DNA of 33,706 nt, from NCBI GenBank assembly GCA_045863235.1, contig BTUM01000086.1, forward strand, positions 1-33,706, read 5' to 3'. Both the position numbers and the translations under genes were made by a program. Below are positions 1 to 33,706 of the stretch, piece after piece. Within the stretch, counting starts at the first letter, position 1. Every line of letters begins with the position of its first letter. This DNA is from Candidatus Xenobia bacterium. Lineage in GTDB: Bacteria; Vulcanimicrobiota; Xenobia; Xenobiales; QWHO01. Below the pieces are notes generated by a model, which was not told the DNA's origin, ran no database searches, and saw nothing but the letters and a program-made list of their open reading frames with translations.

Positions 1-2
1 AC

Positions 3-330
3 CCCCGCCCCGTCGAGCCCGCTCGCGCCAGCGCCGAGACTCGCCACGAAGACCCGGCCACGCGCCCAGTCGAGCCGGCCCGTGCCAGCGCCGAGACTCG
101 CGACGAAGCCCCCGCTCCCCGCCCTGTCGAGCCCGCTCGCGCCGGCGCCGAGACTCGCCACGAAGACCCGGCCCCTCGCCCCGTCGAGCCCCGCGCCGAG
201 ACTCGCCACGAAGACCCGGCCCCGCGCCCGGTCGAGCCCGCGCGCGCCAGCGCCGAGGCCCCCGCTCCCCCCCGCCCTGTCGAACCTGAGGCTCGCGATG
301 AGGCGCCCCACCCCGTCGAGCCCGCCCGAA
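3..330 (+). repeat. Intragenic imperfect tandem repeat, about 57 nt / 19 aa (RPVEPARASAETRHEDPAP)
   Basis: The gtcgagcc...gcgccgagactcgccacgaagacccggcc unit recurs about 4-5 times and then decays to PVEP motifs. Confidence 0.85.
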
Positions 331-2072
331 ATCCGACAGTCCCCGCGGAGAGGCACTCTCGCCCGGTTGAACCTGCTCTGGTCGCTCGCCCCGAAGAGCC
401 CCGACCGGTCGTGCCCGCTGACACCCAGGCCAGCGGGGAGCCCCTGCCCCACCCTCCCGTCGAGCCGGCCAGACAGACCGCACAAGCTCGGAACGAAGCC
501 GTCCCACCCCCAACCGAGGAGTCCGCTCCTGCGCGGGAGCGGATCGAAGCGCGGACGCTCGAGCCGACCGAAGCCGTTCTCCGAAGTCCCCGAAACGAGA
601 GTTCAGAGCCATCGGTCCGTGCCAGTCAGCCTACCGTCCGGACCCAGGAGAGCGACCCGGCGGCGCCCCCTCTCGAGCCGACCCTCTCCAGGGCCCGCGT
701 GGAAGTGCCCGCCCCGCCTCCCGTCGAGCTCGCCCCTCTCGAGACCCGGCCAGTGCAGCGTGCTCCCCTTCCCGAGCTCAGCCCCAACCTGCCCGAGGTT
801 CCCGACCTCGCCCTCAGCGAGCTCGAGCAGTCGGGTCAAATCGGCGATCTGCTCCCCACCAGCCCGCGAGCCGAGCAGGGTCCATCCGATCCGGACGGGC
901 CTCCCGAGTCTCGGCCTGGCAACGCCACCGTGGTGCGGCCGGTATCCGAGTCCTCCACCCATCGCTCACCTGACGCCTACAATCCGGCCGAGCCCCCCGA
1001 AACTCCCAGGCGCCTGTCCCCCCTCACGGCGACTGCCCCTGTGCGACCTCCCGAGGCCCCCCACGCCCAGGCCGAGGGCCAGTCGGGAGATACGGGCACC
1101 GGGGAGCAGGGCTCCCAGGAGCATGGCTCCGAGCGTCGGAGTCCTGCCCCTCTGGAGCGCCCCCAGCCGAAGCTGGCCGCTCCTCCCCCGGCTGCGCCTC
1201 TGGCCCCGAGTGCCTCCGGGCTCCCCGATCGGATGGACCCCAGCGACGAGTTCATCTCCTCCGAGCAAGAGCTGAAGGGCGGCACTGCCCTGCTCGGGAG
1301 CGAGAAGTTGGAGGCCGTGGCCAATCGCCAGGCGGCCAACACGGTGGCCAGTCTGCTCAAGAGGGCCAACCCCGAGCAAGACCTGCAGAACCTGGATGAG
1401 GATAGCGCAGTGCACGGGCTGAGCCTGATCATGAAGGCCATGGGCGGATTCAACATGGGGCGCACCGCTCGCGTGCAGAACCGGGCCATGGCCCTGGCCG
1501 ACGAACTCGGAGTGAAAGACTTCCGCACTCGCAAGCAGATTCGCTATGGCTCGGTGTTGCAGGACCTGGGCCAGACAGGACTTGATCTTTCCCAGGCCGA
1601 CCCCGAGCTCCTCAATGAGATGGCCGAGTTTCTGGCCTCCGAACCCGACCGCAACCTGCGCGGACTGCATCAGGCCGCGCTGTTGCGAGACATCGGCCAG
1701 ATCGCCATTCCCGAGAGCATCCGCAACAAGGCGGCTGAGCTGACCGATGAGGAGAGCGAGCTGATGCGCCTGCATCCCGAGTTGGGGCAGGAGATCGTCT
1801 CGGTGGTGCCTTCGCTGCGTCACCTCGGGCCGGTGATTCGCGGCCATCACGAGCGCTGGGATGGCGAGGGCTACCCGGACGGACTGCGGGGCAACAGGAT
1901 CCCCCTGGCGGCTCGCATCATCGCCGTGGCCGACCTCTTTGAGACCATGAGCGAGCAAGGAATGAGCCTGGCGGAGGCTCGCTCGGCACTGGAAGAGGGG
2001 GCCGGCACGGCTTTCGACCCGAGGATGATCGAGGCGTTCTCGCGGGTCCTGGAGAGCCAGCCGCAGCCCTGA
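3..2072 (+). CDS. 5'-truncated protein: long Pro/Glu/Arg-rich repeat region plus C-terminal degenerate HD-GYP domain
   Basis: The frame of ORF 411..2072 is open back to position 3 (PRPVEPARASAETRHEDPA...). The C-terminus has HHERWDGEGYPDGLRGNRIPLAARIIAVAD, typical of HD-GYP, but the HD dyad reads RD (LLRDIG). Confidence 0.85.
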   Translation, partial: PRPVEPARASAETRHEDPATRPVEPARASAETRDEAPAPRPVEPARAGAETRHEDPAPRPVEPRAETRHEDPAPRPVEPARASAEAPAPPRPVEPEARDEAPHPVEPARNPTVPAERHSRPVEPALVARPEEPRPVVPADTQASGEPLPHPPVEPARQTAQARNEAVPPPTEESAPARERIEARTLEPTEAVLRSPRNESSEPSVRASQPTVRTQESDPAAPPLEPTLSRARVEVPAPPPVELAPLETRPVQRAPLPELSPNLPEVPDLALSELEQSGQIGDLLPTSPRAEQGPSDPDGPPESRPGNATVVRPVSESSTHRSPDAYNPAEPPETPRRLSPLTATAPVRPPEAPHAQAEGQSGDTGTGEQGSQEHGSERRSPAPLERPQPKLAAPPPAAPLAPSASGLPDRMDPSDEFISSEQELKGGTALLGSEKLEAVANRQAANTVASLLKRANPEQDLQNLDEDSAVHGLSLIMKAMGGFNMGRTARVQNRAMALADELGVKDFRTRKQIRYGSVLQDLGQTGLDLSQADPELLNEMAEFLASEPDRNLRGLHQAALLRDIGQIAIPESIRNKAAELTDEESELMRLHPELGQEIVSVVPSLRHLGPVIRGHHERWDGEGYPDGLRGNRIPLAARIIAVADLFETMSEQGMSLAEARSALEEGAGTAFDPRMIEAFSRVLESQPQP

Positions 2073-2115
2073 GCGCAGGAGTTTCGGCGCACCCCGTTCA
2101 ACCTGCGAGCCAATC

Positions 2116-3060
2116 GTGTTGCCGAGATTCCTCTCTGAGCTGGCCGCGCCCTACGTGCTCGACCTTGGCCCTCGCACCGCCGACGTTCCCTGGGTGATCG
2201 GCGATGGTCGCAGCGGTACCACCTGGGTGGCCAACCTGATCAACTTTCGGGGGGACAGTCGCCTCCTGTTTGAGCCTTTTCACCCCACCAAGGTCCGACT
2301 GGCCCGGGGCTACCCCCTCTTCCTCTACCTGCGCCGCCAGGCTCGCCCGGAGACCCTGTGGAGCTTCTACGCGGACATCTTCACCGGAAGGCTACCGGCG
2401 CACCGGCGCATCGACCTCTACAACCCCCACCTGTTCTACCGCCGCCGCCTGGTCAAGGACATCTTCGCCAATCTGTTTGCGCACTGGGTAGACGAGCAGT
2501 TCCCCCGGGTGCGCAAGGTGCTGGTGGTCCGCCACCCTTTTGCCGTGGCCGTCTCCAAGAAGCGCAATCGCAGCTGGAAATGGATGGAGGACCCGCGGGC
2601 CCTGCTCAAGCAGCCCGATCTGATGAGGGACCATCTCGAGCCTTTCCGCGAGCTGCTGGAAGCCTCCCATCGCCGCTTCGAGCGCCAGGTCTTGCTGTGG
2701 TGCATCTTTCACTACGTGCCCCTGCGAGAGCTGAGGCGCCATCGCGTGCATCTGACCTTTTACGAGGAGTTGTGCGAGGATCCCGAGCCCGAGCTGGCCC
2801 GGCTGTTCGCCTATCTCGGCCAACCGCTCGGCCGTGAGCTCGATCCTCGCCTGCGGGCCCAGCTCAAGAACACTTTTCAGGTAACCTCTCGCAGCGCCAT
2901 CGTCACCGGCGGCGACCTGACCGGCAGCTGGCAGAGAAACATCACCTGCGCTCAGTACGAAGCCGGCATGGCCATTTTGCGCACCTTCGGGTTGGATTCG
3001 ATCTACGGCCAGGGTCTGCGGCCCGATCGAAACGCGGCCGAAGCTTTACTAGCAGGCTAG
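2116..3060 (+). CDS. Sulfotransferase family protein
   Basis: 5'-PSB-like motif IGDGRSGTTW, VVRHPFAVAVS (3'-PB-like), and YEELCEDP. Confidence 0.8.
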   Translation: MLPRFLSELAAPYVLDLGPRTADVPWVIGDGRSGTTWVANLINFRGDSRLLFEPFHPTKVRLARGYPLFLYLRRQARPETLWSFYADIFTGRLPAHRRIDLYNPHLFYRRRLVKDIFANLFAHWVDEQFPRVRKVLVVRHPFAVAVSKKRNRSWKWMEDPRALLKQPDLMRDHLEPFRELLEASHRRFERQVLLWCIFHYVPLRELRRHRVHLTFYEELCEDPEPELARLFAYLGQPLGRELDPRLRAQLKNTFQVTSRSAIVTGGDLTGSWQRNITCAQYEAGMAILRTFGLDSIYGQGLRPDRNAAEALLAG

Positions 3061-3107
3061 GGTTTTGGTTGAGCTTCTTTTCACGGCCTGCCGCTATGCT
3101 GAGGGCC

Positions 3108-3896
3108 ATGACCGCACCCACGCTCCAACGCCCGATGCTCTTCGTCCACGGCTATTGCGGCTGGGCAGACCAGGGGCGGCCGCTGTGCGAGTTCCTGGCC
3201 ACCAATCCCGAGAATCGGGTGGGGGGAACCTTTCGAAGCGGCCACGAGGACGAGTTCCGCCAGACGGTGCGCTCCCAACCCGAAAGCGCCGTCTACACGA
3301 TCGCCCTCTCCAACCCCCGTGCGAGCTACACCGAGGTGGCCGAGGAGCTGACCGAGGCCGTGGCCATCCTGAATCAGGAGACGGGGCTGGAGGTGGACGT
3401 GGTGGCCCACAGCATGGGAGGACTGGTCACGCGTGAGCACCTCGACCGGGGCCACGACGGCATCCACAGCGTCTTCTTCCTGGGCACTCCTCAGCACGGG
3501 GTACCCTTCACCCCGGTGACGGCGGCAGCGGCGACACTCTACGCGCCGGTGCTGGGCAACGCCCCCCGCTCGCTGCTGGCCGACTCGGCCCTGCTCACCT
3601 CCGGGCACAACCGCCATCTGACCGAGCTGAACGAGCGCTGGCCCGAGCAGCGGGAGAAGCTCGACAAAGCCTATACGGTGGTGGGCACGCGCCTGCCCAC
3701 GGCCACCTCCAGCTTCCCCTTCGTGGGCAGCGGAGACGGGGTGGTGGCCACCCGCAGCGCCGAGCTCGAGGGGACGGAAAAGGTGGCCGTGCGCGAGTTG
3801 GACCCCTTCAGCCTGCCCGTCGCCGACAACCACCTGAGCCTGATCTCCAACCCCAAGGTGCTGGCCTTCATCGCCGACGCCGTGACAGAGAGGTAA
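3108..3896 (+). CDS. Alpha/beta hydrolase (lipase/PGAP1-like)
   Basis: FVHGY oxyanion motif, AHSMGG nucleophile elbow, GTPQHG, DGVV and C-terminal His (DNHL). Start set at ATG 3108 from the TATGCT box at 3095-3100. Confidence 0.85.
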   Translation: MTAPTLQRPMLFVHGYCGWADQGRPLCEFLATNPENRVGGTFRSGHEDEFRQTVRSQPESAVYTIALSNPRASYTEVAEELTEAVAILNQETGLEVDVVAHSMGGLVTREHLDRGHDGIHSVFFLGTPQHGVPFTPVTAAAATLYAPVLGNAPRSLLADSALLTSGHNRHLTELNERWPEQREKLDKAYTVVGTRLPTATSSFPFVGSGDGVVATRSAELEGTEKVAVRELDPFSLPVADNHLSLISNPKVLAFIADAVTER

Positions 3897-3903
3897 CGAA
3901 CGC

Positions 3904-4734
3904 TCAACCCGCTCGCGAGGCGACCAGCCCGTACATCAAAGGCAGGTCAGGGAGCTCGCTCGGAGGGGCGAAGCGCCGTCCGCCCAGGTCTCGCATACGC
4001 TCGAAGGCGCGGTAGCCGTTGGCGTAAGGATACTCGTCCAGGCGCTCGAGTCGCAGGCCGGCTCGTGCGATAGCCGTCAGCACGGTTCCCAGGGGCCACT
4101 GGAACTCGTAGCAGGGGGCCTGGTTGTGGAATGGCTCGCACTCCTGAAAGCCACTGGGGGCAAGCTCCGGACCCACGTAGTCGCTTACGCCCGACTCCCA
4201 CTCGAGGACCCCCGTGGGGAAGTAGGAATAGCGCAGGGTCCAATCCTGCTCGAAGCACATGAACACGGGGTGGAACTCCACCAGCACCAGTCGCCCGCCC
4301 GGCACCAGCGCGCGGGCTACCCCTGCCGCCCAGAGATCCAGGTCGGAGAGCCAGCACAGCGCTCCATAAGAGCTGAAGACGAGGTCGAAGGAGGGGCTGG
4401 AAGCGAGCCACTGATAGACGTCCTGGCGATGGAACTCGGCCCCAATTCCTGCATCCTGGCTCAACTGGCGGGCAAAGTCGATGGCCGCGTCGCTTATGTC
4501 CACCCCTGTGACCCGGGCCCCCAGTCGGGCCAGCGACAGGCTGTCCTGGCCCGCGTTGCACTGCAGGTGGAGCAGACTCTTGCCATCCAGGCGGCCGAGC
4601 AGCTCGATCTCCTCGGGAAACAAAGTGCTGCCGCCCTGGCGCAGGAAGGCAGCCTGGTCGAGCTTGTGGGCGTTGTGGGCCCGGGTGGCCTGGTTCCAGG
4701 AGAGACGGTTCTTCTCGTGCAGCTCGCCGTGCAT
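3904..4734 (-). CDS. Class I SAM-dependent methyltransferase
   Basis: Motif I variant LLHLQCNAGQD, VTGVDIS, FDLVFSSYGALCW and LVPGG. Confidence 0.9.
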   Translation of the reverse strand: MHGELHEKNRLSWNQATRAHNAHKLDQAAFLRQGGSTLFPEEIELLGRLDGKSLLHLQCNAGQDSLSLARLGARVTGVDISDAAIDFARQLSQDAGIGAEFHRQDVYQWLASSPSFDLVFSSYGALCWLSDLDLWAAGVARALVPGGRLVLVEFHPVFMCFEQDWTLRYSYFPTGVLEWESGVSDYVGPELAPSGFQECEPFHNQAPCYEFQWPLGTVLTAIARAGLRLERLDEYPYANGYRAFERMRDLGGRRFAPPSELPDLPLMYGLVASRAG

Positions 4735-4741
4735 CGAAGCG

Positions 4742-5275
4742 TTAAGGGCGCTCCATCAAACCCTGGTAGGAGTCGTACTGGGGAAAGTTCTCCGGGGTGG
4801 ATGCCTTTTCATGGTGCTTGCCCCTGCAGTAAAACGTGTAGGCAGCCACAGTCGTCGCCTCCGCCTCCTGATCGTCGGACGGCGCGAACGATTGATAGGT
4901 TGGGCTGTAGGTATCCACCCGGGCCGACGGGCAGTTGGGAATGATCTTGAGGTAGTTCGGGGTCAACAGGCCCAGGTTCGGCGGGTAAAGGCCTTTGTTA
5001 TCGGTGGCATACATCTCGCAGGCGGTGGCGATGTTCTTCAGGTTGGACTTGCAGGCCGTCAATCTGCCCTGATTCGGTGCTTTGATGTAGCCCGGGGAGA
5101 GGATGGCCCAGGCAAAAAGGAGCATCGTCAAGGTCGAGTAAATCCCAAAATGAATCAGGTTCTGTTTGCGGCGCTCCTTGGAGACGAGCGCAACGACCAG
5201 ATTGTAGAGAGCCAGCACCGGCATCGCAAGCGCGATGCCAATGAGGACGAGAACAAGGTAAGGGCTGGAGGTCAC
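4742..5275 (-). CDS. Membrane-anchored pilin/pseudopilin-like protein
   Basis: Two N-terminal hydrophobic helices, then ACKSNLKNIATACEMYATDNKGLYP resembling the pilin/GspG alpha-helix, plus further Cys residues. Start is GTG 5275 (or TTG 5281) after AAGGGG. Confidence 0.6.
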   Translation of the reverse strand: MTSSPYLVLVLIGIALAMPVLALYNLVVALVSKERRKQNLIHFGIYSTLTMLLFAWAILSPGYIKAPNQGRLTACKSNLKNIATACEMYATDNKGLYPPNLGLLTPNYLKIIPNCPSARVDTYSPTYQSFAPSDDQEAEATTVAAYTFYCRGKHHEKASTPENFPQYDSYQGLMERP

Positions 5276-5341
5276 TGACAATCCCCTTCACGAAAGCTAC
5301 CTCATCCGCTTCGGGAAGGAAGCCCGACATTCCGCCTGACC

Positions 5342-5686
5342 TCAGCGCCGCGGCGGCGGGGGCAACAGGTCCACCAGCAGGGCCCGGGGCAGCTCGTTCC
5401 CCTCGACGTCGAAGACCATCACCAGGCTGCCCACCTGGACCGCTTCTCGGCCCACCTGGGTGCGGCCCAACCGATAATGCGTTGCGGCATCGAGCAGCAC
5501 CGTCTTGCGCCAACCAGACGCAGTCTCCAGCTCCAGCCTGTCGCCCTGCAGCGAGCGCACGCGGGCGGGCGGGTCGTGCGGGGGAGGCCCGGGACGGCGG
5601 TGTGGTCCACCGTGTTTCATGGCCGAGGTGGCGGCCACGGCCAGGATGACGGCCATCAGACCCATGAAAAAACGAGATCGGGGCAT
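5342..5686 (-). CDS. Small exported protein (DUF5666-like beta domain)
   Basis: Sec-type signal MPRSRFFMGLMAVILAVAA, AGGAGG SD, and a TVLLDAATHY...VQVGSLVMV pattern. Confidence 0.6.
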   Translation of the reverse strand: MPRSRFFMGLMAVILAVAATSAMKHGGPHRRPGPPPHDPPARVRSLQGDRLELETASGWRKTVLLDAATHYRLGRTQVGREAVQVGSLVMVFDVEGNELPRALLVDLLPPPPRR

Positions 5687-5693
5687 TTCAGAA

Positions 5694-5721
5694 TCCTCCT
5701 TTTCTGCATTGTAAAGGAGGA
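5694..5721 (-). promoter_or_regulatory. TACAAT -10 box inside an inverted repeat that pairs with the SD of the 5686 gene
   Basis: On the + strand TCCTCCTTT (5694-5702) pairs with AAAGGAGGA (5713-5721). TACAAT lies on the - strand at 5708-5713. Confidence 0.5.
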
Positions 5722-5734
5722 AGGTAAAGAAAAT

Positions 5735-6490
5735 TCAGGGGGTGGGCCCGTGGGTGAAGTGGGGCCCCACCAGGCACGAGAGCTCGCGCTCGATACGCAG
5801 GCTGATGGCCCGCTTCTGGTCGACCAGCTCGGCCTGCACCGGGTCGGCCCCGGGCAGAAGGCGCGACTGGACTTTGTTCTCGCGCCCGGGCACGGTGACG
5901 GCCACCCCCTGGCGCAGCTCCTCGGCGCTCAAACCTGCATCGGGGCAGTCGACCTTCACGATCTGGTCGAAGTCGGCGTTTCCGAAGATGGGGTGCACCA
6001 GGTAGGTATCGCCAGGAGTGCCGTAGAGCGTGTAGCTCAGCTCGTCAGGTCCGCGCGAGGTGCTGTCGAGGTGGCGTGAGTCCACCACCTGGTTGACGCG
6101 CACCTTCACCCCTTCGAGCAGAGGGGTACCGCCCGCTTCGAAGTTGCCCCGGTAGAGGGTGCCCTCGAACTCGGTCAGACGGCCGCCGAGCAGATCCCCG
6201 AGCGAGAACTCGTCGGGCACGAAAGTGTGCAGCTCGTTGCCAAACGAGCGGCCAACCTCGAGCTCGGGATGCTCCAGCCGGACCTCCATGACCGCCTGGT
6301 AGTCATGCGGCTCATGGAACATCGGGATGTGAGAGAAGTGCCCGCTGCCGAACGCGATCATCCCGTGCACGCCCACGTGGCCGCCGGGGGGCGGCGCCTC
6401 GTGCGACAGGGTGACCTGGTCGGGTTGGTCGGCGCGAGGCGAAGGGCCGACGCTGACGGCGGGGCGGGGCATCACAGGCTGGATGATCAT
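5735..6490 (-). CDS. Hypothetical His-motif protein, probably with its own start inside ORF 5735..7297
   Basis: Begins MIIQPVMPRP...DQVTLS with TAGAGT 7 nt upstream. The domain contains HGMIAFG and SHIPMFHEPHDYQ. Confidence 0.6.
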   Translation of the reverse strand: MIIQPVMPRPAVSVGPSPRADQPDQVTLSHEAPPPGGHVGVHGMIAFGSGHFSHIPMFHEPHDYQAVMEVRLEHPELEVGRSFGNELHTFVPDEFSLGDLLGGRLTEFEGTLYRGNFEAGGTPLLEGVKVRVNQVVDSRHLDSTSRGPDELSYTLYGTPGDTYLVHPIFGNADFDQIVKVDCPDAGLSAEELRQGVAVTVPGRENKVQSRLLPGADPVQAELVDQKRAISLRIERELSCLVGPHFTHGPTP

Positions 6491-7225
6491 GCCCGACACT
6501 CTATCCGAGGAAGGCGAGGGTGGTGTTTCCGAGCTGTGAACTGTCGTCGCTGAGATTGCGCGAAAGTACTCCTCGTTGCTCCAGACGGCCCGCACCCCGA
6601 CCGCCGTGCCGCGGGGCACCACGAACTCGCTCAGCCCCACGTGGTTTGCAGAGCCCCAGTCGTAGGTGTATCCCAGGCGGGTCCAGGGATAGGGCGCGGC
6701 CCCCCGGTAACAGCCCTCCCGGCGGCCTTCGAACCAGGCTCGATAGCTGTCGCTGACGCCGGCCGGAAACTCGAGCCCGGCCTCGCGGTCGGTGACCTCG
6801 GGATCGGGGCTGGGCCGCACCATCGTTTCGGGCCACACCCACAGCTCGACCAGCCGATTCTTGCCGGTCCCGGGGGGCAGGCCCAGCAACTGCTCCAGTC
6901 GCCCCACGCCGGGGGCGATTCCCTGTGAGCGGAACCAGCTGGCCACGGCCGGCACGGGGGTCACGAAGCTGTCCTCGACCACCACCATGTCCTGGCCCAG
7001 CGACCGATCGAATTGAGCGCCGGACACCCAGCGCAGCATCAAGACCCGCGAGCGCCCGGGCTGCGCCTCCCAGACCAGCTCGCCCTGGTCGGCCGTGAGG
7101 GCCACCAGCTGCCGGCAAATCTCGCCTGGCTCGGCTCGCTCGGCATCCCGGACCGCCTCGAGGTAAGCGGGGTCGAGGTAGTTCTGGGCCAGGCCCAGGC
7201 TGGAGAGCAGCAGCCAGAAGAGCAT
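6491..7225 (-). CDS. Exported hypothetical domain (YPWTRLGYTYDWG motif), in frame with the downstream unit and with no stop between them
   Basis: Signal-like MLFWLLLSSLGLA, then LEQLLGLPP, ELWV, RPSPDPE, YPWTRLGYTYDWG and GLSEFVV. Confidence 0.6.
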
Positions 7226-7286
7226 CCAGCCGCAAAACCTGAGGAGGGACCTGCCCCCGCCGTCGCGCGGCCGGACGGCCGCGCTC

Positions 7287-8696
7287 CTACAGGGCATCGA
7301 GCAGGTCGCGCAGCTTGTTGACCGTAGGGTGGCTGCGGCCCAACAGGCCTTCCTGCAGGGTCAGCGCTTCGGCCAGGTAGACCCGGGCCTCGCGCGGGTA
7401 GCCCTGGGAGGCCGAGTAGCGGCCCATGGACTCGAAAAAGGCGGCTCGTGCCTGGCGCGTGCCCAATCCCTGGGCAGCCACCAGTTCCTGGACATGTGCC
7501 TCCAGCTGGCGCGGGGCGATTCGCAGCTGCTGGAGCACCTGCACCAGGCCCTGAAGCAGCTCGACCGAGCGTTCCGGGGCCAGTTGCACGGCCCTCTGGT
7601 AATAGGTTTTGGCGTCCAGCAACTGGTTCTCGGCCACGGCCCTCTCGGCCGCGGCAACAATCAGGGCCAGGTTGGGTCCCTCGATCTTCTCGCGAGCCTG
7701 GAGCAACCGCTCGATCTGGCTCAGCCGGGCTCGCTCGAGCTGGGTTTCGAGGTAGGCCGAGGCCCGGGTGACCTGAGCCGGAGTCATGTCGGGCAGGCGC
7801 TCCCAGAGCAGGTTGCGGAGCTCGCGCAGAGCCTCCTTGAGCTGGCCGGTCAGCTCTTGAAAGCGTCGATCCTCCACCACCCCGTCCATCTCCTCAGTGA
7901 GCTTCAAAGCCGAGGTCCAGACCACGGCCCTGAGTCCGCGGGTGCGGGGGCCCTCGAAGGCCAGACCGTCCACCACCAGCATGGTCTTGGAGGACACCTC
8001 GTCGCCGGTCAGACCCAGCGCTGCCACGAAGTCGCCCCCCGGTGCCGGCCGGGCTTCCACCTGAGCCCGGGCCGGGCGGTAGAAGGGCATTCCCTCCACC
8101 GGTCCGAGCAAGAGAACGGCCAGGCAACCCTTGAGGTCGAAGCGCCCGCGCAGGGGGGTCCCCCCCACCGAAACCGGGATGGGGCAAAGCTGGCAAAAAT
8201 TCTTGAGGTAACGGTCCTCGCGGTGGACGGGGCGGCTGAGCACCCGCTTGACGATGGCGGGGCGGCAGTCGACCTCCAGGACCACGTCGGTGCAGGGCTG
8301 GCTGAGCACGGCCCGCAGCTCGCCCCGGATGCGCAGCAGCTTGCCCGAGCTCTGCAGCCTGATCTCGCGCGGCTGCAACCCCGACGCCAGAGCCACGGCC
8401 CGGGCCAGGGCGCCCTCGGGTCCGGGGGCCTCGAGGCACTCCGACAGCCGCTCCATGGTGCTCGGCCCCACCTCGAAGCCGGGCAGCTCAAAGCGGGTCA
8501 CCCAGCCCTGGCGCTCCATCCGCACCTCACGGGCTCCTCCCCGCAGGGCGGCTTGAACCAGGCAGAGGGCGTACAGCTCAGGATCGGTCTTGAGCGGTTC
8601 CGGCTCGGGTCGCTTCACCCGGCGATGCTTCTCGATGCCGGGCCTCCGCTTCCTGGTCGGGGAGGATTGCTCTGGATGCGGCGAACTTGCAGCCAT
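7287..8696 (-). CDS. Hypothetical protein with degenerate GHKL/Hsp90-like N-terminus and C-terminal TPRs
   Basis: DPELYALCLVQAALRGGA resembles the GHKL motif I region. TPR-like AKTYYQRAVQLAP and EARVYLAEALTLQEGLLGRSHP. Start uncertain. Confidence 0.55.
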   Translation of the reverse strand: MAASSPHPEQSSPTRKRRPGIEKHRRVKRPEPEPLKTDPELYALCLVQAALRGGAREVRMERQGWVTRFELPGFEVGPSTMERLSECLEAPGPEGALARAVALASGLQPREIRLQSSGKLLRIRGELRAVLSQPCTDVVLEVDCRPAIVKRVLSRPVHREDRYLKNFCQLCPIPVSVGGTPLRGRFDLKGCLAVLLLGPVEGMPFYRPARAQVEARPAPGGDFVAALGLTGDEVSSKTMLVVDGLAFEGPRTRGLRAVVWTSALKLTEEMDGVVEDRRFQELTGQLKEALRELRNLLWERLPDMTPAQVTRASAYLETQLERARLSQIERLLQAREKIEGPNLALIVAAAERAVAENQLLDAKTYYQRAVQLAPERSVELLQGLVQVLQQLRIAPRQLEAHVQELVAAQGLGTRQARAAFFESMGRYSASQGYPREARVYLAEALTLQEGLLGRSHPTVNKLRDLLDAL

Positions 8697-8698
8697 CC

Positions 8699-9772
8699 AT
8701 GGCTCGTCTGCTCGTTTCTCTCTGCCTGCTGATGGCGCTGGCCGTCCCGTCGCTTGCCCAGGTGCCGCACCATCGCCGGCTCAAGGTGGGGTTGGTGGGG
8801 GCGCCGCCCTTCGTCCTTTATGAGAACAAGCGGCCGACCGGCATCGCGGTGGAGCTCTGGGAGGAGATCGCCGCGCGCCTCAAGCTCGAGTATGACTACC
8901 ATCACGTCGAGAACCAGCACCGAGGGCTGGAGGACCTCAGCCACAAGAGGCTGGACGTCCTGGTGGGAACGCTGAGCATCACGGCCGAGCGCGAGCGAGT
9001 GGTAGACTTTACCCAGCCTTACTATCAGTCCACGGTAGCCATCCTGTCGCCCTCGAAGGGTAGTCCCTGGGATCGACTGCGGCCGGTGGTTCGAGCGGCT
9101 GCAATCTATGGCCTGATCGGAATCTTCCTGGCTCTGCTCCTGGTGGGAATCCTGCTCTGGCTGTTCGAGCGAGGCGCTAACAAACAGTTCCCCGATACTC
9201 CCGGTCGCGGCATCGCCACCGGATTCTGGCTGGCGCTGGTGACGATGTCCACGGTCGGCTACGGGGACCGGGTTCCCGTGACCACGGGGGGGCGCCTGGT
9301 GGCTTCCATCTGGATCCTCATCTCGATGCTGATCGTGGGCTCCATTGTAGCCGGCATCTCGAGCTCTCTGACGCTCAGCCAGATCGACGCCAGTCCGATC
9401 GAGAAACCAACCCAGCTCGAGGACCTGCGGGCGGCCACGGTGGAGGGGAGCTTCTTCGAAAGTGTGGTGGGTCGTTACACCGATCGCGTCGTGCTCCGAC
9501 CGGCCCTGGATTCGGCCATCTCGGCAGTACTGGAGGGCAAGGCCGACTGCGTGGTCTATGATCGCCCAAGCCTGAGCTACTTCCTGGCCAAGTTTCCCGA
9601 GCTGCCGCTCCACCTCAGCACGTTTCCCTTCGAGCCCCAGAACTACGGCTTTGGTCTTCCGCCGGACTTTGAGCTGACCAACGATCTGAACATCGCCCTG
9701 CTGGCTATCCTCGAGTCGGGCCGCTTGAAGGAGATCGAACAGCGCTGGCAGAGAAGCCTGGACGGAGAGTGA
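8699..9772 (+). CDS. Solute-binding domain / K+ channel fusion (prokaryotic GluR0-like ligand-gated channel)
   Basis: Signal peptide, SBP family 3 S1 (LSITAERERVVDFTQPYY), TM1, pore TMSTVGYGD, TM2, then S2 (QNYGFGLP). Confidence 0.9.
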   Translation: MARLLVSLCLLMALAVPSLAQVPHHRRLKVGLVGAPPFVLYENKRPTGIAVELWEEIAARLKLEYDYHHVENQHRGLEDLSHKRLDVLVGTLSITAERERVVDFTQPYYQSTVAILSPSKGSPWDRLRPVVRAAAIYGLIGIFLALLLVGILLWLFERGANKQFPDTPGRGIATGFWLALVTMSTVGYGDRVPVTTGGRLVASIWILISMLIVGSIVAGISSSLTLSQIDASPIEKPTQLEDLRAATVEGSFFESVVGRYTDRVVLRPALDSAISAVLEGKADCVVYDRPSLSYFLAKFPELPLHLSTFPFEPQNYGFGLPPDFELTNDLNIALLAILESGRLKEIEQRWQRSLDGE

Positions 9773-9835
9773 GCAGGTGCCCCGAGCCAGCTTCAGGAAG
9801 CTGGCTCTCATCCAAGGAAAGGAGGTGCTCCTCGA

Positions 9836-10579
9836 ATGCGGCGATGGACCTCCTGTATCGCCCTGGTCCTGGGGCTGGTCCTGGCGGCCGGCCCGGCCTG
9901 GGGCGAGCAGGTCTATATTCGCAACAAACCCTTCAAAGGAACGGTCTCGGGCAAAGGGCCCGCGACCTCCGTCGAGTTGCAAGCGCTGGTTGCGGCGCTC
10001 GGTTTGCAGCTGACCGAGGTGCAGGGAAACTGGGTGGTCACCTCAGAGGGCGAAACGGCGGCTTTGCCGACCGACGCCAGCGGCACCGGACAGGTCTACT
10101 ACCAGGGTAAGCCCATCGCGACGGCCGACCAGGGGGGAGCCACCCTGGTGCCGCTCATTAGTACGGCTCAGGCTCTGGGCGCGGTGGCCAGGCACAACAA
10201 GGACATGGGCAGCATCGACGTCAACCTGCCCGTGAAGGCGGTCAGCGGCACCACCTCCGGTCCGAGCGGCTCGGGCCCGGCGCCGGCCAGCTTTGGCGGT
10301 GGTTACAAGCTGATCAACTTCTGGGCCAGTTGGTGAGGACCATGTCGGCGCTTCAAGCCGATCCTGGCTCAGTTTGAGTCAGCTCAGAAAGTTCCCATCG
10401 AGTACATCAACGTCGACGACGCCAACCAGATGAAGAAATACCCCGAGTTGGCCCAGAAGGTCCGGGGTATCCCGGCGACCTTCGTGGTCGATTCCAGCGG
10501 CAAAGTGCTGACCTTCTTTGCGGGAGGGTTGGACTACGAGGGGCTGGTCGCAAAGTACAAGCAGGCCACCAAGAAGTAA
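9836..10579 (+). CDS. Exported thioredoxin-family selenoprotein (UGPC active site) with N-terminal copper-amine-oxidase-N/stalk-like domain, 247 aa
   Basis: AGGAGG SD and signal peptide. The frame reads INFWASW-TGA(10334-10336)-GPCRRFKPIL...YINVD...VRGIPATFVVDSSGKV...KK-TAA(10577-10579), a complete Trx fold. Confidence 0.85.
10337..10367 (+). promoter_or_regulatory. Candidate bacterial SECIS hairpin
   Basis: GTCGGC (10344-49) pairs with GCCGAT (10357-62) around the loop GCTTCAA, which starts with G. A lower stem CCA/TGG is possible. It lies immediately 3' of the in-frame UGA. Confidence 0.6.
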
Positions 10580-10585
10580 GAGCTC

Positions 10586-10613
10586 GCGCGCGTCCCCCGC
10601 GCGCTTTTTCTTT
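10586..10613 (+). terminator. Rho-independent terminator
   Basis: GCGCGCG-TCCCC-CGCGCGC followed by TTTTTCTTT, 6 nt after the TAA at 10579. Confidence 0.8.
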
Positions 10614-13021
10614 CAGAAGTGCATGCGGTACTCGGACCACACCTGGTAGCCGGACCAGTTGAAGGGGTGTGGGGTGGCTCCCCCCGCACCCACCAGCGTC
10701 GCAGGCAACTGGTCGTCGGTCCAGATCCAGCGCCCCCTCAGGCTCCAGTTGGGGTGATCCAGGCCCAACAAGGGGGCGATCTGGCGCGAGTCCAGGTTGG
10801 TGAAGTCAGTGGAGCCGGTGGCCAGGGCGTGGGGATTGTAAAGCCCGGCCGGGTCGAGGTGACCCGCGAATGAAAGCGCATCCAGGCCGGCCACAGCCGT
10901 CCAGCTCGAGTCGAGCTTGTAGGAAAGCTCCACCAGTCCGGCCTGCAGGCCAAGATCCACCAGGTTCTGGCTCCCCCCCTGCGCGGGCGTGAGGATCGAG
11001 GGCCGGAACCAGTGGTTGTTGTCGTACTGGAGCTTCAAGCCGATTCGTTCCCACTGGTAGCTCACCCCGGCGACCAGGCGACGCTCGCTTCCGCGCGGGT
11101 TCTCAAGCGGTGCCAGGGCGGCCGTGAAGCTGTTGGCTGAGGTGGGTCCGTAGACCAGTGGATGGGCAAAGCCCTGAAAGAGCGGATCGAAGTACCCTGG
11201 CGCAAAGCCCACCACGTCGTTGGTGGGGATGGCCGGTCCCAGCGAGCCGGCGGGGGAGAGCACGTCGTAGAGCGAGGTGCGCGTCTGGCGATAGAAGCTG
11301 CCGTTGAGCCAAACCCGCCCGGCCTTGCGGTCGGGCTTGTCGACCGTCGCTGAGAAATTCCAGCTGGTCTTCAGCTCCAGGCCCTGGCGGTTGTGGGGAT
11401 AGCTGCCGTTGTCGTGCAAGAAGAAGCGGCCCGCGAAGTTGGCCGTGACCGGAAAGCGCACCCCCAGCATGTTGCCCGGCATGTTCATCGGGTTGTAGCT
11501 CGGATCCACCGATACGAAGGCCAGCTCGGCCTCTACCGCCGGGTCTTCCCAGTGGCCGGAGAGGGCCAGCTTCCAGGCGTCGCCCTTGCGCAGGAAGGTG
11601 GAGAACCGGTTGGAGGTGTACTCGCTGTGGCCGTATTCTGCGCTCAGCTTGACCGGCCCCCAGGCGTGGGAGGCGTTGAAGCCCACCGTGTCCAGCTGCT
11701 GGGGGCCGTAGTTGCCGCCGCCGTCCACCCCGATGGCGTTGTCGGCGGTGGGGCTCCAGGCGCTGATGGGGCGATCCACCCCCTGCAGGGCGAAGAAGCC
11801 GGGGGGGTTGACCCACTGGTTGGGGGCGTAGCCGGTCGAGGCGCCGTAGGCGACGTTGCCGCCCATCAGGCCGGTGCGCTGGCCTGCTCCGCCCGGCGGA
11901 GCCTGCTCCACCAGGCGGGCCCAGGCGGCCTGGGCCCGACCATCCTGCCAGGCGTAGCTGGCGTTGGCCCCCAGGATGGCGTGCTGGTAGTTGCTCCCCT
12001 GGAAGTTGTTGCCGTCGCCCCAGGTGGAGTGAATCAGCTCGCCAGAGAAACGGCCGGCCTCGCCGTGGAGCTGCCAGCCGTAGCCCGGAAAGCGTCCTGG
12101 CTCGCGCACCCCCAGGTTGGGCTGGCCGGCGTAGACCAGGCCGGGCATGCGCAGTTTCTCGAAGCTGCCCACCACCAGCCGGGTGCGAGTCGGTTTGTGC
12201 TCGGCCCAGAAGCGATCGAGCACCATGCGCGTAAAAGGGGTGTTGTTGAGCGGCTGGGTGCCGTTGGAAAGGTTGGCGGTCACCGGGCTGAGGAGCCACG
12301 GCGGGCTCACGCCCCAGTAGCCGTCCACGAATCGGTCCCCCTGCGAGCTGAAGGCGGCAAACTCGGCCCCGGCCTCCAGGTCGGGGGAGATGGCCAGCTT
12401 CATGCCCAGTCTGGCCAGCGAGGTGAAGCCGGCCCCGTTGGTGAGGGCGCGGCCGTTTCGGTAGTCGACCTGGGGCATTACCCCGTGGACCTGCGGACGG
12501 ACCGTGGCCAGAGCGGTGCTGGTCACCCCGGCCTGGTAGTCGAGCGCGGGGATGCCGGCTCCGCCCCCGTTGGCGGTGGCTCCTCGATTGCGAAAGCTCT
12601 GGGCCAGCACCAGCACGTCCAGGCTGCCGTAGAACTGGATCCGCTCCAGCTCGCGGACGCGTCTGTCCAGCCCCTCGGCCTGCTGCTCCAGGCCCTCCAG
12701 GCGGACCCCCAGGCTGCTCAGCTCCTCTTGCAGGCCGCCGGCCAGCTGTCGCACCGTCTCCAGATCGCTGCGGCTGGCCAGGGTCATCTCCCCCTGCTCG
12801 AGCCGTGCCAACAGCCGGGCCACCATCAGGGCCAGCTCCCAGCGCGAGGCGGTGCGGTCACCCTTGAAAGTGCCGTCCGGATAGCCTTCCACCAGGCCGC
12901 GGGCGGCCAGGGCGGCCACGCTGTCGCGGGCCCAGTGCTGCTCGGGCAGGTCGGGAAAGAGCGGGGCGGCGGCCACGCTGGCCGTCAGCCCCAGTCCCAG
13001 CAAGAGGCTGCGCAGGCTCAC
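10613..13021 (-). CDS. SLH-domain outer-membrane porin-like protein (OmpM/SomA-type architecture)
   Basis: GTG start overlapping the upstream TGA. Signal peptide, SLH (FPDLPEQHWARDSVAALAARGLVEGYPDGTFKGDRTASRWE), coiled coil, beta-rich body and C-terminal Phe (EYRMHF). Confidence 0.85.
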   Translation of the reverse strand: MSLRSLLLGLGLTASVAAAPLFPDLPEQHWARDSVAALAARGLVEGYPDGTFKGDRTASRWELALMVARLLARLEQGEMTLASRSDLETVRQLAGGLQEELSSLGVRLEGLEQQAEGLDRRVRELERIQFYGSLDVLVLAQSFRNRGATANGGGAGIPALDYQAGVTSTALATVRPQVHGVMPQVDYRNGRALTNGAGFTSLARLGMKLAISPDLEAGAEFAAFSSQGDRFVDGYWGVSPPWLLSPVTANLSNGTQPLNNTPFTRMVLDRFWAEHKPTRTRLVVGSFEKLRMPGLVYAGQPNLGVREPGRFPGYGWQLHGEAGRFSGELIHSTWGDGNNFQGSNYQHAILGANASYAWQDGRAQAAWARLVEQAPPGGAGQRTGLMGGNVAYGASTGYAPNQWVNPPGFFALQGVDRPISAWSPTADNAIGVDGGGNYGPQQLDTVGFNASHAWGPVKLSAEYGHSEYTSNRFSTFLRKGDAWKLALSGHWEDPAVEAELAFVSVDPSYNPMNMPGNMLGVRFPVTANFAGRFFLHDNGSYPHNRQGLELKTSWNFSATVDKPDRKAGRVWLNGSFYRQTRTSLYDVLSPAGSLGPAIPTNDVVGFAPGYFDPLFQGFAHPLVYGPTSANSFTAALAPLENPRGSERRLVAGVSYQWERIGLKLQYDNNHWFRPSILTPAQGGSQNLVDLGLQAGLVELSYKLDSSWTAVAGLDALSFAGHLDPAGLYNPHALATGSTDFTNLDSRQIAPLLGLDHPNWSLRGRWIWTDDQLPATLVGAGGATPHPFNWSGYQVWSEYRMHF

Positions 13022-14577
13022 TCGCTCTGCTCCCTGGCCCTGCCCAGTCGATGGCGATCGTGAGCCGCCGTCAGGTAGCGGGTCAGCACCACCCCCACCA
13101 TGGTGGCCACCAGGGCCGTGGCGATCAGGTTGATGTCGTGGGGTGGGTAGTTGGAGTAGAAAATGAAGAACCAGCTCAGGGCCGCCCCCCAGAGCACGGC
13201 CACCTGGGCGTAGAACCGTGTCAGGGCGGGAATGGGGTAGTGACCGCGCACCACGTCGCGGATGATGGAGCCGCCCCCGTTGGAGGCGGCGGCCAGGATC
13301 GGTCCCCACAGCCAGAGGGGCTCGCAGCGCGTCTGCATGGCAACCAGCACTCCGATGACGGTGTAGGCCGCCAGGCCCAGGGCGTCAAAGAAGACCAGCA
13401 CCGGGTTGTGGTCGATGTCCAGGGCGTCCACCCGCTCCTTCAGCGGGCCCGGAAAGCGCTGCACCAGCTTGAAGAAGATGTCCGCCAGCAGGACCAGCCA
13501 GGCCACCACGATGAGCGTCAGGGGATCGGCCACCACTCCTACCGGGCGGCGCCCCGCCACCAGGTCTCGCAAGACCCCGCCCCCGGCCGCCGGGGCCGCC
13601 GCCAGCACGAACGAGCCCAGCAGGTTGAGCCGCTCCCGGTAGGCCATGAAGATGCCCGAGATGGCCGCGAACGCCCCCGCCAGCACCGGGATTTCCCGAA
13701 AGAGGGGACTCTCGGTCAGGAGGGCCAGCAGCGAAGGATAGAAGTAGGAGCGAATCAGCGAGCCGGTCTCTCCGCTCGCGTGCATCTCGAGGATGATGCT
13801 GTCAAACTCTTGCACCGTCTCGGGAGCCACCGAGCGAGAGTCGAAAGCCACATGCATCGAGCTCGGGGGCATGTCCAGCTGCACGCGGCCCACTCCCTCC
13901 CAGCCGTAACGAACCAGGTAGCTCGAGCCCATCAAGGAGTCGCAGAAGACCAGGTCGATGCCGCCCGAGCCCAGGCTGGACAGGCTGTCGGCGTCGCTGG
14001 GAAACTCGATGGACCGGGCGCCCACCTCGGGGTCGTCCAGGATGCGCTGCAGCTGCTCGGGGTAGTTGTAGTCACTGGTGTAGCCGATGCGCAGCTGGCG
14101 CTGGCGGCAGAGCTGGTGTAGCAGGCGGGGATCGGTGGGAAGTCTCAGGCCAGAGTCGAGGCGATAGAAGGCGGCATAATAGAGGTCCAGGTAGCCGGTG
14201 GAGAAGTAGAATTCGTTCTGGCGCTGGGAGGTCTTCAAGGCCATGGGCAGGGCCTGGATCTCGCCCTGGCGCAGCTTTTCCTCCAGGTCGGTCCACTCGC
14301 CCTCCTGCCACAGCACCCGGTAGCCCATCTTGGCGAAGGCGCGGACGATCAACTCGGTATCCACCCCGGTGCGGCGGGCCAGTTCCCCCTCGCCCTGCAG
14401 GTAGTGGTAGGGATACATGCTCTCCCAGCCCACCCGCAAGGTGCCCCGGTAATGGGGAAGGGGAGGGTCGGAGAACTGGAGCCGGGCGATATAGCCCCCG
14501 GCGACCAGCATGGCCACGACGGCCAGGCCGAAGCCCAGCCACGTGCGCAGGGTCCAGGAGGTTGCGGGGGAGGCCAT
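13018..14577 (-). CDS. Solute-binding domain fused to TRIC/UPF0126 (YadS-like) membrane domain
   Basis: N-terminal TM, SBP family 3 domain, then two UPF0126 repeats (AFAAISG...AGGGVLRDLV; FFDALGLAAYTVIG...GGGSIIRDVV). Confidence 0.85.
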   Translation of the reverse strand: MASPATSWTLRTWLGFGLAVVAMLVAGGYIARLQFSDPPLPHYRGTLRVGWESMYPYHYLQGEGELARRTGVDTELIVRAFAKMGYRVLWQEGEWTDLEEKLRQGEIQALPMALKTSQRQNEFYFSTGYLDLYYAAFYRLDSGLRLPTDPRLLHQLCRQRQLRIGYTSDYNYPEQLQRILDDPEVGARSIEFPSDADSLSSLGSGGIDLVFCDSLMGSSYLVRYGWEGVGRVQLDMPPSSMHVAFDSRSVAPETVQEFDSIILEMHASGETGSLIRSYFYPSLLALLTESPLFREIPVLAGAFAAISGIFMAYRERLNLLGSFVLAAAPAAGGGVLRDLVAGRRPVGVVADPLTLIVVAWLVLLADIFFKLVQRFPGPLKERVDALDIDHNPVLVFFDALGLAAYTVIGVLVAMQTRCEPLWLWGPILAAASNGGGSIIRDVVRGHYPIPALTRFYAQVAVLWGAALSWFFIFYSNYPPHDINLIATALVATMVGVVLTRYLTAAHDRHRLGRAREQSE

Positions 14578-14635
14578 GGGGCCTGCTGATTCTGACCCGG
14601 GCGGGCTGCGACCTGCCGCACGGGCGTGCCCCGGA

Positions 14636-14672
14636 GTGGACTATTGACTTAGTCCAGAGTCCACCTTAGCAT
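14636..14672 (+). promoter_or_regulatory. Sigma70 promoter of the TA operon with palindromic operator
   Basis: TTGACT (14644-49), 17 nt, TAGCAT (14667-72). The TGGACTA/TAGTCCA inverted repeat (14637-43 / 14650-56) flanks the -35 box, and there is a further AGTCCAC half-site at 14658-64. Confidence 0.8.
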
Positions 14673-14679
14673 GGTCTTC

Positions 14680-14910
14680 GTGAAGACCTTCAACGTGCAC
14701 GAGGCCAAAACCCAGTTTTCCGCTATTCTGGCACTGGTCAGCGCTGGCGAGGAAGTGATCGTGGCCAAAGCTGGACGCCCGGTGGCTGTGATCAGTCCCT
14801 ACAAGCAGCCCGCAACCGACCGCAAACCGGGACTCTTTCGAGGTCAGATCAAAGTCCACGATTCGTTCTTCGACCCCATGGACGACGAATTCATGCAGCA
14901 CTTCGAGTGA
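14680..14910 (+). CDS. Phd/YefM family antitoxin
   Basis: (M)KTFNVHEAKTQFSAILALVSAGEEVIVAKAGRPVA. GTG start 7 nt after the -10 box; stop overlaps the toxin start (GTGA). Confidence 0.9.
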   Translation: MKTFNVHEAKTQFSAILALVSAGEEVIVAKAGRPVAVISPYKQPATDRKPGLFRGQIKVHDSFFDPMDDEFMQHFE

Positions 14911-15299
14911 AGCGCTATCTCCTGGATACCCACATCATCCTGTGGTGGGCGGAGGATAGCTCCCGGCTCAAGCCTCGCCATCGCGCGCTGATCGGCGATG
15001 GCTCCAACGAAGTCCTGATCAGCGTCGTCAGCGTGTGGGAGGCGACCATCAAAGCATCACAGGGAAAATTGGAACTTCCCGGAGCCCCGTTAGCCTTCTT
15101 CCAGCGGCTGGCCGCACAGGGGCCCTTTGCCGTGCTCCCGATCATGCTCAGTCATGCCGCTGAGGTCTATTCCCTTCCTCAGGTGCACACCGATCCGTTT
15201 GACCGCTTGCTGATCGCTCAGGCTCGCAGCGAGGGGTTGACGCTGGTATCGGAAGACCCCGTGTTCTGTAAGTACACTCTCCCGGGACTGATTGGTTGA
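14907..15299 (+). CDS. vapC: PIN-domain (VapC family) toxin
   Basis: YLLDTHIILW, SVVSVWE, HTDPFDRLLIAQA and LVSED. Confidence 0.92.
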   Translation: MKRYLLDTHIILWWAEDSSRLKPRHRALIGDGSNEVLISVVSVWEATIKASQGKLELPGAPLAFFQRLAAQGPFAVLPIMLSHAAEVYSLPQVHTDPFDRLLIAQARSEGLTLVSEDPVFCKYTLPGLIG

Positions 15300-15314
15300 G
15301 AGCGGCCCGCCTCA

Positions 15315-15333
15315 GGCCGTCTGGCGGACGGCC
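15315..15333. terminator. GC hairpin between convergent genes (possible terminator)
   Basis: GGCCGTC-tggcg-GACGGCC with no clear U-tract. Confidence 0.35.
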
Positions 15334-15383
15334 CGGTGAAAGGCGGCTTTCTCCTCAGTGGACCAGCGCTGGCAGCTTCGGAC

Positions 15384-15551
15384 TCAAGCCTCGGTCTGGT
15401 TCTGGCTCTCCTCTTCAGGCTCGGCCTCCGAGTCGGTCGGCTGGGGCGGGTTGTTCTTCTTGTTCTGGCGGGCAGTGCGCTTGGCCTCGGCCTTCTCGCG
15501 CCGGGCCTGCTCTTTTTGTCGTTTCAAGAATGATGGGTTGGGCTTTGCCAT
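15384..15551 (-). CDS. Small charged protein, 55 aa (not in the ORF track)
   Basis: MAKPNPSFLKRQKEQARREKAEAKRTARQNKKNNPPQPTDSEAEPEEESQNQTEA, with a GAAGGA SD, starting 19 nt after the helicase stop. Confidence 0.75.
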   Translation of the reverse strand: MAKPNPSFLKRQKEQARREKAEAKRTARQNKKNNPPQPTDSEAEPEEESQNQTEA

Positions 15552-15570
15552 GGGCGGTTTCCTTCTTTCT

Positions 15571-16677
15571 TCAGCTCTGTCGCCAGGCGACCGATTCGAT
15601 TTTGCGTCCCAGTCCGCGCTGCAAAGTTCGCCACTTGGCCGCTTCGGCTTCGGTCAGCAGGGTGATGGCGGTTCCCTCGCGCTCCATGCGCCCCGTGCGG
15701 CCCACACGGTGGGTGAGCAACTCGGAGCTCTCGGGTAATTCGTAGTTGATGACCAGCTCGACGTGATCGACGTCAAGCCCTCGGGCGGCCACGTTGGTGG
15801 CCACCAGGATGCCGATCTTGCCGGCCCTGAAGTCGGCCATGACGCGGTCGCGGGCGTTCTGGCTCAGGTTGCCCTGCAGGCAGCCCACCGGATAGCCCAG
15901 CTTCTCGAGAATGCGGCCCAGCTTCTTGACCCCGTGCTTGGTCCGGCCAAACACGATGGTGGAGCCGTCGGGGCGCTTGTCGAGCAAGGTCTTCAGAACA
16001 TCCATGCGCTGCTCGGGAGCTACCCAGTAAGCCAGCTGGCGGATGTTGGCGGGCACCTCGGGCCGGTCCACGCTCACCTTCTCGGGCTGGTACATGTGCT
16101 TGCGGCTGGCCGAGAGCACCCAGTCGGGCATGGTGGCCGAGAAAAGGGCCGTCTGCCGGTCCTTGGGAAGCATGGCCAGGATGCGCTCCACGTCGGGCGC
16201 AAAGCCCTTGTCGAGCATCTCGTCGGCCTCGTCGAGCACCACGAACTCGACCTTGCCGAGTTGCAGCGAGCCGCGTTTGGCCAGGTCGAGCACGCGACCG
16301 GGGGCGCCGACCACGACCTGGGCGCCTTTGAGCTGGGCCACCTGGGCGTTGATGGAGCGGCCCCCGAAGACCTGGACGGCGCGAATGCCGTCAGCGCGGC
16401 CCAGCTCATCGATGACGCCGGCCACCTGGGCGGCCAGCTCGCGGGTGGGAGCCAGCACCAGCGCCTGAACCCAGGGCTGGGCGGGGTCGAGAAACTCCAT
16501 CATGGGCAGCGCGAAAGCCAGGGTCTTGCCCGAGCCGGTGCGGGCCTGCCCGAGCACGTCACGGCCTTCGAGCAGGAGGGGGATGGTGGTTCTCTGGATG
16601 GGAGTGGGGGTGGTGATCTGCATGCGCCCAAGCGCTTTCAGGCTGCCAGGCAGCAGATCGTAAGGGGTAAAAGACAA
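15571..16677 (-). CDS. DEAD-box RNA helicase (minimal core)
   Basis: Q motif TPTPIQ, ARTGSGKT, PTRELA, DEAD, SAT, ARGLD and HRVGRTGR. Confidence 0.95.
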   Translation of the reverse strand: MSFTPYDLLPGSLKALGRMQITTPTPIQRTTIPLLLEGRDVLGQARTGSGKTLAFALPMMEFLDPAQPWVQALVLAPTRELAAQVAGVIDELGRADGIRAVQVFGGRSINAQVAQLKGAQVVVGAPGRVLDLAKRGSLQLGKVEFVVLDEADEMLDKGFAPDVERILAMLPKDRQTALFSATMPDWVLSASRKHMYQPEKVSVDRPEVPANIRQLAYWVAPEQRMDVLKTLLDKRPDGSTIVFGRTKHGVKKLGRILEKLGYPVGCLQGNLSQNARDRVMADFRAGKIGILVATNVAARGLDVDHVELVINYELPESSELLTHRVGRTGRMEREGTAITLLTEAEAAKWRTLQRGLGRKIESVAWRQS

Positions 16678-16793
16678 AAGTCAACAGGGTCCTTTCCGAA
16701 AGACGAAGCGATCGATTGAAGGGAGCATACAGGAAAAGAACCATTCTGTCCACTCGGGCAGGTTCCGGACCGCACGCGACGGAAACCATCTCG

Positions 16794-17843
16794 ATGAAAT
16801 GGCTGATCGGAGCGCTGCTCCTTGTGCAGGTCGGGTGCACCGCCGCCCCGCCGTCTCCCGCGCCGGTGGCTGCCAGCAGCCCCTCGGCTTCGCCGCGGGC
16901 CCCCGAGAGCGAGCAGGACTTCGTGAACCAGATCGACCGGCTCGGCCGCGAGGGGCAGTTCCAGAAAGGGGTGGAGGCCGCCAACCAGGGCCTCGCGCGC
17001 CATCCCGGCAGCTGGCAGCTGACGGCCCAGCGGGCGGCCTGCCACCAGATGCTCGATCGTCCCGCCGAGGCGGCCAAGGATTTCGGTCTTGCCCTCGAGC
17101 AAGCCCCCGCCACGCGCAAATGGGGGCTGCACCTGGGCCGGGCCCAGTGCTACGCCGTGCTCGACCAGCGCTCTCAGGCTGAGAAGGAGTTCGCCGCCGC
17201 CCTCAAGACCCTCGACCCGGCGGCCGAATCCTGGCGCCGCCAGCAGATCCACCAGCAGCGGGGCCGCAACCTGCTCGAGGATGGGCGCTTCAAGCAGGCC
17301 GTGGCCTGCTTCGACTCCGCCCTCGCGCTCGACCCCAAGGACCACGAGGCACTGGGAATGCGAGCGCTGTGCTATTCCCAGCTCAAGGACAAGAAGCACT
17401 ACCAGGCGGATCTGAAGGCTTTGAAGGAGCTCAACCCCGCCACCGCTCAGGCGGTGGAAGCCCAGGTCAAGTCCGGCGGCAACCTCAGCTCGACGGCTCG
17501 CTACCTGAAGCTGGGCGACCGGCTGGCGGCCGACAACAAGGTGGAGCTGGCCCTGGAGCAGTATGACAAGGCCATCACCCTTGAGCCCCGCGAGCCGAGC
17601 GCTTACGTTCGCAAGGGGGTCTTGCTGCAATCCGAGGGCCGTTTCCAGGAAGCCATCCTGGCTTACACGCGCTCCATCGAGCTCTCGCCCAGCGGCCCCG
17701 CCCTGGCGGGTCGGGCCGACTGCTACCTGGCCACCGACCAGGTCGCCAGGGCCCGGGCTGACTACGAGAAGATGCTGACCATGCGCGACCCCCAGGCCCA
17801 GATGACCGCCCGGCAGGCGCTCAAGAGCCTGCCCTCCCCCTGA
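16794..17843 (+). CDS. TPR-repeat lipoprotein
   Basis: MKWLIGALLLVQVG-C lipobox-like start and multiple TPRs (AVACFDSALALDP, ALEQYDKAITLEP, AILAYTRSIELSP). Confidence 0.85.
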   Translation: MKWLIGALLLVQVGCTAAPPSPAPVAASSPSASPRAPESEQDFVNQIDRLGREGQFQKGVEAANQGLARHPGSWQLTAQRAACHQMLDRPAEAAKDFGLALEQAPATRKWGLHLGRAQCYAVLDQRSQAEKEFAAALKTLDPAAESWRRQQIHQQRGRNLLEDGRFKQAVACFDSALALDPKDHEALGMRALCYSQLKDKKHYQADLKALKELNPATAQAVEAQVKSGGNLSSTARYLKLGDRLAADNKVELALEQYDKAITLEPREPSAYVRKGVLLQSEGRFQEAILAYTRSIELSPSGPALAGRADCYLATDQVARARADYEKMLTMRDPQAQMTARQALKSLPSP

Positions 17844-18288
17844 GATTCCGTTTCTTGCCGCTTCTCCGCTCGGGACGCGGGGGGCGCTGCGTGTAGGGAA
17901 CGGCGAAGATCGGCCCGGGGCACAAGCTGTACATCTCGTGGGACAGAATGAAGGTCCAGGCGAATGACTCTTCGATCACGTAGAGCTCGTCGAGATTGAC
18001 TTCATTGTGGATGCTCGCGAGGATTTCGTACTCGAGCAAGGGGTGGCTGCAGCGCAACGCCTCCAATCTTCCTCTCGGGTAACCCCTGATGATCAAGAAG
18101 GAGCTGGCACGCAGGTCCCGGTAATGCTCGATGGCGCGGCCCTCCCGAAGCTCGTAGTCGAGGTCGTCCCATTGCGTGGCATGGAAGACTCGGCTCCACC
18201 TGCGCATAAGCTTGCTTGCGTTGACCTCCTCGACTTTCATCCGACGAGATCTGAGAAGCTCGAGCAAGGACGACCCGGTCTGACCCAT
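17821..18288 (-). CDS. Hypothetical protein, DUF4275-like
   Basis: ELYVIEESFAWTFILSHE...GPIF resembles the DUF4275 C-terminal pattern (from memory). TAGACT box 6 nt upstream of the ATG. Confidence 0.55.
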   Translation of the reverse strand: MGQTGSSLLELLRSRRMKVEEVNASKLMRRWSRVFHATQWDDLDYELREGRAIEHYRDLRASSFLIIRGYPRGRLEALRCSHPLLEYEILASIHNEVNLDELYVIEESFAWTFILSHEMYSLCPGPIFAVPYTQRPPRPERRSGKKRNLRGRAGS

Positions 18289-18360
18289 GTTCCCAGTCTA
18301 CTGGATCGACGCAACCCACCTCAGGTCGTCAAGCGCATTTTCTCAATTTAGCACGCCTGG

Positions 18361-19926
18361 CTACAGAGCCTCCAGGTGAGGCCACTCCAGCTCGACTCCC
18401 TCGGCCCGCAGCAGGGCCTGGAAGTCGGCCGGGGCATCGCCCACCTGGTGGGGGACGCGGTCGTGCTCGAGGCAGAAGGCAGCCAGCAGGCCGGCCGCCT
18501 CGCCCACGTTCCACTCCACCGGGTGCAGCCGATAACAGCCGTTGGTGATGTGGGTGCAGGCCAGGTTCTTGCCCCCGGCCAGCAGGTTCTGGACGCGCCG
18601 GGGCAAGAGCGCTCCCAGCGGGATCTGGAAAGGCCAGGCGCTGACGTCGATGTAGTTGTCCCCGCCGGTGGAGGGGTGAAGATCGATGCGATAGGCCCCC
18701 ACCCCCACCGAGTCGGGGAAGACGGTGGCCGGGCCGTCGGCGCCCACATGCTGCTCTTTGATCGTGAAGCGCCCCCGGATGCGCCGCGACTCGCGGATGT
18801 AGGGGCGCTTGGCCAGGCCGTGGGAGGTGCCGCACAGGTCTCCCCGCAGGCGAAGCCCGGGCCAGCCGGTGCCGCCGTCGCGGCGGGGCCCTTCGGTCTG
18901 CATCCAGTAGAGCATCGAGTAGCTGAGCTGGCGGGCTCCCTCGAGGTGGCGCTCGCGCTCGGCCGGATCAACGTCCACGATGTTGCCCGGCAGGTAATCG
19001 ATCTGGGGCCAGTTCACCAGGCAGATGTCGCTCTCGTAGGCTCCTGGCTGGAAGTTGGCCCGGTCGGCGATGCGGCGGAAGGTCCACAGGTCCATGGGTC
19101 CGCGGTGGGGCTCGGGCTCGAGGGGATCGAAGCTGCGCACCACCGGCTCGAGGGTGATGGGGTGGGTGGCCTGCCAGGAGAGCAGGGGGCCTCCCCAGGA
19201 GGGGGTGAGGGGGGGCAGGTAGTCACGCCAGAAGGCGTAGTCGCGCGGGCGCTCGATGGTGTTGTCGCGACCCGGCTGGTAATCGAGGATGAAGCACCAG
19301 CTGATGGCCTGCTGGTTGGCCGGCTGGGCCTCGGGCTTGGCGTGGGGCTCGCCGGTCTCGGCCACCGACTCGGCCCCGGTGACGTACTCCACGCCGCCCA
19401 GGGGCAAGAGATCGCCGGTCTCGGTGGCGTCGATGAAGTAGCCAGCGTGTGCCACGATGGGCCCCTCAGGTCCCTGCAGGTGGACGGCCCTGACCCGATC
19501 CCCCTCGCTCTCGACACGCACCGGCTCGTGGTCCATCAGCACGGTGAGCTGGCCTCCAGCCCGGTAGGGGGAGAGGAAGCCCTCCAGCACCGCCAGGCTG
19601 ACCCGGGGCTCGTGGCAGATGGCGGAGACGAAGCCGTTGCCCGGGTTGAGCAGGCGGTTGGCGCGGGCCGCCTCGGTGAGGGGATAGTAGTGCCGGTAGT
19701 GCTCCCGGATGCCCTCGCGCAGGCGGCGATAGCTGCGGGTGCAGCCGAACTGCTCGATCCAGGGGTGCTCGTCGGGGGGCACGGCCTGGGACGTGAGCTG
19801 GCCTCCCAGCCAGTCGCACGACTCGCTCAGGACCACCCGGCGTCCTCGGCGCAGGGCCGCCCAGGCGGCCGCGCAGCCGCCCACTCCTCCGCCCACGATG
19901 ACCAGGTCCGCTTGCAGCTCTCGCAT
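18361..19926 (-). CDS. FAD-dependent oxidoreductase (FAD_oxidored family)
   Basis: DLVIVGGGVGGCAAA, WLGGQLTSQAV, IDATETGDL, PYIRESRRI and YRLHPVEWNVGEAAG. Confidence 0.9.
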   Translation of the reverse strand: MRELQADLVIVGGGVGGCAAAWAALRRGRRVVLSESCDWLGGQLTSQAVPPDEHPWIEQFGCTRSYRRLREGIREHYRHYYPLTEAARANRLLNPGNGFVSAICHEPRVSLAVLEGFLSPYRAGGQLTVLMDHEPVRVESEGDRVRAVHLQGPEGPIVAHAGYFIDATETGDLLPLGGVEYVTGAESVAETGEPHAKPEAQPANQQAISWCFILDYQPGRDNTIERPRDYAFWRDYLPPLTPSWGGPLLSWQATHPITLEPVVRSFDPLEPEPHRGPMDLWTFRRIADRANFQPGAYESDICLVNWPQIDYLPGNIVDVDPAERERHLEGARQLSYSMLYWMQTEGPRRDGGTGWPGLRLRGDLCGTSHGLAKRPYIRESRRIRGRFTIKEQHVGADGPATVFPDSVGVGAYRIDLHPSTGGDNYIDVSAWPFQIPLGALLPRRVQNLLAGGKNLACTHITNGCYRLHPVEWNVGEAAGLLAAFCLEHDRVPHQVGDAPADFQALLRAEGVELEWPHLEAL

Positions 19927-19967
19927 GGGGAGCCGGCGTTCGCGGGGGGAGGAAGGGCGTCCTTCCG

Positions 19968-21065
19968 TCAGGGAGCCGTGGCGGGGACGGCCCGGAAGAT
20001 GACCGTCCGGTCCGAGAGCACGTTGAGCTCGACGGTGAACTCCGAGCCCGACCCGGGCGGGATGGCCCACACTCGGGCGGCATTCCCCGCGGCGGCGTTG
20101 AAACCGGTGGTGGGCACCTTCTCGAAGCTGTCGTACAGGTAGAGGTTGTAGCTTGCGCTCGGGTCGGGCAGGCTGACGGTGGCTGTCAGCGTGATGGGAA
20201 CCGGCTCCGGGGGAACATTGCCGTGGTGAGCTATCTGGGGCTCGGTGTCGCTGCTCGAGCGCAGTCGGACGGGAATGGTGACCCGGTCGGGGTCGACCAC
20301 TCCGGTGACGGCCACCCCGTAGTTAGGGGGGGTGTTCCTCAGCATGTAGATCGGCCCGTTGGGATTGTTGGCCTCGACGCGCGTGCCCGGGAAGTCCTTG
20401 AAGGTGTAGTCGAACAGGAACTGGTACATGGTGGGCGGGAACCCGACCGAGGGCCCGAAAAGGCCGTTGTCGCAGAAGGTGAGCTGATCCTCGGGCAGGT
20501 ACTCGCCCACGTGAGTATCAAAGGGCTGGCGCGACTTGATGCCCAGCACCGGGCCGATGTGATCGTACTGTGAGTCTCCATCCTCCACGCTGGTCCACTC
20601 GCCCAGGATGATGCCATTGTTGAACACCCCGATGATCACGATGTGACCGGCCAGGGTCTGGGACTTGACCCAGGCCAGGAACTCGTCGGTGGAGCGCTGG
20701 GCGCCGGTATCGAATTCAATGGTCTGCAAGCGCATCATTTCCGCAGCTCGTCGGTCGTTCACGCCCAGCAAAAGCTGGCTGGAGGGGTCTGACTGAGGCA
20801 CACCGGGTGAGGCGAGCTCGCGGGCCGTAAACTGGGAGCAGTACTGCCCGAGGAAGAGCCCGGCGCAGATGAAGCTGGTCTCGCCACAGTAGCCCGAGTT
20901 CTCGTTCCACTGCAGGCGCGGAGGAACGTCGTGCGTGAAGGTGTAGGTCCTCTCGACGGGTCGATCGGAGGGGGCCAGCGTCGTCACGACGGGCGTTTCT
21001 CCACCGCAAGCAAAGGCCAGGAGCAGGCCAAGGCAGAGCAGGGAGCGCAGCAAGAGTGTTGGCAT
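19968..21065 (-). CDS. Lipoprotein with putative papain-like (C39-like) Cys protease domain
   Basis: LLLAFA-C lipobox, QWNENSGYCGETS (Q...C), YDHI (His) and a downstream FCDNG. Confidence 0.55.
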   Translation of the reverse strand: MPTLLLRSLLCLGLLLAFACGGETPVVTTLAPSDRPVERTYTFTHDVPPRLQWNENSGYCGETSFICAGLFLGQYCSQFTARELASPGVPQSDPSSQLLLGVNDRRAAEMMRLQTIEFDTGAQRSTDEFLAWVKSQTLAGHIVIIGVFNNGIILGEWTSVEDGDSQYDHIGPVLGIKSRQPFDTHVGEYLPEDQLTFCDNGLFGPSVGFPPTMYQFLFDYTFKDFPGTRVEANNPNGPIYMLRNTPPNYGVAVTGVVDPDRVTIPVRLRSSSDTEPQIAHHGNVPPEPVPITLTATVSLPDPSASYNLYLYDSFEKVPTTGFNAAAGNAARVWAIPPGSGSEFTVELNVLSDRTVIFRAVPATAP

Positions 21066-21175
21066 GAGGCTGGCAAGTTCGTAGTGCCTCGGAGTCGCTC
21101 CTTTTGCTCGCCCCGGCCAACCGTCTGCAAATTGTTCACACCCTGGCCGCGGCGCGCTGCTATGCTGACGTCGCT

Positions 21176-22810
21176 ATGATGACCGCCCCGCTTGCCGCCG
21201 CCCCCCTCCGCCTGCGCGAGGACCCCGTCCCTCCAGCCCCTCCTCCGCCTCCCCCCGAGCCCGACCCGTTCGTGGTGGTGGACATGCTGGCCCAGGACCC
21301 GATGGTCTCGGTGCTCGAGCCGGTCGCGCTCCCGAGGGTCGAGATCGGGACGCAGCTCGCCGGCCCGCGCATGCAGGTGCAGGACTCGGTGCCGGTGGCC
21401 ATGGCCGATGAGCAGGGCAACTACCACTACCAGCTCGGCTCGGATCACTTCGACCAGGTCAACACCACCGCCGTGGTGGCCCGCACGCTCTTGAGCTACG
21501 AGCGCTATATGGGCCACCAGACCCCCTGGTCGTTTGACGGGCCGCTCACCATCAATCCCCACGCCGGCACGGGCAAGACCGCCTACTACTCGCGCTGGGA
21601 CGACTCCATCAACTTCTGCCAGTGGGACTCGCCTTCGCTGGGCAAGACCGTCAAGACGGCCGAGTCCCCTGACGTGATCGCCCACGAGACCGGCCACGCC
21701 ATTCTGGACGGCCTGCGCCCGAACATCGGCTGGGGCACCGAGCCGGCCTCCTTCCACGAGGGCTTCGGCGATAGCTCGGCCATCCTGCACGCGCTGCAGT
21801 ACGACTCCAACCTGGACAAGATCCTGGCCGAGAACGAGGGCGACTTCTCCCGCCCCAGCCTGCTCAGCCGCATGGCCGAGGAGTTCGGCACCGCCTTCAA
21901 CAAGGAAGACCAGAACCCCAACAACGACAACAATCCTTACTACCGCACCGCCCTCAACGAGTTCCGCTACGTCGACCCGCGCCAGCTTCCCCGCGACAGC
22001 TACCCGCCCACCTACCCCGAGGAGGTGCTCACCAGCGAGCCCCACTCCTTCTCGCGCGTCTGGTCGGGCACGTTCTACTCGCTGGTGGGGGCCCTCTACG
22101 GCCAGTGCCAGCAGGAGGCAGCCACGCCCAGGGAGGCTCTGGTGGCGGCTCGCGAGGCCCTGGGTCCGATCTTCGCCCGCTCGTTTGACCACATGCCCAC
22201 CAGCAACCTCAAGTTCCGCGACGTGGCGCTGGGCATGCTGCGCGAAGCGGCCACTTTCGAGCAGGGCAAATTCTTCGACACCGTGGCCGGAGTGCTGATC
22301 GACCGCAACCTGTTGACCCGCGAGGAGGCCCAGCAGGCGCGAGAGCCGGCCCCGGCCGTCAGGTTGAGCGGGCCGGTGCGTACCCCGTTCGAGGCCGAGC
22401 AGGCTCTGAGCGCGCTCCACAAGGAGCTGGGCCTGCCCGAAGGGATGGCCTGGAAGGCCGATCCGGTCCAGGCCGGCGCCGATGGCCGCCAGGTGCTGCT
22501 CTTCCGCGCTCCCGACCGGGTGGAGGTCAGCCTGGGCCATCACGGCGACGCCGAGATGGAGCTCAACTCGGGCCTGACCCTGGTCTTCGACCGCGAGGGC
22601 AAGCTGGTCTCTCAGACCTACACCCCGGTCGAGGAGAGCGATCGCGAGGACGCGCGCAGCTTCGCGCAGGACCTGCAGGCTCAGGGGCGCATCGCCGGCT
22701 CGGACCAGCTCTTCCAGAGCGTGGATCCGGGTGGACGGCCCTTCAAAGCGCGGCTGGTGCCCCAGGTCACCGGCCTGCCCCGCCTGGAGCAGGTGCCGGT
22801 CTGGGATTGA
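21176..22810 (+). CDS. Zinc metalloprotease, M4/M36-like
   Basis: DVIAHETGHAILD (HExxH), third ligand in FHEGFGD, and EPHSFSRVW. Pro-rich N-terminus with no Sec signal. Confidence 0.85.
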   Translation: MMTAPLAAAPLRLREDPVPPAPPPPPPEPDPFVVVDMLAQDPMVSVLEPVALPRVEIGTQLAGPRMQVQDSVPVAMADEQGNYHYQLGSDHFDQVNTTAVVARTLLSYERYMGHQTPWSFDGPLTINPHAGTGKTAYYSRWDDSINFCQWDSPSLGKTVKTAESPDVIAHETGHAILDGLRPNIGWGTEPASFHEGFGDSSAILHALQYDSNLDKILAENEGDFSRPSLLSRMAEEFGTAFNKEDQNPNNDNNPYYRTALNEFRYVDPRQLPRDSYPPTYPEEVLTSEPHSFSRVWSGTFYSLVGALYGQCQQEAATPREALVAAREALGPIFARSFDHMPTSNLKFRDVALGMLREAATFEQGKFFDTVAGVLIDRNLLTREEAQQAREPAPAVRLSGPVRTPFEAEQALSALHKELGLPEGMAWKADPVQAGADGRQVLLFRAPDRVEVSLGHHGDAEMELNSGLTLVFDREGKLVSQTYTPVEESDREDARSFAQDLQAQGRIAGSDQLFQSVDPGGRPFKARLVPQVTGLPRLEQVPVWD

Positions 22811-22861
22811 GGGACCTCAGCCAGGCGGAAAGATGTCCGTGCACGGAGAACCTGTGGGAAG

Positions 22862-23413
22862 ATGACCCTGGCAGCGCGCAAATGGAATCGGGCAGAATAT
22901 CAGAAGATGGGCGAGACGGGCCTTCTCGGTCCGGAGGAGCGGGTCGAGCTGATTCAAGGAGAAATCGTCCGGATGACCCCCATCGACCCTCTCCACGCCT
23001 GCGCCGTGGACCTTGTCACCGAGATCATGGTCAAGAACTTCAGTCAGACTCACCAGGTCCGCGTCCAGGGCCCGGTCGGCATTGGCGATCACTCCGAGCC
23101 TCAGCCGGACCTGTGCCTTATCCCGAAGGCGTTGTTTGGCGAGCTGGTCAAGAAACGCATGCACCCCGAGCATGTCGACCTGCTTGTCGAGGTCGCCAAC
23201 ACCTCGCTGTCCTACGATCGCGGGCGCAAGCTCAGGCTGTATGCATCCGGCGGGTATCCTCTCTACTGGATCGTGAACCTGAAGCAGGGGCGCCTCGAGG
23301 TCTATTCGCAGCCTGAGGGGACTCGCTACGCCGTCTCCGCCTGCCTGAGCCTTGACGACCAGGTCGATCTTCTGGGCAAGAGCCTGCTCGTCAAAGACTT
23401 CTTCCCTGCTTGA
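22862..23413 (+). CDS. Uma2 family endonuclease
   Basis: RVELIQGEIVRM, SEPQPDL, LLVEVANTSLSYDRGRKLRLYA and YWIVNL. Confidence 0.92.
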   Translation: MTLAARKWNRAEYQKMGETGLLGPEERVELIQGEIVRMTPIDPLHACAVDLVTEIMVKNFSQTHQVRVQGPVGIGDHSEPQPDLCLIPKALFGELVKKRMHPEHVDLLVEVANTSLSYDRGRKLRLYASGGYPLYWIVNLKQGRLEVYSQPEGTRYAVSACLSLDDQVDLLGKSLLVKDFFPA

Positions 23414-23449
23414 GCAACTCTTTCACAACGAACGGCCCGGCGTCTGGCT

Positions 23450-25435
23450 TCAGGGCGAACCCGCTCCGCGACGCTTCCTGATCACGACCCCGCCCACGCG
23501 CAAGGTGGTTTCACCCTCCACCACCGCCGAGCTGCTGGTCGCCTCGGGAGCGAGCTTCTCGGGCACCTGCAGGCTCCTGGCACCCGGCGGAGTGAAGATC
23601 ACGAATCCGCCGGCGTCGGTGCTGGCGGCGATGGAGCCGCCATCTGAGGTCAGGCCCAGCTGATTCACCGGGCTGCCCACGTCAAAGACCAGGGCGCTGC
23701 CGCTGCTCTTCTCCGGATCGTGCCAGACCAGCTTGGCGTCCTGGGTGGCCGAGGCCACCATGGGAGTGCCGCTCATCATCACCGGAATGGCCAGGCGGTG
23801 GGGCCCCACGTTGTCGGGCGAGAAGATCCGGGTGGACTTGCCCTGGCTCTCCACGGAGATCTCCTCCTGCGTCTGGCGGAGCTTGAGCTCGGGACGACCC
23901 GGGAACGGGGTCTCGGCCAGTTCGGGGCGCTCGAGCACCTGGGCAGTCAGAAGGCGCCGCATGGCTTCCTCCGAGCCTCCCACCGCCTGGAACACGGCCG
24001 CGGGCAGCGAGCTGACGGTGGGCAGGGCGAAGTTGATGCAGTCGTCAGGAGTGACGAAGACCGAGCCGGGAGACGGGGGAGCCGCCATCAGGCCTCCGCT
24101 CACCTTCAGGCTGCGAGCGGCGGCGTCCAGGGCGGCGTCCAGCCGGCAGGGGGTGAATTCGGTGGACTGGTGGGCGATGTAGGAGAGGGGATAGCGGGTG
24201 CTGCCCATGGCCGTGTCCGGGCCGATGTCCTGGAGGAACTCGGCGGCGTTGGCATAGCTCTTGTCGCCCAGCAGCTCCACGCCTTCGCGGTGGACCACGA
24301 AGATGCGTCCATCGGCCAGCATTCCGGGCACGAAGCCCTGGTTGCGGTAGATGGGCTCGGGACGCTGGGCCTTCACTTTGCCCAGCAGGTTTCGGTGGGC
24401 CGGAGCGCCCAGGTCGAGACGATACAGACGCCCTCCGCCCCCGTGGCCGTCGCCATCGGCCGCCATCAGCACCGTCTTGCCGTCCTTGGACAGATGCAGG
24501 CCGCGGGGATAGGTGTCGTCCGGGAACTTGAACGAGGCCATCTGCTTGCCGTGCTGGTCATAAGCGGTGATGTGGGGATGGGCGGCAGCTCCTTCATCGA
24601 GCAGGAACCCCCCGCCCGGCAGGGGCACGATGCGGTCGGCCTCGGAGCTGACCTTGAAGCGCTCCACCTCGCCGGTGGCGCTGTCGTAGCGAACCAGGTT
24701 GGCGTACTCTTGCTTGTATTTGGTGGGCTTGCTCTCGAGGAACAGCAGCCGACCCTCGTGGACCAGCGGGCTGTAGAGCTTGAGCGAATCCGACTGGCAC
24801 TTGAGGTTGCCCTGAGCGTCTCGCACTTCCAGGCCCTCGCCGTCGTCATAGACGGCGATGTGGCCCTGGCCAACGTCCAGCACCTGGTCGGTGGCCAGCT
24901 CGGTGCGCGACTGCCAGCGCGGGGCGAGATCGGGGCCGAGCACCATCACGTTGCCGTCCTTGAAGGTGCCCAGCGGGATGGCCAGGGCCAGGTCGCCCGT
25001 GGAGAGCAGGGTCATATTGCCCAGGCAGTTGAGGCTCTCGGGCACGACCGAGCCGACTTCCTGGCCTTTGGGGTCGAGCACCACGATGCCGTGGGAGGTG
25101 CGCACGTAGCTGTTCTGGCTCCGGGGGTCGAATTGCACCTGCTGCACGTAGTCGGGGGAGTGGTAGTGGAAGAGCGGTGTCCCGGTGGTGTCCACCACGC
25201 TCAGCGTCTTGCGGTCGGGCGCGATCAGGTTGTGGCGCACCTGGCCGCTCTCGCTGCGGACCTCGGTGCTGAGCCGGCGGTAGCCGTCCAGGGGAATCTT
25301 GCGGACGGGCTGGTAGGTCTCGTTGTCCTGGGGGATGTAGACAGTGGCGCTTCCAAAGGGCAGCTCCTCGGGCGTGGGCTGACTGGCAGCGGCCCGGGGG
25401 GCGGTCATGACAGTTGCAAGCGGCCGGATGAGCAT
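23450..25435 (-). CDS. Hypothetical beta-propeller-like protein with C-terminal VGGVVIRKRR tag
   Basis: Repeated beta-strand/xDG units (VLDPKG, AYDQHG, LSKDGK, LTSDGG). TACACT 6 nt upstream of the ATG. Confidence 0.7.
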   Translation of the reverse strand: MLIRPLATVMTAPRAAASQPTPEELPFGSATVYIPQDNETYQPVRKIPLDGYRRLSTEVRSESGQVRHNLIAPDRKTLSVVDTTGTPLFHYHSPDYVQQVQFDPRSQNSYVRTSHGIVVLDPKGQEVGSVVPESLNCLGNMTLLSTGDLALAIPLGTFKDGNVMVLGPDLAPRWQSRTELATDQVLDVGQGHIAVYDDGEGLEVRDAQGNLKCQSDSLKLYSPLVHEGRLLFLESKPTKYKQEYANLVRYDSATGEVERFKVSSEADRIVPLPGGGFLLDEGAAAHPHITAYDQHGKQMASFKFPDDTYPRGLHLSKDGKTVLMAADGDGHGGGGRLYRLDLGAPAHRNLLGKVKAQRPEPIYRNQGFVPGMLADGRIFVVHREGVELLGDKSYANAAEFLQDIGPDTAMGSTRYPLSYIAHQSTEFTPCRLDAALDAAARSLKVSGGLMAAPPSPGSVFVTPDDCINFALPTVSSLPAAVFQAVGGSEEAMRRLLTAQVLERPELAETPFPGRPELKLRQTQEEISVESQGKSTRIFSPDNVGPHRLAIPVMMSGTPMVASATQDAKLVWHDPEKSSGSALVFDVGSPVNQLGLTSDGGSIAASTDAGGFVIFTPPGARSLQVPEKLAPEATSSSAVVEGETTLRVGGVVIRKRRGAGSP

Positions 25436-26520
25436 GGCTTCAGTGTAGGCCCTGGCCCTGAAAGCTGCCTGAACGTGTCCACGGGGTCCAGGGTCTGGAT
25501 GGCCCCGGCCAGCTGCTCGGGAGCAAGGAGCTCAAAGCCGTTCCGCACCAGCCACTGCGGGTTGTAGACGGTGTCGAGGTAGCGCTCCCCCCGGTCGGGG
25601 TTGATCATCAGCACTTCGCTCCCCGGCGCCAGACTGGCCGCGTGGCGCAGCCCGGCGGCCACGATGGCGCCGGTGGAGGAGCCCAGTAACAGCCCCTCGC
25701 GTCGGGCCAGCGCGTGGCAGACCGAGTAGGCCAGCCGCTCGGGCACGATGTAGCCGGCGTCGATCAGCGAGTAGTCCAGGCAGGGAGGGCGGAAGGAGAG
25801 CCCGATCCCGGTCATCTTGTAAGGGGCCGGCGGACCTCCCAGGATCTGCGATCCAGCCACGTCGACGGCCACGACCTCGAGCCGGGGGAAGAGGGGCCGC
25901 AGCCAGCTGGCAAGGCCCATCAGCTGGCCCCCGGTGCTCACCCCCACCACCAGGCAGTCCAGCCCGTCCGGGAAGGCGGCCTGGATCTCGCGGGCGGTGA
26001 ACTCGGAATGTGCCCGCGGGTTCTCCGGGTTGAGGTGCTGGCAGGGATACCAGGCCCCCGGTATGGTTTCCGAAAGCTCGCGGGCCCGCGCCATGCGGGC
26101 TGGCTGTAGCGAGCCGGAGGCATCGGCGGCCGAGGGGGGAACCTCCTCCAGCTCGGCGCCGTAAGCCTCCAGGGTCCGCCGGAAGGCGGGGGTCGTTTTC
26201 TGGTCCACCACGATGATGACCCGGTACGACCGGGCCGCCCCGATCATGGCCAGAGCCACCCCGAAGTTGCCCGAGCTCGACTCCACGATGGTGCCGCCGG
26301 GCGCGAGCTGGCCTGACTCCTCGGCCTGGTCCACCAGGAAGACGGCGTTCTTCTCCTTGATGGAGCCCCCGGGATTGCACCCCTCCAGCTTGAGATACAT
26401 CAGGTGGGACTTGCAGGCCGCGGTCAGGCGGTGCAGCCGAACGATGGGAACCGAGCCCACCGCCTGAGTGAAATCGCGGCTCAGTCGAGCCGAGCGAGCG
26501 CAGGCGCAGCCGCTGGCCAT
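25405..26520 (-). CDS. PLP-dependent cysteine synthase family protein (CysK/SbnA-like)
   Basis: LKLEGCNPGGSIK, ESSSGNFG, GVSTGG, EGLLLGSSTG and PDRGERYLDTVY. Confidence 0.9.
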   Translation of the reverse strand: MASGCACARSARLSRDFTQAVGSVPIVRLHRLTAACKSHLMYLKLEGCNPGGSIKEKNAVFLVDQAEESGQLAPGGTIVESSSGNFGVALAMIGAARSYRVIIVVDQKTTPAFRRTLEAYGAELEEVPPSAADASGSLQPARMARARELSETIPGAWYPCQHLNPENPRAHSEFTAREIQAAFPDGLDCLVVGVSTGGQLMGLASWLRPLFPRLEVVAVDVAGSQILGGPPAPYKMTGIGLSFRPPCLDYSLIDAGYIVPERLAYSVCHALARREGLLLGSSTGAIVAAGLRHAASLAPGSEVLMINPDRGERYLDTVYNPQWLVRNGFELLAPEQLAGAIQTLDPVDTFRQLSGPGPTLKPCSSGRLQLS

Positions 26521-27500
26521 CAGCTCAGCTCGAAGACGAAGGGGAAGGTGACCACCTGGCCCTCGTGCTTGAACTGGCCCCAGATCTTGTAGACCCCGTC
26601 GGGGGGCATCTGGCCGTGCAGCATGAACGGGAAGTCGGGGCCGGCTCCCTCGAGCAGCGGCTGCGCGTGGTGGCCGTGATGGCCCGAGTGCAGGTGGTTG
26701 AAGGAGCGGTCGGCGGCCTCAGCGCCGTCCGCTCCGATCATGATGGCGTGGCCCGGCATTCCCAGCCAGTTCTCGGCCTCCTGCACCGGCTGGTAGCCAT
26801 CCCCGACCGCCTTCTCGAGGTGGAAGGTCAGGTGGATCATGCCGTGTCCGCGCATGTCGTCGAGCTCGAAGGATACGCGGTAGGGAGCTCCTTGCTCTCC
26901 CGGTTGGCCATCGGCGCCGAAGTAGCGCGTGACCTGGCCGCTGCCGGTCAGGTCGGGCTGGAGCTTGACCGGCGCCGCCTGGCCGCTGGCCTCGAGGTCG
27001 AGCGCCAGGCCCTGCACCTTCTGCCCGCGCGGTTTGACCTCGGCGAAGACCAGGTGCGTGCCAGCCTTGGCGATGGCCCGCTCGGCGTCGCGATTGTCCG
27101 GATCGGCCGTGGGCTGGTTGAGATCGAGCGAGAACTCTCCCCGGGTCGTCAGGTTCGGGTGCAGATGGGCGAAGGTCTCCAGGTCGGCGCTGACCACGAT
27201 CATGTGCATCGGCTTCTCGTGCTCGAGGTCGAACTCGCGCACCGGGTTGCCGTGGGGGTCGAGAATGGCCATCTCGAGCCGGGTCGGCTGCCCGGGCAGG
27301 ACCGGGCCACCCTCCTGCCCGTTGAGAAGCATGCGGGCCTGCCAGCTCCTGGCAGGGGGATGATGGGGCGGATGCGCGGGCGGACTGGCCTGGGCGGGGG
27401 TGAAGCGGTCCTCGGGGCTGGAGTCGGCCAACTGGGGCCGAGTCTGAGCTGCGGTGGTGGGCAGGCGGTGAGTCGCGGGAGCGACGGCGGTCAAGATCAT
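26520..27500 (-). CDS. His/Met-rich putative heavy-metal-binding protein
   Basis: HEKPMHMIVVSADLETFAHLHP, WLGMPGHAIMI, HLHSGHHGHH and GVYKIWGQFKHEGQV. GGAGG SD; TGATG coupling to the downstream gene. Confidence 0.75.
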   Translation of the reverse strand: MILTAVAPATHRLPTTAAQTRPQLADSSPEDRFTPAQASPPAHPPHHPPARSWQARMLLNGQEGGPVLPGQPTRLEMAILDPHGNPVREFDLEHEKPMHMIVVSADLETFAHLHPNLTTRGEFSLDLNQPTADPDNRDAERAIAKAGTHLVFAEVKPRGQKVQGLALDLEASGQAAPVKLQPDLTGSGQVTRYFGADGQPGEQGAPYRVSFELDDMRGHGMIHLTFHLEKAVGDGYQPVQEAENWLGMPGHAIMIGADGAEAADRSFNHLHSGHHGHHAQPLLEGAGPDFPFMLHGQMPPDGVYKIWGQFKHEGQVVTFPFVFELS

Positions 27501-27640
27501 GGGTTCCTCCGAGTGATTGGTGGCTCGAAGGTAGGGACGGGTCGTCTGGGGAGCGTCAGGTCTGCGTCATCGGGACGGTCCGTCTGGCAGGCTTTGTTGC
27601 CATCCAGGTTTTCGTAAGGGTATCGGGTTAAGCTCGTGGC

Positions 27641-30439
27641 ATGCAGGTCCAACCTGTCCTGACAAGTCATGCCTTCCTCAGGCCGGCGGCCGCCCAGGCG
27701 TCCCCGGTCGATCGCTTCGAGCCTGGCCAGGTGACGGCGGAGCCGATGCGGTTCGGTCCGGCCTCGCCCCGGGTTGTCCCTGAGGCTGAGTGGCTGCTGG
27801 TCAGGCGCCAGGCCGAGCGGGCCCTGGCTCTGGCAGCCCTGGCTCGACCCGACACTCCCGCCATGCCCTGGCTGCGCTCTGCGGACGGCTCGGTGCGTCA
27901 CCTGGCTCGGAGAAAGTGGGCCCGCCAGACACCCGAGCAAAGCCAGCTGGAGAGATACTGCGCCGAGCTCGGCCCGGTCGAGGGTCCGGCCGCCCACGTG
28001 CGGCTCAAGTCCATGTTCGTGGGGAAGTACTACACCTTCGACAAGGCCGAGCTCGAGCAGGCCATGCATCGCCTCGATGCTGGCGTGCGAGGCCAGGGAA
28101 GAGCCAGCCAGAGCGCCCTGCAAAGCCTGTTGCTGGCATCCCGCAACCTGACCTTGCGCCAGCGAGACCCGGAGGTGGACCCGGCTCTTCGCCTGGAGGC
28201 CGGACAGATCGCTTCCCGGGCCGGGGGGGTGCTGGAGCAGTGGTGGCGCGACGGCCTGTGCGAGGTAGCCGGGAAGACCCCCGGTAGCTTGCCGCTGGGC
28301 TCGCTGGCCGCCAATGCGCCGGTGGCGGTGTGGGGGAGCCGGCTGGTGGTGGGGCGTCCCGCCACCCAGAGTCCGCCCTGGGCGAGCGAGCAGGCGGCAG
28401 CGATCGTCTCCGGGAAGCGTCCCGACCCCATGGCCGGCCTTGCGCCCGAGCCTGCCTCGCAACTGGCTGGAGCCCTGGTGGAGGAGGTCCTGGCACGGGT
28501 CACCGAGCCCGAGGCGATCAAATACCTGGACGGTCTGCTCGAGCAGTGCCCTCGGAATGCCGCTCTGGCCGCGGCCTTCCGCCCGCACCTGGAAGGGATG
28601 CGTGAGCTGGCCCGCCACGCTCGCTCGCGCAACGTGCTGGGCCCCGATTCCTGCTCCAGCGTGGCCGAGCCGGCCATGAGCTACTACGGTCACCTCATGA
28701 AGGCGTTCCCCGAGGTGATGGATGAGCGGCTCGTGCGCCAGCTGGAGCCGCTCTTCTTCGACACCCACGGACAGGCGGCCGATTCCACCAGTTGCCGCCT
28801 GCAAGAGATCTGGAAGGTCCATCCCGAGCTGGTCGACTGCAGTGTAAAAATGGTGCTGGGCGGACTGGAGCAGAGCCCGGCGGTGCCTCAGTCCGCATTC
28901 TGGCGCTTTTTCACCGCGGCCGGGAAGGCCGGCTGGCAGCCCGACAAGCTCGAGCGCGACTTCATGGTGCACTGGCTGTCAGTCCTGCCCGACCCGGGCC
29001 AGGAAAGTGGGCGTCTTGCGCTGTGGGACAGCGGCTGCTTCGAGCCGGCGATCGAGACCCTGGCCAAATTCGTGGAGCGCGATCCGGCTTTCCTGGAGGG
29101 CCTTTCTCTGACCGACCGCCAGGGCCAGCTGCGCCCGGTGCGGGAGGCTCTGTTGAGCCATCTGCTCGAGACCCCTGGCGCCGACGAGCGATACGAGAAC
29201 TGGGCCCACGCTCTCTTCAAAGTGCTGGCTCCCGGCGTCGACGAGCTATTCGAGAAGCGCTTGCTGCAGCCCCTGGAGGTCGAGCTGGCGGGCCGCACCA
29301 GCCTGCTCGACCTGCCCCCCGAGCAGCGCAACCGCCTCTCGGTGCTGGCCTGCATCCCCCTGAGCGAGGCCACCAGTCAGCGACTGGGCCAGTTGCTGGA
29401 GAGCGGTCTCCCCTTCGAGCAGGGACACCTGAATCGGCTGATGGAGCGCTACCGGAGCCCGCGGATGGAAGCCCACCTGACCGAGTTCCAGGCCCCCGAG
29501 GCCAGCAGCCAGGAGCGTCTGGAAGCGGCCCGCGCGGCCCAGCACCTCTATCTGCACCACAACTACCAGACCTATCAGTTCAACGAGCGCTTTGGTGCCG
29601 CCCTCAAGAGCCTGGACCCGGCCGCTGCGGATACCCTGGAGGCCCACCTGGCTCAACGGCTCGAGTCGCTCGTGCTGAGTGGCCAGGGGCTCCACCAGGT
29701 GGACCAGAGCGCGCTCTACGACATCCAGCTGGCGGCCACGATGGTGCCCGAGCGGCCGGGGCTGCTCGAGCCGCTGCGCCAGCTTCTGCCGCCCGATGGG
29801 GTCAAGCTGGAGGGGGCTCCCCACCGGGTCGCCGCCCGCATCCGTTTTCGCATTCGCGACTTCAACGATCACCTCCTCAAGCAGAGTGGCCATCCTGAAG
29901 AGCAGCGTTTCGCCTGGCTGGAGGAGAACGTTCGTCACGCCGCCGCCTGGCGCGACCGGCTGCCCGAGGAAAGCCTCCAGCTCTGGGCCCAGGGGGCGAC
30001 CGGATGGGTGGCTGATGCCTGTCAGACGATCGAGCGCCTCCCGGAAGCCCTGCGGGTGGTGCGAGTGCTGATGCGGGAGGATGATCCGACCGGCCTGCTC
30101 TACCTGGTGCAGGGACGACTCAGGGGGGCGGACCTGCTGGCCCAGAGCGAACCCGACCCTGAGAACTTCCCCACGCGCACCGTCGAAGCCCTGGAAGCCT
30201 ACCGGCAAGCCCGCAATGAGGGGTTGGGCCGGGAAGCGGCCCTGGATCGTGTGCTGGGCAAGCTTTCCCCGGTCGAGGCCCCCGCCAGCGCCGGCGTGGA
30301 GGAGACCAGAACGCACGTGGGGGTGGGCCCCGTGCGTCTCCGTCGCCGGGGCTCGAATGATTCGGATCAGTGCCACGCCCTGTTCGTTCGCCTATGCTGG
30401 CCTCGTGGCCAGACCAACGCTCCAGCTAGCTGTCGATAG
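27641..30439 (+). CDS. Large helical hypothetical protein (932 aa) with N-terminal leader and near-C-terminal VGPVRLRRR tag
   Basis: Long ORF with GC3-rich codons and Leu/Glu/Ala-rich helical character. TAAGCT 6 nt upstream of the ATG. Confidence 0.75.
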   Translation: MQVQPVLTSHAFLRPAAAQASPVDRFEPGQVTAEPMRFGPASPRVVPEAEWLLVRRQAERALALAALARPDTPAMPWLRSADGSVRHLARRKWARQTPEQSQLERYCAELGPVEGPAAHVRLKSMFVGKYYTFDKAELEQAMHRLDAGVRGQGRASQSALQSLLLASRNLTLRQRDPEVDPALRLEAGQIASRAGGVLEQWWRDGLCEVAGKTPGSLPLGSLAANAPVAVWGSRLVVGRPATQSPPWASEQAAAIVSGKRPDPMAGLAPEPASQLAGALVEEVLARVTEPEAIKYLDGLLEQCPRNAALAAAFRPHLEGMRELARHARSRNVLGPDSCSSVAEPAMSYYGHLMKAFPEVMDERLVRQLEPLFFDTHGQAADSTSCRLQEIWKVHPELVDCSVKMVLGGLEQSPAVPQSAFWRFFTAAGKAGWQPDKLERDFMVHWLSVLPDPGQESGRLALWDSGCFEPAIETLAKFVERDPAFLEGLSLTDRQGQLRPVREALLSHLLETPGADERYENWAHALFKVLAPGVDELFEKRLLQPLEVELAGRTSLLDLPPEQRNRLSVLACIPLSEATSQRLGQLLESGLPFEQGHLNRLMERYRSPRMEAHLTEFQAPEASSQERLEAARAAQHLYLHHNYQTYQFNERFGAALKSLDPAAADTLEAHLAQRLESLVLSGQGLHQVDQSALYDIQLAATMVPERPGLLEPLRQLLPPDGVKLEGAPHRVAARIRFRIRDFNDHLLKQSGHPEEQRFAWLEENVRHAAAWRDRLPEESLQLWAQGATGWVADACQTIERLPEALRVVRVLMREDDPTGLLYLVQGRLRGADLLAQSEPDPENFPTRTVEALEAYRQARNEGLGREAALDRVLGKLSPVEAPASAGVEETRTHVGVGPVRLRRRGSNDSDQCHALFVRLCWPRGQTNAPASCR

Positions 30440-31154
30440 CCTGGCCCTGGTGGCCTGCACCTTCGTGGCCACCACGGGCCTGGTTCTGGAAACCGCGCTC
30501 CCGCCCGGGAGCGGTCGGCTGGAGGCCGGTTTGCCCGACCGCCAGATCCTCTTGCTGTGGGGCTTGAGCCGCCACGAGTGGGGGCGGATCCACCTCTGGG
30601 CCGCCTATTTGCTGCTGACCATTTTGCTGCTGCACCTGGCGATGCACTGGAAGTGGTTGCTGGCCATGCTCACCAGGAAGCGGGAGAAGAAGCAGTCGGG
30701 GACGCGGTTTGCGCTCGGTTGCCTGGGGTTGGCGGGGTTGCTTCTTTCTTTCACCCCACTGCTGGGGACAGCCCACTCGCTGCCCCGCTCGCAGGCCCTG
30801 GCGCTGCGAGGCCTGACCTCGGGCCCGGCGGCTTGCGAACGCAGGGTGACCGTGGAAGAGCTGGAGCAGATCACCGGGGTGCCGGCCGTGACGCTGAGAG
30901 AGAAACTGGGTGCCGAGGTGGTCGTGGTGGTGGCGAAAGCGGATGGCTCGGGAAAGCAGCTCTACGAGAAGCACTGTGGGGGATGCCACGGTGCGGACGG
31001 AGTCGGGGCTCTGCCTGCCGACCCCGATCAGGCCGCCAGCCAGTTGGGCAAGACTCGCCCCCAGGCTCCCCACCAGGCCGCCCTCAAAGCGATGACCGAG
31101 GCTGAGCTCAAGAGCCTGTTGCAGTATCTGCAGGGCCTGAAGAAGAGTCGCTAG
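30405..31154 (+). CDS. DUF4405-type membrane protein fused to a c-type cytochrome domain
   Basis: GLSRHEWGRIHLW...LLHLAMHWKW, and C-terminal GKQLYEKHCGGCHG (CxxCH). GTG start 6 nt after TATGCT. Confidence 0.8.
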   Translation: MARPTLQLAVDSLALVACTFVATTGLVLETALPPGSGRLEAGLPDRQILLLWGLSRHEWGRIHLWAAYLLLTILLLHLAMHWKWLLAMLTRKREKKQSGTRFALGCLGLAGLLLSFTPLLGTAHSLPRSQALALRGLTSGPAACERRVTVEELEQITGVPAVTLREKLGAEVVVVVAKADGSGKQLYEKHCGGCHGADGVGALPADPDQAASQLGKTRPQAPHQAALKAMTEAELKSLLQYLQGLKKSR

Positions 31155-31226
31155 ACGGGTCGGAGGGAACCTCCGCCTCCGGCGAGGTGGCCTATGACCT
31201 GGGTCAGTGCACTCCCTTGCCCTGGC

Positions 31227-31235
31227 TGGTATACT
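31227..31235 (+). promoter_or_regulatory. Extended -10 promoter (leaderless) for pap
   Basis: TGgTATACT, 7 nt before ATG 31243, with no SD. Confidence 0.7.
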
Positions 31236-31242
31236 TCCGTCG

Positions 31243-32709
31243 ATGTTCGAGAGCGCCCAACTCGGTCGCAAGGTCGACCGAAAGACTTTTGCCGCCCGCG
31301 AGCCGGAGCTGCGGGAGGCCCTGCTCGATGCCCAGGCCCGACTGGCCGATGCTGGCTTCTCGGTGGTGGTGGTAGTGGCCGGAGCGGAAGGCTCGGGCAA
31401 GGGCGAGGCCGTCAACATGCTGGTCAACTGGCTCGATGCCCGGCGCGTCGAGACCCACGCCCTGGGCTCCCCCTCCGAGGAGGAGCGGGAGCGGGCCGAG
31501 TACTACAGGTTCTGGCGCCTTCTTCCCGGCAAGGGCCGGATCGGCATCTTCTTTGGCTCGTGGTACACCCGGCCCATCTCCCAGCACTCGCTGGGCGAGC
31601 TCTCCGAGGCCGGGATGGAGGATAGCCTGCGGCGCATCGCCGAGTTCGAGCAGATGCTGGAGGCCGAGGGCGTCCTGCTGGTCAAGCTCTGGCTGCATGT
31701 CACCAAGAAGCAACAGAAAAAGCGCTTCAACCAGCTGGAGAGGAACCCCGAGACGGCCTGGCGTGTGACCCGGACCGACTGGCGCTTCCACAAGACCTAC
31801 GATCAGTTCGTCAACTCCGCGAGCCGGGCTCTGAGGCGCACCGACACCGGGCAGTCCCCCTGGCACATCATCGAGGCCTGGGATGCCCGCTACTGTCATC
31901 TGACGGTTGCCGAGACCCTGCTCGAGGCTGTGGAGCGCCGTCTCTCGACACCCGTGCCCCCCAGGGAGCCCGCTCTGCCCCCGCCGGTGGCGCTCCCGGT
32001 GAATGTGCTCTCTGAGCTGGACCTGGGCCTGAAGCTCAAGCGCCAGGAGTACCGCAAGGCGGTGCGAGAGCACCAGCTGAGGATCGGCCGCAAGGCTCGC
32101 AAGCTCAAGGACCGCCGGCGCTCGATGGTTCTGGTCTTCGAGGGCACCGACGCGGCCGGCAAGGGAGGCGCGATTCGTCGCCTGACGCAGGCCCTGGACG
32201 CCCGCTACTACAAGGTGGTCCAGATCGCCGCCCCCAGCGACGAGGAGCTGGCGCGTCCGTACCTGTGGCGCTTCTGGCGCAATCTACCCCGCTGGGGCCA
32301 CATCACCATTTTTGACCGCTCCTGGTACGGCCGTGTTCTGGTGGAGAGGCTGGAGGGCTATTGCTCGAGCAGGGACTGGCAACGGGCCTACGGGGAGATC
32401 AACGCTTTCGAGGAGCAGCTCGTCCTGTCGGGCACGGCAGTCTTGAAGTTCTGGCTGACCACCAGCAAGGACGAGCAGCTTCGCCGTTTCCAGGAGCGCG
32501 AGGCCATGGGCTTCAAGCGCTACAAGATCACCGACGAAGACTGGCGCAACCGCGAGAAGTGGGATGCCTATCAGGCCGCCGCCTGCGAGATGATCGAGCG
32601 GACCAGCTCCGAGCTAGCCCCCTGGACGCTGGTGGAGGCTGAAGACAAGTACTATGCCCGGGTCAAGGTGCTCCAGACCGTGGAGCACTGGCTCAACGCC
32701 GGCCTCTAG
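31243..32709 (+). CDS. pap: Polyphosphate:AMP phosphotransferase (two-domain PPK2)
   Basis: MFESAQLG start, tandem PPK2 domains (GAEGSGKGE; FEGTDAAGKGG), FDRSWYGRVLVER and KITDEDWRNREKW. Confidence 0.92.
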   Translation: MFESAQLGRKVDRKTFAAREPELREALLDAQARLADAGFSVVVVVAGAEGSGKGEAVNMLVNWLDARRVETHALGSPSEEERERAEYYRFWRLLPGKGRIGIFFGSWYTRPISQHSLGELSEAGMEDSLRRIAEFEQMLEAEGVLLVKLWLHVTKKQQKKRFNQLERNPETAWRVTRTDWRFHKTYDQFVNSASRALRRTDTGQSPWHIIEAWDARYCHLTVAETLLEAVERRLSTPVPPREPALPPPVALPVNVLSELDLGLKLKRQEYRKAVREHQLRIGRKARKLKDRRRSMVLVFEGTDAAGKGGAIRRLTQALDARYYKVVQIAAPSDEELARPYLWRFWRNLPRWGHITIFDRSWYGRVLVERLEGYCSSRDWQRAYGEINAFEEQLVLSGTAVLKFWLTTSKDEQLRRFQEREAMGFKRYKITDEDWRNREKWDAYQAAACEMIERTSSELAPWTLVEAEDKYYARVKVLQTVEHWLNAGL

Positions 32710-32767
32710 AGGGCGCGAAGAACTTCTTCTTCAACGTGAGCCACTGGCGTGTCCGTGGCCACCGGCC

Positions 32768-32991
32768 GATGTGCGCGGACATGCAGGCACATGCGCGGGC
32801 AACTCCATGCACACCGCGCCCCGCCCCGCGCGATGTGCGCGGACATGCAGGCACATGCGCGGGCAACTCCATGCACACCGCCCCCCCGCCCCGAGATGTG
32901 CGCGGACATGCAGGCACATGTGCGGGCAACTCCATGCACACATCGTCCCCGCCCCGGAGATGTGCGCGGAAATGCAAGCGCATCCGCGAGC
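32768..32991. repeat. Intergenic tandem repeat, 63-64 bp unit, 3 full copies plus 1 degenerate, internally palindromic (REP/BIME-like)
   Basis: GATGTGCGCGGACATGCAGGCACATG(C/T)GCGGGCAACTCCATGCACA starts at 32768, 32832 and 32895, with a degenerate copy at 32959. Confidence 0.9.
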
Positions 32992-33035
32992 CCTTGAGGG
33001 GGCGCGAATCTCACCGCGAAAAGGGAGGATCCTTC

Positions 33036-33704
33036 TTAGCGGCGCCCGCCGCCCCGTGAGCGCGCTCCGCCGGACGGATTGACCTGCCCGCCGCGCGAGC
33101 CCTGACGGGTCACTGAGCTACCCTCGCGCTTGAGGGTGCTCTGTCGGGTGGTGCTGGCCTTCGGTCCGGTTGAGGTGCCCTGGTGCTGGATGGAGCTGCC
33201 GTCTTTCTGCCAGCTGTCGCTGGAGCTGCGCTCCTGGCCCCTGGGGCCGGTGGTCGTGCTGTCGCGATTGACGCTGTTGCCGTCCTTGCCCCAGGTGGCG
33301 TTCTGGTTCACTTCCTGGCCGTTTGGTCCAGTTTTGGTCGACTCCTTGTTGACCTGGTTGCCGTCTTTGGTCCAGGTGGCGTTCTGGTTGACCTCCTGGC
33401 CGTTGGGGCCGGTTTTGGTGGACTCCTTGGTCACCTGGTCGCCTTCCTTGGTCCAGGTGGTCTCTGTCTCGACGGCCTTCCCGTTGGGCCCGGTGGTGGT
33501 GCCCTGGTGCTCGACCGTGTTGCCGTCGCGCTGCCAGGTATCCTCGGCCTTGATGGTCTGGCCCTGCGGACCGGTGGTGGTGCCCTGGTGCTCGACCGTG
33601 TTGCCGTCGCGCTGCCAGGTATCCTCGGCCTTGATGGTCTGGCCCTGCGGACCGGTGGTGGTGCCCTGGTGCTCGACCGTGTTGCCGTCGCGCTGCCAGG
33701 TATC
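33036..33704 (-). CDS. 5'-truncated 27-aa repeat protein (TWxxDGNxVxxxxTxTGPxG)
   Basis: Frame open from the window edge to the TAA at 33036-38. The 81-nt period is near-identical at 33491-33706, and about 7-8 repeats are visible. Confidence 0.85.
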   Translation of the reverse strand, partial: DTWQRDGNTVEHQGTTTGPQGQTIKAEDTWQRDGNTVEHQGTTTGPQGQTIKAEDTWQRDGNTVEHQGTTTGPNGKAVETETTWTKEGDQVTKESTKTGPNGQEVNQNATWTKDGNQVNKESTKTGPNGQEVNQNATWGKDGNSVNRDSTTTGPRGQERSSSDSWQKDGSSIQHQGTSTGPKASTTRQSTLKREGSSVTRQGSRGGQVNPSGGARSRGGGRR

Positions 33705-33706
33705 CT

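Follow-up and report, generated by a model that had tools for sequence, protein, structure and literature searches.

Several of the predicted classes of bacterial selenoprotein that carry a UxxC motif in a thioredoxin fold are normally extracytoplasmic. The predicted UxxC families in a recent catalogue include a "thiol:disulfide interchange protein" (PF13098), a "thiol-disulfide isomerase-like" family (cd02966), a "redoxin family" (PF08534) and DsbA/DsbG-like proteins, and the same table gives Sec-thioredoxin (Trx, PF00085, UxxC) as experimentally verified (PMC13188914, Table 1). The available text of PMC1794560 places Sec-thioredoxin in Treponema denticola, Geobacter and Anaeromyxobacter, and exported bacterial selenoproteins have already been catalogued, as described in the accessible portions of PMC13188914 and bioRxiv 10.1101/2022.07.06.499078. 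Reducing pathways of the cell envelope include ScsB-TlpA-PprX of Caulobacter (PMC3322552) and CcdA-Etrx-MsrAB2 of Streptococcus pneumoniae, whose genes are described as operons (PMC3914529), in the sections of both papers that were available. PF07833 domains occur in cell-wall hydrolases, according to the accessible part of PMC4137172.

We analysed a 33,706-nucleotide stretch of DNA (the window) from a Candidatus Xenobia bacterium, for which a sequence-only reading had proposed a hidden exported selenoprotein with a W-U-G-P-C active site; it noted that UxxC thioredoxin-like selenoproteins exist, as the catalogue confirms. The frame at 9836–10579 (+) starts with the ATG at 9836, stops with the TAA at 10577–10579 and contains a sole internal stop, the TGA at 10334–10336. 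This TGA is codon 167, lies within FWASW-x-GPC and occupies the position of the first Cys of W-x-G-P-C. The called open reading frame ends there and the same frame runs on to the TAA, exactly as had been described, with the TGA on the nucleophilic Cys. If the TGA specifies Sec, the gene encodes 247 amino acids, and orthologues of equal length also carry a TGA. The in-frame UGA aligned with the catalytic Cys of homologues, as expected of a bacterial selenoprotein gene, and TGA was present at this site in 26 aligned homologues. A Shine-Dalgarno-like AGGAGG (9822–9827, +) is positioned 8 nt upstream of the ATG. An intrinsic-terminator-like stem (10586–10604) and T run, together spanning 10586–10614 (+), lie 3' of the TAA; the earlier claim that a terminator follows the stop codon thus stood, with the refinement that a weaker match to the pattern occurs within the frame at 10495–10510. 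One RNA-library contig ends at 10591, a weak hint of termination. A large frame with an SLH domain (10613–13309, −) converges on the terminator. Directly upstream, in the same frame, is a gene for a prokaryotic glutamate-receptor-like potassium channel (8687–9772, +; SBP_bac_3, Lig_chan, Ion_trans_2; TVGYG filter). Read-through from this channel gene across its TGA (9770–9772) was considered but not supported: the thioredoxin gene has its own ribosome-binding site and leader, and more distant orthologues lack this neighbour. A repetitive stretch and a small repeat-rich frame with TKESTKTGPNGQEVNQNATW repeats were also seen at the contig end (32654–33082 and 33036–33434).

One base change turns TGC or TGT into TGA, and the codon might thus reflect a nonsense mutation or a sequencing error; it might also be read as Trp or Gly under another genetic code. 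Contigs of 4/4 runs, from four studies, covered the TGA codon with zero differing letters, one DNA run possibly being the source sample, and a contig of a fifth run likewise covered it with no differing letter. Given that the contigs of all four studies read TGA, an assembly error is unlikely. RNA-library contigs spanned the gene in three studies, strand and level not being readable from contigs, and in one run extended beyond the terminator. In the genome, which is 97.6% complete, selA, selB and selD each scored over their profile cut-offs and were located together with tRNA-Sec(UCA) on contig C23, so that the machinery on which the proposal had been made to depend is present. Both selD itself and the gene for the formate dehydrogenase alpha subunit contain an in-frame TGA. 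The tRNA-Sec is the only tRNA with a UCA anticodon, and UGA is therefore not generally reassigned in this genome; with a CCA anticodon on tRNA-Trp, an alternative code was ruled out. The TGA moreover aligns with Cys rather than Trp, is retained over genera, families and classes, and is followed by a covarying SECIS candidate. Mutation, error and an altered code, already contradicted by these observations, are together extremely improbable.

A search of 41 related genomes with the read-through protein as query gave matches in 24 of them, with E no higher than 1e-8. Among the matches listed, 25 from 16 of the 41 genomes contained one TGA, which in every case was the codon aligned with residue 167. 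All 16 of these genomes had selA over the cut-off, and no match was obtained with this query in any of the 14 genomes without selA; the genomes are kin rather than independent samples, and such counts are descriptive. We found two full-length orthologues in the same genus, 90% and 65% identical, and both carried TGA rather than TGC or TGT, as the selenoprotein proposal required of close relatives. Two other genomes of the genus (about 65% complete) yielded paralogues only. When 201 genomes of the phylum were searched with a profile, 30 matched with E no higher than 1e-25; four more full-length TGA genes came to light, three of them in further families and all in genomes with selA. Cys forms of the family are also present in genomes with selA. 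One related genome, G031, has a selA match that itself contains one in-frame TGA (C21:69523–70815, +), and no TGA-bearing thioredoxin was found there with the read-through query.

In a tree built with the active-site residue masked, well-supported branches forced at least four changes between Sec and Cys, the deep branches being weak. The sister pairs L061/L066, L062/L071 and L035/L030 (support for the last, 97/68) had a hairpin only in the Sec member. Five members of the same two-domain family (L022, L023, L026, L028 and L039) have Ala in place of the active-site Cys (W-A-P-A-A/C); they form a clade nested among Sec members and are likely to be redox-inactive paralogues. At a single locus, a gene that starts with a rhodanese domain (L079:2238–3230, −) lies two genes from a Sec member, and by its N-terminus we take it to resemble tRNA 2-selenouridine synthase.

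The sequence-only reading had also noted a hairpin with a G-initiated loop after the UGA. Such a hairpin is present, but there are two, and only the second is conserved as a SECIS candidate. In the bacterial SECIS model, a stem of 4–16 bp carries a loop of 3–9 nt with G in first or second place, the minimum free energy is ≤ −7.5 kcal/mol, and the loop lies 16–37 nt downstream of the UGA (PMC13188914). The second hairpin (10364–10382, +) has an 8-bp stem (CUGGCUCA/UGAGUCAG) and a GUU loop at +35 nt, with −9.8 kcal/mol, and fits this model. The first hairpin (10344–10362, +) has the loop GCUUCAA at +13 nt, outside the spacing range, and is poorly conserved. RNAalifold, applied to an ungapped alignment of 26 TGA genes, returned only the second hairpin, in which 92.3% of cells were paired and six of the eight pairs changed on both sides. 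Its covariation score was 0.42, with 0/500 shuffles as high and slid controls reaching at most 0.11. In the first hairpin, 64.7% of cells were paired and three of six pairs covaried; 374/500 shuffles scored as high, and with its spacing this led us to reject it as the SECIS core. A stem with at least six of the eight pairs and a GUU or GGU loop was found in 24/26 TGA genes versus 0/15 Cys genes; the two exceptions come from a sub-family whose similar hairpin lies at +25 nt. Three of the four TGA genes found later have the hairpin at +34/35, with different stems, and the fourth has one at +25. Synonymous codon identity among 23 Sec genes was 753/980 (77%) inside the hairpin versus 662/1360 (49%) outside, and 170/436 (39%) for Sec–Cys pairs, these counts being pairwise and not independent. 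Of the 205,878 TGA triplets in the genome, 299 (0.15%) are followed by a hairpin like the second one, by a pattern that was defined after the family had been seen. Because the structure was first read from the same sequences, the held-out genes and the Cys controls count for most. The second hairpin is the most likely functional SECIS. SelB with Sec-tRNA would bind its GUU loop, 35 nt downstream of the UGA, and insert Sec167, a step that the pattern of conservation makes very likely.

Sec decoding competes with release factor 2, and the UGA might act mostly as a stop, with a 166-residue exported domain as the main product and read-through as a minor or regulatory event. TGA is the commonest stop among long open reading frames in this genome (3184/4909, a rough set), and the N-terminal domain folds on its own in the structure model. 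The 80 codons past the TGA nevertheless keep the thioredoxin fold and the conservation of the family, and the Cys sisters run to full length. Other genes have this TGA and hairpin preceded by a leader alone; there, a product ending at the stop would be a useless peptide. We therefore regard termination as the main outcome as very improbable. The idea that standard annotation shortens the family proved correct: in each of the nine closest database proteins (58–99% identical), the last residue is the Trp that precedes the TGA. The N-terminal domain was present in 87 of the 150 best cluster representatives; 29 of these 87 end just before the active site, as read from protein ends and not from DNA, 13 are full length with CxxC, 32 are full length without CxxC (by pattern) and 13 have other C-termini.

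The read-through protein begins with a predicted Sec-pathway (signal peptidase I) leader (residues 1–23; 9836–9904, +), composed of MRR, a hydrophobic core and A-W-G. Hydropathy reached 3.07 over 11 residues and no later segment exceeded 1.84, as judged by eye and hydropathy; the leader and the Ala at −3 are conserved in the family. This leader would direct the chain into the Sec translocon, and export by this route is highly likely. Residues 24–133 (9905–10234, +) form a confident domain in the structure model (pLDDT 90.5), with two helix repeats in one chain. Profile comparison supports kinship of this domain with Cu_amine_oxidN1 (PF07833), as a probable remote relative: hhalign gave 95.8% with E 7.2e-9 over 93 columns, and Atlas gave 0.93. 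The PF07833 HMM scored 12.3 bits on this protein, below its gathering score of 24.2; of 33 family members, 14 matched it with E no higher than 0.5, the best at 7.5e-8. A sequence search of the PDB with a profile of the domain gave 0 matches, and Foldseek returned no match below E 0.001, its top row, 8IMD, being non-significant at E 0.98. In a fold search the best Z was 4.4, and Escherichia coli amine oxidase was a weak match (Z 3.5, rmsd 3.1, 58 residues aligned). Five exported-looking proteins of this genome have a PF07833-like domain, which is probably an envelope-targeting or dimerising module common to other exported proteins of the lineage.

A Gly/Ser/Pro linker (residues 134–154; 10235–10297, +), with pLDDT under 50 at residues 135–152 and a sequence that varies in the alignment, connects this domain to the thioredoxin domain (residues 155–247; 10298–10576, +). 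PF00085 matched the read-through protein across the TGA at residues 159–240 (41.5 bits versus a cut-off of 23.5). The model of residues 150–246 (mean pLDDT 87.7) shows helix 168–184, with the (U/C)xxC motif at its start, and a plain thioredoxin fold (best Z 14.1, rmsd 2.5, 91 residues aligned), with Ile212-Pro213 at the position of the Pro loop. The protein scored 45.5 bits on TIGR01068 (TrxA, canonical cytoplasmic thioredoxin; cut-off, 96.8) and has a predicted leader; TlpA/DsbE/ResA-type NCBIfam models gave 30–39 bits with cut-offs of 123–230, and PF08534 matched marginally (26.8 versus 26.6 bits). None of the NCBIfam selenoprotein families scored over its cut-off, the only one to appear being seleno_TsoB (15.8 versus 805 bits).

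The order of leader, small domain, linker and thioredoxin domain recalls a DsbC-like disulfide isomerase or chaperone, in which dimerisation through the N-terminal domain would bring together two thioredoxin domains, each on its flexible linker. The PF07833-like domain of a Paenibacillus lautus Cu/Zn-SOD is its dimerisation domain in the available text of PMC10432803, the structure of this enzyme is the non-significant top row 8IMD, and the genome encodes both an oxidase (a VKOR fusion) and DsbD. The model, on the other hand, places both helix repeats on a single chain, an arrangement that PMC10432803 describes for the monomeric amine-oxidase form, and the N-terminal domain is wholly missing from 14 of the 26 aligned TGA genes. 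The combination of WUGPC and Ile-Pro is also, we presume, thioredoxin-like rather than DsbC-like. An isomerase of this kind is accordingly unlikely.

We take WUGPC with Ile-Pro to be the signature of reducing thioredoxins, and consider it probable that a single gene, its in-frame UGA decoded as Sec, specifies an exported thioredoxin that reduces disulfides in the cell envelope. Electrons would reach the U167-C170 pair from the only DsbD-type membrane protein of the genome (C16), which has N-terminal, membrane and thioredoxin domains, and would move on to oxidised proteins of the envelope, among which an exported Sec-MsrA and an exported glutathione-peroxidase-like protein (leader-bearing, identified by motif) are the best candidate acceptors. 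By analogy with ScsB-TlpA-PprX and CcdA-Etrx-MsrAB2, we give this electron path slightly better than an even chance. A DsbD-type gene occurs in this genome and in 37 of 41 related genomes. Counting against a specific partnership, DsbD is also found in genomes without the thioredoxin family, and a VKOR-DsbA-like fusion indicates an oxidising pathway in this genome as well, in which DsbB was not found. Across 15 loci, conserved gene neighbours were shared with the nearest orthologue only, and none of the loci had a gene for DsbD, MsrA or SelD within about 5 kb; the choice of redox partner is therefore a guess. Given that many family members lack the active-site cysteines, as in the 32 full-length representatives without CxxC, the scaffold may also have a non-redox role.

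Sec reacts with peroxides, and the selenoprotein might act directly as a peroxidase, as a selenite or metal reductase, or as a reductase in cytochrome c maturation. The weak matches to DsbE/ResA/TlpA models and the presence of three heme-copper oxidase subunit I genes fit such a role. All of those matches were far under their cut-offs, however, and the fold search matched plain thioredoxins, the DsbD partner chain of 1z5y ranking below them (Z 10.6). The genome encodes other exported AhpC/TSA-type proteins, and no linked maturation genes were seen near the gene. We consider direct action of this kind decidedly unlikely.

The exported thioredoxin is one of at least nine selenoprotein candidates in the genome, a lower bound given that the ab initio scan missed known positives at its thresholds. 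Five have an N-terminal hydrophobic leader: the thioredoxin of the window; a UxxC lipoprotein thioredoxin (C45:14246, −) that has the same SECIS and is about 40% identical in protein sequence; a UxxC thioredoxin with a hairpin at +25 nt (C4:132746, +); an MsrA in which an in-frame TGA takes the place of the catalytic Cys codon, followed by a GUU-loop hairpin at +20 nt (C77:24375–25070, −; L049); and a C-P-V-U (CxxU) protein with the strong hairpin AGACCUGC-GGU-GCAGGUCU at +20 nt (C13:64029; L048:877–1410, +). SelD (C23:78959, +), a SelW-like CxxU protein (C112:12314, −) and a Prx-like UPFC protein (C14:17116, −) have an in-frame TGA and no leader; the ninth, FdhA (UHAP; C36:51285, −), was left out of the leader counts. 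TGA was present in 15 of 23 MsrA matches in relatives, many of them with leaders. The C-P-V-U protein had no Pfam or NCBIfam match and is possibly an uncatalogued exported selenoprotein family. A broader reading is that the DsbD-type protein feeds several exported Sec-thioredoxins, the protein described here being tethered by its PF07833-like domain, which reduce the exported Sec-MsrA and other envelope enzymes in an extracytoplasmic selenium redox repair chain, and that Sec and Cys were swapped at least four times in the family, the SECIS being gained or lost in step. We put this forward tentatively, as possible rather than likely. If it is true, a bacterium with oxidases exports five of its nine or more selenoprotein candidates, all of them hidden by gene callers.

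In short, the proposed hidden selenoprotein was supported by the Sec machinery, the TGA of the closest orthologues and the contigs. Sec-thioredoxin itself is known; the architecture of leader, PF07833-like domain and Sec-thioredoxin, and Sec use in the phylum, were not found in print. None of the 119 families in the 2026 catalogue is listed with PF07833 (PMC13188914, Table 1), and the literature searched contained nothing relevant on selenocysteine use in Eremiobacter or Vulcanimicrobiota, though supplementary tables of surveys could list members. The results reveal no new decoding mechanism and no new chemistry. They would extend the bacterial selenoproteome by a domain architecture not yet catalogued and by a phylum that seems not to have been reported there, and would correct a family stored in databases as shortened hypothetical proteins. 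Sister pairs of Sec and Cys members with matched SECIS loss provide a clean natural set on how an in-frame SECIS constrains protein sequence, and the SECIS stem, which dictates the peptide L-A-Q-F-E-S, is useful for the same question.

Compared with described systems, the protein shares with Sec-thioredoxin the thioredoxin fold, a U that replaces the N-terminal Cys, a SECIS within the reading frame and a need for SelA/B/C/D, as far as the available parts of PMC13188914 and PMC1794560 describe it. It differs in its predicted export leader, its 110-residue PF07833-like domain and its low TIGR01068 score, and its lineage (Vulcanimicrobiota/Eremiobacterota) did not appear in the selenoprotein literature searched. 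Like the predicted UxxC families of PMC13188914, it is a UxxC thioredoxin-fold selenoprotein, but its thioredoxin domain, of about 93 residues, has no TlpA/DsbA-type insertion, and none of those families is listed with PF07833. The Cu/Zn-SOD of P. lautus (PaSOD; PDB 8IMD), in the accessible text of PMC10432803, likewise combines a signal peptidase I leader, a PF07833-like domain and an antioxidant enzyme domain, whereas its passenger is Cu/Zn-SOD and its N-terminal domain a shorter, dimerising unit whose structural match to our model was the non-significant one given above. The resemblance to ScsB-TlpA-PprX and CcdA-Etrx-MsrAB2, in the portions of those reports available, lies in an exported thioredoxin-like protein, a DsbD-family donor and an exported MsrA or peroxidase in one genome. 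The pneumococcal genes are in operons, whereas those described here are unlinked, and both known pathways use Cys enzymes of TlpA type, whereas here the thioredoxin and the MsrA are both predicted selenoproteins.

Follow-up and report, generated by a model that had tools for sequence, protein, structure and literature searches.

Two large proteins encoded in one stretch of bacterial DNA carry the same short motif near their C-termini, which raises the question of what this motif does and how it relates to the route by which such proteins might leave the cell. The stretch analysed here (33,706 nucleotides, referred to as the window) corresponds to contig C86 in a Ca. Eremiobacterota genome (G000) of 8.36 Mb that is 97.6% complete. 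A homolog with 67% identity bears the name Ca. Eremiobacterota and the DNA of the window is also present in sludge and bioreactor metagenomes. A preliminary description of the window proposed that the motif is a C-terminal tag for secretion, cargo loading or docking that consists of a beta-hairpin followed by a basic tail. A regular expression and a profile located the motif in both proteins where it had been described and placed both copies in a genome-wide set.

The first carrier is a beta-rich protein of 661 aa (23450-25435, - strand) that has no signal peptide and no match in Pfam, NCBIfam or PADLOC, and it is related to other tagged beta-rich proteins such as L121 in G083. Its tag comprises aa 637-656 (23468-23527, - strand; 37 bits with the genome-wide profile) and is separated from the stop by 5 residues. 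Among its homologs the tag is kept down to 39% identity and the linker diverges. The second carrier is a protein of 932 aa (27641-30439, + strand), also lacking a signal peptide and a match in the family searches, that belongs to a 14-member cluster of tagged paralogs. Its tag (aa 885-904, 30293-30352, + strand; 34 bits with the same profile) has a G-P variant of the G-G turn and is found in 9/9 loci of its homologs in G001-G004. The C-terminal position proposed for both copies applies to the 661-aa protein; in the 932-aa protein 28 residues follow the tag (30353-30439, + strand). Since the orthologs in G001 (L295) and G004 (L297) end right at the motif, this tail is regarded as a non-conserved extension. 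Other orthologs have a different tail behind the tag, and a one-base insertion is present within the 30353-30439 region in run X2. A BLASTP comparison of the two carriers yielded nothing significant and its best alignment (E 0.61) was the tag itself, which bears out the proposal that the proteins are otherwise unrelated. Contigs from RNA runs overlap parts of both carrier genes, an overlap that cannot show transcription.

Both carriers begin with a putative type III export signal, an assignment based on their sequence and on class-level statistics. The N-terminus of the 661-aa protein (25346-25435, - strand) is rich in Pro, Ala and Ser and non-hydrophobic, and that of the 932-aa protein (27641-27730, + strand) is type-III-like and contains a D-x-F-x-P-G motif (27710-27727, + strand). 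Additional genes of the window have related features. Between the carriers lies a gene for a His-rich, untagged protein with a strong type-III-like N-terminus (26520-27500, - strand; score 12.4). An untagged HExxH metallopeptidase-like protein (21104-22810, + strand) has a Pro-rich type-III-like start and no Pfam match, and a paralog of it is encoded at C69:14897-16663 of the same genome. A 520-aa frame (5735-7297, - strand) appears to join a signal-peptide protein to a second protein from about aa 270; the second protein has a type-III-like N-terminus and the frame possibly represents two genes without an intervening stop. The region 1-2072 (+ strand) encodes an HD-GYP protein whose N-terminal repeat is long and rich in Pro and Glu, and a tandem repeat of about 28 codons (33118-33706) continues past the right edge of the window.

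The tag extends far beyond these two proteins. A simple regular expression gave 181 matches in the 73,495 six-frame ORFs of the genome, 91 of which lie within 10 aa of the stop. An iterated 23-column profile with a cut-off of 18 bits gave a bimodal score distribution and 197 ORFs at or above the cut-off, 190 of which have the tag near the C-terminus. After removal of the tag these 197 ORFs form 93 BLAST clusters, which agrees with the proposal of a C-terminal module that is portable, attached by a linker and shared by unrelated proteins. The consensus behind the linker is [VI]-x-E-x-x-x-x-V-x-[VI]-G-G-V-x-[VL]-[RK]-[RK]-R. Of the 6,957 called genes 194 are carriers, dispersed over 87 of the 166 contigs. 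In 149 of them no more than 15 residues separate the G-G turn from the end, in 38 the distance is 16-40 residues and in 7 the turn is internal. Among called genes of at least 100 aa the tag was scored at the C-terminus of 188/6,497 with a profile trained on the same tails that it scores, compared to none in each of three shuffles, at no N-terminus and in no mid-protein window, an enrichment in keeping with the preliminary proposal. An independent model built from 13 tails of two other genomes only (G013 and G025) gave 20 matches in G000, 18 of which are carriers. An origin of the tag as a DNA repeat was rejected because codon use within it resembles that of the genome as a whole. No recurring neighbour, small-protein family or chaperone gene was found around the 194 carriers. 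In four carriers with an internal tag (C3:76119-78410, C3:123379-126006, C32:68044-70248 and C135:61-2361) the tag is followed by a domain of 170-220 aa with short beta-type repeats that is unique to these proteins in G000.

The carriers share the character of their N-termini. A hydrophobic, Sec-type N-terminal stretch is present in 1/194 carriers compared to 1,436/5,400 other proteins (27%; Fisher p 4e-24), and among propeller paralogs in 0/32 tagged compared to 8/28 untagged proteins. Many carriers start with M-[QNI]-[IV] followed by a Pro/Ser/Ala-rich stretch with P-x-D-x-[FV]-x-L-S. An N-terminal model trained on the carriers and cross-validated on held-out clusters is modest, with an AUC of 0.79, and with start sites being uncertain it is to be read statistically and not protein by protein; at a score of 8 it selects 25% of carriers versus 2.7% of other proteins. 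Among 5,988 untagged proteins 158 score at least 8, and in none of these does the tag score reach 4. They include two proteins of the window, an alpha/beta hydrolase and the HExxH protein, as well as an exo/endonuclease-phosphatase, and further members are presumably enzymes, judging by motifs that we take to be characteristic of them. The tagged classes comprise small hairpin/coiled-coil carriers, beta-propellers, MAM/CUB proteins and helical-repeat proteins. Of the 61 carriers shorter than 350 aa, 45 have a hydrophobic segment in the middle, in most cases a hairpin flanked by coiled coils, a layout that we take to resemble that of translocators or Inc-type proteins; one such match, to SseC in P0048, is weak (E 6e-4). 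Pfam was searched with 94 of the 197 carriers, 77 of which were blank, and the 17 matches were to 14 PQQ-type propellers, one PD40, one HD domain and one MAM/CUB protein; the carriers are called mostly non-enzymatic on the strength of these 77 blanks and 17 matches, one of which is an HD domain.

The beta-hairpin of the preliminary description gave way to a different predicted fold. AlphaFold2 run on an 80-row tag alignment yielded three strands (17-20, 23-26 and 29-32) with a core pLDDT of about 85. In the model of a full carrier, P0084 (28 rows), residues 1-73 are disordered, residues 83-403 form a closed propeller of 8 blades whose best structural match is an 8-blade design, and a low-confidence linker leads to a separate three-strand meander at 422-437. 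The tag is thus predicted to be a linker-attached, three-stranded beta-meander that forms a separate module outside the body fold. The conserved Val, Ile and Leu residues alternate, a pattern that would place them on one face. An origin from a propeller blade was considered and rejected: the hhalign probability was below 3% and the tag is outside the closed propeller. No significant sequence match to the tag was found in the PDB, a structure comparison with 48,161 chains gave no Z of 2 or more and the Atlas no usable match. No Pfam family match covered the tag in the 94 carriers and 34 outside proteins, no NCBIfam match was on the tag in 44 carriers, and a full-text literature search, the coverage of which leaves out most subscription journals, returned no paper on this motif. 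The tag is undescribed by any of the family models and literature searched.

A total of 401 genomes of the phylum were searched, including one unpublished genome (G391) on which no claim depends. Models of the basic tag found multi-copy C-terminal tags in 14 of them (G000-G004, G030, G083, G086, G100, G063, G108, G036, G047 and G059). A second version was found at the ends of homologous propellers in two apparently negative genomes of one genus, G013 and G025. Its consensus, L-x-x-x-x-x-x-L-x-[VI]-G-D-x-x-[LVI]-P-x-x, is acidic, and in 30/30 loci (13 of them training rows), which are homologs of carrier families of G000, it lies 0-2 residues from the stop. Alignment with hhalign (96%) shows the two versions, which we call dialects, to be homologous. 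The 14 genomes of the basic models are found again with the acidic model, which adds G013 and G025 for a total of 16 tag-positive genomes. Over the C-terminal 22 residues the net charge averages +2.2 in the basic dialect versus -4.4 in G013/G025 and the protein bodies are equally charged; a proteome-wide acid shift was accordingly rejected, the propeller bodies having -3.0 versus -3.5 charges per 100 aa. Since the acidic dialect is found on members of these same families, the basic tail does not have the signalling role proposed for it, and by comparison of the sequences the pattern conserved between the dialects is hydrophobic and not one of charge.

The propellers with type-III-like starts in G013/G025 bear the tag, and the signal-peptide and lipoprotein propellers of G034, G042 and G044 end with their last blade. 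Two loci of G034 (L211 and L212, contig C43) are tandem arrays of a dozen or more genes for lipoprotein-type PQQ propellers. The 71 matches in G089 were rejected since they derive from a DNA repeat that reads like the tag, and this genome was counted as tag-negative; this repeat (L080, L115, L120 and L123) has roughly 70 copies, many of them at the ends of contigs. Chance was taken to explain the singletons of f15/f20 genomes and a pair of weak matches in G231, and ten inspected singleton or weak loci were mostly non-terminal or off-frame and differed between models.

Which machine could export such proteins? The genome encodes FlhA, FlhB, FliPQR, FliI, FliF and a C-ring. The locus on contig C27 contains flgB, flgC, a fliE-like gene, fliF, fliG, fliH, fliI, fliJ, a lytic transglycosylase gene and fliK, as well as a short hook/rod-like gene, fliM, two fliN, fliP, two fliQ, fliR, flhB, flhA and three copies of an 81-aa pilin-like gene; flgF/G is on contig C74. 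The two fliQ genes are in tandem (C27:64799-65385), and several relatives have a single one. Flagellin was not found in G000, and because flagellated relatives have a second full FlhA the C27-type locus is considered separate from the motility flagellum. With the 81-aa pilin-like gene used as a marker, 53 genomes are positive and all 16 tag-positive genomes are among them, a co-occurrence that is phylogenetically nested and involves kin that are not independent. Some genomes that have an FlhA of this kind are not picked up by the marker, and further dialects of the tag may have escaped the models. A multi-copy C-terminal tag was found in 0/348 marker-negative genomes, and 37 of the 53 marker-positive genomes are without the tag. 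The preliminary description considered linkage to flagellar or type III, type IV or contractile injection loci; of these, the flagellum-derived locus or its marker is in 16/16 tag genomes, and machinery of the other two kinds was not found in G000. A VirD4-type coupling protein is missing (PF02534, 0 matches in this 97.6% complete genome), TssC of a T6SS and a contractile sheath were not found, and 22 HlyD-like matches were all below the cut-off. Three secretins are encoded.

The machine loci offer no candidate for a reader of the tag. Among the genes listed they hold no tag-specific gene, they are alike in tag-positive and tag-negative genomes and no machine gene bears a copy of the tag. In the acidic genus there is no clear charge swap in the machine proteins; a few single sites differ, and these also do so in tag-negative genomes. 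The presence of flagellin across genomes does not track the tag. G000 has five orphan FlhA-C-domain proteins (C80, C3, C1, C106 and C107), some of which are fused to FliG-N, and relatives have up to 15 FHIPEP matches per genome.

The tag also occurs outside this context. When 1.84 billion representatives were searched, 77 matches were obtained, several from training genomes; four were dropped as repeat artefacts, and in the remainder the motif is within 14 residues of the end in 68 and internal in 5. Other kinds of carriers include a DUF7379 hydrolase, a SnoaL protein, a subtilase and a protein named Caldilineaceae. P0082 is a fusion of a SIR2-like domain and a PtuA-like ATPase in which the linker contains the tag, and no link to secretion was seen. 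In the subtilase family 18/54 members end in the motif (17/53 without the seed), as called at 10 bits or more with an Eremiobacterota-only profile for which the maximum over 2,700 shuffles was 7.1. A hydrophobic N-terminus is present in 1/54 of these subtilases, a type-III-like start is absent and their genes are outside any secretion locus. In 28/31 loci the subtilase gene is behind a conserved gene of 190-200 aa, which has no tag among the loci listed. The named family members are from Acidobacteriota and Alphaproteobacteria, and in named bins only a weak, alphaproteobacterial tag variant is seen. The two-gene cassettes (L304-L310 and L384-L407, e.g. L385:347-2334) occur sporadically in these two groups. 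Their first gene product has a weak winged-helix-like end and no Pfam or PADLOC match, and its combination with a signal-less subtilase has a defence- or toxin-antitoxin-like layout.

Our tentative reading, held at a little less than an even chance, is that the tag is a portable docking handle on a subclass of cargo likely exported by the flagellum-derived type III machine. The carriers lack Sec signals, are enriched in disordered N-termini of type III character and bear the tag past a flexible linker. The N-terminus would route the carrier through the flagellin-less export apparatus. The tag, predicted to fold alone with four to five Val, Ile or Leu residues on one face, may bind a partner protein by this face, and the flanking charges, basic in most lineages and acidic in one genus, could tune the choice of partner. 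After export the tagged proteins would be brought together in assemblies or on a scaffold and kept separate from untagged cargo, for instance the hydrolases. A docking handle is favored over an export signal because the N-terminal signal is also on 158 untagged proteins, because the machine is unchanged where the tag is absent, because 37 of the 53 marker-positive genomes lack it, because copies can be internal and because the tag is also on signal-less cytoplasmic-type enzymes. Of the roles proposed in the preliminary description the secretion context is thus retained and docking fits best, and the tag itself is probably not the export signal. More broadly, there is close to an even chance that a two-ended address code is at work, placed on the cargo of an undescribed flagellum-derived injection machine. 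An N-terminal type III signal would serve export, and a 20-residue C-terminal meander in lineage-specific charge dialects would sort about 190 membrane-inserting and binding proteins or assemble them on a dedicated partner; defence-like cytoplasmic systems in other bacteria would have taken over the same micro-domain.

A role in sorting before export fits most of the same data. The tag would then be a second, C-terminal signal that is read by a chaperone, an orphan FlhA-C adaptor or a sorting platform and sets the order or route of secretion; this is the closest competitor of docking, though taken alone we judge it to be rather unlikely. The non-Sec carriers and the co-occurrence with the marker fit it equally well, flagellar chaperones bind C-terminal regions of their cargo, and both the five orphan FlhA-C-domain proteins and the constant position of the acidic dialect, 0-2 residues from the stop, would agree with it. 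The titles cited in PMC3511370 include work on FlgN-FlhA and on 'N- and C-terminal signals' of SopD, and that paper treats N-terminal type III signals. However, the number of FlhA-C paralogs does not track the tag (tag-negative genomes have 2-15 copies), and a sorting signal accords poorly with machine loci devoid of a tag-specific gene, with internal copies and with tags on signal-less subtilases and on a SIR2-ATPase fusion without a link to secretion. It is improbable that the tag is a foldon-like module through which carriers such as pore-forming hairpin proteins, multivalent propellers and clustered proteases oligomerise. An amphipathic meander directly after coiled coils in the small carriers, its use in unrelated systems that are commonly switched by clustering and the lack of any need for a co-distributed partner gene, none of which was found, would suit self-association, but the like-charged tails of either dialect would repel each other, 190 carriers with one interchangeable module would cross-oligomerise and there would be fewer reasons for a dialect that is uniform across a genus.

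Two further explanations are given still less weight. A handle for an unfoldase or AAA+ protease adaptor that removes cargo left unsecreted and cytoplasmic enzymes that might do harm would be C-terminal and linker-attached on non-Sec cargo and cytoplasmic proteases, as the tag is, and a ubiquitous reader would account for the absence of a linked gene. This is very unlikely given the extensions of 0-28 residues, the internal copies, the folded meander, the opposite charge dialects and the lack of the tag on untagged cargo such as the hydrolases; the terminal degrons known to us are unlike a folded, variably extended and oppositely charged tag. The least probable explanation, to which we assign hardly any weight, is a C-terminal export signal for a type I, IV, VI or contractile injection machine or a basic peptide for import into a target cell. 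A protein without a Sec signal and with a C-terminal motif is the pattern of type I and type IV secretion, and the 22 sub-threshold HlyD-like matches could be set beside it. The opposing evidence includes the lack of a coupling protein, TssC, sheath or above-threshold HlyD among the matches, GGxGxD in 3/194 carriers, an acidic dialect that excludes a positive-charge signal and the type-III-like N-termini of the carriers.

We know of no conserved sequence in type III signals, and a sharp, searchable tag on about 3% of genes makes it possible to list the candidate cargo of a so far unstudied secretion machine. The host lineage is uncultured and putatively predatory; passages of PMC9259500 describe diverse secretion systems and predatory traits of a related family, Ca. 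Eudoremicrobiaceae, which suggests predation there, and neither these passages nor a term search of 8 supplementary files of that paper gave any mention of such a tag. With the basic and acidic dialects, nature offers a swap experiment by which the reader could be sought. If the tag is a docking module, its 20 residues would make it one of the smallest portable ones and a potentially useful engineering tag.

Among known systems, the substrates of VirB/D4 type IV secretion resemble the carriers in having a C-terminal tag, basic in most lineages here, and no Sec signal, but no coupling protein was found, and the tag has a conserved hydrophobic beta pattern and is acidic in one genus. Type I substrates likewise have an uncleaved C-terminal signal and no Sec signal; unlike in them, no RTX arrays were seen in the carriers, which do have type-III-like N-termini, and no HlyD match is above the cut-off. 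The T9SS CTD (TIGR04183/PF18962), LPXTG, PEP-CTERM and GlyGly-CTERM are also portable C-terminal labels placed after a linker on unrelated proteins. These need Sec export, whereas the carriers are Sec-less; the T9SS CTD has 70-80 aa, the other three have a TM helix and none matched in the carriers searched (LPxTG in 0/194), so the preliminary separation from LPXTG, PEP-CTERM and the T9SS CTD is upheld. Type III and flagellar substrates share with the carriers the lack of a Sec signal, a disordered Pro/Ser-rich N-terminus and a flagellar-type apparatus in the genome. They differ in that no chaperone genes are beside the carriers, in that the machine is flagellum-derived with a pilin-like subunit, and in the conserved folded C-terminal module on about 190 putative substrates, which has no counterpart in the papers searched. 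The effector-associated domains or EADs (Kaur et al. 2020, PMC7159879) are helical or alpha+beta and recur on a core component or a neighbouring gene, whereas the tag has about 20 residues, is predicted to be all-beta and has no copy on the machine or the neighbour of the subtilase. As described there, EAD1-10 are like the tag in being small non-enzymatic modules at the ends of many unrelated proteins, with lineage-specific versions, that are also found on subtilase, hydrolase and SIR2-ATPase proteins.
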